Source of the DNA: Marispirochaeta sp. | GTDB lineage: Bacteria > Spirochaetota > Spirochaetia > JC444 > Marispirochaetaceae | NCBI GenBank assembly: GCA_963676835.2 | Contig: CAXXFF010000004.1 | Span: 256,001-320,000, forward strand | Length of the DNA stretch: 64,000 nucleotides | Reading direction: 5' to 3' | In this document: positions 1 to 64,000 of the stretch, in pieces | Layout of the letters: the number at the start of each line of letters is the position of its first letter | Numbering within the stretch: position 1 is the first letter of the stretch | Made by a program: the position numbers and the translations under genes | The notes under the pieces: generated by a model | Database searches by the model: none | Told to the model about the DNA's origin: nothing | What the model saw: only the letters and a program-made list of their open reading frames with translations

Positions 1-107
1 CCGGGAATCGCGCCGAAAATAATACCGACCACAACACCCAATGCTATAAGGAATATGGTTTTTACTGTCAAAATCGCAGAAAAACCAACAATAAACATAT
101 CAAACAT
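1..107 (-). CDS. tctA: Tripartite tricarboxylate transporter permease TctA (5' part, runs off window)
   Basis: Manual translation MFDMFIVGFSAILTVKTIFLIALGVVVGIIFGAIPG, typical TctA N-terminus; AGGAGG RBS upstream; follows tctC-tctB. Confidence 0.8.
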   Translation of the reverse strand, partial: MFDMFIVGFSAILTVKTIFLIALGVVVGIIFGAIP

Positions 108-118
108 CGCAGCACCTC

Positions 119-604
119 CTATCCAAGAAATCCAGCGGGTAAGCGCAGCTGAAAAGCATACACAAAAACAAAGTACACCACGACCGACATAGCTGTAGCT
201 GAAATTATCATTGCCGGAAAATTGCGTTCATCTTTGTGCATCAAAATAAAAAACTGTGCAAAGAGATACAAAGCAGTCATAATCATAAAGCCGACGGATT
301 CAAGAAAAAGAATATATACAAACATTGCGATCAGGGTGGCAACCACAGCCCGGACACGAACATTTTCAGAGGGTTTTCCCCCATTTATTTCTTGTGTTTC
401 TTTTAAAAGCTTAAGGTTCTGTATCCCATTTATCAGGATAATAATTCCAAGAACTCCCAGTGAAATAGCAACAATCTGCGGAACAAAAGCCGGACCGATT
501 TTTGATACGGTTAGCCTTTTAAAGGTGAAGCTGGTCAACATAATTGCCAAAGAGACGAGAATAATAACGCTCCCTGAAATTATGTCTCCGTATTTCTTTA
601 TCAT
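119..604 (-). CDS. tctB: Tripartite tricarboxylate transporter small subunit TctB
   Basis: About 4 TM helices, GPAFVP motif, C-terminal LPAG; between tctC and tctA. Confidence 0.85.
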   Translation of the reverse strand: MIKKYGDIISGSVIILVSLAIMLTSFTFKRLTVSKIGPAFVPQIVAISLGVLGIIILINGIQNLKLLKETQEINGGKPSENVRVRAVVATLIAMFVYILFLESVGFMIMTALYLFAQFFILMHKDERNFPAMIISATAMSVVVYFVFVYAFQLRLPAGFLG

Positions 605-629
605 ATCTATCTTCCTATGGATAAAACAC

Positions 630-651
630 CGCGCACCATTATTGGTGCGCG
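630..651 (-). terminator. Intergenic stem-loop after tctC (mRNA stabiliser/attenuator)
   Basis: CGCGCACCA-ttat-TGGTGCGCG perfect 9-bp stem. Confidence 0.55.
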
Positions 652-679
652 ATCAGAATAATTCAGTACGGAAAGACTG

Positions 680-1657
680 TTACTGCATGCTTTTAAAAGT
701 CTCGGTAAACAGGTCTTTGATCTTTTTGAATTCAGCCTTACCTTCATCTGCGTCCATAAAGAAAGGTGCCTGAAGATAAGCCTTTTTGATTTCTTCCGCA
801 TATGCGTCGTTTGTAGTGACAATTTTCTCTACAGCTGCAGACAGCGTGTCGAGCACTTCCTGGGGAGTCCCTTTGGGAAGGAAGAAGGTATACATCATCG
901 GTACTACAATATCGTATCCCTGCTCTTTAGCAGTGGGGAGATCAGGAATCAAAGGGTTACGCTCATTCAGCAATAACGCAAGAGGCTTCATATCGCCGGA
1001 CTGAATAAAAGGCAGGATACTGCCATATGCATTGGGAATCAGATCAAGCTGTCCGCCGGCAAGAGCAGCACGCCGGTTAGCTCCGCCGCCCACATCAATA
1101 ATATTAAGATTAGCTCCTGCATTCTTCAGGAGGGTAGTCTCCATCTGAGTAAGAGAACCAACGGTACCGGCAGCTTTCAGTTTATTGCTTTTGCTGTATT
1201 CAACAAGTTCATCAAGCGTATTATAGGGAGCATCGGCAGCTACAGTAAGAACATCCGCATTAACTGCACCCACACACGCCATCTCAAAGTCTTCGAAACC
1301 AAAATCAACAACACCAGAAACTTCAGTCATAATCATATTGGTGTGGTTAAGCAGAATAGTATATCCATCAGGATCAGAATCTTTAACTTTTCTCGACGCA
1401 ATGGTTCCGCCGCTTCCGGCAATGTTGGTAACAGCAAAGGGAACGCCAAGCTCTTTTTCAAGATACTTTGCGAAGGTTCTTGTGTTAAAATCAGTATCTC
1501 CACCCGCACCATAAGGGACGACCAGTGTCACAGACTTTGCAGGCCAGGCTTTTTCTCCGCCACCTTCCTTGGAACCTTCTGCCCATCCTGTCATCGCAAG
1601 ACCGATAACCATCAGAAGAACAACCATCACAGACACGATTCTTTGTTTTTTCTTCAT
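680..1657 (-). CDS. tctC: Tripartite tricarboxylate transporter substrate-binding protein TctC (Bug family)
   Basis: Signal peptide, WPAKSVTLVVPYGAGGDTD, NIAGSGG, PDGYT, PDLPTAKEQG motifs; start set at MKKKQ with GGAG RBS. Confidence 0.9.
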   Translation of the reverse strand: MKKKQRIVSVMVVLLMVIGLAMTGWAEGSKEGGGEKAWPAKSVTLVVPYGAGGDTDFNTRTFAKYLEKELGVPFAVTNIAGSGGTIASRKVKDSDPDGYTILLNHTNMIMTEVSGVVDFGFEDFEMACVGAVNADVLTVAADAPYNTLDELVEYSKSNKLKAAGTVGSLTQMETTLLKNAGANLNIIDVGGGANRRAALAGGQLDLIPNAYGSILPFIQSGDMKPLALLLNERNPLIPDLPTAKEQGYDIVVPMMYTFFLPKGTPQEVLDTLSAAVEKIVTTNDAYAEEIKKAYLQAPFFMDADEGKAEFKKIKDLFTETFKSMQ

Positions 1658-1725
1658 GCTACACTCCTTATTTTTTATCTGCATACGCAGATATTTCCTT
1701 ATTTATCCCCGATGCGGGGCTTGCA

Positions 1726-2601
1726 TCATCGATATAACTTGAAAGCGGCCTCGAGGGCTGTATCTATTTTTTTATTGGCACCCGCCACCGGTCCCCGTGC
1801 AGGACCTACGGGATATCCCAGCAGATTCATAGCCCGTTTGACCACGGAATTGGGATTCCCCATGGCCATTACATCCCTGAAAGGACGCAGTCTGATCTGC
1901 AGTTCCATCGCTTCGTCCACTTTCCCCTCTTTCCAGAGATTGTAGACACCAATTGAAAGCTCCGGAAAAACATTGGCGGTACCGGCAATAGCCCCTTTTC
2001 CGCCGGCCAGGAGGGTCCAGAGAATCAGTGAATCATTGCCAGCCAGAACTGCAAGCCTGGGGTCGGTATCCTCAACATAGCGCAGGGTGTTGTCAAAATT
2101 GCCGCTGGAATCTTTTACACCAACTATATTCTGAAACTCGCTGAGCCTTTTTACGGTTGTATAGTGGATATTGTTTCCGGTACGGCCGGGTATGTTGTAG
2201 ATAATAATTGGAAGATCCGTAGACTTTGCAACTTCGCTGAAATGATAGTAGATATCATCCTGAGTAACTGCCACATAGTATGGAGATACAACAGAAAGCG
2301 CATCTACACCAATCTTTTTTGCCTGTTCCGACAACCAGATAGTCTCCCTGGTGCTGATACATCCGGTACCTGCATACACAGGAACTCTGCCTGCGGTTTC
2401 ATCAACACATATTTTAAGGATATCAAGCTTTTCTTGAGTTGTAAGCGCGTAGAACTCACCATTCGTACCTAACGGGAACAGGCCTGCAATACCTGCATCG
2501 ATCAATCTGTTGATCTGAACACGAAACTCCTTCTCGTTTACAGATTCATCATTATGCATGGGAGTAATAATCGGTGATATAATTCCTTCAGGTTTCAGCA
2601 T
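1726..2601 (-). CDS. DapA/DHDPS-family aldolase or lyase (probably catabolic)
   Basis: GTNGE, YNIPGRTG, GVKDSSG motifs; sugar-acid context. Confidence 0.88.
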   Translation of the reverse strand: MLKPEGIISPIITPMHNDESVNEKEFRVQINRLIDAGIAGLFPLGTNGEFYALTTQEKLDILKICVDETAGRVPVYAGTGCISTRETIWLSEQAKKIGVDALSVVSPYYVAVTQDDIYYHFSEVAKSTDLPIIIYNIPGRTGNNIHYTTVKRLSEFQNIVGVKDSSGNFDNTLRYVEDTDPRLAVLAGNDSLILWTLLAGGKGAIAGTANVFPELSIGVYNLWKEGKVDEAMELQIRLRPFRDVMAMGNPNSVVKRAMNLLGYPVGPARGPVAGANKKIDTALEAAFKLYR

Positions 2602-2642
2602 TTTTTTCTCCTTCCTTATTTAGGTGTAAACAGATTCCTTAT

Positions 2643-3620
2643 TCAGTTTTTCTTCCAGCGGGGATGATCGTAAGCCTGGGGATTAACCACATGAGGCCAG
2701 CGCACACCGGCGATTACCGCCATTACCCCCTCAGCACAGCGGCTGGCCATACGCGAAACAGCTTCCTGCGTCTGTGCCGCCATATGGGGTGTTACAATTA
2801 CGTTATCAAGGGTAAACAGACGGTTATCAGCGGCGGGCGGCTCGGTATTAAAGACATCCAGGGCGGCTCCGGCAATTTCCCCTGAAGAGAGTGCCTCATA
2901 TAATGCATCCTCATCCACGATGCCGCCCCTGGAACAGTTAACCAGAAGAGCACTGGTCTTCATAAGATCAAGCTCCTGCTTTCCGATCATATTCCTGGTT
3001 GAATCAAGAAGAGGTACATGTATGGATACAATATCTGAGTCTTTCAAAAGATCACTAAGATTAGAAACCGGGATGTATCCCAATGCTTTAATATCTTCCG
3101 GGGGAATTACCGAATCATAAACTGAAACAGTCATACCCAGTCCTGAAGCAAGCCGGGCGGTCTCTTTCCCGATATTACCCAGGCCGACCAGCCCCAACTG
3201 TTTTTTATCCAGCTCAAAGGCCTTATAGCGGTTTCGGGCCTGAAAGTTTCCCTTTCTCAATTCCCGGTCGCAAAAAAGGATATCCTTGGAAAACATCATC
3301 ATCATGGCTACTGCGTGTTCGGCAACCGAGAGGGTATTGGCGCCGGGGGTAACCACAACAAGAATACCCGCTTCGGTAGCGGCATCCATATCAATATTGT
3401 CATACCCGACACCGGGCCTGCCGATAACTTTCAGCTGCGGTGAAGCCTCAATCACTTTTCTGTCAATGGTACCGATCCGAATAATCAGCCCGTCCTGGTC
3501 CTTTATCTCGTCGGCAGTCACTTCCGGCGTTTTCTTATCCAGATTTACAAGAAAACCGTCTTTTTCTATAACAGCGATTCCGTCGTCATGAAGCTTCTGT
3601 GTTACAGCAACTTTAACCAT
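2643..3620 (-). CDS. D-isomer-specific 2-hydroxyacid dehydrogenase (SerA-like)
   Basis: GVGYDNID, GLGNIG, HVPLLDSTRNMI, NCSRGGIVDE, TPHMAA motifs; start could also be TTG 3635. Confidence 0.88.
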   Translation of the reverse strand: MVKVAVTQKLHDDGIAVIEKDGFLVNLDKKTPEVTADEIKDQDGLIIRIGTIDRKVIEASPQLKVIGRPGVGYDNIDMDAATEAGILVVVTPGANTLSVAEHAVAMMMMFSKDILFCDRELRKGNFQARNRYKAFELDKKQLGLVGLGNIGKETARLASGLGMTVSVYDSVIPPEDIKALGYIPVSNLSDLLKDSDIVSIHVPLLDSTRNMIGKQELDLMKTSALLVNCSRGGIVDEDALYEALSSGEIAGAALDVFNTEPPAADNRLFTLDNVIVTPHMAAQTQEAVSRMASRCAEGVMAVIAGVRWPHVVNPQAYDHPRWKKN

Positions 3621-3984
3621 CTTTACGTCCGCCAATAATGGTATTCACACGATCAATCAGACCACACTCAAAGCCGGGCTTGCGCCAATCTGCCGAGGTT
3701 TTATCCGCGGCACTGATCTGTGTTATGTATTCGATCTCTTTAAAAGAATGTCTCATATGGTAACGTTTACATATTTTAACAGCAGAGTCCGCTTTTGCAT
3801 AACTAGTTTTTGAATCCGCAAAAATTGATGATAGTGACACAGGAAACAAATCAATAGCAGCATATTCGACGGTTTTCATCCCTTTCAGATCAGAAAACAT
3901 AGTTCTACCTACGTTCTTTGCCTCTACTCTCCAGTACCCGGCTTCAACAAACTCTTCTTCTTTGAAACAAACACTGATTTCCAT
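3613..3984 (-). CDS. Hypothetical protein (123 aa), possibly leaderless
   Basis: ATG lies at the predicted sigma-54 +1 and the stop overlaps the downstream dehydrogenase start; no family recognised. Confidence 0.35.
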   Translation of the reverse strand: MEISVCFKEEEFVEAGYWRVEAKNVGRTMFSDLKGMKTVEYAAIDLFPVSLSSIFADSKTSYAKADSAVKICKRYHMRHSFKEIEYITQISAADKTSADWRKPGFECGLIDRVNTIIGGRKDG

Positions 3985-3996
3985 ATATGCATAAAA

Positions 3997-4011
3997 GCAA
4001 ATAGCATGCCA
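3997..4011 (-). promoter_or_regulatory. Sigma-54 -24/-12 promoter
   Basis: Minus strand TGGCATGCTATTTGC = GG-N10-GC consensus. Confidence 0.75.
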
Positions 4012-4216
4012 AACATGGTAACGTTTCCACCTCGCTTCACTTTTTCGTATAATAAATTCGGACAAGAAGAATACAGAATTAACAAGTTACTTTTATTTCT
4101 TTATTTACAATAGATTTACGCAGACAACAGAGAAAGCGGAAAACCAATAAATATATAAATATTTTATTATTCATCCCGATTTTTCAACAAATATCCCAGC
4201 TGACATGGCATAAAAA

Positions 4217-4253
4217 TGGCGAATATTTCGCCACCATGGTAGAATTATCTCCA
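4217..4253. promoter_or_regulatory. Tandem palindromic upstream activator sites (enhancer-binding protein)
   Basis: TGGCGA-atatt-TCGCCA and TGGTAG-aatta-TCTCCA, 20 bp apart; same architecture at 8217-8253. Confidence 0.55.
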
Positions 4254-4283
4254 CATGAGAATCTTCCGTTCAAAACAGGTAGA

Positions 4284-4311
4284 AAAAAACAGGACCGCTG
4301 CTGCGGCCCTG
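4284..4311 (-). terminator. Rho-independent terminator downstream of the iron-containing ADH
   Basis: Minus strand CAGGGCCGC-agca-GCGGTCCTG followed by a T run. Confidence 0.6.
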
Positions 4312-4389
4312 CTTTACAGTTCATTTCTTTTGTTCAGACGGACTAAAGGCTTACAGAAGTGTCCATGCTGAAATTATATCCGTTCCTAC

Positions 4390-5541
4390 CTACTTTATTC
4401 TCTCATACAGAGCCTTAATATCCTGAAGACTGATTGCTTTGGGGTTATTATTCAGAAGCCTCTTCACCTGAAATGCAGCTTCGGACAGCTCCGGAATCGC
4501 ATCGGGCTTGATTCCGAACTCGGTCATACTGGTGGGAATCTGAATCTCATCGATCATCTGACGCAGATGGGCAATATAGGCATCGACTGAATCCACACCG
4601 CAAACTGATGCGGCTTTTATCAGCTTGTCCTGAATGGCGTCTTTGTTAAAATCCATTACCGGAACCAGCAGAATAGCATTGGAAACGCCGTGGGGAATGC
4701 GGTAGCGACCGCCCAGGGGATAGGAGAGTGCATGAACAGCGGTTGTTCCCGAAGAGGCAATGGCCATACCGCCATAGAAAGACCCCAACAGCATGTCTGC
4801 CCGGGCCTTCATATTGTCACCGTTTTTCACAGCATCCCGTATAGCACAGTCTATAAGGCGGATGCCCTCAAGGGCAATTACATCACTGTATGGATTTGCC
4901 TTATTTGATGTGTAGCATTCAATACAATGACAGTAGGCATCCACACCGGTGGATGCCGTCAGCTTCGGAGGCAGAGACCTGGTCATCAGTGGATCGAGAA
5001 TAACAAAATCAGGCACAAAATAGGGGCTTACAACACCCACCTTCATCTGCTGCTCTTTCAGGGCCACAATGGAATTGGGTGTTGCCTCCGCACCGGTACC
5101 TGCAGTGGTGGGAACCATTACGCAGGTAATTCCCGGTCCGGGAGAGCCTGATTCCATGAGCGTCGCAATCGACCCACCCCACTTGAGCAGAATTGAAAGG
5201 AATTTGGCAGTATCCAGAACACTGCCGCCGCCGACGGCCACAATGGCCTGGATATTTCTGCTGCCGAGCCCGGATGCCAGGGATTCAATGTCCTCAGAAT
5301 AGGGCTCCTGAGGCACCGTATCTATAAGATCAACGGTAAAACCGTCGGATTCAATGGCTGAGGCTATTCCCTGAGGGATTCCGGATCCGCCGATGCCTTT
5401 GTCGGTAAGAACAAGGATCGTGCCTTTTTTCAGAGCATCAGACTGAGATCCCAGGATTTCGCCGATTCTGGAAGCTTCTCCCTCACCGAAATAGACGCTC
5501 CGGGGAGCAAGAAACGAAAAGTTCTTCAGTACACTCATCAC
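4390..5541 (-). CDS. Iron-containing alcohol dehydrogenase
   Basis: GGGSVLDTAK, PTTAGTGAEAT, DAYCHCIE, HALSY, HGVSNA motifs. Confidence 0.92.
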   Translation of the reverse strand: MMSVLKNFSFLAPRSVYFGEGEASRIGEILGSQSDALKKGTILVLTDKGIGGSGIPQGIASAIESDGFTVDLIDTVPQEPYSEDIESLASGLGSRNIQAIVAVGGGSVLDTAKFLSILLKWGGSIATLMESGSPGPGITCVMVPTTAGTGAEATPNSIVALKEQQMKVGVVSPYFVPDFVILDPLMTRSLPPKLTASTGVDAYCHCIECYTSNKANPYSDVIALEGIRLIDCAIRDAVKNGDNMKARADMLLGSFYGGMAIASSGTTAVHALSYPLGGRYRIPHGVSNAILLVPVMDFNKDAIQDKLIKAASVCGVDSVDAYIAHLRQMIDEIQIPTSMTEFGIKPDAIPELSEAAFQVKRLLNNNPKAISLQDIKALYERIK

Positions 5542-6560
5542 ACCATCCTCACGCCGTACTCGATAGCCTGCAGCATACTTTCCGGGTTCGCACGGCCTTC
5601 ACCGGCTTTTCCGAAGGCAGTTCCGTGATCCACGGAAGAACGGATTATCGGCAGCCCCAGGGTTATATTCACGCCGCTCATGGAGAGCCAGGTGTTGGTG
5701 GCGCGATCGTAGTTGAATCCCGCCAGCTTGGTGGGGATGTGTCCCTGATCATGGTACTGCACCACAACAATGTCAAACTGTCCGCCTTTCATCTTGGAGA
5801 AAACCGTATCCGGAGGAAGCGGCCCCTCAACGGTCATCCCTTCCGATACTGCCTGTTCAATTGCCGGGATAATTTCATCAAACTCTTCCCGGCCGAACAT
5901 GCCGTTTTCTCCCGCATGGGGGTTAAGGCCTGCCACAGCAATCCGGGGCTTTTTTATGCCGAGCTTCTTCAGGGCATCGTCAGCGAGTTTAATCACCCTG
6001 TAGATCCGATCCTTCTTACAGCGGTTGATCGCCTCCTGAAGGGAAACATGGGTGGAGACATGAACAACCCGAAAATCCCCTTCTGCCAGCATCATGGCGT
6101 AATCTTTGGTGCCGGTTTTTTTTGCATAGATTTCCGTATGCCCCGCCTCATGAACCCCGGCCGCGTTGATGGCTTCCTTGTTTATGGGACCGGTGATGGT
6201 GGCATCAATCTCTTTAGCCATGGCAAGTTCTATAACCTTCTCGATGTATTCATAACTTGCTTTACCGGTCATGGCTGCAACGGTCTTATATTTGAGCTGG
6301 CTCATATCGACATTCTTCATATCAAGGACATCAATAGTGCCAAACTCATACTTGCCCTCCGCCGGGGATGACACCGCATTGGTCTCAAGGGAAAGCCCTG
6401 AAAACTCTATTGCGGCCTTCATTACCTTAAGATCACATACGGCCAAGGGCCTGCAGATATCGTATACATGTTTTTCATTCAACGCCTTGGCGGTTATCTC
6501 GGGCCCTATTCCGGCCGGATCGCCTACACTGATACCCAAAATTGGAAGTTTATTACTCAC
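5538..6560 (-). CDS. pdxA: PdxA-family dehydrogenase (PdxA2, D-threonate/erythronate-4-phosphate type by context)
   Basis: GDPAGIGPE, GHTE, GLNPHAGE, YHDQG, RSSVDHGTA motifs; adjacent to a four-carbon acid sugar kinase. Confidence 0.92.
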   Translation of the reverse strand: MSNKLPILGISVGDPAGIGPEITAKALNEKHVYDICRPLAVCDLKVMKAAIEFSGLSLETNAVSSPAEGKYEFGTIDVLDMKNVDMSQLKYKTVAAMTGKASYEYIEKVIELAMAKEIDATITGPINKEAINAAGVHEAGHTEIYAKKTGTKDYAMMLAEGDFRVVHVSTHVSLQEAINRCKKDRIYRVIKLADDALKKLGIKKPRIAVAGLNPHAGENGMFGREEFDEIIPAIEQAVSEGMTVEGPLPPDTVFSKMKGGQFDIVVVQYHDQGHIPTKLAGFNYDRATNTWLSMSGVNITLGLPIIRSSVDHGTAFGKAGEGRANPESMLQAIEYGVRMV

Positions 6561-6689
6561 ATATCTCTCCTTGAAGAATGATTTATTATTGAAGTTGAAA
6601 GCAGCTGTGATATTTACACGCTGCAGGATATTTCCTCTGTTCAGACTATCACAGAACAGGGCCCCTTTCCCCTACCCTATCGACCCCTA

Positions 6690-7985
6690 TCAAGACGATT
6701 TCCCTGTGGTAAGATATTCAAATATCTCAACCAGGGTAGTGTCGGTACCGAAGCCTCCGGCTTTGGACACAAGATACACTGGTTTATCTGAATAAGAAGT
6801 TAAAAAGCGGCCGAGGGGTATGCCCGGAAGAACTTCCGTCAAAAGCTCGATTCCCTTTAACCCCAGAGCCTCGGCAGTGCGGGCGGCAGTATCTCCACCG
6901 GTAACAAAAAGCGCTCTTATATCCCTGACTTTAAATACCTCGGTTACAAGTTTGCCGAGAAACCCGGAAACTACTCGCCCGAGCTCTTTCTCATCCAACC
7001 CATTTTCCCGGGCTATCGTCAGGGTTTTAGCCATCTCCCCCGGATCATTACGGGTCTCTATCAATATTGCATAATCAGCAGGAACCTGTTCCAGCATAAG
7101 AGATAGACGCTTCAATTCCCAGCCCCTGTCCTCCAGCAATCCCGGAATAGCAACTGTAATACATGCAGTTTTACTTTGATCTTTCAGGTATTCAACCTGC
7201 CGTTTGCTTGTTTCTGTCACACTGCCAACAAGAAAAAGCAGCTCACCCGGATTCACTCCACGAACATCCTCTAATCGTGATGTACCGGCTTCACCCCCGG
7301 TCATTGCTTCTGCAAGACCCGAAGCACCAACAAAGAGAATGGAATCGTCATCTTTAACAGAAGCAATAATGCGGAGGTCATCAATACTCTCTGCATCAGC
7401 AACTATTACCCGGCAGCCTTTTCCGAGCAGATCCTGCATACCCTGCAAAAAATCTTCCGGGCCCTTTCTAATACGCGACAGTTCAATATGCCCTACTTCC
7501 CCGGGAAAGCGGGATTCAAACAAAGCCGGAACAAACGAGTCTTTGACGGGAGTAAACACATCTGCATTCCGCCCCGATGAACCTACAGAATGACCGTCGA
7601 TGAGGCAGTGCCCGGAGACAACAGTTCTGTGATTTCTGGGTGCAGATGGAGCAACAACGGCACATGAATATCCGGCTTCATCCATCATTCCTGCAACTTC
7701 ATCCGCAATGTTTCCACGAAGAGTAGAATCAATTTTTTTGAAGAAATACCTGGCGCCGAATTCCCGGCATTTCCGCACTGCTTCACGCACTGCCCTGTAG
7801 CTCTCGTCACCATCCATAAAGCGCGATTCCGTACTGACAACCAGGACATTGCAGGATTCCAGATCTGTTCCAGCCTCCCAACCTTCTATACCAAGGAAAG
7901 CGTTAAAACCATTGCGCCGAAACTGTATAGCCGAGTCTCCTGCGCCGGTAAAATCATCTGCAATAATACACAAGTCGAATGCCAT
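6690..7985 (-). CDS. Four-carbon acid sugar kinase (DUF1537/DtnK family)
   Basis: ADDFTGAGD, KKIDSTLRGN, TGGDTA, KAGGFG motifs. Confidence 0.9.
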   Translation of the reverse strand: MAFDLCIIADDFTGAGDSAIQFRRNGFNAFLGIEGWEAGTDLESCNVLVVSTESRFMDGDESYRAVREAVRKCREFGARYFFKKIDSTLRGNIADEVAGMMDEAGYSCAVVAPSAPRNHRTVVSGHCLIDGHSVGSSGRNADVFTPVKDSFVPALFESRFPGEVGHIELSRIRKGPEDFLQGMQDLLGKGCRVIVADAESIDDLRIIASVKDDDSILFVGASGLAEAMTGGEAGTSRLEDVRGVNPGELLFLVGSVTETSKRQVEYLKDQSKTACITVAIPGLLEDRGWELKRLSLMLEQVPADYAILIETRNDPGEMAKTLTIARENGLDEKELGRVVSGFLGKLVTEVFKVRDIRALFVTGGDTAARTAEALGLKGIELLTEVLPGIPLGRFLTSYSDKPVYLVSKAGGFGTDTTLVEIFEYLTTGKSS

Positions 7986-7998
7986 GCTAATTAACAAA

Positions 7999-8013
7999 GC
8001 AAAAATGGTGCCA
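7999..8013 (-). promoter_or_regulatory. Sigma-54 -24/-12 promoter
   Basis: Minus strand TGGCACCATTTTTGC, near-perfect consensus. Confidence 0.8.
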
Positions 8014-8216
8014 AACTTCCAGTCCCGGCGAAATAGAGATAAAAATCTTTCTATTTTGTCCGAAACGATATTACCCGACAGACAAGATAGATATTATTTT
8101 GTTTTATAGTAACAAGTTATGCAGGTTTTATTCAAAGATGAGAATACAATCAAATTGAATTTTAAAATCCTGCAGCGAAAGAACCATATAGAGATAAACG
8201 GTAAAAACACGATAGA

Positions 8217-8253
8217 TAGTGATTTTCACTCCATAATGGTGATTTTCTCACCA
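8217..8253. promoter_or_regulatory. Tandem palindromic upstream activator sites
   Basis: TAGTGA-ttttc-ACTCCA and TGGTGA-ttttc-TCACCA, 20 bp apart; matches 4217-4253. Confidence 0.55.
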
Positions 8254-8254
8254 C

Positions 8255-9409
8255 CTAATTTTCGTCAGCAACCTGCTTTGCCCGTTCCAGCAGTCCGGAA
8301 CCTGCAAGGCTGGTACAATTACGACCGTTCTTTTTTGACCGGTACAGGGCGGAATCTGCAAGATGCACCAGTTCTTCCCGGGTCATCTCTTTTTCACCGG
8401 TGTAAGTTGAACATCCAAGACTGGCTGTGACCCGCAGGGTTTCACCGTTAAAGCTGCAGGCATGATCCTGAATCTGCTTTCGCAGCCGCTCGGCTATGGT
8501 AAAGGCTTCACAGCCCCGTGCAGCATGAAGCATAATCATAAACTCTTCACCACCGAAACGGGCAGCTACATCTCCTTCGCGTACCGAGTCGGCGATAATT
8601 TTTGCAATATTCTTGAGAATAACATCCCCGGCCAGATGGCCGTACCGGTCATTAAGATGTTTGAAATGATCAAGATCGACCATGATAATGCTGAACGCAC
8701 CACCGTAACGGCGGATCCTGCCGATCTGTTCATCAATCTCCGACTGAATAAAAGAGGTGTTGAACAGGCGGGTTTTGGAGTCTGTTACAGAAGAGTTGTA
8801 ATGGATACTGTTCTGAATAGCTATGGAAGCAAAGCCCATCAGGCGGTCGACATAGGCAAGTTCTGCCATGGTGTATTCATCGCCCATCAGTTTTGAAGAA
8901 AGCACCACCAGGCCATAGAGGGAGGAGTGCCCCTTTACAGGGATAACAAGCTCCGGTTCCATGGGCTCAAGATCCATCAGAGCCACTTCATTTGCAAGTC
9001 CATCCTTAAGGCTTTTAAAGCGGGTCAGCCCCTGAGTGCGGGAGAAAAAATCATCAAATGGATCAAGGTCTATAAGCCTGATATCCGGAGGCATTTCGTG
9101 CATATTCTGAAAGGAGAGCACCCGTACCTCCTCGCCTGCATCCAGAGAATACAAAAAGGTAAGCTGCCTTGGAATAAAGCGGTTTACCAGAAATCCTGCA
9201 CAGGCACGGGCTATTTCGGGAATCTCTGTCTGGGAACAGAGGACAGCCGCCTCCCCTAAAAGCTCATTCCGCTCAACCAGCTGCGATTTAAGACGGTCAA
9301 TCTCCTTCAGGACACCCAGGTTTTCCAGTAAGGTATAATTCTTAAGAATCTCCGGATTGCTGCTTGAAAAAGAGTCTTCCGGCTGTTCAATATTTATCAG
9401 GTCTGACAT
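8255..9409 (-). CDS. Diguanylate cyclase (N-terminal GAF-like region + GGDEF)
   Basis: DLDHFKHLNDRYGHLAGD, REGD I-site, RFGGEEF, ADSALYRSKKNGRN. Confidence 0.92.
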   Translation of the reverse strand: MSDLINIEQPEDSFSSSNPEILKNYTLLENLGVLKEIDRLKSQLVERNELLGEAAVLCSQTEIPEIARACAGFLVNRFIPRQLTFLYSLDAGEEVRVLSFQNMHEMPPDIRLIDLDPFDDFFSRTQGLTRFKSLKDGLANEVALMDLEPMEPELVIPVKGHSSLYGLVVLSSKLMGDEYTMAELAYVDRLMGFASIAIQNSIHYNSSVTDSKTRLFNTSFIQSEIDEQIGRIRRYGGAFSIIMVDLDHFKHLNDRYGHLAGDVILKNIAKIIADSVREGDVAARFGGEEFMIMLHAARGCEAFTIAERLRKQIQDHACSFNGETLRVTASLGCSTYTGEKEMTREELVHLADSALYRSKKNGRNCTSLAGSGLLERAKQVADEN

Positions 9410-9520
9410 CTAAGCGTATAGTACAGGAGAAGATAGGCGAAAACAAGTCTGAAAAATATTCTTCTCCCCCCCCCCGGAGGGAAAAGGTGTATACTTGGAT
9501 GTACACGGAGGTTTAACAGG

Positions 9521-9928
9521 ATGGAGCTTTTTCAGGTTAATCTTTTTGCAATTCTCCTTGCGGTGGTCTACAACATTGTTGTGGGCAGTCTCTGGTACAG
9601 TCCCCTGCTTTTCGGTAACCGCTGGATGGAACTGCTGGATATTAAAAAGGACGAGACCCAGGGCGGGATGACACCTTCCATAATTCTCGGAGCCCTCGGA
9701 GTCGGCTTTGTAGAAGCCTTCGGATTCGCCCTGCTGCAGAATTTCATAGGAACCAGCGGCTTTTTCGGCGGCCTTTTTGTCGGATTGTTCGCCTGGATTG
9801 CCTTTGTCGTTCCCCCGGCTTTCAACCATGTCTTATACGAAAAGCAGCCCAGAACGCTTTTTATGATTAATGCCGGCAACAACCTGGCAACCTTTGCCGG
9901 AATGTCCCTGATAATCGGAATACTTTAA
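9521..9928 (+). CDS. DUF1761-like membrane protein
   Basis: GSLWYSPLLFGNRW motif, 4 TM segments. Confidence 0.75.
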   Translation: MELFQVNLFAILLAVVYNIVVGSLWYSPLLFGNRWMELLDIKKDETQGGMTPSIILGALGVGFVEAFGFALLQNFIGTSGFFGGLFVGLFAWIAFVVPPAFNHVLYEKQPRTLFMINAGNNLATFAGMSLIIGIL

Positions 9929-9942
9929 CCACAATCTTATAC

Positions 9943-9978
9943 AAAAAAGCCGGACACCTCGAGAAAGGTATCCGGCCT
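9943..9978. terminator. Rho-independent terminator between convergent genes
   Basis: A6-GCCGGACACC...GGTATCCGGC stem; T run on the minus strand. Confidence 0.65.
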
Positions 9979-9996
9979 ATTCCTTAATAAACAGTA

Positions 9997-10758
9997 TCAA
10001 TACGCCGTCAGTCCGCCGTCTACGGGCAGATTAACTCCGTTAAGAAAAGCAGCTTCATCGGAAGCAAGAAACAGAAAAGCCTGTGCGACATCATCTGCAG
10101 TTGCAAGTTTCCCCAGAGGGATTTCGCCATAGCGCTGTTCCCGCAATACAGGATCAGTGAGAACCGCCTGCAGGCCGGGAGTATCAACCGTCGAAGGATG
10201 AACACTGTTACAGCGGATATTATCCTTTGCATATCTGGAGGCAATGGACTTTGTCAGCAGTGTAAGTGCGCCCTTACAGGTGGTATAAGCCTCGTTGGTA
10301 AACTTGTGCCCAACCAGACCACAAATAGACACCATGTTAAGAATGGATCCGCCGCCGCTGGCTCTCATCAAGGGAAGGGCGTGCTTGATTCCAAGAAACG
10401 GCCCCTTCACATTGACGGAGAGCATCATGTCCAGGTCCCCTTCGGGCATATCCTCAATGTCCTTGCGGATATTGATTCCGGCATTATTGATAAGCACATC
10501 CAGCCGGCCTTTCCGGGATTTAACTCCCTCCATAACGTCGATCCAGTTCTGCTCCTGAGCAATATTCAGATTCATGAACTCCGCACCGCCGGCATCCGCA
10601 GGGGTGGCTGAAAGTTCAGCAGCAAGCAGGTTTCCCGCTTCTTCATTCATGTCGCAGATGACTACGTAAGCACCTTCCGCCCTGAATGCCCGGGCAACAC
10701 CTGCTCCGATTCCCTGAGCAGCGCCGGTAATGATACAGACTTTGTCGCGAAGCTTCAT
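9997..10758 (-). CDS. SDR family oxidoreductase
   Basis: TGAAQGIG, NNAGI, YTTCK motifs. Confidence 0.9.
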   Translation of the reverse strand: MKLRDKVCIITGAAQGIGAGVARAFRAEGAYVVICDMNEEAGNLLAAELSATPADAGGAEFMNLNIAQEQNWIDVMEGVKSRKGRLDVLINNAGINIRKDIEDMPEGDLDMMLSVNVKGPFLGIKHALPLMRASGGGSILNMVSICGLVGHKFTNEAYTTCKGALTLLTKSIASRYAKDNIRCNSVHPSTVDTPGLQAVLTDPVLREQRYGEIPLGKLATADDVAQAFLFLASDEAAFLNGVNLPVDGGLTAY

Positions 10759-10770
10759 CAGTTTCTAACC

Positions 10771-11667
10771 TCAGCCTTTCTGTCCTGCACGGACCTTAAC
10801 GCCGGCAAGTTTTTCATAGTGCTGAATAATTCCACCGTGGTCATCAGTCTGTTTGCCGTCTACTTTAAGAGCCTGCATGATTTCCATTGCACCCGCTGTA
10901 AGGGGAACAGGAATCGCCAGTTCGTGGGCAGTATCAAGGGCATTCTGAAGGTCTTTAATATGCAGCTCAATCCGGAAACCGGGCTTGTAGTTTCCTTCAA
11001 GAACCATGGGGGATTTAGCATTAAGTACAGTACTTCCAGCCAGTCCGCCCTTGATGGCATCGAAAACCTTGGCAGGATCTACACCGGCTTTTGCAGCCAG
11101 AACGTATGCTTCAGACATGGCGGAAATATTGAGGGCAACGATCATCTGGTTTGCAAGCTTGGTTACGTTTCCTGCACCAAGGTCTCCACAGAGAACAGCA
11201 GAAGCACCCATAACAAGGAGCATATCCTTAACCTTGTTGAAGAGCTCTTCCTTTCCACCGACCATGATAGCCAGACTTCCGTCGATAGCCTTGGGCTCTC
11301 CGCCGGATACAGGAGCGTCAATCATGTCGATGCCCTTCTCGGCAAGAGCCTTTCCAACTTCCTGAGAAGCCAGGGGAGCAATGGAACTCATATCAACAAC
11401 CAGGGTTCCGGGTTTTGCGCCGTCAATTACGCCGTTCTCACCAAGACATACAGTCTTTACGTGGGGAGAGTTGGGGAGCATTGTAACAATGATCTCACAT
11501 TTGGAAGCTACATCTGCGGAAGAAGTTCCTGCCTCAGCTCCGGCAGCAACCACTTCATCCAGGTTGGGCTTAACAACATCGAATGCTACAAGTTCATAAC
11601 CTGCTTTAAGCAGGTTCTTTGCCATGGGCTTTCCCATGATTCCAAGACCGATAAATCCAATTTTCAT
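10771..11667 (-). CDS. garR: 2-hydroxy-3-oxopropionate (tartronate semialdehyde) reductase
   Basis: GFIGLGIMGKPMAKNL, DAPVSGGEPKAIDG, KLANQ, PGFRIELHIKDL. Confidence 0.88.
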   Translation of the reverse strand: MKIGFIGLGIMGKPMAKNLLKAGYELVAFDVVKPNLDEVVAAGAEAGTSSADVASKCEIIVTMLPNSPHVKTVCLGENGVIDGAKPGTLVVDMSSIAPLASQEVGKALAEKGIDMIDAPVSGGEPKAIDGSLAIMVGGKEELFNKVKDMLLVMGASAVLCGDLGAGNVTKLANQMIVALNISAMSEAYVLAAKAGVDPAKVFDAIKGGLAGSTVLNAKSPMVLEGNYKPGFRIELHIKDLQNALDTAHELAIPVPLTAGAMEIMQALKVDGKQTDDHGGIIQHYEKLAGVKVRAGQKG

Positions 11668-11777
11668 CTAAATCTCTCCTTACCTTAAGCCAATGGACAC
11701 CAGGTCCATAATGTATTTAACCCCCGTTAACAACTGCACAGGGGAAATGTCACATATTGAATGATCCGGAAGAAACG

Positions 11778-12482
11778 TTAAAAAACGCCTTCCTTGCGTA
11801 CCTTGTCCAGGGTAATGCGCACATGCTCTTCCATAAGATCCTGAGCCTGCTGCCTGTCCCGGGCTTTGAGGGCATCAAGAATCTTGCGGTGATACTCAAT
11901 ACCGTCGCCGGTTCCAAGAAGCTGCACAATATTGTCCATGGATGCCATAAGGATATCCTGGATAATGCTGTTCACCTTGAAAAGAACATGATTCCGGGTT
12001 GCCTTTGCAATACAGAGGTGAAAATCCATATCCGCCCGGGCAAACTCCGTTGTATCAGTAATATTGTCGAGCATACGGCGGTAATGAGACTCCAGAAGCT
12101 GAATATCATCTTCCGTGGCTTTGTCTACAGCCAGGGCCATAATACCCCGCTCCATGGTCAGCCGGTACTCGAGAACATCGACAACATCGCTTTTTTCCAG
12201 CACCAGAGCCGGCAGCAGTCCGTTAAGATAACTCTCTGCAGTCAGGCCTCGAACATAGGTACCTTCTCCGTGCCGTGTTTCAAGCAGGCCCAGTGTAGCG
12301 AGCCGCTGAAGTGCCTCACGGATGGAAACCCGGCTGACACCGAACATTTCGGACAGCTCACCCTCAGAGGGCAACTTGTCCCCGGGCTTCCAGGCTCCCT
12401 GAATTATCTGAGCCTTGAGCTGATTAAAAACCTGAGCACTTACGCCTTCTTTGCGAACCCGCTTTACTGATACCTTACCCAT
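11778..12482 (-). CDS. FadR/GntR family transcriptional regulator
   Basis: KLPSEGELSEMFGVSRVSIREAL wHTH, FCD domain with DMDFH. Confidence 0.92.
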   Translation of the reverse strand: MGKVSVKRVRKEGVSAQVFNQLKAQIIQGAWKPGDKLPSEGELSEMFGVSRVSIREALQRLATLGLLETRHGEGTYVRGLTAESYLNGLLPALVLEKSDVVDVLEYRLTMERGIMALAVDKATEDDIQLLESHYRRMLDNITDTTEFARADMDFHLCIAKATRNHVLFKVNSIIQDILMASMDNIVQLLGTGDGIEYHRKILDALKARDRQQAQDLMEEHVRITLDKVRKEGVF

Positions 12483-12555
12483 TTACCTTTCCGTTAGAGT
12501 TGTATGATAACCTACGTATTTCCAGCTGTCAATCAAGAAAATGGGCTTAAGTGAA

Positions 12556-13395
12556 TTATGAAGGCCAGACCTGACTGCCGCCATCTACCCGGAGAACTTC
12601 ACCGGTAATAAAACTGGATGCATCGGTGGCGAAGAACTCAACCGCAGAAGCAACCTCTTCGGGCCAACCGTAGCGCTCAAGGGTCCCGGAATGGACTTTC
12701 TGAGCTTCATCAGTCTCCCGTGACGCAAGAAAACGCTCGGTTACCGTATCCCCCGGAGCAACCACATTTACCGTGATATCGAAGGGACGCAGCTGTATGG
12801 CAAGGCAGCGGCTGTACTCATGAACCGCGGCTTTGGACGAAGCATAGATAGCCGCTCCGGGAAGCCCTTTCAGACCTGCAATACTTCCGATATTAATTAT
12901 TTTACCCGACTTCCGGGCCATCATTTCCGGTGCTACAGCCTTGCAGCAGAGAACACAGGTAAGAAAGTTCCTGTCCATAACTGTATGGATATCCGTCAGG
13001 GAAATGGAGAGCGCATCATTACCTTCGGGCTTACCGGCCATATCCGCCTGAACACCCTTTGAACCGATATCTCCTCCGGCACAATTAATGAGAATATCGA
13101 TGGGACCAAGCTTTTCATGAATCTCACCCACAAGTTCAACTACCTTTTTTTCGTCCGTCAGGTCTCCGGTCACGGCAATACAGTCTACCCCGTATTTCCC
13201 GGCGATTGCTTCCGCATTGGCTGCAAGGCTTTTGCCTTCCTTGAAGACTGCAGGTGAGTCCGGACGACTTCCATGGATGACAACTTTTGCTCCCTTTGAA
13301 GCAAAGTGCTCTGCAATCGCCTTTCCTATACCTCTGGAAGAACCGGTTATCCAGGCAACCTTATTTTCAAGTGTTTTAGCTTCACTACTGCTCAT
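12556..13395 (-). CDS. SDR family oxidoreductase
   Basis: TGSSRGIG, YASSK, ITGEVLRVDGG. Confidence 0.9.
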   Translation of the reverse strand: MSSSEAKTLENKVAWITGSSRGIGKAIAEHFASKGAKVVIHGSRPDSPAVFKEGKSLAANAEAIAGKYGVDCIAVTGDLTDEKKVVELVGEIHEKLGPIDILINCAGGDIGSKGVQADMAGKPEGNDALSISLTDIHTVMDRNFLTCVLCCKAVAPEMMARKSGKIINIGSIAGLKGLPGAAIYASSKAAVHEYSRCLAIQLRPFDITVNVVAPGDTVTERFLASRETDEAQKVHSGTLERYGWPEEVASAVEFFATDASSFITGEVLRVDGGSQVWPS

Positions 13396-13516
13396 AATTA
13401 CTCCTTTTTCACTGCCGGCTGCTTGGAGCCGACCGGTAACATATAATACAGCATATCTGCCGTTTTGTAACGCCGTTCAAAGAGGATTTTACTGTTTTTA
13501 CGCTGTCCTGAAATTA

Positions 13517-13543
13517 CTGTACGGGTATACAATGACCGTACAG
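13517..13543. promoter_or_regulatory. Inverted repeat in divergent promoter region (candidate operator)
   Basis: CTGTACGG-N11-CCGTACAG. Confidence 0.35.
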
Positions 13544-13570
13544 CACAGCACACAAAGCAGGAGAGAAAGA

Positions 13571-14095
13571 GTGAAAAACAGTACCGGTTCCCAACTGGCG
13601 GAAAAAGCATACACCCTGGGCTTTGAGTATGAAAAAACCTACAAGGGATGTGCCCAGTGTACTATCGCAGCCCTTCAGGATGCCCTTGATATCCGTAATG
13701 CTGAAACAGATGCAATATTCAAGGCAGCCACAGGGCTTGCCGGCGGCGGTGCCCGCCAGACAGACGGTAACTGCGGAGGTTACGCAGGTGCCGCAATGAT
13801 CATAGGGTATTTAATCGGCCGCGAGCGGGATGATTTTGGAGACAGTAAAGATGTCCGCTTCAAGACCTTCGACCTGGTGAAAAAGCTGCATCAGAAATTT
13901 ATCGATGAGTTCGGGACGGTAACCTGCAGGGAAATCCATACCCGCATAATGGGTAGACCTTTTTATATAGAAGATCCCGATGAGTTTCAGAAGTTTGAGG
14001 ATGCCGGTGCCCATGACAGTAAATGCACAAATGTGGTCGGGCTGGCATCACAGTGGGCTGCGGAAATTATTGAAGAAGCAGGCCTGCAAGCATAA
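13571..14095 (+). CDS. C-GCAxxG-C-C family putative redox protein
   Basis: GCAQC, NCGGYAG, TCREI, KCT cysteine pattern; GTG start after AGGAG. Confidence 0.8.
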   Translation: MKNSTGSQLAEKAYTLGFEYEKTYKGCAQCTIAALQDALDIRNAETDAIFKAATGLAGGGARQTDGNCGGYAGAAMIIGYLIGRERDDFGDSKDVRFKTFDLVKKLHQKFIDEFGTVTCREIHTRIMGRPFYIEDPDEFQKFEDAGAHDSKCTNVVGLASQWAAEIIEEAGLQA

Positions 14096-14966
14096 AGGTG
14101 AGGGGCACGGTTACAATACTGAGCACCGTTGAAATAATAACAATGCTCAGGGAAACCGACGCGTCTATGCCGTAACGGGACGGCAGAACATAGCTGAATA
14201 CCGCAGCCGGCAGGGCTGCGGATACCAGGGTAACCGTTGCGAGGGTTCCTTCCAGATTAAACAGAGTCACCGCAGCAATACCGAGAAGGAATCCGCCCAT
14301 GACACGAATCAGAACACCCGAAACCACCTGGGAGTTAAGCATCGGCCGCCTGCTTGAAAGGGATACCCCAACAACAAATGCCGCCAGCGGAGGTGCTGCG
14401 GCTCCTGCAAAGCGGCAAACTTTGAGCAGAGTTTCCGGCACCTGGACTTTTATCAGATTAAAAAGAAATCCGAAGACTGCAGCCCACAAGATAGGTGATT
14501 TTATGGTGGAAAGAAGACCTTTTCGGCTGATTCCCCCGCCGAGAATGACAAAGCCCAGGGTAAAGAGCATTATGGTGGAAAACTGATCCCAGACAATCTC
14601 AATATTCATGGCTTCTGCGCCGCCCCACAGCTGCATAAGAGGGAATCCGATAAAGCCTGAGTTCATAAACAGCACAGAAAGTGCCATTCCCCGGATATCC
14701 TGTCCGCTGATTCTGCCGTAGATCCAGACACACAGAAACTGTGCCGCAGCAATAAAGACAACCGTCCCCATAAGGTCACCCATGTCGGAAACAGCCACGG
14801 TGGATTCATAGAGGCTCACAAAAACCAGCAGGGGCATAAAAAAATCGACAAGCACCCGGGACAATGTTTCTTCACTGATTTTTGTCATGGAGGAAATTAT
14901 CCATCCAGCCGCTATAACAATAAAAAGAGGCAGGGTGATTCCAAGGGTTGCGGTAAAAATGCTCAT
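14067..14966 (-). CDS. AEC (auxin efflux carrier) family transporter
   Basis: About 10 TM, NSGFIGFPL, SPILWA, ALPAA motifs. Confidence 0.85.
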   Translation of the reverse strand: MSIFTATLGITLPLFIVIAAGWIISSMTKISEETLSRVLVDFFMPLLVFVSLYESTVAVSDMGDLMGTVVFIAAAQFLCVWIYGRISGQDIRGMALSVLFMNSGFIGFPLMQLWGGAEAMNIEIVWDQFSTIMLFTLGFVILGGGISRKGLLSTIKSPILWAAVFGFLFNLIKVQVPETLLKVCRFAGAAAPPLAAFVVGVSLSSRRPMLNSQVVSGVLIRVMGGFLLGIAAVTLFNLEGTLATVTLVSAALPAAVFSYVLPSRYGIDASVSLSIVIISTVLSIVTVPLTFMLAGLLLQ

Positions 14967-14987
14967 TTCATTCCTCTTGATCTATAC

Positions 14988-16520
14988 CTAAACTGGAGTA
15001 AAAGGCTTCCGCCCCATCACCATATTGGCAGTCAGCTTTCCACTGAGAGCGGCGGAGATCACACCTCCGGGCCAGAGACTGTAGTGCCCGCAGGTCCTCA
15101 GATTCCGCAGCGGGGTATTAATCAGGTTGAGCCCGGGAAAACGGTAGACCGGGGAAACACCGTCCTGATAACACCATCCGCCTGATGATCCCAGGGAGTT
15201 TCCCGAAAAACGTTCTCCCGACAAAGGTGATCCCACGTCTGAAAAGATAACCGACGAGCTGAGTCCGGGCAGGATATGTTCCGCCTGGCTGATAAGCTCA
15301 TCAGCAACCTTCTCTTTGAGACTACGGTATTCAGCAGTCCGGGGCATACCGCCTCCCCGGTTCTTCCAGGTATCCGCCCATTTGTATGAGCTGTAGGTCT
15401 GAAGCACCATCCCGGCTTTGCCCTCAGGGGCCCCGCCGGGGTTTTCCAGACCGAAGTGGTTCAGTACAACCCACATCCTGCTGTGTATATCCATGGGGGA
15501 ATCGGCCCGGGGAAATAAAACATCATAGTTGGGAAAGAAGAATACATGCTGAGCCTGCATGGCTTCATGCAGACTCTCTGAACTCCGGTCCAGTCCGAGA
15601 TAGACATTAACCAGCTCTTCTGTAAGCCGCACCTCATTGATACGGCTGACAAAACGGCTTTTAAACAATTCGGGCCCCAGAATAGAGTTCACCATTTTAC
15701 GGTAGTCACCGGCATAGATAAACTGATCCGCCGAAAAGGTATCCCCTGCGGAAGTTATAGCGGCAACAGCTTTGTTGTTCCGGTATTCTATCCGCTCAAC
15801 AGAGCTGCTGCACTTGAGTTCACCGCCAAGACGGATAAAGTTTTCCGCAAGCAGATCATGCAGCCCCTGCATTCCCCCTTCAGGGTACCAGTAATCCTTC
15901 ATCCATAAATGCCAGAACCCGGCGAAAAATATGTAGGGCATATGGTAGTAGCCAATATTGGTAAACCAGTTTCTTAAAGCAGGATCGTGAATGAGCCTGC
16001 AGGCTTTCTCCCGGTAGGAATATTTCAGCCACCGGCGCAGTTTGGGCAGCCAGGGGATCATGGCAAGAAAGCCGGTGAAGGAGGGCTTTTCTATAAGAGG
16101 GAAACTCCAGGGGGAATAATGGGATTCCAGAAACCGGGAAACCTCGCGGACCTCCCGGAACAGTTCGGTAATTCCTTTCTCATGGGGAAAGGCCTGTACC
16201 AGGGATGATTCAACAGCGTCGAAGGAGTCGATAAAGAAATCGAAATCTGCTGAGACCATACGAAACCGGGCTTTATGCCAGGTAATCTTATCGAGCAGAT
16301 CAAGCTCTTTTAGAATAGGAAAGATGATCCCCAGACTCTCAAAAGATTGATCCCCTCCATCGAAATAGAAACCCTTCCGTTTAAGGCCGGACATATTGCC
16401 CCCGGTCTGGTGGTTCTGCTCCAGAATCAGGGTCTTCTTTCCATGCTTAGCCAGAATATTGCCGGCGATAATACCGCCGATACCGGCTCCGGTTATGATT
16501 ACGTCATAGCTGCTGCCCAT
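14988..16520 (-). CDS. Phytoene desaturase-like FAD-dependent oxidoreductase
   Basis: GAGIGG dinucleotide fold, GFYFDGG, YPEGGMQ, C-terminal PGGVISAALSG. Confidence 0.82.
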   Translation of the reverse strand: MGSSYDVIITGAGIGGIIAGNILAKHGKKTLILEQNHQTGGNMSGLKRKGFYFDGGDQSFESLGIIFPILKELDLLDKITWHKARFRMVSADFDFFIDSFDAVESSLVQAFPHEKGITELFREVREVSRFLESHYSPWSFPLIEKPSFTGFLAMIPWLPKLRRWLKYSYREKACRLIHDPALRNWFTNIGYYHMPYIFFAGFWHLWMKDYWYPEGGMQGLHDLLAENFIRLGGELKCSSSVERIEYRNNKAVAAITSAGDTFSADQFIYAGDYRKMVNSILGPELFKSRFVSRINEVRLTEELVNVYLGLDRSSESLHEAMQAQHVFFFPNYDVLFPRADSPMDIHSRMWVVLNHFGLENPGGAPEGKAGMVLQTYSSYKWADTWKNRGGGMPRTAEYRSLKEKVADELISQAEHILPGLSSSVIFSDVGSPLSGERFSGNSLGSSGGWCYQDGVSPVYRFPGLNLINTPLRNLRTCGHYSLWPGGVISAALSGKLTANMVMGRKPFTPV

Positions 16521-16616
16521 AGTGTTTTTATACTATGAAAAAGAGAGAAAGGTCAGGGGGAAAATGTAGAAGTCTCACCTTGCCTGGATCGCTCAAGGGA
16601 ACCAGCACTGATGCCC

Positions 16617-16828
16617 CCCTCGCCTTTTTTAAAGACAGGGAGAGGGTGATAGAGTTTTTCCTGACAGGCCTAGCCCAGCGCGATCAGCATTGCAGCCCCC
16701 CCTCACCCCCGGCCCTCTCCCGGAGGGAGAGGGAGGAAGAGTTGCTCCTGACAGGCATAGCCCGGAGTGATCAACTTTGCAGGCCTCCCTCACCCCGGTC
16801 CTCTCCTTTTTTAAAGATAGGGAGAGGG
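16617..16828. repeat. Three REP/BoxC-like palindromes with two degenerate linkers
   Basis: Copies at about 16617-16646, 16700-16733, 16787-16828 of (CCCTCACCCC..)CCCTCTCCC-loop-GGGAGAGGG; linkers share CCTGACAGGC.TAGCCC...GATCA....TGCAG. Confidence 0.75.
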
Positions 16829-17194
16829 AGGTTGGGAAGCGAAGGCTTCAATTTTTGTTAAAAATAGTTCGGGATTACCAAGTACTTCATGGTTCTTAAA
16901 ACGTAACACAGTTAAGCCCATTGATTTCAAAGAATTATCCCGTAAAAGATCTCTTTCTTTTTGGTTTATATCCTGATGAACTTCTCCATCCAATTCGATT
17001 ATGAGTTTTAATTCATCACAATAGAAATCAACGATAAACGGACCAAGCTGGTGTTGCCTGCGGAATTTCAGGCCGCACAACCCCCTGTTTCGCAACAGAG
17101 ACCAAACAATCTTCTCAGCTTTTGTTTCCCCTTTTCGCAATTCTCTTGCAACAGATACGAGATAGCAACGTCTATTTTTTCCCCGAATTTTCAT
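16811..17194 (-). CDS. DUF559 family endonuclease (Vsr-like PD-(D/E)xK)
   Basis: ARELRK..TKAE..LW, KFRRQH, IVDFYC, IELDGEVH, RD..L...G..VLRF motifs. Confidence 0.88.
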   Translation of the reverse strand: MKIRGKNRRCYLVSVARELRKGETKAEKIVWSLLRNRGLCGLKFRRQHQLGPFIVDFYCDELKLIIELDGEVHQDINQKERDLLRDNSLKSMGLTVLRFKNHEVLGNPELFLTKIEAFASQPPSPYL

Positions 17195-17220
17195 CCCAAC
17201 TCCTGCGCCCCTCGCCCTCT

Positions 17221-17773
17221 GGGAGAGGGGATGGGGGTGAGGGGCGGATTAAACTGGTTAGCCAGGTAAAATCCAGATTCACCCAATAACTGATACCCGG
17301 AATTACATCTCATACACATTACAACCGGAAATCTGATTCCCTGCTTCAGGAAATACAAACAATAATGTTGTTGTGGCTTACTCCGGGAGATAAGCTTGCA
17401 CCCACATCGCGAAAGAGATAGCACCATGCAAACCCTCACCCCCAAACCCCCTCTCCCAAAAGGCGAGGGGGCCTCTCGCGTCATCCCCCATCCCCTCTCC
17501 TCCCGGGAGAGGGGATGGGGGTGAGGGTCGGATTAAACTGGTTAGCCAGGTAAAATCCATATTCAACCAATAACTGGTTTCCGGAATTACATCTCATACA
17601 CATTACAACCGGAAATCTGATTCCCTGCTTCAGGAAATACAAACAATAATGTTGTTGTGGCTTACTCCGGGAGATAAGCTTGCACCCACATCGCGAAAGA
17701 GCTATCACCATGCAAACCCTCACCCCCAAACCCCCTCTCCCAAAAGGCGAGGGGGCCTCTCGCGTCATCCCCC
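17221..17773. repeat. Tandem duplication, 284-bp period; each unit bounded by inverted REP-like palindromes
   Basis: 17221-17489 nearly identical to 17505-17773; palindromes at about 17208-17244, 17433-17471, 17492-17527, 17717-17755. Confidence 0.9.
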
Positions 17774-17844
17774 CACCTCACCTTGCCTGCCTCCCCTGCC
17801 AATCAGCATTGCACAGCAGGAAATATAGTAGTAACCTGATATTG

Positions 17845-18519
17845 ATGAGCAGCGAAAAGAAAGAGTCGCCCCGGAGCCTCAGTGAAAAAGCAATGGTCAT
17901 GATCCGGGAACGGATATTTGCCCTGGAATTCTCCCCGGGTGAACGCCTTGTAGTGGATAAACTGGCTGAAGATATTGATGTAAGCCGCACCCCCATACGG
18001 GAGGGACTCAGACTGCTGGTTCATCAGGGGCTGGTAACCTATGACGGCAAAGGCTATTCGATTTTTCATCCCACCGCCAGGGACGTGGAAGAGATAATTG
18101 TACTGCGTCAGTCCATGGAATCCCTTGCCGCCAGACTTGCGGCAGAACACATGGAGGAAGCTGAAATCAAACGCCTCCTGGAAATATGGTCAGGCTATAA
18201 CGCCGACCCTTCAAGTAAAGCCCAGGGTGAAGTAGATATGGAATTCCATGAGGCAATTCTGAAAAGTGCAGACAATCACCGTCTCGAACGGGTTGTAGGT
18301 GAAATGCGGGGACAATTCCGTCTGATTCGCAACTGGATGGCAGACAATCTCGCCGACGGACCGGTCAACCGGGAAACCGTTGGTGAACATCTGAAGGTGC
18401 TTAACTGCATTGCCGCCAGAGACAGCGAAGGGGCTGCTCAGGCGATGCATGAACATATAGAGAACAGCCGCAAAAGGACTATTCACAACCTGTTTGACAG
18501 GAATCTTATTTTCCGCTGA
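17845..18519 (+). CDS. GntR family (FCD) transcriptional regulator
   Basis: PGERLVVDKLAEDIDVSRTPIREGL wHTH; DMEFH, EHL metal-site residues. Confidence 0.9.
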   Translation: MSSEKKESPRSLSEKAMVMIRERIFALEFSPGERLVVDKLAEDIDVSRTPIREGLRLLVHQGLVTYDGKGYSIFHPTARDVEEIIVLRQSMESLAARLAAEHMEEAEIKRLLEIWSGYNADPSSKAQGEVDMEFHEAILKSADNHRLERVVGEMRGQFRLIRNWMADNLADGPVNRETVGEHLKVLNCIAARDSEGAAQAMHEHIENSRKRTIHNLFDRNLIFR

Positions 18520-19570
18520 ATTCCCGGGAAGCCTGTACCATGGCCTGTATGTTTTCAACAGAAGTGCCTGGAACAACCTCACAACCGGACCCCAGAATAA
18601 ATCCGCCATTACGGGCATGCCCTCTTTCCATACATTCAAGTGAAGCTGCGTAAACTGCTTCCCAATCTCCCTGAAAAAGAACTGATGTTGGTTCAAGATT
18701 TCCCATAAGAGCGGCCTTACCCCCGATAAGTGCTCTTGCTTCATCCATGGGAACCTTCGCATCTATTTCCAGAACATCCGCTCCGGTTTCTGCCATCAGC
18801 GGCAGGATAGCACGGGTGTCACCACAGATATGCAGGATGGTAATCGCACCATGTTTTTCCACCTCAGACTGTAACTCCCTGAACACCTTTACTTCAAAAG
18901 GATAGACATATTTTTTGTAGATTCCGGGAGAAATCATACTTAAAGAGGCAAGGGAATCACCCACCATTGCCGTATCAGATCCGGCATCAAGAGCAGCTTT
19001 CAGAAAAGCTATCAATCCATCGCTGGCTATGTCCATGAGTGTTAGGATATTACCCTCTGCGTCCTTATCCTCATCGGCTTCACAGAGCCCGATCCGGGTG
19101 AGAAACTCGCTGGTTCCACCCATAAGATAACTTGCCAGAGAGAACGGACCGGTTCCGGGACCGCGCAGAGCAACTTCACCCTTAAAGTGATCTTTCAGAA
19201 GACTTAATGCCTCAAGATAGACCGGCATCCGTCCATCCTTATAGGGATCCGGAACTTGAAGTTTCTCGATCTCGTCCAGGGAGAAAACAGCAGGTTTCAC
19301 CAGGTTGGGAGTAAGATTATAGGGCTGATTGATTTCACATCCGAAACCTTCTGCAATGTAATAGCCATCGGACTGGGCAACCACCACATCCTGACCGACC
19401 ATGTTCCATGCTGCGATCTGAGCTTCGGCCATACGACGACCGCTGGTATTGTATTCAGAAATGGGAACTCCGGCGCAGGCTGCACCGAAGTTACCGTTAT
19501 AGGGAGCTGCAGGGATCAGATCTGGAATTCCGCCCCGGGCGGCTGTTATAAATCGCTGGCGGGAATTCAT
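18506..19570 (-). CDS. Uroporphyrinogen decarboxylase family, MtaA/CmuA-like methyltransferase
   Basis: AEGFGC, DGRMP, GPFSLA, LHICG and GSGCEV Zn-binding motifs, GNLEP. Confidence 0.85.
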   Translation of the reverse strand: MNSRQRFITAARGGIPDLIPAAPYNGNFGAACAGVPISEYNTSGRRMAEAQIAAWNMVGQDVVVAQSDGYYIAEGFGCEINQPYNLTPNLVKPAVFSLDEIEKLQVPDPYKDGRMPVYLEALSLLKDHFKGEVALRGPGTGPFSLASYLMGGTSEFLTRIGLCEADEDKDAEGNILTLMDIASDGLIAFLKAALDAGSDTAMVGDSLASLSMISPGIYKKYVYPFEVKVFRELQSEVEKHGAITILHICGDTRAILPLMAETGADVLEIDAKVPMDEARALIGGKAALMGNLEPTSVLFQGDWEAVYAASLECMERGHARNGGFILGSGCEVVPGTSVENIQAMVQASREFSGK

Positions 19571-19574
19571 GGGA

Positions 19575-20636
19575 TCAACTGCTGAGTAATTCAGTTAGCC
19601 TGGGACTCAACTCAATAGCTTCTTCCCTGGTCGGGGTAGATGTCTGAATAAACACTCCCTTCCGGCCGAAATAATCGACAACTTTACGGGTGTACTCAAG
19701 CAAATCAGCCTGAGAGTCAGTTCCATGATCCCAGTAGAAATGGCGTAGGCACAAGGGAATCTTCCCGCCAGCGGCATCACGGATAACCTCCCAGTTTGGG
19801 TTCTGGGGAATGGTAAAATCCAGACCGCGGACATCTTCTATTTCGGTCATTGCTTCAACCACGTTCTGTACATCCCCGCAGGAATGGACAACGATGCCAC
19901 CGAAGGCCCGGGAGATCATACCGTTGTATTTTACCCCGAACTCCCTGTAGAGGTTTGGCGACATAAGAGCCGCAGTGTCGTCACTGATGCGAATACCGAT
20001 ATCCGAAGGGATATACCACATTTCGTGGCCCATGGTGTACAGATTTTTTATCCTCCGGATCTGTTCCTTTATAAACCCGATGGTAGCTTCAGTTATTTTC
20101 TCCATTAACAGATGCACTTCTTCCGGATAAAGCATTGTAGCGGTAATAAAAGAGGTGTATTCCCATATCAGCGATGCAGTAACCAGAGGCGATGGAACAT
20201 TTACAAGACGCAGGGGAAGATCACTGTTTGCCTGCATAAACTCAATACGCTCATATGCCCGCTTGTAGATGGGAGTTGTAAGTACATCCGGAACTTCAAG
20301 TTTGTGTATCTCATCCCGGTTATCCTCTGTAAATCGCGGGGCAATCCAGGGGTCCGCTTCTTCATTGGGAGTACCCTGGCACTTAAAGGCTTCAGCGATT
20401 ACCCCGATACCGAGATTCGGTTTAATATTGGGCAGCGCAAAATCATAAAATGTACCACGCTGTTTGTGATAATCAATATTCCAGTCCAGTTCCTTGCGGT
20501 CATCGGCCAGATACTCCTTGAAAGCCGCATGGAAAGGACCCAGCTCAATCATAAAGGGAACATGTCCAGTATCCTTCATCTGCCAGGTATCGTGAAGTAT
20601 GGAACGGATATCGTTTTCGGACAAGTTTACACTCAT
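19575..20636 (-). CDS. UroD/MetE-like family protein (possible corrinoid methyltransferase component)
   Basis: SDDTAALMSP, VHSCG; same fold family as neighbour but divergent. Confidence 0.65.
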   Translation of the reverse strand: MSVNLSENDIRSILHDTWQMKDTGHVPFMIELGPFHAAFKEYLADDRKELDWNIDYHKQRGTFYDFALPNIKPNLGIGVIAEAFKCQGTPNEEADPWIAPRFTEDNRDEIHKLEVPDVLTTPIYKRAYERIEFMQANSDLPLRLVNVPSPLVTASLIWEYTSFITATMLYPEEVHLLMEKITEATIGFIKEQIRRIKNLYTMGHEMWYIPSDIGIRISDDTAALMSPNLYREFGVKYNGMISRAFGGIVVHSCGDVQNVVEAMTEIEDVRGLDFTIPQNPNWEVIRDAAGGKIPLCLRHFYWDHGTDSQADLLEYTRKVVDYFGRKGVFIQTSTPTREEAIELSPRLTELLSS

Positions 20637-20655
20637 ATAGCCTCCTGCTTTTACG

Positions 20656-21942
20656 TCAGCCCATTCCCATAATCATATTGGGTAGGCCTGTTACCAGCCC
20701 GGGAAACAGCACAATCAGAATGAGCACCAGAAACAGAGGAATAAGAAAAGGCAGCGTGGCTTTTACAACCTGTTCAAACTTCAACCCCGACACCTGTGCC
20801 ATAACAAACAGCACTATTCCAAATGGTGGTGTCAACAGCCCTATCATCAGGTTGAGTACCATAACTACACCAAAATGAACCGGGTCAATTCCCAATTTCT
20901 GTATAACCGGAAGAAGAATAGGCCCGAGGATGAGAATAGCAACAGTAGAGTCGAGGAAGCAGCCGATTATCAAAAGAAAAATATTAATTACCAGTAAAAT
21001 TATCAAAGGGTTTTCACTGATAGAGACAAGCCATTCTGCCATTCTAATGGTCATTCCGGAGCGCATAAGAACCCAACCGTACAGGGTTGATGCCGCAACA
21101 ACAAAGCCAATCAGCGCAGTCTCTCTGGCGGTTTCATAAAAGGCGGTTACCAGATCCTTCCATGATAGTTCACGCAGAACGATAACTCCTATTATCAATG
21201 CATAGCATACCGCAACTGCTGCAGCTTCGGTGGGAGTAAAAAAACCAAGCCAGATTCCACCCAAAAGAATTACAGGGGTAAACAGCGGTAAAAGAGCATC
21301 GGTGAAACTCTTCAGAGCGATTTTCCAGGTGGGAAAGGGCTGCCGGGGATACTTATGCTTTTTCGAATACCCGGCTACCATTAACATAAGAATTGCCGTC
21401 ATCATGACCCCAGGCACAACTCCACCAAGAAACAAGCGGCCTACTGATACTCCGCTGACAAATGAGAATACAACCATCGGCAGGCTTGGCGGAAAAATCG
21501 GCCCGATGGTTGAGCTTGCAGATGTTACAGCAACGGCAAAACTTTTCGGATACCCCCCCTTCTCCATGGCATCAAGTTCAATCTGGCCAAGTCCGGCAGC
21601 ATCCACAACTGCAGCTCCAGACATTCCTGCGAATATCAGACTGGCAACAACATTGGCATGAGCAAGTCCTCCGGGGAGAAAACCTACCAGAGTATCAGCA
21701 AATCCAAAGATTTTGTGGGTTATGCCGGCAGTGTTCATAAGCTTAGCAGCAAGAATAAAGAGCGGTATTGCCAAAAGGATAAAGTTCTGCAAACCAAACT
21801 GCATTTTCTGGGCAATAATTGTAGCCTGGAAAATCATACCTCCACTTATAATGGCACCAATGGAGGAGAGCCCAAGGGCCAGCGCAACGGGCATTCCCAT
21901 CAAAAGAAAAACAACCAGGCCAAGAGTTAGAAAGAGAATCAT
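20656..21942 (-). CDS. dctM: TRAP transporter large permease DctM
   Basis: AIPLFILA, FAGMSGAAV, PIFPPS, FTPTEAA, IDPVHFG, LTPPFG. Confidence 0.93.
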   Translation of the reverse strand: MILFLTLGLVVFLLMGMPVALALGLSSIGAIISGGMIFQATIIAQKMQFGLQNFILLAIPLFILAAKLMNTAGITHKIFGFADTLVGFLPGGLAHANVVASLIFAGMSGAAVVDAAGLGQIELDAMEKGGYPKSFAVAVTSASSTIGPIFPPSLPMVVFSFVSGVSVGRLFLGGVVPGVMMTAILMLMVAGYSKKHKYPRQPFPTWKIALKSFTDALLPLFTPVILLGGIWLGFFTPTEAAAVAVCYALIIGVIVLRELSWKDLVTAFYETARETALIGFVVAASTLYGWVLMRSGMTIRMAEWLVSISENPLIILLVINIFLLIIGCFLDSTVAILILGPILLPVIQKLGIDPVHFGVVMVLNLMIGLLTPPFGIVLFVMAQVSGLKFEQVVKATLPFLIPLFLVLILIVLFPGLVTGLPNMIMGMG

Positions 21943-22424
21943 CCCTGACCTCCTTCAACTATATTATCTGGAGACTGTTTGTTAAACAGATCCCTGAAAA
22001 GATTCAATATTAAATACCAGGTCATTATGCAGCCGCTTGCAAAAACAACCGCATACATATACCCGATCTTCATCCACTTAACCGTTGAAAGCGCTACATC
22101 CCAGTTTTTGGTAATATTCCGCCATGCACCGATAATCAGGTAATACATAAAAGGAAGTACAATCAGACGTACAAGGATACGGAATACTTTCTGCATTCTT
22201 GTACTCAGACGATCCGGTAAAGCGGTAATGCTGATGTGGGATTCACTTTGCATCAAGCCTGCAGATCCGATAAAAACAAGAAAAATGAAAGAGTACTGGG
22301 CCAGGTCCTCTGACCAGGAAGCGGGGATCTTCAGTACAACCCGGAAGACTACGGTTAAAACCGTAATAACAAACATACAAAGCAGTATGGCAGCGTTCAC
22401 ACCTTCGATTATTTTCCTCACCAC
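21939..22424 (-). CDS. dctQ: TRAP transporter small permease DctQ
   Basis: VVFRVV..WSEDLAQY, HISI; 4 TM; start uncertain. Confidence 0.88.
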   Translation of the reverse strand: MVRKIIEGVNAAILLCMFVITVLTVVFRVVLKIPASWSEDLAQYSFIFLVFIGSAGLMQSESHISITALPDRLSTRMQKVFRILVRLIVLPFMYYLIIGAWRNITKNWDVALSTVKWMKIGYMYAVVFASGCIMTWYLILNLFRDLFNKQSPDNIVEGGQG

Positions 22425-22481
22425 AAGTCCTTCCCATGCTAAAAGATAGATAATAAAAACAGAGACAGTCACAATAGAGAA

Positions 22482-22506
22482 AGGGCGCCCTATTGAAGGG
22501 CGCCCT
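22482..22506. terminator. Stem-loop after dctP
   Basis: AGGGCGCCCT-attga-AGGGCGCCCT (self-complementary arms). Confidence 0.55.
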
Positions 22507-22523
22507 GAAGATTCAGAAAACTA

Positions 22524-23522
22524 TTACTTGAGAGCAGCTTTAACCTTTGCATAAAATGCTGGATCCCACTCTTTGGCGGCGATTTCATCTATTACAGGCT
22601 GTACAGCAGCTTTAAAAGCGTCTTTGTCGACAACAATCAGTTCCATACCAAGTTTCTTCAGTTCCTCTACAAACTTCGCATCACCGTCTTTGGTAATACT
22701 GTTTGCATAGGCTATACCTTCTTCCATAGCCTTGGTTAAAAGATCCTGATCAGCTGCACTGAGGGTGTCCCACCATGCTTTTGAAGAAAGAACCCGGGCA
22801 GCGGAATAGATGTGCTCGGTCTGGATCATGTATTTCTGGGCTTCAAAGAACTTGTAGTTCAGGATAGTCTCGGGAGGATTCTCCTGTGCTTCAACAACAC
22901 CGGTCTTAAGAGCCATATAGACTTCGCCGAAAGCGATGTTTGAAGGAAGGGCGCCAAGAGATTCCCACACCTTGAACCATGCATCAACAGGGGGAAGACG
23001 CATCTTGAGGCCTTTTACATCTGCAACGTTGCGTACAGGCCGATTGGCTGTCAGATAGCGCGCGCCACGATAGATAACACCATCGGTGCGAACACCGCGC
23101 TGATCTTCGATCATCTGAGACAGTTCTTTTCCGGGACCGTTCCAGAATGCCCAGAAATCATCCTGACTTGCAAAGACATAGGGAACTTCAGAGATGTAGT
23201 ATTTCGGAAAATAGGTTGAGATATCATTGGTTCCAAGAACACCGTATTCAACAGATCCATCGGAAAGCATTTCGAAGGTCTGCTTTTCATCTCCCATGGC
23301 ATTGGACGGATGAATAAGAACTTCGATTCTTCCGTTGGAGCGGGATTCCGCAAGTTCCTTGAACTTATTCAGTCCCTTGTCCTGGGGGGAATCCGGTGGA
23401 AAGGTAGATGCGATATTAGCTACAACCTTCTGGGGAGCGCCGTCACTGCTCTCTTTTGCACCCTCCGCAAATGCGGGAAGAAGCAACGACAGACAGATAA
23501 GCAACATGACAATTTTTTTCAT
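22524..23522 (-). CDS. dctP: TRAP transporter substrate-binding protein DctP
   Basis: Signal peptide, GLKMRLP, EVYMALKTGVVEAQENP. Confidence 0.93.
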   Translation of the reverse strand: MKKIVMLLICLSLLLPAFAEGAKESSDGAPQKVVANIASTFPPDSPQDKGLNKFKELAESRSNGRIEVLIHPSNAMGDEKQTFEMLSDGSVEYGVLGTNDISTYFPKYYISEVPYVFASQDDFWAFWNGPGKELSQMIEDQRGVRTDGVIYRGARYLTANRPVRNVADVKGLKMRLPPVDAWFKVWESLGALPSNIAFGEVYMALKTGVVEAQENPPETILNYKFFEAQKYMIQTEHIYSAARVLSSKAWWDTLSAADQDLLTKAMEEGIAYANSITKDGDAKFVEELKKLGMELIVVDKDAFKAAVQPVIDEIAAKEWDPAFYAKVKAALK

Positions 23523-23638
23523 AAGTCCTCCTTTTTCTACGAATGCCGAATATAATATTTCGCTTTGGAATAATCTCCGAAGCGTATCAGCCAGGCAAGG
23601 AGGTATCTGATGTCAACAGCAACGATGCAAATCTCTTG

Positions 23639-23654
23639 ATACCGTATACGGTAT
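23639..23654. promoter_or_regulatory. Perfect 16-bp palindrome, candidate GntR operator
   Basis: ATACCGTATACGGTAT between divergent dctP and gntR. Confidence 0.65.
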
Positions 23655-23720
23655 ATGCTATTCTGCTTACATTCAGCTGTCAAGATTTTTTCTGCCGGGA
23701 ACAGTCGGAAAACAAATTAT

Positions 23721-24416
23721 ATGTCTGAAAGAAAAATCATCCGTCACAGCCTGAGCGAACAGGCCGAGATACTCATCAGGGAAAAAATCCTCTCCCTTGA
23801 ATATGAACCGGGAGAACGCCTAGTTGTCGATAAGCTTGCTGATGATCTTGAAGTCAGCCGTACTCCTGTTCGGGAGGCTCTGAGAAACCTGGCCCAGCAA
23901 GGCCTGGTCAACTACGATGGCAAAATATACTCACTCTTTTTTCCAATATCAGGCGATATAGAAGAAATCTTCACTATAAGAAAAGCCCTGGAACCGGTGG
24001 CAGCAGAACTCGCGGTCAACCGGATCGCACCCGAAGCGATAGATGAACTACGCCTACTTTTAGATCAGCATACTTCAAGGGAAGATGATATATCCCTGAC
24101 AGAAGTAGATGTACACTTTCATGATGTGATTGTAGAGAGTGCAGGGAATCAACGGATGAAACAGATCCTCGCAAATATGCGTTATCAGTTCAGACTGATC
24201 AGAGGATGGGTTGCAAAACGTAACAGACTTGAGATTTCCGGAAAGGCGAATGTGCTTGAAATAGATACCATCAACGAACACCGAAAAATCTTTGACAGCT
24301 TAATTGCACATGACCCGGAAAGCGCAGCCGCTGCAATGGCTGAACATCTTGCAAAAGGCCGGAGACGAGTCCTTCATAATCTTTTTGAAACAGATTCTTT
24401 AAAAGGACAGTTGTAA
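23721..24416 (+). CDS. GntR family (FCD) transcriptional regulator
   Basis: PGERLVVDKLADDLEVSRTPVREAL; close paralogue of 17845-18519. Confidence 0.9.
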   Translation: MSERKIIRHSLSEQAEILIREKILSLEYEPGERLVVDKLADDLEVSRTPVREALRNLAQQGLVNYDGKIYSLFFPISGDIEEIFTIRKALEPVAAELAVNRIAPEAIDELRLLLDQHTSREDDISLTEVDVHFHDVIVESAGNQRMKQILANMRYQFRLIRGWVAKRNRLEISGKANVLEIDTINEHRKIFDSLIAHDPESAAAAMAEHLAKGRRRVLHNLFETDSLKGQL

Positions 24417-24432
24417 AGCCAGGAGCTTCCCC

Positions 24433-25620
24433 CTACTCCGGAATCGGCTCCAGTGCCCGTGGAAACAGTCCGTTTGCCCAGGCCAGAAACAACCCGTAAT
24501 TCAGAATAGGAACCCCCGCTTCACGGATTTCATCAAGCCTGGCCATAACCTTTCCCCGGGTAAGCATACAGCTGGCACACATTATTACCAGATCATAGCT
24601 TTTAAGCTCCTCTGTTTCCGGCATTTGCTTTGCAAAGGTAAAATCACCGTCCCGGCGCACCATCTGCCGAAACAGCCGGGGGATTTTCACCGTGCCGATA
24701 TCATCCGCCTGCCGGTGATGGCTGCAGCTTTCCAGCATGAGGATACGCGGCTCCGGTTTCATAGTCTCCAGTGCCTTCAATCCGTCTACATAACGATCCA
24801 GATCGCCTTTTTTACGGGCAAAGAGAATGCTGAAGCTGGTAAGGGGCTGGTCTTCAGGTATATCCGCCGCAACCTTACTGAAGGCCTGACTGTCGGTTAT
24901 TACCAGCTTCGGCGGAGTTTTAAGAGTGTTGTAAAACTGATAGAGCTCCCGTTCCTTCACAACCAGGGCGGCACAGTCCCGGTCCAGGGCATCCCGCAGG
25001 GTCTCCACCTGAGGTAAAATCAGCCGGCCTTTAGGTGCTGCAAGGTCAATGGGGGTGACCAGAACAATAAGGTCTCCTTCCCGGACAAGACCTTCCAGCG
25101 GGGTGGGTTCCGGTTCCGGCCGGGCAGCGGAGATTGCACTGATAAGCTCGGGGATGCCCTTCCCTGCCGGGCTGTCCACCTGAAGACCTCCGGTCTGTTT
25201 CAGCCAGGAGGACTTATCGGCATGGAGAGCCTCTTCTCCGTGGGTTGCAACAAAAAGAGCTGGAACCTTGTTTCCGTTGTTAAAGAGCTTTTCAAAGAGT
25301 GACTTCTCCGCGTCAACCGCCGGACGGTGGCCGGGGCTGACCATAATCACCATATCGGCTGACTTTGCCCGTTCCAGGGCGGCCTTTATGCGCTGATCAC
25401 CCAGCTCCCCCACATCATCAATGCCGGCGGTGTCCACAATAGCCGCCGGTCCCAGCCGGGGGATCTCAAAACTCCGGGTGACCGGGTCGGTGGTCGTCCC
25501 CGGGGTATCGGAAACTATGGCAATATCCTTGCCGAAAAGTGCATTCATAAGACTGCTTTTTCCGGCATTGCGGATTCCGGTCAGGACTATGCGGGGCTGT
25601 TCCGCGAGGGGTGTTTTCAT
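24433..25620 (-). CDS. hydF: [FeFe]-hydrogenase maturation GTPase HydF
   Basis: GIRNAGKSS, PGTTTDPV, DTAG, PKGRLILPQV, ITDSQAF, CSHH and CxxC ligands. Confidence 0.93.
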   Translation of the reverse strand: MKTPLAEQPRIVLTGIRNAGKSSLMNALFGKDIAIVSDTPGTTTDPVTRSFEIPRLGPAAIVDTAGIDDVGELGDQRIKAALERAKSADMVIMVSPGHRPAVDAEKSLFEKLFNNGNKVPALFVATHGEEALHADKSSWLKQTGGLQVDSPAGKGIPELISAISAARPEPEPTPLEGLVREGDLIVLVTPIDLAAPKGRLILPQVETLRDALDRDCAALVVKERELYQFYNTLKTPPKLVITDSQAFSKVAADIPEDQPLTSFSILFARKKGDLDRYVDGLKALETMKPEPRILMLESCSHHRQADDIGTVKIPRLFRQMVRRDGDFTFAKQMPETEELKSYDLVIMCASCMLTRGKVMARLDEIREAGVPILNYGLFLAWANGLFPRALEPIPE

Positions 25621-25665
25621 CTGATCAACCTCATTTTCAAGTCTTCTGGATCAAGTTCACGCTGA

Positions 25666-26997
25666 CTACTCCGTCGTGTCAGCAGGAAAGTTTGAAATCA
25701 GGGATTCCGGCCGCGTCCAGTTTTTAAGGGTATCTTCATCAATTTCAAGCAGCCCGGCTGCGCGGCGACTGAAATCGGCAAGGTCTGAAGGAGGATCAGT
25801 CAGAATACCCTCCACCAGCGGTTTGAGCCGGTGATATCCTACCCTTGGCATCAGAGCATTGAGCATGGCCGGGGAAGCTGCAAGATTGCGCTCCATCCGC
25901 CGGGTATCCACAGTCATTTCGTTAAGAAACCGCAGCAGTGATTCTGCTGCCTGTATCAGCAGACTGCAGCTGTTGAGCAGGCTCTCTGCAAGAAAGGGCA
26001 GCATTGCATTCAGCTGCATCCGGGAATCCCGGGCATATACGGCTGCAAGCCGGCCTTCGGCATCCGCCCTCAGGGCAAGCCCCCGGGAAAACTCAAGCAG
26101 CACCGGATTAACCTTTACGGGCATAATGCTGGAGCCCCACTGCAGTTCCGGGTGACGGATTTCCCCCACCACAGAGCTGGAATAAAAAAGGAGATCGTCG
26201 CAGATGGTAAGCAGGTTCCCTGCTGCAAGGGAGTAGCCTGAACCAAGCTCAGCCAGGGCATCCTTGTGGGCGATTGCATCGGGAAGATTCTGGCTCCGCG
26301 CCAGGGGCAGTCCGCTTATGCGGCGGAGATTGCGCACAGCAGCATTGATGTACTCCGGTGGAGCATTGAAACAGGTACCTAGCGCCGTGCCTCCCAGGGA
26401 AATTTCCCGCACCCGTTCACTGAGTTTGGAAATCCGCCAGCGGTCCCGTTCAGCCATGCCCGCCCAGGACCCGAAAAGCTGTCCCGCACTTATGGGAAGG
26501 GCATCCTGCATCTCGGTACGTCCCGTCATAAGGGCCGTGTCATATTCAGTTTCAAGGGAAACAAGCTTCTCCTGAAGGGCAATTACCCTTTCTTCTGCTG
26601 CGGACAAGCCCCGGAAGGCGGCAATATTCACTGCAGTGGAAAAAACATCGTTGGTGGACTGATAGCGGGCAAGATCCTCCAGAGAGTCCGGCTTAGTCCC
26701 GGTTTTCTCCATTGCAAGGGCAGCAATAACCTCATTGAGATTCATATGTATGCTGGTTCCCGCTCCGCCCTGACGAAGACTTAAGGGGAAAAGCCCGTCA
26801 TGTTCTCCCCGGATAAGCTCCTCACAGCTTGCCTTTATTCCCTGCCAGAGGGAATCCTCCCAGCGCCGGTCATGGGACTGAACTGCCTCCAGGGCGGCAA
26901 GCTTCACCTCGGCCACAGCACGGATAATTTCAGCAGGAAGCCTGCCCGGGCCGAAGTTCGCCTGGGCCCTTGCGGTTTCCGGACCGGGCAGATTCAT
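25666..26997 (-). CDS. Aspartate ammonia-lyase/fumarate lyase family protein
   Basis: QGGAGTSIHMNLNE, QSTNDV, GRTEMQDA, GSSIMPVKVNP signature. Confidence 0.85.
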   Translation of the reverse strand: MNLPGPETARAQANFGPGRLPAEIIRAVAEVKLAALEAVQSHDRRWEDSLWQGIKASCEELIRGEHDGLFPLSLRQGGAGTSIHMNLNEVIAALAMEKTGTKPDSLEDLARYQSTNDVFSTAVNIAAFRGLSAAEERVIALQEKLVSLETEYDTALMTGRTEMQDALPISAGQLFGSWAGMAERDRWRISKLSERVREISLGGTALGTCFNAPPEYINAAVRNLRRISGLPLARSQNLPDAIAHKDALAELGSGYSLAAGNLLTICDDLLFYSSSVVGEIRHPELQWGSSIMPVKVNPVLLEFSRGLALRADAEGRLAAVYARDSRMQLNAMLPFLAESLLNSCSLLIQAAESLLRFLNEMTVDTRRMERNLAASPAMLNALMPRVGYHRLKPLVEGILTDPPSDLADFSRRAAGLLEIDEDTLKNWTRPESLISNFPADTTE

Positions 26998-28010
26998 ACG
27001 GGAATCTCCTTTCTGCAGACACGGCCGTCGGCCCGGTCAAAGCTCATTTCAAAGCCGGTGGATTTGATTCTCATATCAAGACAGCCAATGCACTGCAGGC
27101 CGTCTTCATCGAGACAGATTTTTCCGGGATAGAGGAGATAATCCTTCTTAACCTCAACGGGGGTCAGGTTGGGCATTACCACATTTGCTCCCCGGCGGAT
27201 CATCTCCTCCCGCCCGTTCGCAACAAGACTCCCTGCTGCGGTTGTGGCAGGAATATGAGCTTCCGGGCAGACCACCCTTAAAAACGCGGTGGTCCGCAGG
27301 GCGAGATCTATGGGTATCTGGGGTGCATCCTTGAGGGGCGTGTCCGGATGGGGAATAAAAGGTCCGATCCCCACCATATCCAGACCGATTTCAGCAGCCA
27401 TACGGACATTATTGACCACCGTATCTTCTGTCTCACCGGGCAGGCCTACCATAAATCCCGAACCGGTCTGAAAGCCTGTGCTCTTCAGATCATCCAGAGC
27501 CTGCAGGCGCCGGTCCAGGCTTACTCCGTCACGTAGGTACTTGTGCAGCGCCGGGTCGGCGGTTTCAAAGCGCAGAAGATAGCGGTCGGCCCCGGCTTTC
27601 TTAAGCTGGGCGTAGTGCTCCCGGGGCAGTATGCCGCAGCTCAATGTTACAGCCGCTTCATTGCCGGTGCGCTTTTTTATACCCGCAACAAGGCTGCCGA
27701 GTCTGTCGGTATTAAAATGGGAATCTTCACCACCCTGGAGCACAAAAGTCCTCAGGCCCCGGCGAAAGCCGGATTCAACAGCAGAGAACACCGCCTCATC
27801 ACTGAGGCGGTAGCGGTGAACATTTGTGTTATCCCGCCGGATACCGCAGTAAAGACAGCTGCAGCTGCAGTAGTTGGTGTATTCGATCAGCCCGCGGAGA
27901 AACACCTTCCCGCCGAATACCCGGCGGGAGATTGCTGCAGCCTCGGCGGAAAGCTCCACGTCCCTTCCCTGCCGAAACTTCAGTTCCGCAGCTCGAAAGG
28001 CATCAGACAT
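26994..28010 (-). CDS. hydE: [FeFe]-hydrogenase radical SAM maturase HydE
   Basis: LRGLIEYTNYCSCSCLYCGIR, GIGPFIPHPDTPL, GANVVMPN, Y.LYPGK; start at MSDAF. Confidence 0.92.
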   Translation of the reverse strand: MSDAFRAAELKFRQGRDVELSAEAAAISRRVFGGKVFLRGLIEYTNYCSCSCLYCGIRRDNTNVHRYRLSDEAVFSAVESGFRRGLRTFVLQGGEDSHFNTDRLGSLVAGIKKRTGNEAAVTLSCGILPREHYAQLKKAGADRYLLRFETADPALHKYLRDGVSLDRRLQALDDLKSTGFQTGSGFMVGLPGETEDTVVNNVRMAAEIGLDMVGIGPFIPHPDTPLKDAPQIPIDLALRTTAFLRVVCPEAHIPATTAAGSLVANGREEMIRRGANVVMPNLTPVEVKKDYLLYPGKICLDEDGLQCIGCLDMRIKSTGFEMSFDRADGRVCRKEIPV

Positions 28011-29415
28011 AGAGATCCCGTTCTCCCTGTTCGATGGCGGCACTGTTTTTACGGATGAGATCAGCAATGGAATCGGACTGCTCATCGGCAATCTTTTCTA
28101 TCAGCACCTCACCTTTTTTCTGCAGGTCCTCAGGTGCATAGTCCTTGAGGTACTCCGCAAAGGTTGCAAGGCCGTTGGGAAGACAGTACTGCTTTATGAG
28201 CCCCGGCTTGGCAAGATCCATAAAATCCGCCCCGGTTCGCCCCTTTCGGTAGCAGCCGGTACAGAAGGAGGGAACCAGGCCGTTATCCGCAAGATCATCG
28301 ATAACCTCTGCAAGATTACGGTGATCGCCAAGAGAAAACTGGCTGTGGCTGAACTCCTCGGTTTCACTCTTGGCGCCGCCGTAGCCGCCGGGGCTTGTGC
28401 TGGAGCCTGCGGAAACCTGGCTTATACCGTAGCGGAACAGCTCGCTGCGCATTTCGGTTGATTCCCGGGTGGAGAGAATAATGCCGGTATAGGGCAGAGT
28501 AAGCCGCAATACAGCAACAATTTTCTTGAATTCCTCGTCGGAAACCGGATGAGGAACGCTTTCGCTTATGGGCGCTCCGGAGGCAGGCTCCATTCTGGGC
28601 ACGCTGACGGTATGGCAGCCGCAGCCGAATTTCTTCTCCAGGTGGTTGGCGTGCATCAGCATTGCAAGGGTATCCTTGCGGTAGTCCGCAAGGCCGTAGA
28701 GAACTCCCAGACCTACGTCGTCTATTCCGGCCTCCATGGCCCTATCCATAACCTCAACCCGCCAGTTGAAATCAGCCTTGGGGCCTGTAGGATGATACTG
28801 CTTATAGAGTTCGGGATCATAGGTTTCCTGGAAACAGGTGTAGGTACCGATATTGGCGGTTTTGAGCTTTCTGAAGTTTTCCACCGACATGGGAGCAAGT
28901 TCGACATTAATGCGGCGGATGGAAGAGCCCTTTTCATCCTTAACGCCGTACATGGTTTCAATCGCCTTGACGGTGTAATCGATGGAGTACTCTCCTGCTT
29001 CTCCGGTAAGCAGGAGCAGACGCTTGTGTCCCTGCTTGAGAAGGGTCAGAGTTTCGGCGGCAATCTGTTCAGTGTTGAGTGTTGTGCGGTGCAGCTCTTT
29101 ATTGCTTTTGCGGAATCCGCAGTAGAGACAGTCGTTGCAGCATTTATTACCCGCATACAGGGGAGCAAAGAGGACCATCCTGGGCCCGTAGATCTCCTGC
29201 TTAACAAAAGCCGCCGTCTCAAGCAGGTCCTTTACCGCGGCATCTCCGGTACATGCAAGCAGTTCTGAAGCCTCTTCAAGGGTCAGTCCTTTCAGCTTGC
29301 GGGCTTTGGCAAGGATCTCAGCTCTCCGCTCCGCTGCAGGTTCCGCTGCTGTTCCGAGTTTTTCTATTACATCAAAATCAATCTGTTCACATTTTACCGC
29401 CGTTGTCGTGGTCAT
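28003..29415 (-). CDS. hydG: [FeFe]-hydrogenase radical SAM maturase HydG
   Basis: LFAPLY..N.C..DCLYCGF, FQETY, C-terminal PSFCTGCYR...C auxiliary cluster motif, GERDL. Confidence 0.93.
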   Translation of the reverse strand: MTTTTAVKCEQIDFDVIEKLGTAAEPAAERRAEILAKARKLKGLTLEEASELLACTGDAAVKDLLETAAFVKQEIYGPRMVLFAPLYAGNKCCNDCLYCGFRKSNKELHRTTLNTEQIAAETLTLLKQGHKRLLLLTGEAGEYSIDYTVKAIETMYGVKDEKGSSIRRINVELAPMSVENFRKLKTANIGTYTCFQETYDPELYKQYHPTGPKADFNWRVEVMDRAMEAGIDDVGLGVLYGLADYRKDTLAMLMHANHLEKKFGCGCHTVSVPRMEPASGAPISESVPHPVSDEEFKKIVAVLRLTLPYTGIILSTRESTEMRSELFRYGISQVSAGSSTSPGGYGGAKSETEEFSHSQFSLGDHRNLAEVIDDLADNGLVPSFCTGCYRKGRTGADFMDLAKPGLIKQYCLPNGLATFAEYLKDYAPEDLQKKGEVLIEKIADEQSDSIADLIRKNSAAIEQGERDLYV

Positions 29416-29671
29416 CCTGTTCCTCCCGAAAATTGGTTAGAACGGATTTCACCTGCACCCGGTCAAGACGACCCAGCTTCCCTGTAAGAGCCCCGATTTC
29501 ATCGGTGGACCCTTCGACAACCAGCGAGATAACATGAATACCTTTGTCACGCAGGGGCAGCCCCTGGCGCGCCAGAATCAATTCACCGAAATCCGACAGC
29601 AGGGTGTTCATTCCCCGGACGGAATCCTTTGACTCCAGCAGTATCGTTACGACTCCCAGCCGCTTTTCCAT
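29387..29671 (-). CDS. TM1266 family putative iron-only hydrogenase system regulator
   Basis: MEKRLGVV..N.LLS..I.ARQGLP...ISLVVEG..DEIGALTGKLG; directly upstream of hydG. Confidence 0.85.
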   Translation of the reverse strand: MEKRLGVVTILLESKDSVRGMNTLLSDFGELILARQGLPLRDKGIHVISLVVEGSTDEIGALTGKLGRLDRVQVKSVLTNFREEQDDHDNGGKM

Positions 29672-29692
29672 CAGTACGCAACCTCCGGATCA

Positions 29693-29779
29693 GGTCAGGA
29701 AAGAGTGGACCACCTTGAGGGACCGTGATCCGCTCTCAGTGTTCCTGACCAAAATAGTACACTTGTACGGATTTGTCAA
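29693..29779 (-). promoter_or_regulatory. Sigma-70 promoter and long leader stem-loop of the hyd maturation operon
   Basis: TTGACA-17-TATTTT (29779-29751); hairpin GGTCAGGAA..GAGAGCGGATCAC / GTGGTCCACTCT TTCCTGACC ending just before the GGAGG RBS. Confidence 0.5.
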
Positions 29780-29963
29780 TATAGTGATAAATTTTTATTT
29801 ATTGTGATTTGCATAACAATAAACAATCTCATTATCAGCCTGTAACAAGACATTTACGGAAGTATACCGGCTTCAGAGAGAGTCCGCAACGGATAAACGG
29901 ATGCGGAAGAAAATCCATACCGATCTACAGTTTACTACTGTCCGGGACAAGTAGCACTCTCTC

Positions 29964-31250
29964 TTACCTGAGACTGGGAACGGTAATGCAGCCGTCGGGA
30001 AGTACAATCACTTTGGGTTCCGCCACACCTGCCTGCTTTGCCCGTTCAAGCGCAGCATTTAAGGCCTGCTGTATATCTTCCGCAGGCTCTATGAACATGC
30101 TTGCAAGCCGTTCATCAGTAAGCTCGGTTTTCGCAGTAACCCTTGCCCGCGCGGAAACTTCCGCCATCTTGGCAGCCTTATGATATCCAAGTACATAGCC
30201 TTCGCTTATAGTTCGCAGGGCCTCTTCCGGTGAAGAAGTGGACGCCAGAAGGTTTGCATAGGCCTCATCGCCGATCCCGTCCCGGCAGGATGAAACAAGA
30301 ATAAGGGTGCCGCCGTCTTTGAGTGCAAGAGCTCCATTATCGATGGCCTTCTGGGACTGGTAAAGGTCTATATCCATGGGGAATTTGGCTATGGAGATGA
30401 CCACATCCGCCTTTTCCGGAATATCCACACAGAAAATTGACCGTGCTGTATCAATTGCAGCAACAAAAGAGCCGTAAAGATCCCCCGCGGTTGCCGCAGC
30501 AACACGCTGTTCACCGTCAAGAACGGTCATTACAGCGAATACCGGAGCATGGATATGTGTAAGAGCATCTATCATATCCTCATGCACCGGATTGCCCTCC
30601 AGGGCAAGGGCCTTTGCTTCCGGATTCAGAGCCAGCTTATGATTGGCTTCTATGGTTTCATATGCAGCAACACCGGGGAGAAAGGCCTTGCGGCCGCCGG
30701 TAAATCCGGCAAAATAGTGGGGCTCCACACTGCCGGTAACCAGAATGCGGTCGGCCTCGAAAACCGCCTTGTTCAGCAGAATAGGAGTGCCGTTACGGGT
30801 TTCTCCAACCTTCTGCATTGCACCAGTATCCCTTGCCTCATGGGCCAGGCAGCAGCCCCTCAAGGTGTCGAAATGAGGCCCCAGAATCTGGCGGTATTCA
30901 TCTTCCGTGGGTGCCCGGTGAGCCCCGGTGGCGACAATAACGGTTATTCCGTCTGGTTCTATGCCTTGTGAAGAAAGTGCCGGGACCAGCAGGTCCAGCA
31001 TGGCCTCGGTAGGTGTAGGCCGGGTGGCATCGTTTACTATTATCAGTACCCGGGATGCCCCTTCAAGAAAACTCTCAAGCTTCTGCCCGGGAGCGCCTTC
31101 GGCATTCAGAGGAACAGAGACAGCCTTCGCAAGGATTTCCCCGGCGGTACCTTCAAGATGGAACTCATTCGGCTCCGCTTCAAGGAGCAGATTTTCATCG
31201 GGGATTTCTATAGATAAGGTCTGGTTAAGATAGGGTATATCAAGCGTCAC
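29964..31250 (-). CDS. larA: Nickel-pincer-dependent lactate racemase family protein (LarA-like)
   Basis: VNDATRPTP, ATGAHR, PHYFAGFTGGRKAFLPGVA, NH, DLYQSQKA motifs. Confidence 0.88.
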   Translation of the reverse strand: MTLDIPYLNQTLSIEIPDENLLLEAEPNEFHLEGTAGEILAKAVSVPLNAEGAPGQKLESFLEGASRVLIIVNDATRPTPTEAMLDLLVPALSSQGIEPDGITVIVATGAHRAPTEDEYRQILGPHFDTLRGCCLAHEARDTGAMQKVGETRNGTPILLNKAVFEADRILVTGSVEPHYFAGFTGGRKAFLPGVAAYETIEANHKLALNPEAKALALEGNPVHEDMIDALTHIHAPVFAVMTVLDGEQRVAAATAGDLYGSFVAAIDTARSIFCVDIPEKADVVISIAKFPMDIDLYQSQKAIDNGALALKDGGTLILVSSCRDGIGDEAYANLLASTSSPEEALRTISEGYVLGYHKAAKMAEVSARARVTAKTELTDERLASMFIEPAEDIQQALNAALERAKQAGVAEPKVIVLPDGCITVPSLR

Positions 31251-31330
31251 AGCGGTCTCCTGTTGCCATAAAAAGGTCTATTTATTATACATAAAAACAA
31301 TAATTATCGAAGAGGCTTATTCCAAAAATA

Positions 31331-31361
31331 TTGCAAACCTGTCACTTGTATGTTAACATAC
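31331..31361 (+). promoter_or_regulatory. Sigma-70 promoter overlapped by a GntR-type palindromic operator
   Basis: TTGCAA-17-TAACAT; perfect palindrome GTATGTTAACATAC at 31348-31361. Confidence 0.6.
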
Positions 31362-31406
31362 TTCCACTTGAAACTAACCGACAAAGTCGAAAAAAGGAGC
31401 ACATAG

Positions 31407-32438
31407 ATGAGAGCTTTACAGCTGACCGAATACAACAAGCTGGAGATGGTAGACGTCCCCAAACCCGAACCGAAAGAGAAAGAAGTACTTATTAAAGTAG
31501 AAGCCTGCGGAATCTGCGGCAGCGATATTCACGGAGTAGACGGAAGCACAGGACGACGGATTCCTCCTGTAATCATGGGCCATGAGGCAAGCGGAGTAAT
31601 CGAAAAACTCGGACCGGGAATCAAGAACTACAAGGTCGGCGACCGGGTAGCCTTCGACTCCACCATCTACTGCGGCGAGTGCCGTTACTGCCGTGAGGGT
31701 GCGGTAAACTTCTGCGAAAACCGCCAGGTTCTCGGTGTATCCTGCGACGAGTTCCACCGTGACGGTGCTTTCGCAGAGTTTGTTACCGTACCTGAAATTG
31801 TACTCTACCCGATGCCCGATGAAGTTACCTTCGAACAGGGCGCCATGCTGGAACCCCTGGCTATTGCCCTACACGCGGTGCGCATTACCCCAATTACCAT
31901 CGGTGATACAGCCCTCCTTATGGGTGCTGGAATCATTGGTCTCATGACCCTGCAGGCCCTGAAGAATGCGGGTTGTACAAAAATCTACGTTGCCGATGTT
32001 GACGAAACCAGACTGGAACTGGCACGCAAATTCGGCGCCACCGAAACCTTCGATCCCCGCAAAGTAAATATCCCGGAAGAGATTATGAAACGAACCGCCG
32101 GACTGGGAGCCCATATCTCCTTCGATGCGGTTGGAATGGAAGCAACCGTTCTTCCCTGTATCTACAGCCTGCGCAAAGGAGGCCACTTTACCGCAATCGG
32201 TAATATTACTCCCACCATCACCAGCCCCCACCAGTATATCGTTTCCCACCAGATTACCGTAAAGGGTTCCAACGCCTCTGCCGGTGAGTTTGGAGCAGCC
32301 CTGGAACTGATTCAGATGGGCATGGTAGATGTGGACACCGTAATGTCCGCAGTCGCACCCCTGGAAGAGGGAGAAGCCTGGTTCAAACGGCTGATTGACA
32401 AGGAACCGGGGCTGTACAAGGTCATCCTGAAACCGTAA
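31407..32438 (+). CDS. Zinc-dependent sugar/polyol dehydrogenase (MDR family)
   Basis: CGICGSDIH, GHEASG, CGECRYC..C structural Zn, GAGIIG. Confidence 0.92.
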   Translation: MRALQLTEYNKLEMVDVPKPEPKEKEVLIKVEACGICGSDIHGVDGSTGRRIPPVIMGHEASGVIEKLGPGIKNYKVGDRVAFDSTIYCGECRYCREGAVNFCENRQVLGVSCDEFHRDGAFAEFVTVPEIVLYPMPDEVTFEQGAMLEPLAIALHAVRITPITIGDTALLMGAGIIGLMTLQALKNAGCTKIYVADVDETRLELARKFGATETFDPRKVNIPEEIMKRTAGLGAHISFDAVGMEATVLPCIYSLRKGGHFTAIGNITPTITSPHQYIVSHQITVKGSNASAGEFGAALELIQMGMVDVDTVMSAVAPLEEGEAWFKRLIDKEPGLYKVILKP

Positions 32439-32465
32439 TAATTATTGCAGGAGGAAACTGAAATT

Positions 32466-33251
32466 ATGTCTACTGCAATGTTTGATTTAACCGGGCGCTT
32501 TGCTGTTGTAACCGGTGCAAGCCGGGGGCTTGGTCTGGCTCTTGCCAAAGCTCTGGCATCTGCCGGGGCTGACCTGGCGGTAACCAGCCGAACTGAAGCA
32601 TCCCTGGAAGGAACCTGCAAGGAAATTGAGGCCATGGGCCGAAAATGCCTGCCGGTGGCTCTGGATGTACAGGATATTAACAGCATAGAAGCTGCTACGG
32701 ATAAGATTCTTGCCGAGTACGGAAGAATTGATATTCTGGTAAACAACGCCGGCTGCAATGTACGCAAAGCAGCTATCGATATGACCGTTGAAGACTGGGA
32801 CATGGTACTGAACACCAACCTGAGGGGCGCATACTTCATGTGCACCTCGGTGGTACGCAAATCCATGCTCAAGAACAAATACGGCCGGATTATCAATATC
32901 GGATCCGGAACCAGTGTGTTCGGCTCCGGCGGAATCGGCCCCTACTGTGCCAGCCGCGGCGGAATCCGCCAGCTGACCCAGAGCATGGCCGATGAATGGG
33001 GCGTGGACGGAATCAACGTAAACACCCTGGGACCGGGCTGGTTCAAAACGGAGCAGACAAAGGTGCTCTACGAAAACCAGGCCTGGGTAGATTACATTGT
33101 TGACCGTATCCCCCAGAAACGGGTGGGAAAGCCGGAAGATCTGGCCGGTATGGCCATCTTCCTTGCCTCGGATGCATCCGAGTATGTAACCGGTCAGCTA
33201 TTAATGGTAGACGGCGGACTCACCACCGGTGCCATGAAGGCGAAGGTTTAG
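32466..33251 (+). CDS. SDR oxidoreductase (gluconate 5-dehydrogenase/KduD-like)
   Basis: FDLTGR, TGASRGLG, NNAG, YCASR, GPGWF.T; catalytic YxxxK appears as YxxxR. Confidence 0.85.
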   Translation: MSTAMFDLTGRFAVVTGASRGLGLALAKALASAGADLAVTSRTEASLEGTCKEIEAMGRKCLPVALDVQDINSIEAATDKILAEYGRIDILVNNAGCNVRKAAIDMTVEDWDMVLNTNLRGAYFMCTSVVRKSMLKNKYGRIINIGSGTSVFGSGGIGPYCASRGGIRQLTQSMADEWGVDGINVNTLGPGWFKTEQTKVLYENQAWVDYIVDRIPQKRVGKPEDLAGMAIFLASDASEYVTGQLLMVDGGLTTGAMKAKV

Positions 33252-33272
33252 ATACTTTTTCTGATTAAATCA

Positions 33273-34202
33273 TCACACCGGGTCCCTGGGGTCCCGGTTT
33301 TTTTTATGTTCGCTGCAGAACCGGGCCAGCGACTCCAGACGGGCCATGCCCTGTATGGATTTATGCTGCAATGGAACATCCACGATCTGTGATAACGGAA
33401 ACTCCCTGCAAATCCTGTCCCAGCGGGAATCATCCCTGCTGCTTTTATTAACAATAACCCTGCCTATTGGAATAGAGAGCTCAGCAAGCTGATCCCGAAT
33501 ACTCAGGGATTCCGAAAAACTGAGTTCATCCTCATTCATGACGAGATGTATCCGGGTATGACTGCTGTCCTTTAAATATTCCTGAACCTGGCGGTAACGC
33601 TTTTTCATGGTCTGCAGCTGCCTGAAAACCGGGTCATCAGCAAGTTCACGAAGCTCTTCCTTCCGGATTCGCGCCACAGCCTGTTTCTTCTGAATGATCT
33701 CCATGCGCATCTGTTCAAGCTGTTCAATCCAGAGAAGATTAACCTCTCCCAGCGCCAGAGTTTTAAGCGTCAGTGCAGTGGGAGGAGTATCCACCACTAT
33801 CTTTTCAAATCCTTTATGGCTGTCTGTAGCTTTGAACAGGTCTTCCAGGGCAAGCCAGGCGGAGTACTCCTCCATTCCGGGAGCAAACTTGAGGATATCA
33901 AAATATTTATCAATATTAAGGGCCTGCTGATAATGGTAAATACCGGAAAAGCTGCGGCGTACATGCTTCAGATAGTCACGGGTGCCCTTTTTCAGATCTG
34001 TTTCCCGGGCAGTAAGGTAGGGAGTAACTTTTTTTCCCTTATTACCCAATTCACAGTTGAAGATATCATGCAGATTGTGGGCAGGATCCATGGAAACCAG
34101 AAGGGTCTTCTGTTTCAGTGAGGCGAAAAATACTCCCTGAAGAGAGGAACAGGTAGACTTCCCCACTCCGCCTTTCCCGATAAACAGTTCAACCCGGCAC
34201 AT
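33273..34202 (-). CDS. ArsA/GET3-like single-domain ATPase
   Basis: GKGGVGKST, SMDPAHNL, PGMEEY, DTPPTA motifs. Confidence 0.88.
   Translation of the reverse strand: MCRVELFIGKGGVGKSTCSSLQGVFFASLKQKTLLVSMDPAHNLHDIFNCELGNKGKKVTPYLTARETDLKKGTRDYLKHVRRSFSGIYHYQQALNIDKYFDILKFAPGMEEYSAWLALEDLFKATDSHKGFEKIVVDTPPTALTLKTLALGEVNLLWIEQLEQMRMEIIQKKQAVARIRKEELRELADDPVFRQLQTMKKRYRQVQEYLKDSSHTRIHLVMNEDELSFSESLSIRDQLAELSIPIGRVIVNKSSRDDSRWDRICREFPLSQIVDVPLQHKSIQGMARLESLARFCSEHKKNRDPRDPV
33277..33306 (+). terminator. Rho-independent terminator
   Basis: ACCGGG...CCCGGT stem followed by a long T run. Confidence 0.65.
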
Positions 34203-34486
34203 CAGGGTTCCCCCATAACACTGGCCAGCTCGCTCAGGCCGTTTCCGGTCTGTGACGCTCTGACAAGCAGCCGTTCCAGATCATCACCCATCACAGGGAG
34301 CAGTTCCAGAACCAAGGGGACCGGCGGAGCAGGAAGACCGGTAAAGCTGCCGAACAGCATCAGTGCCATGGAATGTTCCATCTCCGCCGCTTCATAGGCC
34401 AGCTGATTTGTCGCCTTATGCTGCATGGCCATACCGAATCCCCGGAAGAATCCTGCAATGGCAGACAGCAGTTCAGTTAACTTCAT
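34202..34486 (-). CDS. Small protein of cstA-ArsA modules (cory-CC-star-like)
   Basis: E..MALMLFG..GLP.PP...LELLP pattern; position between cstA and the ArsA-like gene. Confidence 0.6.
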   Translation of the reverse strand: MKLTELLSAIAGFFRGFGMAMQHKATNQLAYEAAEMEHSMALMLFGSFTGLPAPPVPLVLELLPVMGDDLERLLVRASQTGNGLSELASVMGEP

Positions 34487-34916
34487 CGGAGACTCCGTAG
34501 ATCTTCAGATCGTAGACGAGGCTCCGCTGGAAAGGCAGAACCGAATAAATACCGTAAAGTGCCGCAAGAACCGACAAATAGAGGTGATAACGAAAAACAG
34601 GGATCAGCAGAGACCATGCGGCAAATATACTTCCCAGGCAGACTGAACCAAGGGATAAGAGCTTGAATAGCCGGAATTCTCTGAATGACAGTCCCCGCTG
34701 CTGCTCTTTTTTCCTGCAAAAAATGAGCCGAATAATAATCGGCAGGGCAACAGAAAAAATAACCGTACCCATAAGTCCTGCAAAAGAGTTGAACCTGCCT
34801 GCATGCAGAGAAAAAACGTTCCGGCTTCCTGCAAAGTGAGAACCTGCCATAACGGCAAGAAGCAGAACAACAGTAATCCAGGCAGCCCGTTTGAGATTTT
34901 TTATGTTTTCAACCAT
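34473..34916 (-). CDS. Hypothetical membrane protein
   Basis: Four hydrophobic segments; AAGGA RBS; overlaps next gene. Confidence 0.6.
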   Translation of the reverse strand: MVENIKNLKRAAWITVVLLLAVMAGSHFAGSRNVFSLHAGRFNSFAGLMGTVIFSVALPIIIRLIFCRKKEQQRGLSFREFRLFKLLSLGSVCLGSIFAAWSLLIPVFRYHLYLSVLAALYGIYSVLPFQRSLVYDLKIYGVSDEVN

Positions 34917-34982
34917 GGCAGGCCATCCTTGTTTAACTTGTTAGATATGCCTGCCCCCGCAGAGACAGGCATGGTATAAGGC

Positions 34983-36725
34983 TTACGCCAGGGCGTGCCC
35001 CTCGGCTCCACTGGACTTGAACAGAGCATTGAAGCTCTCAACCGAAACAAAGAGTACTATGGCAATAATCACAAAGTTTATTATTCCCAGAAGAACATTT
35101 CCGCCGGTTATATAGCTCATTTCATTGCTGACAAGAGCCCAGAGGGTCATTATCAGCATGAAACAGGCAGGAAGCAGGGTGTAAAAATAACCTTTACTGC
35201 CTCTGTTCTTCAGATAAACCGAAGCAGTAAACAGCGCCAGAGCAGCCAGGGTCTGATTATTTGCACCAAAAAGCGGCCAGAGGGTCAGCGCGCCTTTTCC
35301 GTCCACACCGGATGAGAAAGCTAACAGTCCTGCAGTAATCAGGGCAAGGATTGTAGCACCGTACTTGTTGGTAAAGAAATTCTTCCTGTCCGCTGCACCT
35401 ACCCTGTTGGCTCCCAGGAGTTCCTGAATAACATAGCGCTGCAGACGGGTTGTGGTATCCAGAGAAGTACCGGCAAAGGAGGCAACAAAAACTCCCATGA
35501 TTATCAGGCCCAGATATTTTGGAATACCCAGGAAGCTGATCATGTTTGCCGACCCTTCCACAAAGGCGCCTACCTTGGCGCCTAAACCGGCAGCGGCACC
35601 CCAGGAGGCGTAATGTTCAGTCCACTTGGCAACACCGGTTACAGCGGCTGTCTCACCCCGAGCCGCAAGACCGATACCTGCAGCAGTAGCTACAATAACC
35701 AGTACCGAAAGTGCCCCTTCCATCAGCATGGATCCATACCCTACAAACTGAGCATCTTCTTCACGGGATACCTGCTTTGCTGTAGTTCCGGAAGATACCA
35801 CCGCATGAAAGCCGGATATTGCACCACAGGCGATGGTTATAAAGAGGAAAGGCCACATAGAAGGTGAATCCTTGGGCGTCAGCTGTACCGCTGGAGCAAC
35901 CACTTTAAGACCGCTGAATGCAGAGATCACCACTCCCACAACCAGCAGCCCCATGGCGATAAACAGCTGCCAGGCATTTATATAATCCCGGGGCTGCAGC
36001 AGGGTTGTAACCGGCAGAGTCGAGGCGATAAAAGCATAGACAAAAAGAATGATGGTCCAGGTTCCGGTGGCAGGCATGGCGCCAATATTCGGCATATCGA
36101 GGGGAACAAAATGGCCAAGAACTACCGTAACATACATGGCAGTAACAGCAATTACAGTGGTCCTCACCACATGGGTATTCTTTTTGTAGATTGCATATCC
36201 AAGGGCGATGGCTATGGGAATTTCCATCCATACCGGAAATACCGATTCGGGATACATATGAAAAATTACGGCTATTATCATTCCCAGTATTGCCAGGAAC
36301 AGCCACAGCTCGATAAAAACAATCAGAAAGAAGGCTGCCCGGATACGCTTACTGATATACTTCGCAGCAATCTCCGAAATAGACTTTCCCTGATTGCGCA
36401 GAGACATTACCAGGGCTGAGAAATCGTGTACCGCACCCATAACAATGGAGCCGACCACAACCCAGATAAGAGCAGGGAGCCATCCCCAGATTACCCCGAT
36501 AGCGGGCCCCACAATCGGACCTGTACCGGCAATAGACGTAAAGTGATGTCCGAAAATGATGCCCTTTTTTGTAGGCACATAATCGACGCCGTCCTGGAAC
36601 TCCTCTGCAGGAGTAGTATTGGCATTGGAAAGCTTGAAAACTTTCTTGCCGATGAACTCTCCGTACAGACGGTAGGCGACAATGTAGCCAACGAAAGCGA
36701 CTATCATTATCATTACTGCAGTCAT
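34983..36725 (-). CDS. cstA: Carbon starvation protein A family transporter
   Basis: DGVDYVPT, FGHHFTSIAGTGPIVGP, LLQPRDY, TIACGAISGFH, LWPLFGANNQ. Confidence 0.93.
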   Translation of the reverse strand: MTAVMIMIVAFVGYIVAYRLYGEFIGKKVFKLSNANTTPAEEFQDGVDYVPTKKGIIFGHHFTSIAGTGPIVGPAIGVIWGWLPALIWVVVGSIVMGAVHDFSALVMSLRNQGKSISEIAAKYISKRIRAAFFLIVFIELWLFLAILGMIIAVIFHMYPESVFPVWMEIPIAIALGYAIYKKNTHVVRTTVIAVTAMYVTVVLGHFVPLDMPNIGAMPATGTWTIILFVYAFIASTLPVTTLLQPRDYINAWQLFIAMGLLVVGVVISAFSGLKVVAPAVQLTPKDSPSMWPFLFITIACGAISGFHAVVSSGTTAKQVSREEDAQFVGYGSMLMEGALSVLVIVATAAGIGLAARGETAAVTGVAKWTEHYASWGAAAGLGAKVGAFVEGSANMISFLGIPKYLGLIIMGVFVASFAGTSLDTTTRLQRYVIQELLGANRVGAADRKNFFTNKYGATILALITAGLLAFSSGVDGKGALTLWPLFGANNQTLAALALFTASVYLKNRGSKGYFYTLLPACFMLIMTLWALVSNEMSYITGGNVLLGIINFVIIAIVLFVSVESFNALFKSSGAEGHALA

Positions 36726-36962
36726 AATCGTCCTCCTGAAATTGATTTTTACTATCACTTACGTGATGTTGATAGGTGCCTTAATAACAGCTTTTCCCCC
36801 CAAATAAATCGGCGAGATAATCTCCATGGTCATCTTTGGCTATGGGGAAAGTATGATATTTTTAGGGCAGCCTTTATATAATTAAACACCCGATAGGCGA
36901 ACTTGTCCAACAAATTCTGGTCCGACCAATAATTCAGGAGGGAGATGCTCCGAAAAGAGCCA

Positions 36963-37005
36963 ATCAGGTCATTATATGACCCGATTATGGTACCTGATCG
37001 GGTCA
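36963..37005. repeat. Cluster of alternating ATC(A/G)GGTCA inverted repeats
   Basis: ATCAGGTCAT-tat-ATGACCCGAT and TGACCCGAT-N11-ATCGGGTCA. Confidence 0.45.
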
Positions 37006-37059
37006 AAAAGAAGGAATTTCGATTTCAATGCAGGAGAACAATCAGCAAATCATGATTTT

Positions 37060-37458
37060 TCAGGTGATCTGTAAATAGAAATGCAGGAACTCTGCTGGAG
37101 ATACAATCATGTCTGATGCAGGAAAGTGTTTGGAATTTCCAGTAACAAGTTTTTCAGCTGATCCCGATATTGCGACTTCATAGAAGGCACGGTCATCCTC
37201 GTCCGGAAAAGTTTCGGCCAAAGGAGCTGCTGTTACAAACAGCGATTCATGCTGAATAAAATCAAGCAGGGATTGTATCCACTCCTTTTTAAAACCGAAC
37301 TTCGGTCGTTGCAGTACTTCTGTGTATTCAAGCAATATGCGGTTGTCCACAGCAAGTTTTACACTTCCATTTAAAACCAGGCTGAGAATCGCAGCAGGAG
37401 AACCTGAAGGATTGAGCAGTCCCGAAACAAGGACATTGGTATCCAGGTCAATCGTCAT
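37060..37458 (-). CDS. PIN-domain toxin
   Basis: LDTNVLVSG, E(Y).EVL.RPKF, DEDD..F, LVTGN.KHF. Confidence 0.88.
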   Translation of the reverse strand: MTIDLDTNVLVSGLLNPSGSPAAILSLVLNGSVKLAVDNRILLEYTEVLQRPKFGFKKEWIQSLLDFIQHESLFVTAAPLAETFPDEDDRAFYEVAISGSAEKLVTGNSKHFPASDMIVSPAEFLHFYLQIT

Positions 37459-37745
37459 CAGGACTTTTTACCTGCCCGATACTCTGCTATCTCCGCAGCG
37501 ATATCTCCATCACTCATATTACCCGCGCCGCTCTTAATAGAGTGCATCTGCATCTGCCGTACTGCATTAACTGCGCGGGCTTGCCGGACCGCAGAGAGGG
37601 TTTCTTCCAAATTGGTATCATCTAGGGGTGTCATAAGGGCGATGGGTTTACCGTTATTGGTAATTATCATCTCCTGCTCTTCCGGAAGGTCTTTCCAGAT
37701 TTTTGCCGGGGTGGTGCGTAAATCGCGGACAGTAATGAATCTCAT
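37458..37745 (-). CDS. Phd/YefM family antitoxin
   Basis: MRFITVRDLR, IITNNGKPIA; overlaps toxin start. Confidence 0.85.
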   Translation of the reverse strand: MRFITVRDLRTTPAKIWKDLPEEQEMIITNNGKPIALMTPLDDTNLEETLSAVRQARAVNAVRQMQMHSIKSGAGNMSDGDIAAEIAEYRAGKKS

Positions 37746-37882
37746 AGCGATACCTCACCTATAAAGTAACGCAATGTCACCTGATTGTCTACAAAAGAGG
37801 CAAATTCTATCAACTGAGAATAGCTCATACCTGCAAAAAGCCTTTTCAGGCATGGGTATACGGTTAACGATGGTTAAATGTA

Positions 37883-39487
37883 TTACTTCAGATACTTTTC
37901 CAGAACCGCTGAAATAGCTCCCGGACCGGCGAGCATTTCGGTAAAGATCCCCTCAATCTTATCCGCCAGACCATGCTCAACCAGATCAATCCCGAAAATC
38001 TTCGCATCCGAAAGAATCGCTGAAAGCTGAGATCCGAAAGGTCCGGTATCGCCCAGGCTGATTCCGGCAAGCTTTGCCTGCAATGACGGCCCCAGGGGGT
38101 CCGGACTTATTTCAAATGGCTTTCCTTCATCGTCAATGCCTACCAGATAGCGCAGCCAGCCTGCGATAAAAAGCGGCACTGCAGTAAGCCCTGCAAGGGC
38201 TTCCGGTCCTTTCTTTGCATAGGCTTTTAAGGTGACTCCGAAACGGACGGGAACCTTCTGGGATGTATCCCAGGCTATCCGCTGGGGCATGTCCGGCACA
38301 TACGGGTTGGGCAGCCGTTCTTCAAGTACCTCGCGGATAAAATCCTCCGGCTCAATTATCCCCGGATGTTCAGCCACCGGCAGCCCCTCGCCGTAACCAA
38401 GCTTCTCGATAAAGCGCACCAGCAGGGGATTCTTCATCTCTTCATAGATTCTGTCATACCCTAAAAGGCAGCCGAACACCGCAAGGGTGGTATGCAGGGG
38501 ATTCAGGCAGGTGCAGACCTTCATGGTTTCAACCTTGTCCACGGTCTCCCGTTTGGTAAACAGCACCCCTGCTTTTTCCAGAGGCGGCCTGCCGTTGGGA
38601 AAGCTATCCTCAATTACCAGATACTCCGAGGCTTCTAGATTCACGAAAGTGGTTGCCTTTGAGCCCTTGGCGGTCTCGATTATATCTCCGCTCTCATAGC
38701 CGTCTTTTAAAAGGATTTCCCGCACCTGCTCCGAGGGCTTGGGTACAATCTTGTCGATCATGGACCAGGGAAAGGAGACCTGCTCCGGATCCTGAATATA
38801 CTCAAGAAAACCCTTGTCAACGCTGCCGCTTTCCACCCATTGGCCGGCAATTTCTGTTACCGCCTTCTGCAGCTGCAGTCCGTTATGGGAGAAATTATCC
38901 ATACTCACCATGGCAATAGGGGCTGCCCCTGCGGTATAACGGCGATACAGCAGAAAAGATAGCAGCACCATTAAATGTGAGGGCTGTTCGGGAGGCGCAT
39001 CAAGAGCGGATTTCACCGCCGGAGCATATTCGCCGTCCGGGCCAAGCAGGGAGTAGGCCTTTTCAGTGGCGGCGAGACTCGCCATCTGCAGGGAGGAGTT
39101 TTCAAAGAACCGGACCAGCTGATCCAGTTCGGAGTTGGTTTTTATAAAGGCTGCCACACTGGCGAGCACCTGTTTGTCTACACTGCCGTCGGCATGGAGC
39201 ATGACAGAAAGAACAAGATTATCGTGGGGACGGAAGGCCCTGTCTACAACCTCTTCGTCCCAGCTGGAACAGATAATCATTCCCCGGTCGGTATGGCCTT
39301 CATTCAGAAGATCCTGCTGCAGGCGGGCAAGGTAGCCCCGGGAGATATTTCCCGAACCGAAATGCACCCAGACCGGCGACACCAGGGTTTTCTTATTGGC
39401 GGCAGCAATATCATGCTGAGGCAGAAGATACCCGCCGGCAGCCCACTGTTCTTTGTCTGTGTTTATTCCTGTAAGGGTAAGTTTCAT
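37883..39487 (-). CDS. uxuB: Mannitol dehydrogenase family, D-mannonate oxidoreductase
   Basis: WVHFGSGNI, SMDNFSHNG, FPWSMIDKIVP, FPNGRP, KVCTCLNPLHT; next to uxuA. Confidence 0.85.
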   Translation of the reverse strand: MKLTLTGINTDKEQWAAGGYLLPQHDIAAANKKTLVSPVWVHFGSGNISRGYLARLQQDLLNEGHTDRGMIICSSWDEEVVDRAFRPHDNLVLSVMLHADGSVDKQVLASVAAFIKTNSELDQLVRFFENSSLQMASLAATEKAYSLLGPDGEYAPAVKSALDAPPEQPSHLMVLLSFLLYRRYTAGAAPIAMVSMDNFSHNGLQLQKAVTEIAGQWVESGSVDKGFLEYIQDPEQVSFPWSMIDKIVPKPSEQVREILLKDGYESGDIIETAKGSKATTFVNLEASEYLVIEDSFPNGRPPLEKAGVLFTKRETVDKVETMKVCTCLNPLHTTLAVFGCLLGYDRIYEEMKNPLLVRFIEKLGYGEGLPVAEHPGIIEPEDFIREVLEERLPNPYVPDMPQRIAWDTSQKVPVRFGVTLKAYAKKGPEALAGLTAVPLFIAGWLRYLVGIDDEGKPFEISPDPLGPSLQAKLAGISLGDTGPFGSQLSAILSDAKIFGIDLVEHGLADKIEGIFTEMLAGPGAISAVLEKYLK

Positions 39488-39522
39488 CTGCCTGCTCCTT
39501 GTCTGCTATTAGGTATTTAAAA

Positions 39523-40602
39523 TCAATCCTGACGGGACTTCTCCAGGGATTCCCAGATGCCGAGCATATAGGCTACTCCCATAGCCCGGTCATAAAGACC
39601 GTAGCCGGGCCGGGCCGTCTCTCCCCAGATCATTCTTCCATGGTCGGGGCGGATAATTCCAGCAAAGTGAATATCATGAAAAGCCTTGAGAATCTCATAC
39701 ATATCCAGGGAGCCCTCTGAAGAGAGATGGGCGGCTTCGTCAAAATCCCGCTTTCCCCTCTCATCCCGGTAGTGCACATTACGGATATGACCGAAATGAA
39801 TGCGGCTGCCGAAGCGTCGGATCATGGCGGGCAGATCATTTTCCCGGTTGGCTCCGAGAGAGCCGGTACAGAAGGTCAGCCCACTCCAGGGGCTGTCGGA
39901 CATGGAGAGCAGCCGGGCAATCTTCTCTTCGGAGGTAACAATACGCTGAAGCCCGAAGACCGGCCAGGGAGGATCATCCGGATGAAGGGCCATCTTTACA
40001 CCGTACTTTTCACATGCAGGAATAATCGCATCAAGAAAGTACTTGAGGTTTTCAAAAAGACGGTCTTCGGTAAAACCTTTGTAGGCAGCAAAAAGCTCTT
40101 CAAGCAGTGCAAGCCGCTCAGGCTCCCAGCCAGGCAGTGAAAAACCTTCCGCCTTCTTCTCCATAAGGGCCAGCATGCCCATGGGATCTGCTGTTTCAAC
40201 CAGATCAGCTTCGTAAGAGAGTACCGTGGAGTCATCCTCCAGAGCCTTTGCCAGATCGGACCTGGTCCAGTCAAATACGGGCATAAAGTTATAGCAGATC
40301 AGCCGGATTCCCTCAGAGGAGAGATGCTCCATGGTTTTTATGTAATTCTCTATGGCCCTGTCCCGGCCGGAACGGCCGAGTTTGATATCCTCGTGGATAT
40401 TTACGCTTTCAATACCTTCAACGGTAAGCGCCGCAGCCTCTACCTGCTGCTTCACCGCACGGATATCTTCTACAGGCCAGACCTCCCCAACCGGGATATC
40501 CGGAAGGGAGGTTACCACCCCGCGTACTCCGGGAATCTGGCGAATATGTTTCAGTGGTACACTGTCGTGGTTTGCTCCGAACCATCGGAGGGTCATCTTC
40601 AT
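39523..40602 (-). CDS. uxuA: Mannonate dehydratase
   Basis: MTLRWFG, CYNFMPVFDWTR, HPDDPP, RPDHGR, PGYGLYDRAMG. Confidence 0.95.
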   Translation of the reverse strand: MKMTLRWFGANHDSVPLKHIRQIPGVRGVVTSLPDIPVGEVWPVEDIRAVKQQVEAAALTVEGIESVNIHEDIKLGRSGRDRAIENYIKTMEHLSSEGIRLICYNFMPVFDWTRSDLAKALEDDSTVLSYEADLVETADPMGMLALMEKKAEGFSLPGWEPERLALLEELFAAYKGFTEDRLFENLKYFLDAIIPACEKYGVKMALHPDDPPWPVFGLQRIVTSEEKIARLLSMSDSPWSGLTFCTGSLGANRENDLPAMIRRFGSRIHFGHIRNVHYRDERGKRDFDEAAHLSSEGSLDMYEILKAFHDIHFAGIIRPDHGRMIWGETARPGYGLYDRAMGVAYMLGIWESLEKSRQD

Positions 40603-40703
40603 AAACCGGCCTCACTTAACACGTACTCTTTTCGCCCGGCAAAAAGATACGGGCGGCAGATAAACTGTGAATTAAAGAGTAGTTCATAAAGATGACCACT
40701 GCT

Positions 40704-41723
40704 TTAAAACTCCAGCAGAACCTTGCAGGTTTTCTCAGCATTCTCGGAAACAAACTTGAAGGCTTCCAGGGTCTTCTCAAAGGGATAGACTGCGGTAATC
40801 ATGGGCTGGGGATCGATCTTGCCTTCCGCAAGCCAGCTGATGGCTTCGGGCATACGTCCGTTATTCAGGCGGGTTCCGATAACTTCCAGCTCCCGGCGCA
40901 TAATTTCGATGGGAGGAATGGATGCGGGATTAGAAGAGAATCCCAGCAGCACCAGCCGTGCAGCCTGGGAGGCATACTTGCTTATACACAGCTCCAGCAC
41001 TTTTGTGTTACCCGTAGCCTCGAACAGAAGGGAAGCACCCTCACCGTCGGTAAAATCCTTTATCTCCTTCTCTGCATCCATGGTTTTTGCGTTAATAACC
41101 AGGTCGGCTCCGAGATTTTTGGCAATCTCCAGACGGGAATCAACAATATCCAGAATTGCCACCTTTACATTGTAAAGCTTGGCCGCCTGCAGCACCATAA
41201 GACCGATGGGTCCGGCACCGCAGATAAGAATAGTATCGCCGTCTTCAATCCTGCCCCGCATAAGGGACTGGGAAGCGATGCTGTATGGCTCAATAAGGGC
41301 TGCGTGCTCCCAGGAGAGGGTCTCCGGCAGTACGTAAACATTCTTTGCACTTATACGTAAATATTCCTGAAATCCTCCGGCGGTATGAACACCAAGAACC
41401 TTTACGTTTTTGCAGACATTGGGACGGCCCTTGCGGCAGGCATAGCACTCTCCGCAGGAGAGTACATTATTAATCGCCACCCGGTCGCCCTTCTTAAAGC
41501 CTTCAACACCGCTGCCTACCTCGTGGATTTCACCGGCAAGCTCGTGGCCCATAATGTTGGGGTAGATTGCGAACCCGGAACTGCCGTCGAATATGTGCAG
41601 GTCGGATCCGCAGATCCCTGCGGTCTTTATCTTTACAACTACTTCACCGGCTTCGGCATCTCCACAGTAAGGGATATCAACAATATTAATTACCCCGGGT
41701 TTCTCTATCTGTATTGCTTTCAT
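40704..41723 (-). CDS. Zinc-dependent sugar-acid dehydrogenase (RspB/L-gulonate dehydrogenase-like)
   Basis: GICGSDLH, GHE, CGECYACRKGRPNVC, GAGPIG. Confidence 0.88.
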   Translation of the reverse strand: MKAIQIEKPGVINIVDIPYCGDAEAGEVVVKIKTAGICGSDLHIFDGSSGFAIYPNIMGHELAGEIHEVGSGVEGFKKGDRVAINNVLSCGECYACRKGRPNVCKNVKVLGVHTAGGFQEYLRISAKNVYVLPETLSWEHAALIEPYSIASQSLMRGRIEDGDTILICGAGPIGLMVLQAAKLYNVKVAILDIVDSRLEIAKNLGADLVINAKTMDAEKEIKDFTDGEGASLLFEATGNTKVLELCISKYASQAARLVLLGFSSNPASIPPIEIMRRELEVIGTRLNNGRMPEAISWLAEGKIDPQPMITAVYPFEKTLEAFKFVSENAEKTCKVLLEF

Positions 41724-41766
41724 TTTTCCTCCTCAAGCAGCAGGCTTTATAAGCGAAAAGCCTGAA

Positions 41767-41778
41767 GAAAGCGCTTTC
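41767..41778. promoter_or_regulatory. LacI-family (cre-like) operator
   Basis: Perfect palindrome GAAAGCGCTTTC upstream of the dehydrogenase-uxuA-uxuB genes. Confidence 0.6.
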
Positions 41779-41848
41779 ATAAGCTGTATCAAGCACAATA
41801 TCATGGATATATAAGCAGAGCAAGAAAAACTCTCCTTCGTCCATTTTC

Positions 41849-43093
41849 CTAAGCCTTCAGCATCCGTACATCCATGCTGGACGGCGACTGATAAACCGCC
41901 AGCTCAAAGAACGAAATCGAAGCCAGAAGGTGATCAAAGATATCCGCCTGAAGGCTCTCGTAATTGGCCCATACCTGGTCATTGCTGAATACGTAGATCT
42001 CCAGGGGAAGGCCCTTGTCGGTGGGCTGTAGCTGACGCACCAGGAAGGTCATGTCATTATGGATTTTGGGATGCTCCCGCAGGTAGGCACTTATATAGGC
42101 GCGGAAGATTCCCACGTTGGTCATTCTGCGGCCGTTGATCATCTCCGAGGTGTTGGCCTTTCTGCTGCGGTTCTCCTCATCAATCTCTTTCAGCTTGCTG
42201 TCGATGTAGTCGCCCAATACATCTATACGGCGGAAGCGTTCTGTCATTTCCTGTGTGCAGAACTTGATGCTGTTCATATCCAGATTGATACTGCGCTTGA
42301 TACGCCTGCCGCCGGATTCGCTCATTCCCCGCCAGTTGCGGAAAGAGTTGGAAACCAGACTGTAAATAGGCACAGAGACAATGGTCTTGTCGAAGTTCTG
42401 CACCGTCACTGTCTGCAGGGTAAGATCAAGGACATCCCCGTCGGCTCCATAGGCAGGCACGGTTATCCAGTCCCCGATGCGAATCATATCGTTGCCGGTG
42501 AGCTGAATGGAAGCAACAAGGCCCATAATGGCGTCCTTGAAGACCAGAAGAATTATGGCACTCATGGCACCTATTCCGGAGAGAATACCAAGGGGCGACC
42601 GGTCAGCAAGGGTGGTGATAATAAGAACAATTCCGACAATCACCACAAATATTTTCAGTACCTGAAGATAGCCTTTTATGGGCCTGCTTTTGGAAATTTC
42701 ATAGGTTTTGTAGATAACATTGACTGCACTCAGCAGGGAGTTGATAACCAGAATACAGACCCCGGTAATATATGCCAGCACAAAGCGCTGCAGGATGATA
42801 CTTATTGAGGGAAGGGAACTGAAAATCGGCGGAATAAAAAGATAGATCAGCAGCGCCGGGATAATGCGGGTTGCCCGGGAAAGAACCCCCTGCTCCACAA
42901 TAATATCATCCCAGCGGGTGGATGTTCTGCGTACAATCCGCGAAACAACCTTTTTCAGAATCAGCCTGATTACCGCATTTATCAGAACACTGGCCAGCAG
43001 GAGAAGTAGAGATAACGAGAGGACGCTCAGAACTGAAGCATGGATCCCGGAGAAACCGAGATCCATAAAGAGCCTGGAAACTGCCTCGTTCAT
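41849..43093 (-). CDS. Mechanosensitive ion channel (MscS family, YbdG-like)
   Basis: FKDAIMGLVASIQ, GDWI..P..GADG, F.NWRGM.ESGGRRIKR, LVRQLQP. Confidence 0.92.
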   Translation of the reverse strand: MNEAVSRLFMDLGFSGIHASVLSVLSLSLLLLLASVLINAVIRLILKKVVSRIVRRTSTRWDDIIVEQGVLSRATRIIPALLIYLFIPPIFSSLPSISIILQRFVLAYITGVCILVINSLLSAVNVIYKTYEISKSRPIKGYLQVLKIFVVIVGIVLIITTLADRSPLGILSGIGAMSAIILLVFKDAIMGLVASIQLTGNDMIRIGDWITVPAYGADGDVLDLTLQTVTVQNFDKTIVSVPIYSLVSNSFRNWRGMSESGGRRIKRSINLDMNSIKFCTQEMTERFRRIDVLGDYIDSKLKEIDEENRSRKANTSEMINGRRMTNVGIFRAYISAYLREHPKIHNDMTFLVRQLQPTDKGLPLEIYVFSNDQVWANYESLQADIFDHLLASISFFELAVYQSPSSMDVRMLKA

Positions 43094-44097
43094 GCCAGTC
43101 CCGGAAGATGCCGGGAAAGGACATCGTCCATCAGTTTGAGATCTTCTTCAGACAGGCGAACATCACCGGCCTTGGCATTTTCTGTTACCTGATCAACATT
43201 CCGCGCTCCCGCAAGTACATGGGTACATCCTGGCTGATGAAAGGTCCAGGCGATGGCAAGCTGGGCCAGATTCACCTTATGAGCTTCCGCCACCGGACTG
43301 AATTCATCCAGCATAGACAGAATCTTTTTCCTGTTTTCAATGCTGAAGCGGGGATTATCAAGCCGCTGATCCCCGGGGTTGAACTCCCGATCCGGCCCCA
43401 CCTTGCCGGTAAGCAGGCCCTGTCCGATGGGACTGTAAGCGAGAAATGCAAGGCCCTCCTTTTCGGCAAAACCGCGCTGTTCCGCAGCATGGGGCATATC
43501 CAGCATGGAGAATTTCTCCTGATCCGATGCAAGGGGCCCGACAGCCCCATAAGCCTTCATCTCTTCCGGACTTGCATTGCAGACACCGATTGCCCGGATC
43601 TTTCCCTGGTCCTTCATTTTCAGAAGCATAGCCATGGTGTCTTCGATTGGTGTGTTGAGCCGTTCCTGCCAGTGGGTCTGCATAAGGTCGATACAGTCGG
43701 TCTGCAGACGCTTCAGGCTTATTTCAATCTCGTTACGGACCGATTCAGGATCCAGGAAAATGTGAATATCCACCGGTTTCGGTCCAGCGGGAGTATCCAT
43801 CTGATGGGAGAAAAAGTAGCGCCCCACCTTCTCGTCCCAGCGCATACCGCACTTACTGGCAAGCACAACCTTGTCCCGGCGGTCGGCAATTGCTCTGCCC
43901 ACAACCTCCTCGGAGTGGCCGAAGCCGTAAATAGGAGCTGTATCTATAAAATCGATTCCTGCCTCAATTGCTGCATGTATAGCCCGAACGGCTTCGTTGT
44001 CGTCGGAACCGCCCCACTTCCAGCCGCCTATAGCCCAGGCGCCGAAGGCAACAACCGATGCATCTATCCCGGATTTTCCTAAAGGTCTTCTCAGCAT
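43090..44097 (-). CDS. Aldo/keto reductase
   Basis: GAWAIGG, DTAPIYGFGHSE, SLKRLQTD.IDL, YSPIGQGLLTGK. Confidence 0.92.
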   Translation of the reverse strand: MLRRPLGKSGIDASVVAFGAWAIGGWKWGGSDDNEAVRAIHAAIEAGIDFIDTAPIYGFGHSEEVVGRAIADRRDKVVLASKCGMRWDEKVGRYFFSHQMDTPAGPKPVDIHIFLDPESVRNEIEISLKRLQTDCIDLMQTHWQERLNTPIEDTMAMLLKMKDQGKIRAIGVCNASPEEMKAYGAVGPLASDQEKFSMLDMPHAAEQRGFAEKEGLAFLAYSPIGQGLLTGKVGPDREFNPGDQRLDNPRFSIENRKKILSMLDEFSPVAEAHKVNLAQLAIAWTFHQPGCTHVLAGARNVDQVTENAKAGDVRLSEEDLKLMDDVLSRHLPGLA

Positions 44098-44206
44098 GAC
44101 AAATCTCCTTTTGCATATTTCCTGTACCTCTAACCATACCAGAGGCTTAAGGTGAGGGCAAATAAAATTGTCTGGATTGAAGAGTCGAAACCACCTCCCC
44201 GGAATA

Positions 44207-45016
44207 TCACCGGAAAAGTGTTTTCATCCTCCAGTGAAGCCGAAGGTCAAAGAGACCCAAGAAAGAAGAGCCTCCAGGTTCCTTCTTTCTGCTCTTTTCA
44301 AGGATCCTGTTCAAAACCTGCCAGCGGTGAATATTCTCCAACGGAACTGGTTCCCGGCCGAAGTAGCCCTTCAGGTAGCTGTCCGCCAGCTTGTACCGGA
44401 ACAGAAAACTTGTCAGAATCCGGGGAAAGATACGGGTGTTGATTGCAGACAGGGATGCTGCAATATCTGCAAGAGGATCTCCGGCAAAAGCCTGTTTCCA
44501 GTCAATAAGAATCAGGCCGTTCTGTCCCTGCAGGATGTGACCGGGATGAAAAGCCCCATGGCACAGCCTGTCATTACGGCTTTTCATAACAAAAAGGAGC
44601 ATATTCTTTTTTATCTTTTCCGGGATGCCCCTGCATTCCTCTATTACAGGCTTATATATACGGTGGGCATCCGGCAGCCCTTCCGAGGGACGAATGTGCA
44701 GATTGCGATGCATCATTCCCAGACTCAAGCCTACTTCCCCGGCATTAATCAGCCGGATATCTTCGCATAGCGATCTTCCCCGGATAAAATCCATGGAAAT
44801 ACTGATTCTCCCCTGATGCTGGCCCGGCGGCTGCATGGCAACAGACTTGTCGTAGACCCGGTTGATAAAAACAGAACGTTCATACTCTTCGGTAGCCGCC
44901 ACAAGACTGTATCCGGGGAGAAACAGCTTTACCGCTTCGGTATCAGAAACCTTAAAAATATCTGCTGTTCTTCCCCGGGCAAGGAGCTCCCACTCTCCGG
45001 GAGATTTTATTTTCAT
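44207..45016 (-). CDS. Aminoglycoside phosphotransferase-like kinase
   Basis: GRTADIF, LCHGAFHPGHIL, IDW; the usual HGDxxxxN catalytic D and N appear as A and H. Confidence 0.65.
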   Translation of the reverse strand: MKIKSPGEWELLARGRTADIFKVSDTEAVKLFLPGYSLVAATEEYERSVFINRVYDKSVAMQPPGQHQGRISISMDFIRGRSLCEDIRLINAGEVGLSLGMMHRNLHIRPSEGLPDAHRIYKPVIEECRGIPEKIKKNMLLFVMKSRNDRLCHGAFHPGHILQGQNGLILIDWKQAFAGDPLADIAASLSAINTRIFPRILTSFLFRYKLADSYLKGYFGREPVPLENIHRWQVLNRILEKSRKKEPGGSSFLGLFDLRLHWRMKTLFR

Positions 45017-45140
45017 GGGCCAATGGTATCATGGAGGGTAATTTCTAAAAAGCCGATAATTTCCTTAAGCCTCAGGTTGCCATATACGGGCATAAGATAT
45101 AGTGTATACAAAACCTGTTGCTGCAGAAAACGGAGACATC

Positions 45141-46136
45141 ATGCTCGCTGCCTTTATACGTCTTATCGGCCTTGTCCTTACGGGGTACCTGATTTTCAGA
45201 TCTGAAAAAATCCGCAAGAAATTCCTGCCTGTTGCCTCCATGCTCACCCTGAATTTTCTTTTTCCGTCCTATTACATTACCCGCTATGGAATGACCTGGG
45301 ATGCCGCCTTCAGCAAAGGCGCCTATTGGATGCCCATCTTTTTTGTTATGTGCACCCTTACCCTGTTTGTTCAGTACATGATCATCCGGGGTCTTTTGAA
45401 ATACACTAAGATCTTTTCCTCCCTGGCGGATGACCATAAAACCGAGTTTATGCTGCTCTTTGCGGTTCACAATCTGGGATACGTACCCCTGCCTATTTTT
45501 GAGGCCATTGCCCCGCCGGAAATGCTGATTTACCTGTTTACCTACATAATGGCCTACCAGCTGATCTTCTGGAGCCTGGCGGTGAACGTAATTAAACACA
45601 AACCGGGCGAGCCCTTTCAGATGAACTTCCGCTTCAGCGTTCCTTTCTATGGAATACTTATGGGTATTCTTCTGGCTTCAACGGGCCTTTACGACTACAT
45701 CCCCCGGATAATTGCCGCTCCTGTGGAAAAATATTCCCGCTTTGCCATGGATGCCATCATGATTATACTCGGCGGGATCCTTGCTGGAGTCCCCAGGGGC
45801 AACCTCAAAGACCATAAAGAGTTTCTCCCCTTTCTACTCTACCGTCAGGTTCTCTACCCCCTGACGGTTCTGATTGTGTTTGTTGTACTCAGACTGGTTT
45901 TCAAGGGGCCTGCCCTGTTTCCGGGAGCCGGCATTGATATCAGCAACACCTGGCGCTGGCTGCAGCTTTTTCTGGTAATTGAGGCCGCAGTGCCCCCTGC
46001 CACCAACATTATGGTTGCCATCCAGAACTATGGACGGCCGGAACAGCTGGCCTACTCCGGCAACGGAATCATCATCTCCTACCTGGGAGCCGCAGTGAGT
46101 CTGCCGGTATTCGTTATTCTTGCTTACTATGTTTAA
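45141..46136 (+). CDS. AEC family transporter
   Basis: HNLGYVPLP, EAAVPPATN; about 10 TM. Confidence 0.8.
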   Translation: MLAAFIRLIGLVLTGYLIFRSEKIRKKFLPVASMLTLNFLFPSYYITRYGMTWDAAFSKGAYWMPIFFVMCTLTLFVQYMIIRGLLKYTKIFSSLADDHKTEFMLLFAVHNLGYVPLPIFEAIAPPEMLIYLFTYIMAYQLIFWSLAVNVIKHKPGEPFQMNFRFSVPFYGILMGILLASTGLYDYIPRIIAAPVEKYSRFAMDAIMIILGGILAGVPRGNLKDHKEFLPFLLYRQVLYPLTVLIVFVVLRLVFKGPALFPGAGIDISNTWRWLQLFLVIEAAVPPATNIMVAIQNYGRPEQLAYSGNGIIISYLGAAVSLPVFVILAYYV

Positions 46137-46144
46137 AGCTCTCT

Positions 46145-49100
46145 TTATGGCTTCTGCAAATATCGATTAAGACAGCCGAACAGGGACTTCTCGTTTACCG
46201 GTTTTGCAATAAAGTCATTCATCCCGGCATCATAGCAGCGTTGTATGTCTTCAGGGAAAGTATGGGCGGTTAGAGCAATTATAGTAACCGGTGAAGTCCC
46301 ATGCTGCTCCTCATACTCCCGGATAGCCCGGGCTGCCTCTATCCCGCTCATTTTCGGCATACTCAGATCCATGAGTATCAGACCGTATGATTTCCGGGTA
46401 GCCGCTTCAAATGCTTCCTGACCATTTACCGCAGTATCTATATCAAAGCCTTTTGACACCAGGAGGCTGCGTAGATAGAGCCGGTTTATAGCCTCATCCT
46501 CACACAGGAGTACCGTGTAGGAAAGATTTTCAAGCCGGGGCGGCTCTTCTGCTTCCAGTGGCTCTGCAGCTGGCTGTTCGGGAGCCGGGGCAAGGGGAAT
46601 AAGCAGAGTAAAGCGGGTCCCTTCTTCGGGTTTACTGGCAACCTTAATGCTCCCATGCATACTCTCCACCAGCTGCTTTACAATTGCCAGACCAAGGCCG
46701 ACACCGCGGGTTTTTTTGGTGTACCCCGAGTCCAGCTGCAGAAAACTGTCAAAAATTCTCTCCGCATCCTGCTCAGGAATCCCCACACCGGTATCTATAA
46801 CCTCAATACAGTACATATCAGTGATGTCATCTTTCAGAATGAGCTCAATACCGCCCTGTTCGGTATATTTGACCGCATTGCTGAGAAGATTGGCAACAAT
46901 CTGGATGAGCCGTCCCTCGTCTCCCAGTACCTTATCCGGCAGACTTTTCAGCTCTGAACGATAGCGGTAGGTCAGTCCTTTTTCTTCCGCAAGACTCAAA
47001 AATACTCGATTCAGGTAATCCATAACCGAGGTGAGCTGAAACGGTTCACTTACCAGCTGCAGAGATCCAGCTTGAAGACTCTCAAAATCCAGAAGATCAT
47101 TCACCAGGCGGTTAAGGCTGTTAACCGCAGTTTTTGACTGTTCAATATAGGATCGCTGCTCACCGCTCAGCCGGGTTCCTCCCAGCATGGAGAGCATACC
47201 GAAAATCCCGGTAAGGGGAGTGCGGATTTCATGGCTCATATTGGCCATAAACAGCCCTTTGGCCCGGTTAGCCTCCTCCGCTGCCAGCCTGGCCTCCTCA
47301 ATCTCCCGGGTGCGTTCAATAACCTTCCGGTCCAGCTCTTCGGCCCGCTGTTCCTGCTCGACCAGCTTTGCTTCTGCCAGCAGAGCCTTACGGCTGTTAA
47401 AATAAACGAACATAAGCACAAGCAGCACAAGAAGAACCTGATACACAATTTTCGCAGGAAGAGACCAGTACCATGGGGGAAGAACCCGCACAGAAAGGGA
47501 GATCCCCTCACGGTTCCAGTTGCCCTGACTTCCCGCTCCTGTAACCCGCAGGGTATACAGACCCGGGTCAAGGTTTGTGTAGCGCAGGGGTTCACGCTGA
47601 TCAAGATTAATCCACTGGTCATCGAAACCCTCAAGACGGTAGGCGTAGACATTATGCTCGGGAGCAGAATAATCCAGAGCGGAAAACTCCACAGAGAAAA
47701 ACCGGTCTGTATGGGAAAGCCGCAGCTCCTGTCTTTTTCCTGATTTGATGACCGTAAATGGAGCTGGATCAATTTTTCGCCCCATGACCTCCAGCCCAAC
47801 AATAACCACAGGAGGCACATATCCGGAGCCGCCCTCTTTGGGGTTGGTTACAACGGTAACACCATTTATACCACCCACAAAAACTTCGCCTTCCCGCCCT
47901 TTGGCAAACCCGTTGGTAAGCTCATCGGTGTAGAGCCCGTTGGTGCTTTTAATGGAGCGAATACTTCCCGAATCCGGCTCAAAGACCGATATCCCCCGGT
48001 TGGTACTCAGCCAGAGCTCTCCCGGGCGGTATTCGAGGATTCCGGTAATAAAATTACTTACCAGACCATCCCGGCGGCTGATATAACTGAAATCCCCTGT
48101 CCCGGAATGATAGAGATTCAGCCCGCCGGTTGTCCCGGCCCAGATTCTGCCTTTTGAATCCTCAAAAAGTGCCCGGATATTTGCGTCACTGAGTGTGCGG
48201 GTATCCATATGCTGATGCAGATGGGAAGTAATTCTTCCCCCTTCAGGATCATAGGAGTTAAGACCCCGGTTGGTGCCCAGCCATATGCTGCCGGCAGAAT
48301 CCTCAATAATGACCCGGACAAGATTATCTGAAATACGGTAGACCGCATCCTCATCCGAGGAGAATGAGAGAACCTGTCCGGTCTTTCTGTTTACGGCAAC
48401 AGCGCCGGCACTGTTTGTGCCGAACCACAGCTGACCCCGGGAATCTTCAAGGATGGAAAAGATTGTTCCCTCGGGAATCGGAAAATCAGGATCCCCGGGA
48501 TAGATACGCTGAAAGTCGTCGGTCTCCTTCCGGTAGCGGTTGAGTCCGTCGTTGGTGCCGATCCACAGCTCTCCCCCATGGTCGCGGTAGATCGTATTTA
48601 CAATATCGTTACTGAGACTTGTTTCATCTTCCTGTGAGTAACGGTAATGTTCCATGACGCCAGAATCCGGATGCCAGAGGTGGAGTCCCCCGGAGTAGAC
48701 ACCGATCCAGACAGATCCGTCTTCATTCTGGAGAACCGCTTCAACTTTGCCGGGAGGCAGTGACTCCGGGTCGGCAGGATCGTTGACCAGAAACTCATAG
48801 CGGTTTTTCCACTCCACATACTTGCTTATGCCGCCGCCGTTGGTTCCTATCCAGAGAATCCCCGAGGCATCCTCAAAAATGGAGTAAACCACATCATGCT
48901 TCAGCCCGTCACCGGTAAGGGGAGTCGATTCGGTTATGTGTTCAGTTTTTCCCGTATCCGGATCGAGAACGATAAGCCCGCCGCCCCAGGTTCCTGCCCA
49001 GAGACGCCCCCTGGAATCAACAAAAACCTGATACACATCCTTATAGGGGAGCTCAAATGTTTTTACCCCGCCGCTGCGGGTATCAAAACGGCTCACACCT

Positions 49101-49849
49101 CCTCCCCAGAATCCAAGATAGAGAGCCCCTGAATCCCGGGGATCCTGGACAATGCTCATCACATAGGGAGACGGAAGGGATTCGGCATAAACGGTAAAGC
49201 TATCATCCTCAGAGGGATTATACCGGCAGAGCCCTGCATAGGTGCCGGCCCATAATACTCCCTGATCATCCACAAACAGAGTTCGGATAACACTGTTTGG
49301 AAGGGTTCCCTCCACATCTTCTTCCGCAAAATAGCGGCGGAATGTACCGGCCTCTTCATCCAGACAGTTGAGCCCGTCCAGGGTGCCCGCCCAGAGCCGC
49401 CCTTCTGCATCCCGCACAATGGAAACAACCACATTGTGGCTCAGGGAGGAGGGATCGTCATCATCTCTGGCATAGACGGTAAACTCTCCGGTATCCGGAT
49501 CAAGACGGTTGAGCCCGCCATAGGTCCCGAGCCAGATAATACCGTCATCCTCGATATACATAGTCTGAATAAGGTTATGGGAGAGAGTATTGCGGTTGAA
49601 GGGATCGTGTTCATACAGGGTAAAATCATAGCCGTCGTACCGGTTTAATCCTGCCTGGGTGGCAAACCAGAGAAAGCCGTTATTATCCTGCCCGATTTTA
49701 GAGACCGATGAACTGGCAAGACCATCGCTGGTTGTGAGAGAGTCAAAACGGAGATTTTCGGGAAGAGGCACTGCAGAAAGGACTGAACCAAGAAAAACAA
49801 GTAGAAGCAGCCGAAGAGCCGCCGGTCTTAAACCAAAGAGTACATCCAC
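46145..49849 (-). CDS. Hybrid sensor histidine kinase (beta-propeller/Y_Y_Y sensor, HisKA, HATPase, receiver)
   Basis: Repeated LW.GT..GL motifs, YAYRLEGFD, FMANMSHEIRTPL, NAVKYT, GVGLGLAI, LMDLSMPKMSG. Confidence 0.93.
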   Translation of the reverse strand: MDVLFGLRPAALRLLLLVFLGSVLSAVPLPENLRFDSLTTSDGLASSSVSKIGQDNNGFLWFATQAGLNRYDGYDFTLYEHDPFNRNTLSHNLIQTMYIEDDGIIWLGTYGGLNRLDPDTGEFTVYARDDDDPSSLSHNVVVSIVRDAEGRLWAGTLDGLNCLDEEAGTFRRYFAEEDVEGTLPNSVIRTLFVDDQGVLWAGTYAGLCRYNPSEDDSFTVYAESLPSPYVMSIVQDPRDSGALYLGFWGGGVSRFDTRSGGVKTFELPYKDVYQVFVDSRGRLWAGTWGGGLIVLDPDTGKTEHITESTPLTGDGLKHDVVYSIFEDASGILWIGTNGGGISKYVEWKNRYEFLVNDPADPESLPPGKVEAVLQNEDGSVWIGVYSGGLHLWHPDSGVMEHYRYSQEDETSLSNDIVNTIYRDHGGELWIGTNDGLNRYRKETDDFQRIYPGDPDFPIPEGTIFSILEDSRGQLWFGTNSAGAVAVNRKTGQVLSFSSDEDAVYRISDNLVRVIIEDSAGSIWLGTNRGLNSYDPEGGRITSHLHQHMDTRTLSDANIRALFEDSKGRIWAGTTGGLNLYHSGTGDFSYISRRDGLVSNFITGILEYRPGELWLSTNRGISVFEPDSGSIRSIKSTNGLYTDELTNGFAKGREGEVFVGGINGVTVVTNPKEGGSGYVPPVVIVGLEVMGRKIDPAPFTVIKSGKRQELRLSHTDRFFSVEFSALDYSAPEHNVYAYRLEGFDDQWINLDQREPLRYTNLDPGLYTLRVTGAGSQGNWNREGISLSVRVLPPWYWSLPAKIVYQVLLVLLVLMFVYFNSRKALLAEAKLVEQEQRAEELDRKVIERTREIEEARLAAEEANRAKGLFMANMSHEIRTPLTGIFGMLSMLGGTRLSGEQRSYIEQSKTAVNSLNRLVNDLLDFESLQAGSLQLVSEPFQLTSVMDYLNRVFLSLAEEKGLTYRYRSELKSLPDKVLGDEGRLIQIVANLLSNAVKYTEQGGIELILKDDITDMYCIEVIDTGVGIPEQDAERIFDSFLQLDSGYTKKTRGVGLGLAIVKQLVESMHGSIKVASKPEEGTRFTLLIPLAPAPEQPAAEPLEAEEPPRLENLSYTVLLCEDEAINRLYLRSLLVSKGFDIDTAVNGQEAFEAATRKSYGLILMDLSMPKMSGIEAARAIREYEEQHGTSPVTIIALTAHTFPEDIQRCYDAGMNDFIAKPVNEKSLFGCLNRYLQKP

Positions 49850-49891
49850 ATAAACAAGTATAAAATAAGCGCAGGAAAGAGCAAGCTTTTT

Positions 49892-51553
49892 CTAGTAGGC
49901 GGCAAAACCGAATATCAGCAGGCCGCTGAAGAAAAACACCAGCACCGTATGCAGATTGGGCATCATTTTGCGCACCGTTGCTGCATAAGCCTTCCCCGCT
50001 CCTGTTTTAAGTCCCAGAAATATGAGTATCCCCGCAGGAATCAGGTACAGAACCGTTGAAAGCTTATTCAGACTCCAGAGAGAGGGAGCGGAAGAGACCT
50101 TTCCCGGCTCAATCAGGAAGGCAATAATCCGGCTGACGGTGCTGCCGAAAACTCCTGCAGCAATACAGAGAACAGCAAGGAAAAACAGGGTAATGCCTTC
50201 CAGAACAGCTTTAGAAGCGGACTCTGTTTCCCTCAGATCCACTGACATCGAAGGTGAAGGCAGATAAATCCTGCTCAGCTTGATAAAGCTTGCCACCGTC
50301 ATAAAACCGGTAAGCCATATAAGGTAATAGGCGGGGGATCCTTTCATGGCATAGCTGATAAAGGCCTTGCTGGCATATCCGTTGAAGGGTGGCATTCCGG
50401 CAATGGAGGCTGCCGCGACAAAGAAGGTGATCGCCGCCAGGGGTATCTCCCTTCCCAGAGGGCGAATGACATACAGGTTTCTGCTTTTTCCACGCTCAAC
50501 CGCCATACCTACGGTGAGAAACAGCAGGCTTTTAAACAGGGCATGATTTACCGCATGAAACACCGAGGCACTGAAGCCGGCAGCAGTACCGGTACCGAAT
50601 ACCGCCAGGATATAGCCCATCTGCGAGACGGAGTGAAATGCAAGCAGCCGTTTGGCATCGGACTGAGCCAGGGCATAGAGCACCGCCGCAAGGGCCGTAA
50701 GGGCACCAATCCAGAGCAGCAGGGAATAGAGGTAGTCGCCGTTAAAGGCAACGAGAATACGCACCATGGCAAAGAATGATATTTTTATCAGCACCCCGGA
50801 AAGGAGAGCAGAAACCGGATGGGGAGCAAAGGCATGGGCTTCCGGCAGCCAGGTATGAAAGGGAATGAAGGCGGTACGGACTCCGATACCGACACAGAGG
50901 GAGGCCAGAGCAAAGTGGACAGCTTTTCCGGAAACTCCTGCTCCGGGACTTTCAAGAGCTTTATGAATCAAATCAAGAGAAAGAACCCCAAGTTCACGGT
51001 AAATAAGAAATACCCCGAAAAGAAAAAAGAGAATGCCCACAGAACTGAGAATCAGATACTTGAATCCCGCCACCAGGGATGCAGGGCTCTGCTCATAGAC
51101 AATAAGCATATAGGCGGCTATGGCTACAATCTCGAAACAGACAAACATGGTAAAGAGATCCCCCGTTAATGCCACCCCTATAAGACCCGCAGCCATGAGG
51201 GACAGGAAAAGGTAGTAGGCGGAGGAAAACTTTTTAGACCCGAAAGAAAACAGTCCGGAAAAAAAAGAGAGCAGGGAAACCAGGATAATGGAGATCCAGG
51301 CAAAGCCGTCAAGCACGAGGCTTATTCCCCATGGTTCAGGCCAGCCGCCCAGGGAGTAGACTATTCTGCCGCCTTCATACACCTCCGGTAAAAAGGGGGC
51401 AGCTATAAGTCCCGGGAGAAGAATTGAAACAATAGAAACAAAGGAGAGGGCTCTTCCGGCGGAGGGGAAGATTTTCCCGAACAGTGCAAGGGCACCGCCG
51501 GTCATGGGGAGAGCTATCATCAGAGGAATCAGAGGAGTCAGTGTTTCACTCAT
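49892..51553 (-). CDS. mnhD: Mrp/Mbh antiporter-like subunit D (MnhD/NuoM family)
   Basis: GDLFTMFVCFE, FHTWLPEAH, HSVSQMGY, NHALFKSLLF, GMPPFNG. Confidence 0.85.
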   Translation of the reverse strand: MSETLTPLIPLMIALPMTGGALALFGKIFPSAGRALSFVSIVSILLPGLIAAPFLPEVYEGGRIVYSLGGWPEPWGISLVLDGFAWISIILVSLLSFFSGLFSFGSKKFSSAYYLFLSLMAAGLIGVALTGDLFTMFVCFEIVAIAAYMLIVYEQSPASLVAGFKYLILSSVGILFFLFGVFLIYRELGVLSLDLIHKALESPGAGVSGKAVHFALASLCVGIGVRTAFIPFHTWLPEAHAFAPHPVSALLSGVLIKISFFAMVRILVAFNGDYLYSLLLWIGALTALAAVLYALAQSDAKRLLAFHSVSQMGYILAVFGTGTAAGFSASVFHAVNHALFKSLLFLTVGMAVERGKSRNLYVIRPLGREIPLAAITFFVAAASIAGMPPFNGYASKAFISYAMKGSPAYYLIWLTGFMTVASFIKLSRIYLPSPSMSVDLRETESASKAVLEGITLFFLAVLCIAAGVFGSTVSRIIAFLIEPGKVSSAPSLWSLNKLSTVLYLIPAGILIFLGLKTGAGKAYAATVRKMMPNLHTVLVFFFSGLLIFGFAAY

Positions 51554-51893
51554 CAATCTTCCAGGCCTGTAGTTCAATTTCCCTTATATCCAGGGTATTA
51601 AAGCGCTGAAAAAGGGCATCGCACAGGGCCAGGGCCAGGGCGACAATACAGACTCCCACAACAATGGCAGTCAGCATGAGCGCCTGGGGCAAGGGGTCAA
51701 CCATGGCGCTGTGCTCCGCACCGCTTCCCTCAATGGGGGCAATAGTACCGGAGAAAGACCCGTAGTAGAGAAACAGAAGAATAATACCGCTGTTGGCGAT
51801 GCTCAGTGCCATTACCTTCTTAACAATGTTCGGTTTTCGTAAAACTCCCCAGAGTCCCACAAGAAAAACCGCCCCGGTCAGATACCAGATCAC
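51546..51893 (-). CDS. mnhC: Mrp antiporter subunit C
   Basis: VDPLPQALMLTAIVVG motif. Confidence 0.88.
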   Translation of the reverse strand: MIWYLTGAVFLVGLWGVLRKPNIVKKVMALSIANSGIILLFLYYGSFSGTIAPIEGSGAEHSAMVDPLPQALMLTAIVVGVCIVALALALCDALFQRFNTLDIREIELQAWKIDE

Positions 51894-52318
51894 TCTTCCT
51901 CCCGATTATCCTGAAACAGACGTATGCAGATAAGGCTGATACCGGCTCCTACCTTCAGCCCGATGATCACGTTAAAAATCAGAATCAATGAGATTCTGGG
52001 GCCCTCAGAAGCTTCAACGGCCCCGCCAAGCAGCCCGAGAAAGCCGGTACCGTAGAGGGCGCCGGCAAAGCCGATAAGAAGGAGCAACAAAAATCCCACA
52101 GCCTCGATTAGAGAAAGGGCCCGATACGGATACAGTCTCTCCACGGCATCGATCCCCCGGCTTACGCTCATGAGAATCACCGCCGAGGCAATGACCACCC
52201 CGCCCTGGAACCCGCCGCCGGGAGAAAGATGCCCGTATGCGAGAAGATAAAAACCGAAAAGCAGCATAAAGGGGGTCAGCTTCCGGGAAACGAGATCAAG
52301 AATATCACTCTTCTCCAT
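51890..52318 (-). CDS. mnhB: Mrp antiporter subunit B (MnhB domain)
   Basis: GHLSPGGGFQGG, GLKVG. Confidence 0.88.
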   Translation of the reverse strand: MEKSDILDLVSRKLTPFMLLFGFYLLAYGHLSPGGGFQGGVVIASAVILMSVSRGIDAVERLYPYRALSLIEAVGFLLLLLIGFAGALYGTGFLGLLGGAVEASEGPRISLILIFNVIIGLKVGAGISLICIRLFQDNREEE

Positions 52319-52595
52319 GATTCCCCCCGGTAAGATAGAGCACTCCGGAAACAGCAAGGAGAAGCACAATAGTTTCCCCCAGGGTATCGAAAGCCCGGAA
52401 ACCGAGATAGATGGAGGTAACCAGATTCAGGGCTCCGGTCTCCGCCTCTCCGTTGGCCACAATGTAATCCCGGATGGTACTGGCCTCCGGATGAGGACCG
52501 GAAAGGGCTGTAAAAAGAAAAAGCCCCACCAGAAGGACCAGGGCAATCTCAAGCCCTCCCCGAACCAATTTAAAAAGCCGCCGCCCCTGTTTCAT
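52305..52595 (-). CDS. MbhE-like subunit (MrpA C-terminal fragment)
   Basis: NLVTSIYLGFRAFDTLGE motif. Confidence 0.8.
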   Translation of the reverse strand: MKQGRRLFKLVRGGLEIALVLLVGLFLFTALSGPHPEASTIRDYIVANGEAETGALNLVTSIYLGFRAFDTLGETIVLLLAVSGVLYLTGGNHGEE

Positions 52596-52825
52596 GTATC
52601 ATCCCTCCGGCCGGTGCGGTGGACAATCCAGATCATAACCAGGGTTCCAACCCCGGTTCCCACAGCGGCTTCCGTCAGGGCTACATCGGGAGCGTGGTAG
52701 AGAAAAAAGACCAGGCAGCTGAGCAGACTGAATACCCCGAGCATAAGCACAGCCGCAAGCATATCCTTCAACTGAAGGGCGATAACTCCGCTTATGAGCA
52801 TGAGAATCAGCAGGATTTCAACCAT
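52592..52825 (-). CDS. DUF4040/MbhD-like subunit
   Basis: APDVALTEAAVG motif. Confidence 0.8.
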   Translation of the reverse strand: MVEILLILMLISGVIALQLKDMLAAVLMLGVFSLLSCLVFFLYHAPDVALTEAAVGTGVGTLVMIWIVHRTGRRDDT

Positions 52826-53147
52826 CCGACCCTCCCAGTTCCCGCCGTTTCCGGTATCCCCGCTTCCAGGGGATAATACCGTTCTGCCAGGCGAAGCGGG
52901 CAATAATATGGGCGGAAATAGGGTTTGTCACAAAGAAAAATATGGTAATGACCAAAAGCCGGCCGGTCATGGGACCCCATCCGGCAATAAGAAAACAGCC
53001 GATGAGGATGGAAAACACCGAGGTTGTACTGCAGGTGGAAGATGCCTGCAGCCGGGTGTATACATCAGGAAACACCAGAACTCCGATGTTTCCCATAATA
53101 TTAAAGATTACTCCCAGACCGAAAAAAATTGCCGCCGCAATAGTCAC
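52818..53147 (-). CDS. mnhG: Mrp antiporter subunit G
   Basis: FPDVYTRLQA, TNPISAHII. Confidence 0.85.
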   Translation of the reverse strand: MTIAAAIFFGLGVIFNIMGNIGVLVFPDVYTRLQASSTCSTTSVFSILIGCFLIAGWGPMTGRLLVITIFFFVTNPISAHIIARFAWQNGIIPWKRGYRKRRELGGSDG

Positions 53148-53419
53148 AGGTCCCCTCCCCGGTTTTTCTGCCCGCCGAAGTAACGGGTAAGGGCAAGAAT
53201 TCCGACGAAGCCGAATATATCGTAAACCAGGGCCACATCAAGATAGATTACATGATTACCTGCCACGGAATAGATAACCAGCACCGCAAGGGTCTGGGAG
53301 GCAACCAGATTGAGCCCTGTCATACGGTCAGCCACGGTGGGGCCGATTACCACGCGGATCATACTGATAACGGAGGAGGCAATAAGAAAATAGATCAGAT
53401 AAGTCAGCATCAGAGCCAT
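53144..53419 (-). CDS. mnhF: Mrp antiporter subunit F
   Basis: RVVIGPTVADR, YLDVALV..FGFVG. Confidence 0.85.
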   Translation of the reverse strand: MALMLTYLIYFLIASSVISMIRVVIGPTVADRMTGLNLVASQTLAVLVIYSVAGNHVIYLDVALVYDIFGFVGILALTRYFGGQKNRGGDL

Positions 53420-53922
53420 ACCCTTCGCAGCAGCTTCTCAAAGGTGCCTTTTATAAGATCCCCGGCATAGCGGGAATGGCTGGTCCGGGCATCAAGCCAG
53501 TGAACGATCAGGTGATCATCATCCAGATCCAGGGTAATGGTTCCGGGAGTCAGGGTTATGGAGCTGGTCAGGGCAACCCGGGCAATATCCGTCTTAAGGT
53601 GGGTGCGAAAATGGACAATTCCGGGGTTTATGCGTCCCCGCAGAATATTGAGAAGAACCTTGAAACTGGCCACATACATATTGAAGATGAGTACCAGCAG
53701 AAAGACGACAAACATATGCGGCCGGGGAAGGTGGGCCCGGCGGCCGGCTTCGGACTCTTCAATAAACTGCCGGTAGGTAAGCAGGGAAACCAGCAGACTT
53801 GCAACACCGCCGGCAACAAGCGAACCGGAATCCAGGGACCAGGTAAAGAGCAGCCAGCCTCCGAAAAGAGAGAAAAAGGTAATGAAAAAGCGGACCAGGG
53901 CCCAGCGGGTTTCAAGCCTCAT
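53410..53922 (-). CDS. mnhE: Mrp antiporter subunit E
   Basis: INPGIV, SITLTPGT, L.VH, FEK. Confidence 0.87.
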   Translation of the reverse strand: MRLETRWALVRFFITFFSLFGGWLLFTWSLDSGSLVAGGVASLLVSLLTYRQFIEESEAGRRAHLPRPHMFVVFLLVLIFNMYVASFKVLLNILRGRINPGIVHFRTHLKTDIARVALTSSITLTPGTITLDLDDDHLIVHWLDARTSHSRYAGDLIKGTFEKLLRRVWL

Positions 53923-54380
53923 TTACTCTCCCTGCTGATAAAAGCCGCCATTACCTCCTCTGCTGAGGATGCCGCCAGAAGAGCATTGCAGAAGGTACGG
54001 TCGTGGAGGTACCGGGCGAGCCGGCTGAGAACCTTCAGGTGTCCCGCTTCATCCCCTTCCGGACCAATGAGCAGGAAAAAGAGGGCCACCGGCTGATTAT
54101 CCACGGCATCGAATTTTGCCCCCTCAAGCCTTCTTCCGAAAACAATGCGGGTGTCGGCAACCTGGGAAGTGAAACAGTGGGGAATGGCAATGCCCGAACC
54201 GATGCCGGTGGTATTGATCTTTTCCCGCTTCTTCAAATCCCGCACAATTTCATCGGGCTTTGCAAGCTCGGTACTGCGGGCGAGGATATCAACCAGTTCC
54301 CGTAAAATATCCGGTTTGCGTCTGGACTTCAGAGACAACTCTATACCTTCAATGGTAAGAAGTTCGTGCAGCAGTGCCAT
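53919..54380 (-). CDS. PTS EIIA (Fru/Ntr-type) domain protein
   Basis: REK..TTGIGSGIAIPH phospho-His motif, HLKVLSRLAR. Confidence 0.88.
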   Translation of the reverse strand: MALLHELLTIEGIELSLKSRRKPDILRELVDILARSTELAKPDEIVRDLKKREKINTTGIGSGIAIPHCFTSQVADTRIVFGRRLEGAKFDAVDNQPVALFFLLIGPEGDEAGHLKVLSRLARYLHDRTFCNALLAASSAEEVMAAFISRESK

Positions 54381-54718
54381 CAATCCTCCTCCACCAGTCC
54401 CGCAGCCCAGTCCACAGGCAGGGTAAACAGAATTCCTGTTCCGGGATTGTCCAGACCGCCGCAAATCTCATTCAGCAGACTGTGAAGCCTTGGAACCAGG
54501 GACTCATTCTGAACAACGGAAAAAATGGTTTTGTTATAGGGTTTATTCCCTTTCATGAACTCTTTGAATCCTGCAAAAAGGGGTACCTCATAGGTTAGAA
54601 ACCGGCCCATTCCCTCGGAGTCAAGGATGGTTCCTCCGGAAATTCCTACTTCCGCATATGCTTCCAGTACCTGTTCAAGGAGTTCTTCACGATTCAGTAC
54701 AAACACTACAAGCTTCAT
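54380..54718 (-). CDS. PII-like protein
   Basis: GISGGTILDSEGMG and GTGILFTLPV, PII-superfamily pattern. Confidence 0.72.
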   Translation of the reverse strand: MKLVVFVLNREELLEQVLEAYAEVGISGGTILDSEGMGRFLTYEVPLFAGFKEFMKGNKPYNKTIFSVVQNESLVPRLHSLLNEICGGLDNPGTGILFTLPVDWAAGLVEED

Positions 54719-54826
54719 ATCTGCTTTCCCGCGGCCGCCGGCTAAGGGCGGTTTACTGATATGTTTTAAGGTACCCGGTGACTGGAGGGGAGTCAATGGA
54801 ATATTCTGGCCAGAATCAGTTGAGAA

Positions 54827-55282
54827 TCAATTAAGATAGGTACTGAAGCTGTCAAAGATATGATAGCGCCTAAGGTCCGGAAGATTACCGATTACTATCC
54901 GGTTTTCATATTCCACCCAGGCGTGGGCTTCAAAGGGTTCATCCCCCCCCATGGCAACTCCAACTTTAAGCTCAACAGAATAGCCCTGACGGCGGCATAG
55001 AGTATATGCAGTAAAGGCCCGGGGCAGACAGTTGTAGGTTCCGGGAAGCAGCCTCCCCCATATTTCAACCCAGCGGCAGGTATCAACAACACCTGCGTCG
55101 AATCCACCGGCTGGAGACTTCTCCGCCTGCTGCTTTAAACGGCTTACGGCCTGCTGAAAAGGGTATCGGCGGAGAACCAGCCTTGTGCTGAAAAGCATCA
55201 TCCCCGCCTGGAGAAACGCAGCCTTCCCCCTGGAGGGAAGCGCGTAAAAGCGGCGGATTTTATTAAGCAAGCGTATCCACAA
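54827..55282 (-). CDS. Lasso-type leader peptidase B2 (transglutaminase-like)
   Basis: NCLPRA...G..VELKVGV...FEAHAWVE catalytic Cys/His motif; coupled to upstream PqqD gene; start uncertain (TTG 55282 or 55270). Confidence 0.85.
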   Translation of the reverse strand: MWIRLLNKIRRFYALPSRGKAAFLQAGMMLFSTRLVLRRYPFQQAVSRLKQQAEKSPAGGFDAGVVDTCRWVEIWGRLLPGTYNCLPRAFTAYTLCRRQGYSVELKVGVAMGGDEPFEAHAWVEYENRIVIGNLPDLRRYHIFDSFSTYLN

Positions 55283-55538
55283 GACCTTCTTCTCCAAGTT
55301 TCTCCGCAAGGGCGAGAATATCCTCCCTGCACTGATCTTCTGCAACATCGAATTCCTGCTGAACCAGGGAACACAGACCTGCAAGGGATTCAGCCTTAAC
55401 AATATTCTTCCAGATAAAAGCTCCTACTTCATTGAGACTGAAATAGAAACCACGTTCAACATGCATGAGCACCATTTCACCGTTTACTTCGGTATGAATA
55501 ACCCCTTCCCGCTGCTGTATCCGTGTATTTAAATCCAT
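55263..55538 (-). CDS. PqqD/RRE protein (lasso B1)
   Basis: EVNGEMVLM..G.YFSLNEVGAFIW, FDVAEDQCREDI..L..EGLV. Confidence 0.9.
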   Translation of the reverse strand: MDLNTRIQQREGVIHTEVNGEMVLMHVERGFYFSLNEVGAFIWKNIVKAESLAGLCSLVQQEFDVAEDQCREDILALAEKLGEEGLVDTLA

Positions 55539-55656
55539 AGATCGGCTTCCTTCTTCTTTTTATGATACCCTTGTATTCTAATGAAAAACACAAAAACGTA
55601 AAGCATTGCCCCGGGAGGGCTTCAAGCAATACTGAAGCCATAGTAGTATAAGGGGC

Positions 55657-56868
55657 ATGAAAAAAACAGCAGAAGAAGAAATACTGATCGCACTGACTGC
55701 GGATAGAACCGACAGGGCAGTGTCAATTATAAAAGCCGAAGATCCGGATTACCGGAAACTGCTTCAATTAGCGGCGAAGCACAAACTTCACGGTATTACC
55801 GCCCAGAAACTGCTGGATATTTCCCGGCAGACTGGAATTGAACTGTCCGAAGCCGATATTACCGGAACCCTCCAGGCGGCGGTGGCCATGAATATGCAGC
55901 TGAAAGCCGGGTTTCTTGGTGTAAAGGAGATGCTGAAAAAAGAGCAGGTTGATTTCCTGCTGATAAAAGGCTTTGCCCTGGATCCGTCCCCTTTGAGGGC
56001 AATGAATGATATCGACATCCTTATCCGGGAGGATAAAATTCGTCAGGTTTTTGAGGCAATGACCGCCGGGGGCTACACCTACATGGGCAGTAATGTCATG
56101 ACAAAAGAGGAATTTGCCGACCCCTTTTCCACCCTCCACTGGAACAACCAGTTTCAGTTCAGATCGCCCCGGGTACCGGCGGATATTGAAATTCACACAG
56201 AACTGTTTGAACGGGACAGAATACGGCTGGAACGGCTTGACCGGTTTCTGGACAAGGCTGAGTTTTTCTGGGAAAACCGCAGATACCGGAAAGACCTCGA
56301 CTGTTACATACCGTCTCCGGAAGCAAATCTTGCCCTGCTGACCATCCACTGCACCACAAAACGTTCACCCGCCCACAACACCTATATTCTTCGCCATGCT
56401 TACGACCTGCACGCCCTGCTTGGGGAAAATCGTGACATGGAGAATATAGTGAATATGGAAAGATTTCTCTACCTCTGCAGTGAGTGGAAAATCGGCTACT
56501 ACGCCTATACTGCCTTCCGGCTTACAGCTCTGGCCCTTGATCTGCCGGATATCCTTGAAAAAGCTGAACTGTTGAAACCGCTCTTAACCAGGCGGGAGCT
56601 GATCCTCTCCAACCTGCACCTCAACTGCTACCGGGGCCTGGGAGATGCATCTTTTTTACGGCGGAAACTGTTTGCCCTGTTTATGCCCTTTGCCATAGGG
56701 GGCAGCGTAAAAAAAGGGGTAAGCTGGTACAGGAAAATACTCTTTCCCCCGGCATGGTACCAGGAGGAGCGGTACGGCATAAAAAGAAGTTCTCCCTTCT
56801 TCTTTCTCAGTTATATCTACGGACCCTTTGTTTTTCTGTGGCGGCGACTTACAGGGCTGAGTGAATAA
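55657..56868 (+). CDS. Nucleotidyltransferase family protein (NTP_transf_5-like)
   Basis: LIKGFAL, R.MNDIDILI, IEIH motifs. Confidence 0.82.
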   Translation: MKKTAEEEILIALTADRTDRAVSIIKAEDPDYRKLLQLAAKHKLHGITAQKLLDISRQTGIELSEADITGTLQAAVAMNMQLKAGFLGVKEMLKKEQVDFLLIKGFALDPSPLRAMNDIDILIREDKIRQVFEAMTAGGYTYMGSNVMTKEEFADPFSTLHWNNQFQFRSPRVPADIEIHTELFERDRIRLERLDRFLDKAEFFWENRRYRKDLDCYIPSPEANLALLTIHCTTKRSPAHNTYILRHAYDLHALLGENRDMENIVNMERFLYLCSEWKIGYYAYTAFRLTALALDLPDILEKAELLKPLLTRRELILSNLHLNCYRGLGDASFLRRKLFALFMPFAIGGSVKKGVSWYRKILFPPAWYQEERYGIKRSSPFFFLSYIYGPFVFLWRRLTGLSE

Positions 56869-56907
56869 GAAAAATGTACAGGGAAAAAAGCACAAGTAAA
56901 GAGAGGA

Positions 56908-58734
56908 TCAGGACTCTTTTATCTGACGCAGCTGGGTATGATAGAGCCCTGCATAATAGCCGGCTGCCTGAACAAGCTCATCGTGGGAGCCCTCCTCTAT
57001 TACCCGGCCGCCCCGCATAACATAGATTCGGTCCGCCCGGCGTGCAGCGGCAATCTTGTGGCTTACCAGAAGCAGACTGCCTCCTCCCACAATACCCCTT
57101 ATATTGTCGATAAAATCTGATTCCGAGGGTGGATCAAGCTCCGCGGTGGGCTCATCGAGGATAGTAAAGGGTGCTCCCCGGAAAACGGTACGGGCCAGAG
57201 CTACTTTTTTCCACTGACCTCCGCTCAGTTCCGCACCGTCTTCGAGCCAGCGGCCGAGGACAGTCCCGTATCCGTCGGGTAAAGCCTTTAGAAACTCATG
57301 GGCGCCGACTTTTTCCGCCGCCTCATGCAGGGCAGAATTATTGTCATTGGTTATATCACCGTAGCGGATATTCTCAGCGGCGGTATAGTAGTAGTGGGTA
57401 AAATCCTGAAAGAGCACACCCAGATTTTTACGATACTCCTCAGGCTCCAGGCTGCGCAGATCGGTGCCGTTCAGGCAGACCCTGCCCTCATCGGGTTCAT
57501 AAAACCTGCAGAGCAGGTTGATAAGGGTACTTTTACCTGCACCGTTGTCTCCCACAATGGCAACAAACTCGCCGGGGGCTATTTTGAGTGAAACCCTGTC
57601 GAGAACCTTGTTTGCGGTTCCGGGGTAATGAAAACTGACGGATTCAACCGAGAGACCCCGGCTGTCATCAATAAGCGGTCCATCGCCGCCGGCTTTACCC
57701 TCACCTGTCGCCTCTTTTACCTTTTCAACCTCCACCGGCAGATTCAGAAACTCAAAAACCGCCGACAGGTATAAATTGGTCTCATACAGACGGGCCACGC
57801 CCCGAAGCAGATCGGACATGGCCTGCTGGCCCCGCTGGATAGCCTGAAAGAAAAGTACAAGATTTCCCAGAGAGGTTCCGCTGGTAATGCTTGTGTAGGC
57901 AAAATATCCTAAAAGCCCAATGGTAATGAGCGACTGGAATGCAACGGCAAAGAATTCACCCGCCGCCCGGCGGCCGGTAAGAGACAGAAGCTCTCTGCGG
58001 AGCCTGATTCTCCAGGAAGAGGCCTTCTCCTGAAAATGGTCCTGCAGACCGTTGATACGGTTTTCCCGTACATTGGTTTTATCTGTAAGCAGCCAGTTAA
58101 GATAAAAAACATGCCGTTCCGAGGAGGTCTGCTCCATTCGCCAGGCATAGATCCTGGCAGACGAGGAGAGAAGCACCAGAGCCACCGGCAGTGCAGAAAC
58201 TGCCAGAAGCAGAATGGTAAACCAGGGAAGAGTGTAAATAAGCAGCCCCGCAATACCGGCAATGGAGACAGCGGAGCTTATGAGGCCGGTTACAATATCT
58301 ACAATCTGGGCAGGACGGTAGGGCGCTTCCGCCTGAGCCCGGTGAAGCTTGTCGTGAAACTCGGGCACCTCATAATAGGCAAGATCGAGCTCCACCGACT
58401 TCTGTTGAACCACACCCTGCATATAGTCGCTTAATACCTGCCCCTGCACCTGACGGAGAAAATTGCCCCCGGTGCGGAACAGGGCGGACAAAAGGAGCGC
58501 TGCCCCGGTAAGCATAATTACCGGCAGAATCTCCGCAAAGCCGCCGCCGGCCGCCAGGGTATCCACCATGAGTTTTACCGCATAGAGGGGAACAAGGGGG
58601 ACAATCCCCTGAAATGTCATAACAGTAACTGTAAGCAGGCTTAAGCCGGGGCTGCTTTTCCAGAGCAGCCCGATACCACGGGAAAATACGCCGGCCCCTT
58701 TCCTGAGGCGCAGTATGCGGCCGGAAAGGTTCAC
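56908..58734 (-). CDS. ABC exporter (fused TMD + ATPase)
   Basis: GDNGAGKST, LSGGQW, ILDEPT; N-terminal TM domain. Confidence 0.92.
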   Translation of the reverse strand: MNLSGRILRLRKGAGVFSRGIGLLWKSSPGLSLLTVTVMTFQGIVPLVPLYAVKLMVDTLAAGGGFAEILPVIMLTGAALLLSALFRTGGNFLRQVQGQVLSDYMQGVVQQKSVELDLAYYEVPEFHDKLHRAQAEAPYRPAQIVDIVTGLISSAVSIAGIAGLLIYTLPWFTILLLAVSALPVALVLLSSSARIYAWRMEQTSSERHVFYLNWLLTDKTNVRENRINGLQDHFQEKASSWRIRLRRELLSLTGRRAAGEFFAVAFQSLITIGLLGYFAYTSITSGTSLGNLVLFFQAIQRGQQAMSDLLRGVARLYETNLYLSAVFEFLNLPVEVEKVKEATGEGKAGGDGPLIDDSRGLSVESVSFHYPGTANKVLDRVSLKIAPGEFVAIVGDNGAGKSTLINLLCRFYEPDEGRVCLNGTDLRSLEPEEYRKNLGVLFQDFTHYYYTAAENIRYGDITNDNNSALHEAAEKVGAHEFLKALPDGYGTVLGRWLEDGAELSGGQWKKVALARTVFRGAPFTILDEPTAELDPPSESDFIDNIRGIVGGGSLLLVSHKIAAARRADRIYVMRGGRVIEEGSHDELVQAAGYYAGLYHTQLRQIKES

Positions 58735-59735
58735 CGTACCACCTGAGAGCGGCCCGGGGCGGCATTAAGAAACGCTATAACATCAGGCAATCGTTCATAG
58801 CCTTCGGGAATGTTCAAAATCTGAACAGGAACCTGAGCCGCCACGGCACCTATCATGCCCAGACGTTTCTGTCCCCGGTCTACCGCATCCAGAAGCTCCG
58901 CTGCAAAGGCATGTCGAACCAGGGACATAACCCCTTCTGCTGCTCCTACAGGAGTTACAGAAGGTTGATCAGAGCCGTTTCGGCTGAGAAAATAGATTGC
59001 AGTAAGAGGTAGGTTATGAGAATAGAATGATCCTAACTGCTCACTGTGCTGCGGAACCTTCAGCCCCCGTTGGCCCGCCAGGCTTATAGAACCTACAGGA
59101 ATTTTAAGCTTTTCGAAGCCCGGGTGTATTTTTCCGTAATTATCCGGATTTCCCCCTAAAATTTTCAGCTGATGAGAAAAGAGCTTCATCTGGGGAAATC
59201 CCGGAAAAGCTGTAACTCCATCAGGTCCCACGGACAAAGCCAGAATATCATCAGTTACCAGGGGATACCCCCCTGCGACACAGGCGGTAGCCAGGGTGGT
59301 TTTACCGGTGCCGGAATCTGCAATAAAAGCGACGCAGCCGTCTCCTGCCTTGACGGCCGATGCATGCAGCATAAGAATACCCTGCCGCTCCAGCCAGAAG
59401 GACATAACATTGCCCACAAAGAAGATCTCAATAAGATATTCAATATCCGGCAGCAGAGGATGGGCGGTAATCTCATTACCCCGCATTTCAAATCCGCAGA
59501 CCCCGGTTATGTAGAGGGTCTCGCAGGTTTCGGAAAGAAAAAGCTCCACCCGGCCCCCCTCATAGTTTTCCACCGGGGCACGGACCCCTTCCGGAGTGTA
59601 CTCCGGGTTTACGGGCAGCACGGAAAAAGAGAGATCTACTTCGCCCCGGGGCTCCTCCGGAGGCAGGAGATTGAAAGTAAAGGGAAAGGATGAAGCGAGA
59701 TGCGCTCCGTAAAGCATGTAACGGGATTCATTCAT
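58731..59735 (-). CDS. HprK-related kinase (lasso-cluster type)
   Basis: LHASAV, DSGTGKTT Walker A, LVTDD. Confidence 0.82.
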   Translation of the reverse strand: MNESRYMLYGAHLASSFPFTFNLLPPEEPRGEVDLSFSVLPVNPEYTPEGVRAPVENYEGGRVELFLSETCETLYITGVCGFEMRGNEITAHPLLPDIEYLIEIFFVGNVMSFWLERQGILMLHASAVKAGDGCVAFIADSGTGKTTLATACVAGGYPLVTDDILALSVGPDGVTAFPGFPQMKLFSHQLKILGGNPDNYGKIHPGFEKLKIPVGSISLAGQRGLKVPQHSEQLGSFYSHNLPLTAIYFLSRNGSDQPSVTPVGAAEGVMSLVRHAFAAELLDAVDRGQKRLGMIGAVAAQVPVQILNIPEGYERLPDVIAFLNAAPGRSQVVR

Positions 59736-60933
59736 GTACAAGAAGCCCCTGTTCCTTCAAAGATGCGGCAAAATGCTCCAGATCCTTTCGAATCTCTTCC
59801 GGATCGGCATCGTAGAGGCCCGCGAGCTCTTCCGCGGCCTTTACGGTACTCTCTGCCCGAAGCAGTATATCCCACATATCCGCCGCTGTGTCTTCCAGAA
59901 GGAAACAATCTCTTCCCTGCTCTTCTCCGTTTTCGGTAAAGTCAGCCACAACAATGCGGTTTTCACCGATCCTGGCGGCCACAACTTCAGGGGCGGCAGT
60001 CCAGCCGGAAGGGCTGTCCTCATGCAGCTGAACAGTCCCCCGGTCTTCTCCTTCAAAACGGTTTCTAAAACAGCGCTGCGGAGGATAGAGGCGAAAGGCA
60101 AGTTCAATTTCGTCGGTAACGGAATTAATAAAGACACTTTCCGGTTCGCTCCAGGAGAAAACTATTGTTTTTGGATGACCTGTCCAGAGAACCTTTTCAC
60201 CTGATTTACTCTCCCATCCCGATTTCCACTGGGCATAGGTTTCTCCGTACATCTCCGGAGCCTGGTCCTGGTACTCCATGGCCGCCGTAATGGGAAAAGA
60301 CTGATGAACTCCACCTTTACCGTTACAAAGAGATTCCGGTGCAGCCAGAACCGCAACATGAACCTCCCGGTGGGGCTCCTGCTTCTGTATGGATTCGACT
60401 GTCTGGCGGATTCTGAAGCCCGAGAAAACCGCATCGTCCACAAGCAGAATTGGACGCTTTACCGCTTCCCCTCCCCTGCTCCCGGTTTCGGTCAATTTCC
60501 CCAGGGCATAGAGCAGCAGGCCGCAGACGATATATCCACCCCGGGGAACAGGTCTAATCTCAAACTGAGCCAGCCTCTCACGGCCGTATGTCCGGATAAG
60601 TTTCTCCGCAAGATCTTCCGCAAAATTTTCCGCCTCAGGGTAGCTGATATAGAGTGAATCTTTCAAAGTCTGGGGAATCTGGGTCGCCAGGCGGGCAATC
60701 AGTTCAACCCGCTCAGGAGATAAATCACCAAAAAGATAGATTCCTTCCTGCTCTTTTTTTTCTACATCATGGTGCAAACGAAGCACCATATATGCATCAC
60801 TCAGCCGGGAGTCCCGGTTCAGAGTATCTCCAAGTATCCGGAGAGCAGCGGCAGCATCTGAAGCGCCGGTCAGTTTTAAAAGGGATGAAGAATCTGTAGT
60901 TGTCGAGAATAGTTTAACTGCTTTAAATGACAT
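59728..60933 (-). CDS. Phosphoribosyltransferase-like domain fused to C-terminal PqqD/RRE
   Basis: PVPRGG loop and ILLVDDAVFSG PRPP-binding motif; C-terminus FLLEDTAADMW...YDADPEEIRKDL..F..SLKEQGLL resembles PqqD; start codon uncertain. Confidence 0.7.
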   Translation of the reverse strand: MSFKAVKLFSTTTDSSSLLKLTGASDAAAALRILGDTLNRDSRLSDAYMVLRLHHDVEKKEQEGIYLFGDLSPERVELIARLATQIPQTLKDSLYISYPEAENFAEDLAEKLIRTYGRERLAQFEIRPVPRGGYIVCGLLLYALGKLTETGSRGGEAVKRPILLVDDAVFSGFRIRQTVESIQKQEPHREVHVAVLAAPESLCNGKGGVHQSFPITAAMEYQDQAPEMYGETYAQWKSGWESKSGEKVLWTGHPKTIVFSWSEPESVFINSVTDEIELAFRLYPPQRCFRNRFEGEDRGTVQLHEDSPSGWTAAPEVVAARIGENRIVVADFTENGEEQGRDCFLLEDTAADMWDILLRAESTVKAAEELAGLYDADPEEIRKDLEHFAASLKEQGLLVHE

Positions 60934-60966
60934 AAAAAACCGGGCACCATGTTACCACGGGCCCGG
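60934..60966 (-). terminator. Rho-independent terminator/attenuator after precursor A1
   Basis: Minus strand CCGGGCCCGTGG-taa-CATGGTGCCCGG followed by T6. Confidence 0.7.
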
Positions 60967-61012
60967 GACCTCTATTCGTTAAGATTAATAGAAAAATAGT
61001 ATATCAGAGATA

Positions 61013-61198
61013 CTAAATAATACTGCTGGTTGTTTTAATTGGCGATCCGCCTTCTGAAACCGTACCGGCGCCGCTTCCTTCACTGCTGCTTCCCTTTCCA
61101 CTGCCGAAAAGCGCCTCGATAATGCCTGACTGCGTAAGATCGGCTACACTACCCCACTCTTTAATCTGCGGTTTCTGGTATTGCTTTTTTGCCTGCAT
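61013..61198 (-). CDS. RiPP precursor A1 (61 aa, lasso-type leader)
   Basis: MQAKKQYQKPQIKEWGSVADLTQ|SGIIEALFGSGKGSSSEGSGAGTVSEGGSPIKTTSSII; GGGAG RBS. Confidence 0.8.
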   Translation of the reverse strand: MQAKKQYQKPQIKEWGSVADLTQSGIIEALFGSGKGSSSEGSGAGTVSEGGSPIKTTSSII

Positions 61199-61231
61199 AT
61201 TATTCTCCCTGAGATATATTCTCAATAAATA

Positions 61232-61260
61232 AGTGTATACCCCAATTTTACAGCGGTCAA
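61232..61260 (-). promoter_or_regulatory. Sigma-70 promoter for precursor A1
   Basis: TTGACC-17 bp-TACACT. Confidence 0.6.
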
Positions 61261-61306
61261 TGTTAAGATGAGAAAATAACCGGTATTTTTCAACTAAAGA
61301 AGGAGT

Positions 61307-61335
61307 TCCGTCTGTCTACCTGGTAAACAGACGGA
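61307..61335 (-). terminator. Stem-loop immediately after precursor A2
   Basis: TCCGTCTGT...ACAGACGGA perfect 9-bp stem. Confidence 0.55.
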
Positions 61336-61345
61336 TAGCAGTAAA

Positions 61346-61489
61346 TTAATACTCGCCCCGGGGACCGACGATCTCGATCACATTCAATGACCCGTTACCG
61401 CCGACTCTTTCTGTCAGCTTGGTAACTGTTCCCCACTGCTTTACTTCAGGCTTGGTGTAGGTTCGTTTTTCCTGTTTTTCGTTCTGCAT
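61346..61489 (-). CDS. RiPP precursor A2 (47 aa, not in ORF track)
   Basis: Manual translation MQNEKQEKRTYTKPEVKQWGTVTKLTE|RVGGNGSLNVIEIVGPRGEY*; AGGAG RBS; leader matches A1. Confidence 0.82.
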   Translation of the reverse strand: MQNEKQEKRTYTKPEVKQWGTVTKLTERVGGNGSLNVIEIVGPRGEY

Positions 61490-61521
61490 CTTTTTCTCCT
61501 TGAAAAGTTTTTAATGGGTAA

Positions 61522-61550
61522 AGTCTGCACGGTGTCAGCATAATTGTCAA
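61522..61550 (-). promoter_or_regulatory. Sigma-70 promoter for precursor A2
   Basis: TTGACA-17 bp-CAGACT. Confidence 0.5.
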
Positions 61551-61698
61551 GGTTTTCTTTGGCGTCCTGTGATGGATTCCCGGGGTTTGAATATTTCTGG
61601 TTCCGTACCCAATGTTACGGTTTCTTTTTCCCCACTATATTACTATTATTCTCAGAATAGACAAAAATCCAGAGAGAAAGCATACAGGACGGAGAAGC

Positions 61699-62952
61699 AT
61701 GAGTTTTATCAGCCTTGACGATACCATATTCACTATTACCGAAAAATATCCCGAAACGGTGGATATTTTTGTCAGCCGGGGGTTTCCCGGCATGTCCGAC
61801 TACAACCAGCGGGCCGGCTACGGCAGGCTGCTGAGCCTCAGAAATGCCCTGAAAACCAAGGGACTGAATGAGGAGCTTTTTACCGGGCTTCTCAACGAAG
61901 CAGTGGAGAACCAGAGGGGAGCTGCGGATATAACCCTGGCCAAAATTAAACACACAAGCAGTTCTAAAGCGGTAAAGATTGCGGGGCTTCTCCCCTGCCC
62001 GGTGCGTATTCCCCTTATGGAGGAGTTCAGCCGCTTCAGCCCTGAATACGAAAAAGCCTCGGGCTTGAGTCTGAGTGCAGAGCTGAAAGCCGCCAGCAGC
62101 GGAACGGAATGGGTAAAGGAGCACCTGGATGGGGAAACATCGGAAGAGACTCTGCCGGATATCTTCATCTCCGCCGGCTTCGACCTCTTTTTTGACCGTA
62201 AAAGAATCGGCAGATTGCGGGAGCAGGGAGCCTTCAAAGACCTGCTTAAGTGGGATAAAGAAAACAGCAGCTTTGAAGGCCTGGATATCCGGGACCCCGA
62301 CGGAGTCTACTCAATTCTGGCCCTGGTGCCTGCGGTGTTTCTTGTTAACACCGGCGAACTCGGGAACAGGCCAATTCCAAAAACCTGGAAGGAGCTTCTG
62401 ACAGAAGATTTTTACGACTCCGTATCCCTGCCTGTGGGAGACTTCGATCTCTTCAATGCCATGCTTCTCTCCCTACGACAGAAGTACGGCGATGATGCCA
62501 TCCGCATGCTGGGCAGGGTTATGCAGCAGGCAATGCATCCTTCCCAGATGGTAAAGAGTGACAAAAAACAGGGAAAACGACCGGCGGTAACCATTATGCC
62601 CTACTTTTTCACCAAAACAGTCCGGGACGGGGGAGCCATGCAGGCTGTATGGCCCGAGGACGGTGCGGTAATAAGCCCTATTTTTATGCTTGCCAAGGCA
62701 GCCCGTCAGGAGGAACTGCAGCCTGCGGCGGACTTCTTCGGCTCCAGTAATATCGGGGAAATACTTGCCCGGCAGGGGCTGTTTCCCTCCCTGCATCCGG
62801 ATGTAGACAATATCCTTCCCGAGAAGAGTCCCGTTATGTGGCTGGGCTGGGATTACATAAAAAACCATGACCTCAGTGAGGAGATTACAAAAGCAGAAGC
62901 TCTCTTTAACAGCTTTACAAAAGTATCAGAAAAAGAGGAGTCGGTACGATGA
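61699..62952 (+). CDS. ABC substrate-binding-fold protein with N-terminal DUF1858-like domain
   Basis: ITEKYPETVDIF..GF N-terminus; LPCPVR, PDIFISAGFD, WPEDGA; no signal peptide. Confidence 0.75.
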   Translation: MSFISLDDTIFTITEKYPETVDIFVSRGFPGMSDYNQRAGYGRLLSLRNALKTKGLNEELFTGLLNEAVENQRGAADITLAKIKHTSSSKAVKIAGLLPCPVRIPLMEEFSRFSPEYEKASGLSLSAELKAASSGTEWVKEHLDGETSEETLPDIFISAGFDLFFDRKRIGRLREQGAFKDLLKWDKENSSFEGLDIRDPDGVYSILALVPAVFLVNTGELGNRPIPKTWKELLTEDFYDSVSLPVGDFDLFNAMLLSLRQKYGDDAIRMLGRVMQQAMHPSQMVKSDKKQGKRPAVTIMPYFFTKTVRDGGAMQAVWPEDGAVISPIFMLAKAARQEELQPAADFFGSSNIGEILARQGLFPSLHPDVDNILPEKSPVMWLGWDYIKNHDLSEEITKAEALFNSFTKVSEKEESVR

Positions 62953-63650
62953 ATCTGGTAACAGTTTCCGGCCCGCCCTCTTCCGGAAAAACCGCGGTTA
63001 TTCTGAAAACAGCCGAGGCCCTGAGGCAGCAGGGAGTTCAGGTAGGGGTAGCCAAGTTTGACTGCCTCAGTACCGAAGACGATCAGCTCTATATAAAGGC
63101 GGGTATACCGGTACAGAAAGGACTCTCAGGGGCCCTCTGCCCGGACCACTACTTTGTCAGCAATATAGAGGAGGTTACCCAATGGGGGATAAAAGAGGGG
63201 CTGGATCTGCTCATCAGTGAGTCCGCCGGACTCTGCAACCGCTGTTCCCCTTATATAAAAGAGATCGGTGCGGTCTGCGTAATAGACAACCTGAGCGGAA
63301 TCAACACCCCGAAGAAGATCGGTCCCATGCTGAAAAGCGCGGATATTGTGGTCATAACCAAGGGAGACATTGTCTCCCAGGCGGAGCGGGAGGTCTTTGC
63401 CAGCAGGGTAGGCACGGTTAATCCCAGGGCCATGGTTATCCACGTTAACGGCCTTACCGGCCAGGGCGCCTTCGAACTGAGCACCCTTGTCTACGACAAG
63501 GAGAGCCGGGTAGAAACGGTAAAAGGCAGAGAGCTCCGCTTTCCCATGCCCTCAGCCCTCTGCTCCTACTGTCTGGGAGAAACCCGCATAGGCGAAGAGT
63601 TTCAGATGGGGAATGTCCGCAAGATTAAACTGGAGAAGAAGGATGACTGA
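62949..63650 (+). CDS. HypB/UreG/CobW-like (G3E) GTP-binding protein
   Basis: GPPSSGKT, CPDH, ESAGLCNRC, TKGD, CSYC. Confidence 0.82.
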   Translation: MNLVTVSGPPSSGKTAVILKTAEALRQQGVQVGVAKFDCLSTEDDQLYIKAGIPVQKGLSGALCPDHYFVSNIEEVTQWGIKEGLDLLISESAGLCNRCSPYIKEIGAVCVIDNLSGINTPKKIGPMLKSADIVVITKGDIVSQAEREVFASRVGTVNPRAMVIHVNGLTGQGAFELSTLVYDKESRVETVKGRELRFPMPSALCSYCLGETRIGEEFQMGNVRKIKLEKKDD

Positions 63651-64000
63651 GATAGGCAGCCTTATAGAGAATACTCCTTTAAGCAACCTGGTGGAGAAGT
63701 ACCCATTTCTAACGGACTATCTTGAATCTCTGGGTATTCCAGTCGTAACAGATACCTCTCTTCCCCTGGTAAAACACCTGAACAGCCTGGGGGATGAATT
63801 TCTTGAAGACAAAGCCATTGATGTTGAAGAGACTCTCAACGGCACAGTCAGTTATATCGAACAGATGCTTGAGTTTCTCGGAATGAGCAATCACCGGCTG
63901 GCAGAGGAGATAACAATTCTGCCGGGCAAAAATAAATCCGGAGAACCTGAAGGCTTTGAAAGCCTGACTATCCGCCGGGGAGAGATAATCTCCATAGTAG
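63643..64000 (+). CDS. ABC-type ATPase, 5' part (runs off window)
   Basis: Open frame MTEIGSL...GKNKSGEPE..L.IRRGEIISIV, the pattern that precedes a Walker A; overlaps GTPase stop. Confidence 0.65.
   Translation, partial: MTEIGSLIENTPLSNLVEKYPFLTDYLESLGIPVVTDTSLPLVKHLNSLGDEFLEDKAIDVEETLNGTVSYIEQMLEFLGMSNHRLAEEITILPGKNKSGEPEGFESLTIRRGEIISIV

Follow-up and report, generated by a model that had tools for sequence, protein, structure and literature searches.

A lasso-type gene cassette without a cyclase in Marispirochaeta: a candidate pathway for a linear, decorated peptide

What does a lasso-peptide cassette produce when its cyclase is missing? The question is raised by a gene cluster in the 64-kb stretch of Marispirochaeta sp. 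DNA analyzed here (the window), in which all genes named by the original prediction, namely two precursors with a common lasso leader, a PRTase-RRE fusion, a kinase, an exporter, an inverted nucleotidyltransferase, B1 and B2, were found to be present and open. The limits first proposed, 54827..61550, hold as far as the gene set is concerned, but the cluster runs from 61489 down to 54827, and the ORF that ends at 61550 appears to be spurious. On the minus strand, precursors A1 (47 aa; 61346..61489) and A2 (61 aa; 61013..61198), each with a GGAG ribosome site upstream, are followed by the PRTase-RRE fusion (59728..60933), an HprK-like peptide kinase, K (58731..59741), an MsbA-like ABC exporter, D, recognized by sequence/profile match (56908..58734), a discrete RRE corresponding to lasso B1 (55263..55538; PF05402, 71 bits) and a lasso B2 cysteine leader peptidase (54827..55282; NF033537, 81 bits, above cut-off). 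The PsmN/LppN-like NTP_transf_5 nucleotidyltransferase, N (55657..56868; PF14907, 76 bits), is on the plus strand, inverted relative to the cluster and convergent with D. Both the RRE (B1) and the Cys-His leader peptidase (B2) by which lasso systems are recognized are present, and the enzyme motifs are intact: His126, the GTGKT Walker A motif (144-148) and DD (164-165) in the kinase, as compared with BsfK in the consulted part of PMC10368454; KG (104-105) and D118-x-D120 in the nucleotidyltransferase; and Cys in NCLPRA and His in AHAWVE in B2, whose translation probably begins at a TTG, 55282 or 55270, rather than at 55402.

The precursors carry the YxxPxL-type motif and T(-2) of lasso leaders. 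Both leaders fit Y-x-K-P-x-[IV]-K-x-W-G-[ST]-V-x-x-L-T-x, that of A1 ending in KLT-E before a 20-residue core and that of A2 in DLT-Q before a Ser/Gly-rich core of 38 residues; A2 scores 23 bits with the lasso-leader model NF033521, above its cut-off of 19, and A1 is matched only weakly, by lasso_cyano (E 0.053). In a strict six-frame search of the assembled 4.43-Mb source genome the motif occurs in just three places, the two window precursors and an orphan precursor, A3, of contig C2, and this rarity argues that it is not a chance occurrence. According to the consulted parts of PMC6993621 and PMC9266682, the lasso ring acceptor is an Asp or Glu at core position 7-9. None of the three cores has one there (A1 has only E12, and A2, which starts SGIIEALFGS, only E5), nor has the A2 core of a congener (G002; a single contig, 96% complete). 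Given the tail composition, however, three positions are expected to lack Asp and Glu by chance about 84% of the time, so that loss of the acceptor fits decay as well as it fits repurposing. The original prediction had not touched on the acceptor.

It had stated that the 64 kb contain no asparagine-synthetase-like ORF, and indeed no PF00733 match was found in the window. Extending the search to the assembled source genome, as had been suggested, PF00733 picks out three genes, one of them NadE-like and the other two encoding AsnB-type amidotransferases that begin with MCG, have TIGR01536 as their best family (498 and 441 bits) and belong to a polysaccharide/NRPS locus, while a cyclase HMM built locally contributes a single further match, of 24 bits. 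By both profiles, then, the assembled genome contains no lasso cyclase C. None was found in the congener either, whose sole PF00733 match (22 bits) is judged from its sequence and its gene surroundings to be a TilS-like gene.

In the fusion protein of the cluster, a type I PRTase fold (residues ~92-290, with a PRGG loop and a DD..SG motif) precedes a C-terminal B1-like RRE (~309-400; PF05402, 36.6 bits). PF00156 scores below its cut-off (20.7 vs 26.3), but in the structure model (pLDDT 93.7) the top fold matches by Foldseek and VIA-align are type I PRTases (Z up to 11.3; rmsd 4.1, 128 aligned), PyrR and PurR being among the matches, and the RRE part matches B1 RREs (6jx3: Z 10.1, rmsd 2.0, 85 aligned). 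The modeled protein has the fold, the PPi loop and the acidic PRPP motif of a type I PRTase; transferase activity is only predicted. R131-G132-G133 and D166-D167 are invariant in all 120 homologues, position 168 is Ala here and Cys in 105 of them, and the PRPP motif ends in S/T-G-x-R, where T-G-x-T is usual. Fold and PRPP-site motifs are thus those of XGPRT, HGPRT, OPRT and PyrR, and the RRE fold and leader-binding surface those of TbiB1 (5v1u) and TfuB1 (6jx3); unlike these separate proteins, however, the window protein joins both parts in one chain and adds an N-terminal region of ~90 residues, the first strand of which pairs, in the prediction, with the end of the leader. A predicted complex of the fusion with A2 scores 0.73, against 0.00 for the best of three controls, passing a mark that is reached by 116 of 157 solved pairs and 2 of 215 mismatched pairs; at least 43% of contacts recur between the runs, with partner pLDDT of at least 49. 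Since similar complexes have already been solved, this pass shows likeness only.

How exceptional the absence of C is becomes apparent from the family of this fusion, which comprises 339 clusters at 50% identity (E up to 1e-10). Homologous loci were gathered with a degenerate DNA pattern that follows the family consensus, and the sample therefore leans to consensus-like members; of at least 115 matches, 35 holding at most 639 bp were left out of the counts and 80 had flanks, 79 of which confirmed the PRTase (L090 did not). Among the matches listed, C adjoins the PRTase-RRE in 67 of these 79 loci, and a cyclase-type, asparagine-synthetase-like gene is found in 37 of the 38 loci flanked on each side by 5 kb or more, all 38 of which pair the fusion with a kinase; Asp8/9 is present in 50 of 52 precursors from 44 loci, and a nucleotidyltransferase in 3 of 79, as detected with a three-sequence profile of low sensitivity. 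The one well-flanked homologue without C (L104) has a short PRTase, no precursor was found in it, and it was not counted as a parallel case. Scans of the closest clade gave 13 loci, several repeating earlier ones, with C in 12; L167/L185 have the identity and precursor of G002 and were not counted separately. Such lasso clusters occur in Halomonadaceae, Opitutia, Spirochaetaceae, cyanobacteria, Acidobacteriota and others. The window cluster resembles them in its fusion beside a related HprK-like kinase, its YxxP...WG.V..LT leader and its exporter, whose closest relatives they contain, but differs in having neither their one or two adjacent cyclase-like genes nor their Asp8/9 cores (often xGxTxPGxD). 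As homologous clusters nearly all keep C, the form seen here goes back to a derived loss within a single lineage and does not represent a cyclase-free family.

This loss has not been followed by visible decay. In the congener this cassette, again without a cyclase, occupies the same genomic site; it lacks A1, which is known in one species only, and all seven genes common to both genomes are intact. Their dN/dS ratios are 0.087-0.243 at dS 1.11-1.72, compared with 0.024-0.111 for eight flanking genes, values that, being pairwise and near saturation of dS, would not reveal it if function had recently been lost in either lineage or in both. The first 10 residues of the A2 core are identical despite six synonymous changes, with no replacement change; the least constrained enzyme is the PRTase (59% identity, dN/dS 0.19). 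The full cyclase-less form was found neither in 59 of 60 other relatives by protein search nor in 400 genomes of the phylum by profile search, and is known from two genomes only. On sequence grounds, purifying selection acts on the cassette in the two species, and the cassette does not resemble a remnant in decay. It had been foreseen that homologous clusters might all retain C and this copy be decayed: nearly all do retain it, which goes most of the way toward the refutation named there, but the copy does not appear remnant-like.

Selection in two species makes repurposing to a non-lariat product the best reading. We consider it rather probable that a lasso pathway was turned into a working pathway for a linear, phospho- and sugar-decorated peptide, with loss of C and of the ring-forming Asp, and the product is probably such a peptide instead of the knotted lasso peptide of relatives. 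B1 and the PRTase-fused RRE would bind the YxxPx[IV] leader of A1 and A2, and possibly of orphan A3; the HprK-like kinase would (poly)phosphorylate core Ser/Thr; the PRTase domain, in the least certain step, may attach ribose-5-phosphate from PRPP to the tethered peptide; the nucleotidyltransferase could cap the phosphate with a sugar or nucleotide; B1/B2 would cleave after T(-2)-X(-1); and the ABC transporter would export the linear decorated peptide. We infer every chemical step of this route, as well as their order, against the observed background of genes, motifs, folds, absent C and acceptor, conservation and selection. The cassette itself is best explained as a mosaic that was inserted, in the lineage of these two genomes, at a site flanked by a PII-like gene and a solute-binding-protein gene.

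Alternatively, the cassette could have been selected while C was present, with C lost late, once or twice, and the rest drifting but unbroken. The retention of C in nearly all homologous loci, the restriction of the cyclase-less form to two genomes, the relatively relaxed PRTase with its lost family Cys168 and the occurrence of A1 in one species only would all agree with this. We nevertheless hold it unlikely: both genomes lack C at the same site, where 30 bp between the B2 end and the longest PII-like ORF and ~120 bp between the A1 start and the next gene leave no room for a leftover; seven genes stayed open over a dS above 1; and the acceptor-less A2 core, common to both species and conserved at the protein level, implies that C was already useless for A2 before the species split. 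C may also have been lost recently in each species on its own, a less parsimonious course of events.

We regard as quite unlikely, too, that the cassette functions but its product is something other than a freely acting peptide with the full set of proposed marks, for example an exported phospho-sugar carrier or a surface/EPS scaffold, with the PRTase domain having turned into a nucleotide-binding adaptor that serves the kinase without catalysis. The core of A2 forms a long linker rich in Ser and Gly, the G001 relative of N/B1/B2 sits within a polysaccharide locus, and linear polyphosphorylated peptide (LPP) and paeninodin clusters co-localize with capsule loci (discussion of PMC13381572, in the part consulted); the window cassette, however, lies outside any polysaccharide locus. 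The constant kinase partner and the fact that PRTase folds also act as regulators would suit an adaptor, but the invariant PPi loop and Asp-Asp favor PRPP binding or turnover. Very improbable, finally, is a lasso peptide made after all, through a non-canonical acceptor or a trans cyclase in the gap of the source assembly between the end of contig C4 and the start of C2. This gap corresponds to the NadE-GT2 interval that in relative G001 holds a full lasso cluster, B1-B2-C-A-K-D-N, and an orphan precursor of G002 does carry D8. Against it, in relative G003 the interval is empty (about 2.6 kb), the single contig of G002 is without a cyclase, and A1, A2 and the A3 of the source genome lack Asp/Glu at 7-9. 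A sequencing contig spanning C2:1-4000 extends ~34.9 kb onward, if its orientation is taken as printed; one of three short repeats in range would imply a gap of 2.6 kb, as in G003, but the other end of the contig has no repeat.

The preferred reading, a linear decorated product, has a close precedent in the LPPs (lpp of Paenibacillus alginolyticus; Popov et al. 2026), which according to the consulted part of PMC13381572 are linear, kinase-modified and cyclase-free. With this description and the widespread retention of C in homologous loci, the claim of a new class could not be upheld. LPP clusters share with the window a YxxP-type leader, a stand-alone RRE, a kinase of the HprK-like kind, an NTP transferase, an MsbA-like exporter and more than one precursor, with variable cores. 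As described there, however, their peptidase is SpI/SipW-like, a type with no gene in the window cluster, which has a true lasso B2; their leader is YxxPxVLxHQxIxFETxxS instead of the lasso-type YxKPx[IV]KxWG[ST]VxxLT with T(-2); they are phosphorylated at core Ser3, where the cores here have Gly (A1), Ile (A2) or Pro; they use no PRTase; and they are restricted to Bacillota, whereas the present host is a spirochaete. LppN yielded no product in that study. The pseudomycoidin (psm; PMC6993621), paeninodin (pade) and Bradymonas bsf (PMC10368454) clusters, as covered by the consulted text, share the A, B1, B2, D, K and N set, the kinase motif and the DxD nucleotidyltransferase motif, which PsmN requires for hexose addition (PMC6993621), but all have C and an Asp/Glu at core 7-9. 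That text mentions no PRTase, and PsmK modifies a C-terminal Ser, whereas Tyr or Ile is the last residue of the window cores.

A bolder version, which we put forward tentatively and think somewhat doubtful, is a new linear RiPP type in which the RRE-tethered PRTase places ribose-5-phosphate on a side chain and the newly joined nucleotidyltransferase may add a cap, giving an ADP-ribose-like or sugar-phosphate adduct. Neither a PRTase in any RiPP cluster (in main texts) nor direct attachment of ribose-5-phosphate to a RiPP side chain was found in the literature searched, which included few subscription papers, and "phosphoribosyl" is absent from the main text of PMC12710340. If this were true, tailoring, and not the ring, would be the selected feature, and the form without a cyclase would offer the simplest setting in which to discover the chemistry of a family of >300 sequence clusters. 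As lasso cyclases can express poorly (PsmC, in the consulted part of PMC6993621), a linear substrate would allow peptide phosphoribosylation to be tested directly, providing a cyclase-free test bed for a widespread, uncharacterized enzyme. The locus also exemplifies the crossing of a RiPP class boundary, the class-defining enzyme and acceptor having been lost while selection has maintained the genes for leader, cutting, tailoring and export, although its significance is bounded by published work on linear phosphopeptides made with lasso-like machinery and by the detection of the form in just two genomes. In repeat and promoter scans of the sequence (11 promoter-like hits vs 5.8 +/- 2.8 in shuffles), the one notable element was a 13-bp hairpin between A1 and A2 (61307..61335, minus strand), which appears terminator- or processing-like.

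The feature is real: it is a lineage-restricted, selection-maintained derivative of PRTase-RRE lasso clusters (PRTase-RRE being a phosphoribosyltransferase-fold protein fused to an RRE) that has neither the lasso cyclase C nor the acceptor residue. The ORF listing and family scans of the window bear out the gene set originally assigned to it. The precursor genes A1 (61346-61489) and A2 (61013-61198) are on the minus strand, as are those for the 401-residue PRTase-RRE, an HprK-like kinase and an MsbA-like exporter; an inverted nucleotidyltransferase gene (NTase, PF14907) separates the exporter from B1 (an RRE protein) and B2 (the leader peptidase). Catalytic motifs are in place: Cys and His in B2; His126, GTGKT and DD in the kinase; KG and DxD in the NTase. 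At the position of BsfK G163 the kinase has Ala, a residue shared by several members of its family. The host organism is a spirochaete, and the cluster is bordered by what we take, partly from reading the sequence, to be a solute-binding-protein operon on one side and an Mrp-type antiporter operon with PTS-EIIA-/PII-like genes on the other. The latter operon (49892-54796; Mrp/Mnh-type, the PTS-EIIA-like and PII-like genes lying ahead of it) is kept in three relatives, G001, G003 and G005.

The predicted PRTase-RRE structure (pLDDT 93.7) matches type I PRTases over residues ~92-290 and lasso B1 proteins over residues ~309-400, and all 120 homologues compared have R131-G132-G133 and D166-D167. 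Its predicted complex with A2 scored 0.73 (best control, 0.00; 116 of 157 solved pairs attain the mark for this score, as do 2 of 215 mismatched ones), with at least 43% of contacts in common between runs and partner pLDDT of at least 49. The model seats leader residues Y7, P10 and I12 on the RRE and places residues 17-20 against the first strand of the protein; because similar complexes have already been solved, the model shows likeness to these rather than binding. Judging by fold, motif and tethering, the protein may transfer ribose-5-phosphate to the peptide; a reading in which the peptide is a carrier or the PRTase domain an adaptor strikes us as rather improbable.

The PRTase-RRE family comprises 412 clusters at E ≤0.001 and 339 at 1e-10. 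A pattern scan gave at least 115 matching loci, 80 with flanks, and the protein was confirmed in 79 of the 80. Among the matches listed, an asparagine-synthetase-like gene occurs in 67 of these 79 loci and a kinase gene likewise in 67, and where at least 5 kb is available on both sides the counts rise to 37/38 and 38/38, respectively. All nine asparagine-synthetase-like neighbours tested, from eight loci, best matched the lasso cyclase family NF033535, one of them above cut-off. Precursors were located in 44 of the loci listed, each with at least one whose core has Asp8 or Asp9 (50 of 52 precursors overall). A quick tree groups the window protein and the orthologue from the congener G002, with support of 99, inside a clade that also contains Opitutia loci having C and Asp8/9 cores, as well as six context-less proteins. 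Since homologous loci mostly keep C and the window protein nests among C-bearing loci, comparison of sequences indicates that the cyclase-less state is derived and not a family trait. The notion of a cyclase-free family is thus not upheld, given the C-type gene in 37 of the 38 well-flanked loci listed.

Absence of a cyclase, originally claimed for the window, also holds for the host genome as assembled (4 contigs, 97.3% complete). It has three PF00733 matches: one NadE-like protein and two AsnB-type amidotransferases with N-terminal MCG in a polysaccharide/NRPS region, whose top family is TIGR01536 (498 and 441 bits; lasso-cyclase scores 231 and 209, cut-off 525). That region (C4:553690-566411 and C2:3815-7840) holds NRPS/PKS-like and ACP/PPTase-like genes, the two amidotransferases lying within a polysaccharide locus. 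The single B2 and both RREs of the genome are inside the window cluster. The absence is qualified by an assembly gap between the end of C4 and the start of C2, the NadE-GT2 interval, which in the congener G001 holds a full lasso cluster (cyclase, 590 bits on NF033535) and in G003 is empty (~2.6 kb). Cyclisation in trans is nevertheless very improbable: no cyclase was found anywhere in the single-contig genome of G002, and the usual acceptor, D/E at core 7-9 according to PMC6993621 and PMC9266682, is missing from all three host cores and from the A2 of G002.

The third of these cores belongs to A3, a solitary precursor gene with the same leader outside the window (C2:20051-20212, plus strand), which has a counterpart in G002 (C1, near 1861269) and in both genomes is upstream-convergent with a response-regulator gene. 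The two A3 cores are strongly divergent, yet share a G(x)xICIP segment; at core 7-9, G002 has D8 and the host no D/E. A leader-pattern search did not find A3 in G001, G003, G004 or G005.

By its sequence, the cassette is not an obvious ruin. Only G002 (one contig, 96% complete) among 60 relatives searched has PRTase-RRE, with the entire cassette at the same site and a single precursor orthologous to A2; the site is empty in G001, G003 and G005. All seven shared genes are open, with pairwise dN/dS of 0.113 (B2), 0.087 (B1), 0.127 (NTase), 0.092 (exporter), 0.115 (kinase), 0.193 (PRTase-RRE) and 0.243 (A2), at a dS of 1.1-1.7, near saturation; eight flanking genes give 0.024-0.111. Residues 1-10 of the A2 core are identical, with six silent and zero replacement changes, whereas the leader has replacements at six of 23 codons. 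In the simplest history, C and the acceptor would have been lost before the two lineages split and the rest maintained since. Against this count the lack of matches in 400 further genomes of the phylum, the missing acceptor, which alone is unremarkable by chance, D8 in the G002 orphan, and the absence from the window PRTase of a Cys that 105 of 120 homologues have. We regard a remnant as unlikely, and a functional linear modified peptide as the probable product. The proposed repurposing of a lasso cluster is thus the best reading, the cassette being maintained in both genomes without C or acceptor; the proposed new class is not supported, since almost every well-flanked homologous locus has C.

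Lacking both C and the acceptor, the cluster falls outside lasso peptides; its peptidase and leader place it outside the LPPs as well. As described in PMC13381572, LPP clusters lack a cyclase and combine an RRE, HprK kinase, NTP transferase and exporter to yield linear polyphosphorylated peptides, but have an SpI peptidase, a different leader and Ser3. Pseudomycoidin (PMC6993621) and bsf (PMC10368454) are kinase/NTase precedents, but cyclised. Most likely the cluster works like an LPP system made from true lasso B1/B2 and an uncharacterised PRTase; a RiPP cluster with a PRTase was not found in the literature searched, supplements aside.

Outside the host and G002, the best matches of the cassette genes split between two sources: the C-bearing, PRTase-less G001 cluster for B1 (52%), NTase (45%) and, only narrowly, B2, and PRTase-type clusters for the exporter (43-45%) and kinase (31-33%). 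The order in G001 is B1-B2-C-A-K-D-(S8 peptidase)-N(inverted), K being the kinase, D the exporter and N the NTase; that in the window, A-A-PRT-K-D-N(inverted)-B1-B2, amounts to a rotated version that lacks C at the junction, which suggests recombination, or excision and reinsertion, behind the cassette. The complete G001 cluster, with its S8-like peptidase (L033:6040-14517, on C14), sits inside a polysaccharide locus and its precursor core has D9. A Sediminispirochaeta sp. locus (L186:1-5825) has an NTase 47% identical to that of the window beside B1, kinase and exporter, and a precursor without D/E at 7-9, while neither B2 nor C lies between B1 and kinase; it is a possible second cyclase-less case, on a contig that stops in the exporter. 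A Desulfuromonadaceae locus (L196:3432-11002), in which no cyclase match was found, has consecutive RRE-bearing radical-SAM-like, peptidase-RRE-like, HprK-like, exporter and NTase genes, labels partly read from sequence. Two Chloroflexota loci (L102, L104) have divergent PRTases adjoining weak HprK-like genes, with neither cyclase nor precursor found and, in L104, a neighbour that reads as sulfotransferase-like. Within the PRTase-RRE set, many clusters gave no B1/B2 within 10 kb, and several among L052, L055, L056, L078, L097, L099 and L107 have two cyclase-like genes each. Precursors of C-containing loci share the core pattern xGxTxPGxD, and their tail then has a G-[ST]-hydrophobic motif (40 of 57, counting duplicates); Thr4 and the Ser of the tail are candidate kinase or PRTase sites.

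Follow-up and report, generated by a model that had tools for sequence, protein, structure and literature searches.

A phosphoribosyltransferase fused to an RRE in a cyclase-free, lasso-type RiPP gene cluster of Marispirochaeta sp.

HPr-type kinases phosphorylate serine residues of RiPP precursors, and a PsmN-dependent sugar can be placed on the phosphate (PMC9266682, PMC6993621, PMC13381572). In lasso clusters of the paeninodin/pseudomycoidin type (PadeK, ThcoK, SyanK, PsmK, PsmN), the phosphorylated residue is a C-terminal Ser, the resulting phosphoserine can receive the sugar, and a cyclase is present (PMC9266682, PMC6993621). Linear phosphopeptide (LPP) clusters, which occur mostly in Bacillota, encode an archaeal-type signal peptidase and precursors with the motif YxxPxVLxHQxIxFETxxS; their kinase acts on an internal Ser, and the final LPP product is reported as not established (Popov et al., 2026; PMC13381572).

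RREs fused to a phosphoribosyltransferase (PRTase) domain have so far been catalogued by name and cut-off, without a function, in the accessible parts of the RRE-Finder update: its Table S1 lists RREFam048 (Phosphoribosyl_Transferase_RRE) with a cut-off of 19 bits (Bregman et al., 2025; PMC12710340). The main text of that article, as far as available, contains no occurrence of 'ribosyl', 'PRT' or 'PF00156', and no match was found in the 10 supplementary files of RRE-Finder 2020 that were searched. Judged by the model name, RREFam048 is very likely the family described here. In agreement with the initial annotation of the locus, the literature searched contained no characterised RiPP PRTase; it yielded no PRPP-dependent peptide modification either. 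For the fusion protein of Marispirochaeta sp. we tentatively favour a role as a leader-directed tailoring enzyme of lasso-type RiPPs, paired with a dedicated HPr-type kinase, that would transfer phosphoribose from PRPP to a core Ser or to its phosphate.

The fusion protein and its gene cluster

The DNA analysed (the window) is a stretch of 64,000 nucleotides, in which the cluster comprises the following features.

61346..61489, minus strand: precursor A1, 47 aa, leader YxxPxV..WG..T-2; lasso_cyano at E 0.053, below the cut-off
61013..61198, minus strand: precursor A2 with a lasso leader, 61 aa when counted from the ATG at 61198; NF033521 at 22.5 bits, above the cut-off of 19
59728..60933, minus strand: PRTase-RRE fusion, 401 aa, with an N-terminal alpha/beta domain (about residues 1-92), a type I PRTase fold (about 88-295) and a PqqD-type RRE (about 308-401)
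60532..60543, minus strand: pyrophosphate loop codons P130-R131-G132-G133, from an alignment of 114 relatives
60412..60438, minus strand: PRPP loop D166-D167-A-V-F-S171-G172-F-R174, from the same alignment of 114 relatives
58731..59735, minus strand: HPr-kinase-like protein; TIGR04352 at E 3e-6, below the cut-off; retains the His, the Lys of Walker A and the Asp-Asp pair
56908..58734, minus strand: MsbA-like ABC exporter, its start overlapping the kinase stop
55657..56868, plus (opposite) strand: NTP_transf_5 nucleotidyltransferase of the PsmN/LppN family, E 4.5e-21
55263..55538, minus strand: stand-alone RRE (lasso B1); PqqD at E 8.9e-20, NF033536 at 66.8 bits, below the cut-off of 80
54827..55402, minus strand: lasso B2 leader peptidase (transglutaminase-like); NF033537 at 81.3 bits, above the cut-off of 33

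A lasso leader, a B1 and a B2 protein hence occur together, with the models for the leader (NF033521, A2) and for B2 (NF033537) scoring above their cut-offs; the true start of B2 probably lies downstream of the listed TTG. The order of the open reading frames bears out that the fusion gene is the first behind the two precursors. Its stop is overlapped by the kinase start, and the two genes are translationally coupled in the window. Precursor A1, whose start is preceded by AAGGAG, has a 20-residue core with one Gly-Ser pair, and A2 has a Ser/Gly-rich core of 38 residues with four such pairs.

The fusion is genuine. The motifs on which the initial annotation had based its PRTase assignment lie at residues 127-133 (RPVPRGG) and 162-172 (ILLVDDAVFSG), and the AlphaFold2 model of the protein (pLDDT 93.4, pTM 0.91) retrieved type I PRTase-fold entries in all Foldseek rows displayed, with the E. 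coli XGPRT structure 1a97 at the top (E 2.1e-5). Residues 88-290 of the model align with the N. gonorrhoeae enzyme 5vog at a VIA-align Z of 11.5 (rmsd 4.3, 142 aligned); the nearest folds are those of XGPRT/HGPRT. The Pfam Pribosyltran match on residues 162-199 (E 2.8e-4, 20.7 bits) stays below the curated cut-off of 26.3; the scores recorded span 20.7-22.7 bits, and an E of up to 0.1 is reached by 54 of 91 members.

The C-terminal part is a three-stranded, three-helix RRE of the lasso type. A match to Pfam PqqD covers residues 342-398 and lies above its cut-off (E 5.6e-9, 36.6 bits vs 23.4). Residues 309-400 of the model superimpose on the lasso B1 protein TfuB1 (6jx3; Z 10.2, rmsd 2.0, 85/85 aligned), and the model also aligns with TbiB1 (5v1u; Z 9.9, rmsd 1.8); profile matches to the two were found as well (E 3.1e-10 and 1.4e-16). 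The genome has two PqqD matches in total, both inside the cluster, which upholds the proposal of two RREs. The N-terminal domain (residues 1 to about 92) is a third domain that the initial annotation had missed; modelled alone (pLDDT 89), it showed no clear family, and its best match was a designed ferredoxin-like protein (Z 6.2).

The PRTase site and recognition of the leader

Among the 114 aligned relatives, the PRPP-binding residues are invariant despite a mean column identity of about 28%: R131, G132, G133, D166 and D167 are present in all of them, as is Ser or Thr at position 171, and G172 is found in 113. The PRPP loop ends with R174 in 109/114 relatives, where canonical enzymes have Thr or Ser. 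Purine PRTases stack the base on a Trp (in KWIVFPW of the P. horikoshii enzyme, 1vdm); its counterpart in the alignment is a variable column, 256 (His 52, Pro 15, Tyr 13, Leu 6 of 114), and a nucleobase is therefore an unlikely acceptor. In 6-oxopurine PRTases, an Asp in the PRPP loop serves as the general base; column 170 of our family holds Leu, Ile or Phe instead. Two traits of the 6-oxopurine salvage enzymes (XGPRT/HGPRT) are thus missing, the base-stacking aromatic residue before the FPW motif and the Asp at column 170.

The RGG and DD motifs are separated by a median of 34 positions (n=114; 35 in the window protein), compared with 55 in 1vdm: the long flexible loop that closes the site of canonical, catalytic type I PRTases is largely missing from the family, being about 20 residues short. 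Both the short loop and the Arg at position 174 weigh against the phosphoribosyl transfer favoured here, and the short loop supports a somewhat unlikely rival explanation, in which the domain is a non-catalytic adaptor or sensor that binds PRPP, a nucleotide or a phosphopeptide and either delivers the precursor to the kinase or gates the kinase by metabolic state, the product being only (poly)phosphorylated. PyrR and PurR use the PRT fold for regulation and, although non-catalytic, also retain the DD motif; weak NCBIfam matches of the fusion protein to PyrR (E 0.012) point the same way. Yet residues beyond the PRPP loops are conserved as well (D223 in 105, E263 in 106, W261 in 114, W250 in 106 and W236 in 105 of 114), which suggests a shaped acceptor pocket.

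That the fused RRE may bind the precursor leader, as initially proposed, is supported by a predicted complex of the PRTase-RRE protein with the leader, which scored 0.71 compared with 0.00 for the best of three controls. Of 157 solved complexes, 116 attain the score mark used, as do 2 of 215 mismatched pairs; the runs share at least 44% of the contacts, and the partner pLDDT is at least 50. Such a pass was to be expected because the RRE resembles solved B1-leader complexes. In the model, the YxxP half of the leader lies at the RRE and the WG..DLT half at the N-terminal domain, where residues 2-10 form a candidate second leader site; the core is unplaced.

Family, partner genes and precursor cores

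At 50% identity the family falls into at least 412 clusters, which are spread over many phyla. A profile of the PRTase domain alone recovered proteins that nearly always carry an RRE (PF05402 on 113 of the 120 matches listed). None of the 10 pattern matches in viral contigs was a relative. In the ESM Atlas, the whole protein led to unnamed PqqD-fusion clusters (0.95-0.96) and the PRT domain alone to leads below 0.9; cluster members of 10 homologues bore no name beyond 'hypothetical'. Within a sample of 401 genomes of the own phylum, solely the genome studied here has the gene, and 2 of 61 sampled relatives have it.

Homologous loci were gathered with a 24-row subset of the alignment with the commonest motifs, a choice that biases the locus set, and the best 80 of 147 and the best 80 of 133 were kept; since the loci are related, the counts that follow are not independent. 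Among 35 well-flanked loci, an HPr-type kinase adjoins the fusion gene in 34, and in some cyanobacteria the two move as a two-gene unit. Both observations, like the coupling of the pair in the window, would suit an adaptor or sensor serving the kinase; against it, most lasso kinases work without a PRTase-RRE, as 52 control loci contain 41 kinases and 2 of these loci have a PRTase. A quick tree placed the window kinase in a clade of 58 rows (SH-aLRT 94) that contains none of the 41 kinases from PRTase-free loci; 18 of the 76 kinases from PRTase loci fall outside it. The clade has residues of its own, E117 (58/58), R253 (54) and R292 (55). The PRTase tree is likewise a quick tree, and its very long branch, L040, is a wrong-frame artefact. 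PRTase loci are not distinguished by the nucleotidyltransferase, which is present in 23/35 of them and in 30/52 controls.

Precursor tails provide a further lead. A Gly-Ser pair behind the ring region is present at 56 of 70 PRTase loci and at 5 of 25 control loci; it occurs in 59 of 73 tails, far above the mean of 28.5 and the maximum of 40 in 2000 shuffles, while control tails have no excess (6/35 vs 5.8 expected by shuffling). A C-terminal Ser was discarded as the target, its frequency being no different between PRTase loci (9/70) and controls (5/25). Gly-Ser pairs are also found in cyanobacterial lasso clusters whose genomes lack PRTase-RRE matches (0/5; positive controls 3/3), so that the pair may be tied to the kinase only, a point in favour of the adaptor or sensor; because the window cores are rich in Gly and Ser, the pairs in them could be due to chance.

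Ser or Thr is present in all 73 tails, compared with Lys/Arg in 59, Asn/Gln in 53, His in 16 and Trp in 8. The absence of a nitrogen side chain common to all tails weighs against another, unlikely explanation, a catalytic domain with other chemistry: N-phosphoribosylation (of the N-terminal amine, a backbone or side-chain amide, or Lys/Arg), in which case the ribose would be what the kinase acts on; a reaction at a di-phosphoserine held by the pyrophosphate loop; or one that depends on Cys168. It draws on the nitrogen nucleophiles used by characterised PRTases (PMC12961424), on the polyphosphates that lasso kinases make on Ser (PMC9266682), on the residues peculiar to the kinase clade, which may mean another substrate, and on the conservation of Cys168 (101/114) and Cys288 (96/114). 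Cys168, however, is Ala in the window protein and in that of the congener G402, both of which are under purifying selection.

The initial annotation had placed the fusion protein where a cyclase might be expected. A lasso macrolactam cyclase is indeed found neither in the window cluster nor in this genome, and G402 gave no match; the Asn_synthase matches of the genome were dismissed as distant cyclases because they are AsnB-like (C2, TIGR01536 498 bits vs NF033535 231; C4, NF033535 163 bits). In the sense of a replacement, as the class-defining step, this proposal is scarcely credible in spite of the gene order: a lasso cyclase adjoins the fusion gene in 32 of the 35 well-flanked loci, all five cyanobacterial genomes tested that lack it there have one elsewhere, and a ring-forming Asp or Glu at core positions 7-9 is present in 73 of the 80 precursors adjacent to a PRTase-RRE gene (the two of the window included). 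The cyclase is absent from this lineage and not replaced by the fusion protein. Neither A1 and A2 nor an unlinked precursor (C2) with the same leader has a ring Asp or Glu at positions 7-9; the unlinked precursor is kept in both genomes, the G402 copy with Asp8. Without a cyclase and a ring acid in the window cores, the product should be a linear decorated peptide, which the fusion protein probably helps to decorate.

In this genome and in G402, purifying selection maintains the cluster in the absence of a lasso cyclase. A decaying remnant that makes nothing would account for the missing cyclase, for the absence of A1 from the corresponding place in G402 and for the lack of the PRTase gene in four of five congeners, but is very improbable: all frames are intact in two species at a synonymous divergence of about 1.3-2.0, dN/dS is 0.08-0.16 for five genes of the cluster (0.02-0.10 for three genes that flank it), the A2 orthologue of G402 is 61% identical, and the unlinked precursor persists in both genomes. 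That two species retain the genes without the ring points to selection on the decoration itself.

Proposed function and comparison with known systems

In the phosphoribosyl transfer that we favour, the RRE would grip the leader by its YxxP half and the N-terminal domain would take the WG..DLT half, which may hold the core near the open PRTase site. The kinase would phosphorylate a core Ser, most likely within a Gly-Ser pair, and the PRTase would move 5-phosphoribose from Mg-PRPP to the Ser phosphate or hydroxyl (+212 Da), in either order with respect to the kinase. By homology, B1 and B2 would then take off the leader and the ABC transporter would export the product; in most relatives a cyclase would additionally close a ring, while this lineage would yield a linear decorated peptide. 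A further-reaching and distinctly unlikely version holds that the nucleotidyltransferase then adds AMP, giving an ADP-ribosylated peptide independently of NAD, with this decoration as the defining chemistry of a ring-shed lasso pathway; if true, the route would be built like nucleotide salvage, with a PRTase followed by an adenylyltransferase. With a family of this size, a single assay would annotate many lasso clusters at once and may reveal the substrate of orphan nucleotidyltransferases; the window locus lends itself to such a test, as its product, made without a cyclase, could be analysed as a linear, sequenceable peptide.

With the 6-oxopurine type I PRTases (1a97, 1vdm, 5vog and the S. 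solfataricus HGXPRT 4z1o) the fusion protein shares the core fold, the N-terminal strand-helix, the RGG and DD loops and the FxW motif. It differs from them in its low identity (15-27%), the short flexible loop, the lack of a conserved base-stacking aromatic residue, the Arg ending the PRPP loop and three additions, namely a Trp-rich helical insertion, the N-terminal domain and the RRE. TfuB1 and TbiB1 have the RRE fold and the modelled YxxP binding mode in common with it, but are stand-alone proteins serving B2. The ADP-ribosyltransferase MicD of the minviopeptin pathway also brings ribose-phosphate chemistry to a RiPP (+541 Da); unlike the fusion protein it has an NAD-dependent ART fold, uses a His acceptor, lacks an RRE and acts independently of the leader (PMC12912966, whose accessible text contains no 'phosphoribos').

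By gene content, the window cluster resembles an LPP cluster to which a PRTase-RRE gene has been added. Both lack a macrolactam cyclase and encode an RRE, a kinase resembling HprK, an NTP transferase, an MsbA-like exporter and a YxxP-type leader (Popov et al., 2026; PMC13381572); the window cluster is set apart by its lasso B2 peptidase, by a lasso leader without HQ and FET and by the PRTase-RRE. With the paeninodin/pseudomycoidin-type clusters it has in common B1, B2, the His-Lys-Asp-Asp HPr-type kinase, the nucleotidyltransferase and the ABC exporter (PMC9266682, PMC6993621), from which it departs in lacking a cyclase, a ring acid and a C-terminal Ser and in having an extra PRTase-RRE. Beside LPP, the window cluster may represent a second way, independent of the first, in which lasso clusters lead to linear phosphopeptides.

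The PRTase-RRE fusion and its gene cluster

Two lasso-type precursors (A1 and A2), a type I phosphoribosyltransferase (PRTase) joined to a PqqD-type RRE, an HPr-type kinase and an ABC exporter are encoded on the same minus strand, the first three as follows:

61346-61489, minus strand: precursor A1
61013-61198, minus strand: precursor A2
59728-60933, minus strand: PRTase-RRE fusion, 401 aa

The stop and start codons of the fusion, kinase and exporter genes overlap; beyond the exporter lie a nucleotidyltransferase gene on the plus strand and then genes for a stand-alone RRE and a lasso B2 leader peptidase. Each cluster gene is single-copy in the genome (G000), which contains exactly the two RREs that the initial annotation had ascribed to the cluster. 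No lasso cyclase was found in G000 (97% complete, 4 contigs). Two Asn-synthase-like genes considered as cyclase candidates occupy other loci, and both products start with MCGI; the one on contig C2 scored 498 bits as glutamine-hydrolysing AsnB vs 231 as cyclase. Elsewhere in the window, Mrp/Mnh-like antiporter genes (by sequence appearance) occupy 49892-54796 (minus strand), with a P-II-like and a PTS EIIA-2 gene ahead of them. The plus-strand stretch 61612-64000, also kept in the congener G402, encodes a DUF1858-solute-binding protein fusion followed by a GTPase of CobW/HypB type and probably an ABC ATPase.

The fusion is a real feature: the open reading frame contains both PRTase motifs named in the initial annotation, and structure comparison of an AlphaFold2 model (pLDDT 93.4; alignment of 114 relatives) matched both proposed folds. 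Residues 88-295 match type I PRTases, with XGPRT/HGPRT-type entries on top, and residues 308-401 match lasso B1 proteins, the stand-alone RREs (TfuB1: Z 10.2, rmsd 2.0, 85/85 aligned), while residues 1-92 make up a small third domain of alpha/beta type with no clear match. With Pfam, PqqD (residues 342-398) scored above and Pribosyltran (residues 162-199) below the cut-off.

A phmmer search recovered at least 412 family representatives at 50% identity with E ≤0.001, and 339 with E ≤1e-10; those nearest to the window protein are P0003, P0005-P0007, P0009 and P0010. In an alignment of the 114 of 152 relatives that are 365-435 aa long, R131, G132, G133, D166, D167 and W261 are invariant, and the PRPP site is thus conserved. 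The RGG-to-DD distance (median 34, vs 55 in the purine PRTase 1vdm) indicates that the flexible loop is mostly gone. Where 1vdm has a base-stacking Trp before FxW, the family has a variable column, and, unlike 1vdm, 109/114 relatives carry Arg174 at the end of the PRPP loop. Judged from these alignments, the fusion keeps the PRPP site, has lost the nucleobase site and appears to have an open cleft.

Fusion loci in lasso pathways

Using a 24-row subset of the family alignment as probe, we collected 80 loci from genomes (best 80 of 147 matches) and 79 from metagenomes (best 80 of 133). When the ORFs of these loci and of the window (160 in all, many on short contigs) were clustered, 127 loci had a kinase and 116 a cyclase-like gene. 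For 35 genome loci the contig extends at least 6 kb either way; in these, a kinase was present in 34, a cyclase in 32, a nucleotidyltransferase in 23, a separate RRE in 21 and B2 in 20. The three well-flanked cyclase-less loci and two further cyanobacterial ones all have a cyclase elsewhere in the genome (5/5). The lasso cyclase model NF033535 was the top model for 16 cyclase-like genes (12 fusion loci; two rows are one protein) and for the gene of the congener G401, most of the cyclase-like genes scoring under its cut-off. The fusion is therefore an accessory of lasso pathways; that it stands in the place of a cyclase, the strong form of the initial inference, is extremely improbable.

Control loci were cyclase-anchored regions sampled from four groups, omitting the weakest matches of one search and two loci repeating L012 and L038. 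The 52 lasso-like controls contained a kinase in 41 cases and a fusion in two. A quick tree of 117 kinases contained a clade of 58 (SH-aLRT 94; mark 95) from fusion loci only, including the window kinase and none of the 41 kinases of fusion-free loci; 18 fusion-locus kinases, mostly cyanobacterial or second copies, fell outside. Its members keep His, Lys and Asp-Asp and share clade-specific residues (e.g. E117 in 58/58).

The fusion is likewise coupled to the precursor. Asp/Glu stands at core positions 7-9 in 73 of the 80 distinct precursors immediately upstream of it, the window's two being counted among the 80. Gly-Ser occurs somewhere after the ring residue in 56/70 fusion loci vs 5/25 control loci, counts that omit loci without a ring residue (4/74 and 10/35, respectively; three of the ten omitted controls have an internal Gly-Ser). 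Fusion-locus tails contain Gly-Ser in 59/73 cases vs a mean of 28.5 and a maximum of 40 in 2000 shuffles, control tails in 6/35 vs 5.8 by shuffling, hence no excess. Relatedness among the loci inflates all these counts. Against tying the motif to the fusion, four of the five Gly-Ser-bearing controls come from cyanobacteria whose genomes lack it; a fusion search gave 0/5 genomes (its own positive controls, 3/3). The motif may therefore be the kinase site, the fusion acting afterwards or having been lost.

Several subgroups deviate in organization. Fusion clusters such as L009, L012, L016, L026 and L116 carry a tandem pair of lasso cyclase homologues, both best on NF033535 in the four pairs scanned. 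In cyanobacterial L042, L047, L061, L081, L030 and L054, kinase and PRTase-RRE form a two-gene unit, with a CHAT-domain gene in front in the four loci scanned; a lasso cluster lies elsewhere in 5/5 genomes tested, and 4/5 of these regions contain a precursor whose tail includes Gly-Ser. Small leader-bearing ORFs at L042:11120-11278 and near L245:5386-5550 share an SDLQQ..F..FASL core without Asp/Glu at 7-9, possibly another linear precursor type. SdrD-B-repeat surface proteins and a small gene adjoin the fusion in L040, L084, L108, L142 and L150-L153 (Acidobacteriota where named), and several cores there have Ser/Thr-Thr-Lys-Ala in place of Gly-Ser. A fusion cluster also occurs in L064, from a record titled Methanospirillaceae archaeon MAG.

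Leader binding and candidate reaction

Leader binding, as initially proposed, was recovered in a complex prediction: fusion-A2 scored 0.71 vs 0.00 for the best of three controls, passing a mark reached by 116/157 solved complexes and 2/215 mismatched pairs, although this pass may reflect likeness to B1-leader complexes already solved. Runs agreed in at least 44% of contacts, with partner pLDDT at least 50. In this model the fusion binds the leader, the YxxP stretch of A2 sitting on RRE residues 344-350, 374, 384 and 388 and the following WG..DL stretch contacting the N-terminal domain at residues 2-10, with the core unplaced.

Ser or Thr is the sole nucleophile class in all 73 fusion-locus tails. 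We tentatively favor a sequence, with a chance approaching even, in which the kinase would phosphorylate a core Ser and the fusion would then transfer phosphoribose onto that Ser or its phosphate. A role as non-catalytic adaptor or sensor is rather unlikely, and use of another acceptor or chemistry about equally so. With the nucleotidyltransferase, the phosphoribosylated product could become ADP-ribose (212 + 329 = 541 Da); this extension is rather improbable, and the nucleotidyltransferase gene is equally common without the fusion.

The cyclase-free form and known systems

G402 (same genus, one contig) has an equivalent cluster at the equivalent site, with only the A2 orthologue of the precursors and no match to the lasso cyclase model. 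Between G000 and G402 the cluster genes share 59-83% identity at dN/dS 0.08-0.16, flanking genes being similar (0.02-0.10), by a simple counting method with synonymous sites near saturation. The cluster is thus under selection without a cyclase, and a mere remnant is very improbable. In the congener G401 the lasso cluster is of the ordinary kind, with a cyclase and an Asp9 core, and the fusion is absent. The simplest reading is that the cyclase was lost and the tailoring genes retained, the putative direction of change.

The G401 cluster (L170, contig C14) comprises RRE, B2, cyclase, Trp-rich precursor, kinase, ABC and nucleotidyltransferase genes and adjoins genes resembling a polysaccharide/acyl locus, which G000 has at C2:1-8000 without a lasso cluster. 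A third precursor (G000:C2:20051-20212, plus strand, equal to L254:1486-1647; G402 counterpart, L253:1486-1644), unlinked to the cluster, carries the same lasso leader and scores above the cut-off of the precursor model NF033521 in both species. It lies upstream of a response-regulator gene, with no biosynthetic gene beside it, and both cores end in a common ICIP stretch; G402 has Asp8 and Gly13-Ser14, G000 no acid at 7-9.

Literature searches, with most subscription journals outside their coverage, found no functional study of the fusion. The family is uncharacterised but catalogued, as RREFam048 Phosphoribosyl_Transferase_RRE in the supplement of PMC12710340, an entry given without text on function, and sits here in a new cyclase-free lasso-derived cluster. 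General PRTase chemistry is treated in PMC12961424, lasso kinases and the nucleotidyltransferase PsmN in PMC9266682 and PMC6993621; the minviopeptin ADP-ribosyltransferase MicD is NAD-dependent (PMC12912966). Linear polyphosphorylated peptides come from cyclase-free clusters with kinase, NTP transferase and internal phosphoserine (PMC13381572). To these systems the present locus adds a ring-free variant, controlled tests of Gly-Ser and the kinase clade, and the missing loop.

What the first reader, a model, noticed from the sequence alone, without database searches (positions are those of the whole stretch)
61346..61489. Unannotated 47-aa second precursor below the ORF-calling cutoff
Seen: ATG at 61489 with AGGAG RBS, its own TTGACA-17-CAGACT promoter and a downstream hairpin. 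Its leader (YTKPEVKQWGTVTKLTE) aligns position for position with A1 (YQKPQIKEWGSVADLTQ), but the predicted core RVGGNGSLNVIEIVGPRGEY is unrelated. A conserved leader with a divergent core is the classic RiPP signature.
Basis: seen in the sequence. Interest (0 to 1): 0.75.

Follow-up and report, generated by a model that had tools for sequence, protein, structure and literature searches.

The report
Accessory precursor of ringless lasso-type cluster
This is a real small gene for a peptide precursor with a lasso-type leader and a fast-changing tail, placed in front of a processing cluster that lacks the ring-closing enzyme, so it likely yields a short linear, possibly decorated peptide; extra precursors are ordinary, but this ringless lineage has not been studied.

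Summary
The 47-codon ORF, RBS and hairpin are as described; the promoter's -10 box is weak (3/6). Coding is well supported: leader differences from four paralogues fall on third codon positions (9-12 of 16) not second (0-2 of 16); a related organism in another study keeps the frame with 1 change in 81 leader bases and 16 in 60 core bases. 'Below the ORF cutoff' is wrong: the exact protein is already a called, unnamed gene. It is one of three precursors (a third lies on another contig) and is absent from the one congener genome with the cluster. The cluster has B1, B2, kinase, nucleotidyltransferase, ABC exporter and a PRTase-RRE fusion but no lasso cyclase; 49 of 51 cores from cyclase-bearing relatives have Asp/Glu at 7-9, against 1 of 7 in this clade. 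Best reading: RRE-bound, B2-cut linear 20-mer with a strain-variable core; tailoring untested; no expression data. Multiple precursors are ordinary (7 of 42 loci). The scan noted this cluster before, and cyclase-less lasso-type clusters in many other genomes.

The parts
61346..61489 (-). A2 precursor gene, 47 aa
   Evidence: codon-position pattern; frame kept in run X2; called protein
61409..61489 (-). A2 leader, residues 1-27: Tyr11-x-x-Pro14-x-Val16 (positions -17, -14, -12), Gly20 (-8), Thr26 (-2)
   Evidence: alignment; cleavage site inferred from the Thr(-2) rule
61349..61408 (-). predicted core, residues 28-47 (20 aa, 2085.10 Da monoisotopic); Glu only at core 12 and 19; one Ser at core 7; variable block is codons 31-41
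61496..61501 (-). ribosome-binding site AAGGAG
   Evidence: unchanged in X2
61522..61550 (-). candidate promoter TTGACA-17-CAGACT (weak -10)
   Evidence: in X2 4 changes in the 17-nt spacer, 0 in the 12 hexamer bases
61307..61335 (-). 13-bp hairpin after A2 (stabiliser or leaky terminator, inferred)
   Evidence: X2 changes one loop base and one pair to a wobble
61232..61260 (-). A1 promoter-like site TTGACC-17-TACACT
   Evidence: equivalent site kept in G002
61013..61198 (-). A1 precursor, 61 aa, Ser/Gly-rich core
   Evidence: NF033521 23 bits over cut-off 19; orthologue in G002
60940..60966 (-). hairpin after A1 followed by a U run
   Evidence: G002 equivalent
59728..60933 (-). phosphoribosyltransferase-like domain fused to a C-terminal RRE
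   Evidence: PF05402 over cut-off, PF00156 under cut-off; family
58731..59741 (-). HprK-like P-loop kinase (start uncertain)
   Evidence: weak TIGR04352 match, 26.5 bits against cut-off 200; related genes in lasso loci
56908..58734 (-). ABC exporter (MsbA-like)
55657..56868 (+). NTP_transf_5 nucleotidyltransferase, opposite strand
   Evidence: PF14907 76 bits
55263..55538 (-). stand-alone RRE (B1)
   Evidence: PF05402; closest solved chains are lasso/LPP RREs 9x90, 5v1u, 6jx3, 9x8z
54827..55402 (-). lasso-type B2 leader peptidase with Cys and His motifs intact (start uncertain)
   Evidence: NF033537 81.3 bits over cut-off 33

Best explanation
A2 is a real 47-codon gene with a lasso-type leader, and its product is likely bound by the neighbouring cluster's RRE domains and likely cut by the B2 peptidase into a predicted linear (not lassoed) 20-residue peptide that would leave through the ABC exporter. 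Shown by sequence: the gene, its own RBS and hairpin, selection on the leader, the absence of a detectable lasso cyclase and of a ring acceptor at core positions 7-9, and a core that differs strongly between two related organisms while leader and C-terminal end stay fixed. Inferred: transcription from its own promoter; Tyr11/Pro14/Val16 docking in the RRE; cleavage after Glu27 (Thr at -2); export. Least certain: tailoring. The fused PRTase domain is predicted to receive the core (residues 34-40), and Ser34 is the only Ser/Thr available to the kinase and nucleotidyltransferase, but A2 lacks the Gly13-Ser/Thr14 motif common in the family's cores. It is best read as an add-on cassette that plugs a third, strain-variable core into shared machinery, as signal or antagonist.
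For: Leader codons versus four paralogues: second-position differences 0-2 of 16, third-position 9-12 of 16, Fisher p 0.0002-0.006. Run X2 (another study): 1 change in 81 leader bases, 16 in 60 core bases (p 3.5e-6, kinship not an issue for one pair), 0 in 32 bases of RBS/UTR, compensating +1/-1 inside the core, no stop when read by hand. Leader motif: 3 hits in the genome, 0 in each of 8 shuffles (pattern drawn from the leaders, so partly circular). Only one B1, one B2 and one fused RRE in the genome. No cyclase: the two AsnB genes score as glutamine-hydrolysing AsnB (498 and 441 bits) above the cyclase model (231, 209), whereas a true relative's cyclase scores the other way (250 against 135); single-contig G002 carries the cluster and has no such gene at all. 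Acceptor at 7-9 in 49 of 51 cores from cyclase-bearing loci against 1 of 7 in the G000/G002/G151 clade, a clade supported at 100/100. Cluster genes intact with dN/dS 0.09-0.19 between G000 and G002. Complex model PRTase-RRE + A2: score 0.66, best of 3 controls 0.00, mark reached by 116 of 157 solved and 2 of 215 mismatched pairs, run agreement at least 63%, partner pLDDT at least 58; RRE-leader complexes are solved, so the pass may be from memory. BsfB1+BsfB2 release a core in vitro without cyclase (PMC10368454 section 24).
Against: No RNA or peptide data. A2 is missing from G002 and no orthologue was found in 5.8 billion proteins, 400 class genomes or four other congeners, so the pathway does not need it. 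The X2 allele rests on one contig at depth 5.1, with 3 differences not shown. Arg at core position 1 occurs in 0 of 51 family cores and Glu at -1 in 2 of 51. A2 scores under the NCBIfam leader model that A1 and A3 pass. No Ser3, C-terminal Ser or Gly13-Ser14, the known or candidate kinase sites. G000 is 97% complete in 4 contigs, so a cyclase in a gap is not excluded.
Confidence: 0.68

Rival explanations
1. A2 is a true lasso precursor read in a shifted register (cut after Gly30, Val29 at -2, Gly31 as residue 1, Glu39 as ring residue 9, 8-residue tail), cyclised by an enzyme I did not find or left over from a cyclase-bearing donor cluster.
For: Glu39 and the last six residues are unchanged in X2; Ile/Val(-2) leaders exist in kinase-bearing lasso clusters (PMC10368454); A2 lies where relatives such as G361 have the cyclase gene; G000, unlike G002, has AsnB genes.
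Against: It puts Tyr at -20 instead of -17 and ignores a canonical Thr(-2); with several registers allowed an acidic residue at 7-9 is easy to find by chance; both AsnB genes are glutamine-hydrolysing type in polysaccharide loci; no cyclase-type gene in G000.
Confidence: 0.1
2. Only the leader matters: A2 is a decoy or dose regulator that ties up the RREs, or a fading relic, and its core is free to drift.
For: Accessory distribution; core lacks the family's conserved features; unusual Arg at +1.
Against: Codons 31-41 differ from X2 at 16 of 33 bases, about six times the rate of flanking intergenic DNA (13 of 167), while codons 24-30 and 42-47 do not differ at all: drift would be even and no faster than intergenic DNA. 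A block swap by recombination could give the same picture.
Confidence: 0.14
3. A chance ORF with no product.
For: 47 codons; weak -10 box; no expression data.
Against: Codon-position pattern, RBS rarity (0.8%), frame kept in X2, leader motif absent from shuffles.
Confidence: 0.03

Closest known systems
Kinase/nucleotidyltransferase-bearing lasso clusters (Bsf of Bradymonas, paeninodin, pseudomycoidin; PMC10368454, PMC8498205)
   Same: YxxPx-hydrophobic leader with Thr(-2), discrete RRE, B2 cysteine peptidase, HprK-like kinase, nucleotidyltransferase, ABC exporter
   Different: No cyclase; no Asp/Glu at core 7-9; no Ser3 or C-terminal Ser; extra PRTase-RRE fusion; three unlike precursors, one on another contig
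Linear polyphosphorylated peptides (LPP; Popov et al. 2026, PMC13381572)
   Same: Cyclase-less set of RRE, HprK kinase, NTP transferase and MsbA-like exporter; one to three precursors with conserved N and variable C termini; predicted linear product
   Different: LPP uses a SipW-like signal peptidase, this cluster a lasso B2; LPP leader consensus YxxPxVLxHQxIxFETxxS is not matched; LPP site Ser3 is Gly here; LPP described as restricted to Bacillota
Uncharacterised lasso clusters with a PRTase-RRE fusion (RREFam048 Phosphoribosyl_Transferase_RRE is listed in the supplement of PMC12710340; 73 loci)
   Same: Same leader type (Y.xP.[LIV]..WG.V..LT), PRTase-RRE then kinase directly behind the precursor, often several precursors
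   Different: 25 of 29 long loci have a cyclase-like gene and cores with Asp at 8/9; the G000/G002/G151 clade has neither. I did not score the protein against RREFam048 itself

Membership tests
Lasso peptides | Leader with [YW]xxPx-hydrophobic and Thr(-2) | tested here: met
   Tyr -17, Pro -14, Val -12, Gly -8, Thr -2; but under the NF033521 cut-off
Lasso peptides | RRE (B1) and B2 leader peptidase | tested here: met
Lasso peptides | Lasso cyclase (C) | tested here: not met
   none in the cluster; genome's AsnB genes rank as glutamine-hydrolysing AsnB; none in single-contig G002
Lasso peptides | Asp/Glu at core position 7-9 | tested here: not met
   Glu at 12 and 19 only; met only in a non-canonical shifted register
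Lasso peptides | Threaded macrolactam product | not testable with these tools
   needs MS and NMR
LPP (Popov 2026) | RRE + HprK kinase + NTP transferase + MsbA-like exporter without cyclase | tested here: met
   kinase match is weak
LPP (Popov 2026) | SipW/SpI-like leader peptidase in the cluster | tested here: not met
   no cluster ORF matched such a family; the peptidase is B2; the rest of the genome was not searched for SpI
LPP (Popov 2026) | Leader consensus YxxPxVLxHQxIxFETxxS and Ser at core 3 | tested here: not met
   compared with the consensus; A2 core position 3 is Gly
LPP (Popov 2026) | Polyphosphorylated linear product | not testable with these tools
   needs co-expression and MS
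RRE-dependent RiPP precursor (general) | Conserved leader, variable core, coding selection, cognate RRE nearby | tested here: met
RRE-dependent RiPP precursor (general) | Expression and processing in the cell | not testable with these tools
   no RNA holder listed

The most novel reading that the evidence does not exclude
A2 is the swappable specificity module of an undescribed, ringless offshoot of the lasso pathway in spirochaetes, in which a leader-gripping phosphoribosyltransferase puts a ribose-phosphate-type group on linear peptides whose middle diversifies between strains faster than neighbouring non-coding DNA, as a strain-specific signal or weapon.
Probability: 0.18. Interest if true: 0.75.

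Novelty: new variant of a known kind. Interest (0 to 1): 0.42.

Why it matters
A further precursor with a shared leader is ordinary RiPP anatomy. What gives it value is the setting: a B2-dependent cluster that has kept selection on all its enzymes after losing the cyclase, with three unrelated cores and a PRTase-RRE enzyme for which I found a profile name but no biochemical study. A2 and its X2 allele are short, nearly Ser/Thr-free natural substrates, which makes them clean probes for what the PRTase, kinase and nucleotidyltransferase do, a question left open in both PMC13381572 (LppN showed no effect) and PMC10368454 (BsfN untested).

Tried and rejected
No RNA holder listed for the stretch; not evidence either way. 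PRTase-clade search: 0 of 400 phylum genomes, 1 of 38 in G151's family, 2 of 7 in the order. No Rfam match in 60900-61750. No target-site duplication or terminal repeat evident around the cassette, so a transposon origin is not supported. A recent duplication of A1 is rejected: third positions differ at 12 of 16 leader codons. The NF033535 cut-off is not a usable cyclase test (a true cyclase scored 250 of 525); I used score ranking instead. The tailored promoter pattern was drawn from the two sites and is not counted as evidence. A genome-wide promoter/RBS background count was not obtained. Paper searches that found no description of this system: (open-access library only).

Full report
Observation. 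The minus strand carries ATG at 61489 and a 47-codon frame ending in TAA at 61346. AAGGAG lies 6 nt upstream; 111 of 13,390 ATG-started ORFs of 40-60 aa in this genome have AGGAG so placed. A 13-bp hairpin at 61335-61307 folds at -19.4 kcal/mol, z -4.28, with a weak U tail. TTGACA-17-CAGACT is there, but the -10 box is 3 of 6, the scan did not list it, and a loose version of the pattern occurs 9 times in the window against 4.97 +/- 2.37 expected. The leader aligns with A1 without gaps, 9 of 16 identical from Tyr to Thr. The title claim fails: the exact protein is in the predicted-protein collection from NCBI and ENA sources, unnamed. It is probably unnamed because it misses the NCBIfam leader model NF033521 that A1 (23 bits) and A3 (21.5) pass at cut-off 19.

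Is it a gene? Yes, by three tests. First, over the 16 leader codons A2 differs from its four paralogues at 0-2 second positions and 9-12 third positions. Second, a leader pattern hits three places in the genome and none in 8 shuffles (the pattern came from the leaders, so this is partly circular; a looser pattern gave 5 hits, 2 of them chance). Third, run X2, from another study, holds a 529-nt contig across the whole cassette. Of the listed differences, 1 falls in 81 leader bases (Thr23 to Ala, as in A1), 0 in 32 bases of RBS and untranslated leader, 0 in the 12 promoter hexamer bases but 4 in the 17-nt spacer, 16 in codons 31-41, and 0 in codons 42-48. One base left out and one put in cancel within the core. 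Read by hand, the frame stays open and of equal length; 7 of the 11 residues 31-41 change, Gly33, Val37, Glu39 and Ile40 stay (two through synonymous changes), and one Ser remains, one place later. Limits: one contig at depth 5.1, 3 differences not shown; X1 may be the source sample and is not counted; X3 does not cover the ORF. No RNA run was listed.

Distribution. Among five congeners and one family member only G002 has the cluster. G002 has A1 and the orphan A3 but lacks about 290 nt holding promoter, ORF and hairpin of A2. No A2 orthologue appears among 5.8 billion proteins or in 400 genomes of the class. Gain or loss cannot be ordered; saturation of third positions excludes a recent copy of A1, and no repeat marks the cassette ends.

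The machinery. Behind A2 and A1 lie a PRTase-like protein with a C-terminal RRE, an HprK-like kinase (weak match), an ABC exporter, a nucleotidyltransferase on the other strand, a stand-alone RRE and a B2 peptidase. These are the genome's only RRE and B2 genes. No lasso cyclase is in the cluster. The genome's two asparagine-synthase genes begin Met-Cys, lie among polysaccharide genes and score 498 and 441 bits as glutamine-hydrolysing AsnB against 231 and 209 as cyclase, while G361's cyclase scores 250 as cyclase and 135 as AsnB. Single-contig G002 (96% complete) has only a 22-bit PF00733 match, in a gene I recognise from recall as tilS. All six enzyme and transporter genes are intact with dN/dS 0.09-0.19 between G000 and G002, higher than most flanking genes (0.03-0.11) but far under 1; dS is near saturation, so these are rough.

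The family. The PRTase-RRE protein has 353 representatives at E 1e-30. One motif scan gave 73 genome loci. With five spirochaete loci added, one duplicate and the G002 locus set aside, and one chance leader match dropped, 47 of 78 loci have a cyclase-like hit of 85 bits or more (a few score equally as AsnB), and 25 of the 29 loci of 18 kb or more do. 51 distinct precursors from 42 of those loci share the leader type; 49 have Asp/Glu at core 7-9, and 7 of the 42 loci have more than one precursor. In a tree of 79 PRTase domains, G000, G002 and G151 fall in one clade at 100/100, beside cyclase-bearing spirochaete and Halomonadaceae loci at 97/81 (midpoint root, no test of direction, five clade members lack context). 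Of the 7 cores known from that clade 1 has an acceptor (G002 A3, Asp8). Kin are not independent, so this is three genomes, not seven events. Against a clean split: three precursors from short or cyclase-undetected loci (L050, L062, L031) do have acceptors, and four long loci without a cyclase hit showed no precursor.

Mechanism. Shown: gene, leader selection, missing cyclase, missing acceptor, variable core. Inferred from the lasso rules (PMC8498205 passages; PMC10368454 passages and section 24, where BsfB1 and BsfB2 cut the precursor without cyclase): RRE binding through Tyr11, Pro14, Val16, cleavage after Glu27, a linear 20-mer of 2085.10 Da, export. A complex model of PRTase-RRE with A2 scored 0.66, best of 3 controls 0.00 (mark reached by 116 of 157 solved and 2 of 215 mismatched pairs; agreement at least 63%, partner pLDDT at least 58). 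Its surest contacts put Tyr11, Pro14 and Val16 on RRE residues 344-388; A2 residues 34-40 and PRTase residues 169-175, just after the Asp-Asp motif, are also listed at the interface, from which I infer that the core would reach the active site. RRE-leader complexes are solved, so the pass may reflect likeness. Tailoring is the weak step: A2 has no Ser3, no C-terminal Ser and no Gly13-Ser14; Ser34 is its only Ser/Thr. Overall confidence 0.68; coding about 0.95.

Rivals. A shifted lasso register (Val at -2, Glu39 as ring residue 9) fits the conserved Glu and tail but needs an unseen cyclase and a non-canonical leader spacing (0.10). A decoy or relic with a free core does not fit a core that changes six times faster than flanking intergenic DNA (16 of 33 against 13 of 167 bases) between fixed ends, though one recombinational block swap could (0.14). 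Chance ORF 0.03.

Comparison. It works like an LPP (PMC13381572: outline, first three of twelve parts and Discussion read) but is not one: B2 instead of a SipW-like peptidase, another leader consensus, no Ser3. It is not a lasso peptide by two failed tests. That paper's introduction states that lasso clusters can carry several precursors with divergent cores. PMC12710340 lists RREFam048 Phosphoribosyl_Transferase_RRE in one supplementary row (main-text passages only). PMC10028931 passages added nothing. Eight searches of the open library found no description of a B2-dependent, cyclase-less PRTase-RRE cluster; subscription papers and bioRxiv supplements were not visible. Earlier scan notes flagged this cluster and its PRTase-RRE gene, and 97 notes in at least 86 genomes hold the cyclase-related search words; they are leads, not support.

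Verdict. Real, accessory precursor with a strain-variable core in a ringless offshoot of the lasso pathway. The precursor itself is ordinary anatomy; the lineage is a new variant of a known kind. Interest 0.42.

Noticed in passing
G000:C2:20051-20212 (+) = L007:2051-2212; orthologue L020:1501-1659 in G002: Third, orphan precursor (A3) with the same leader, own promoter-like site, RBS and strong terminator-like hairpin (z -5.2), next to a response-regulator-like gene, far from any RRE; kept at the same place in G002 with a much changed core that shares ICIP.
   Followed up: partly
L038:9221-16274 (G151:C35): A second spirochaete family has a cyclase-less cluster of the same clade with two unlike precursors, two kinase-like genes and a PRTase that stops before the RRE domain.
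   Followed up: partly
L041:1943-7660 (G124) and L040:1-2519 (G025): Precursors with the same leader type but cores of only 7 residues, followed by a lipoprotein-like gene and a nucleotidyltransferase; no cyclase found in G124 (92% complete).
   Followed up: no
51 cores from cyclase-bearing PRTase-RRE loci (L042-L114, L036): Besides the Asp at 8/9, the cores conserve Thr/Ser at 4 (53%) and Gly13-Ser/Thr14 (Ser/Thr 57%); candidate sites for the kinase or PRTase. A1 of G000 and A3 of G002 keep Gly13-Ser14; A2 does not.
   Followed up: partly
window 55657-56868 (+): The nucleotidyltransferase runs against the rest of the cluster, as it also does in G002 and G151.
   Followed up: no
window 61699-64000 (+): Divergent operon: DUF1858/SBP_bac_6 protein, CobW-like GTPase and an ABC-type ATPase, conserved in G002; shares the intergenic region with the A2 promoter.
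   Followed up: no
L101 and L102 (Halomonadaceae): Cyclase-bearing loci with two or three precursors, one with Asp at core 1 and 10 and no acceptor at 7-9.
   Followed up: no
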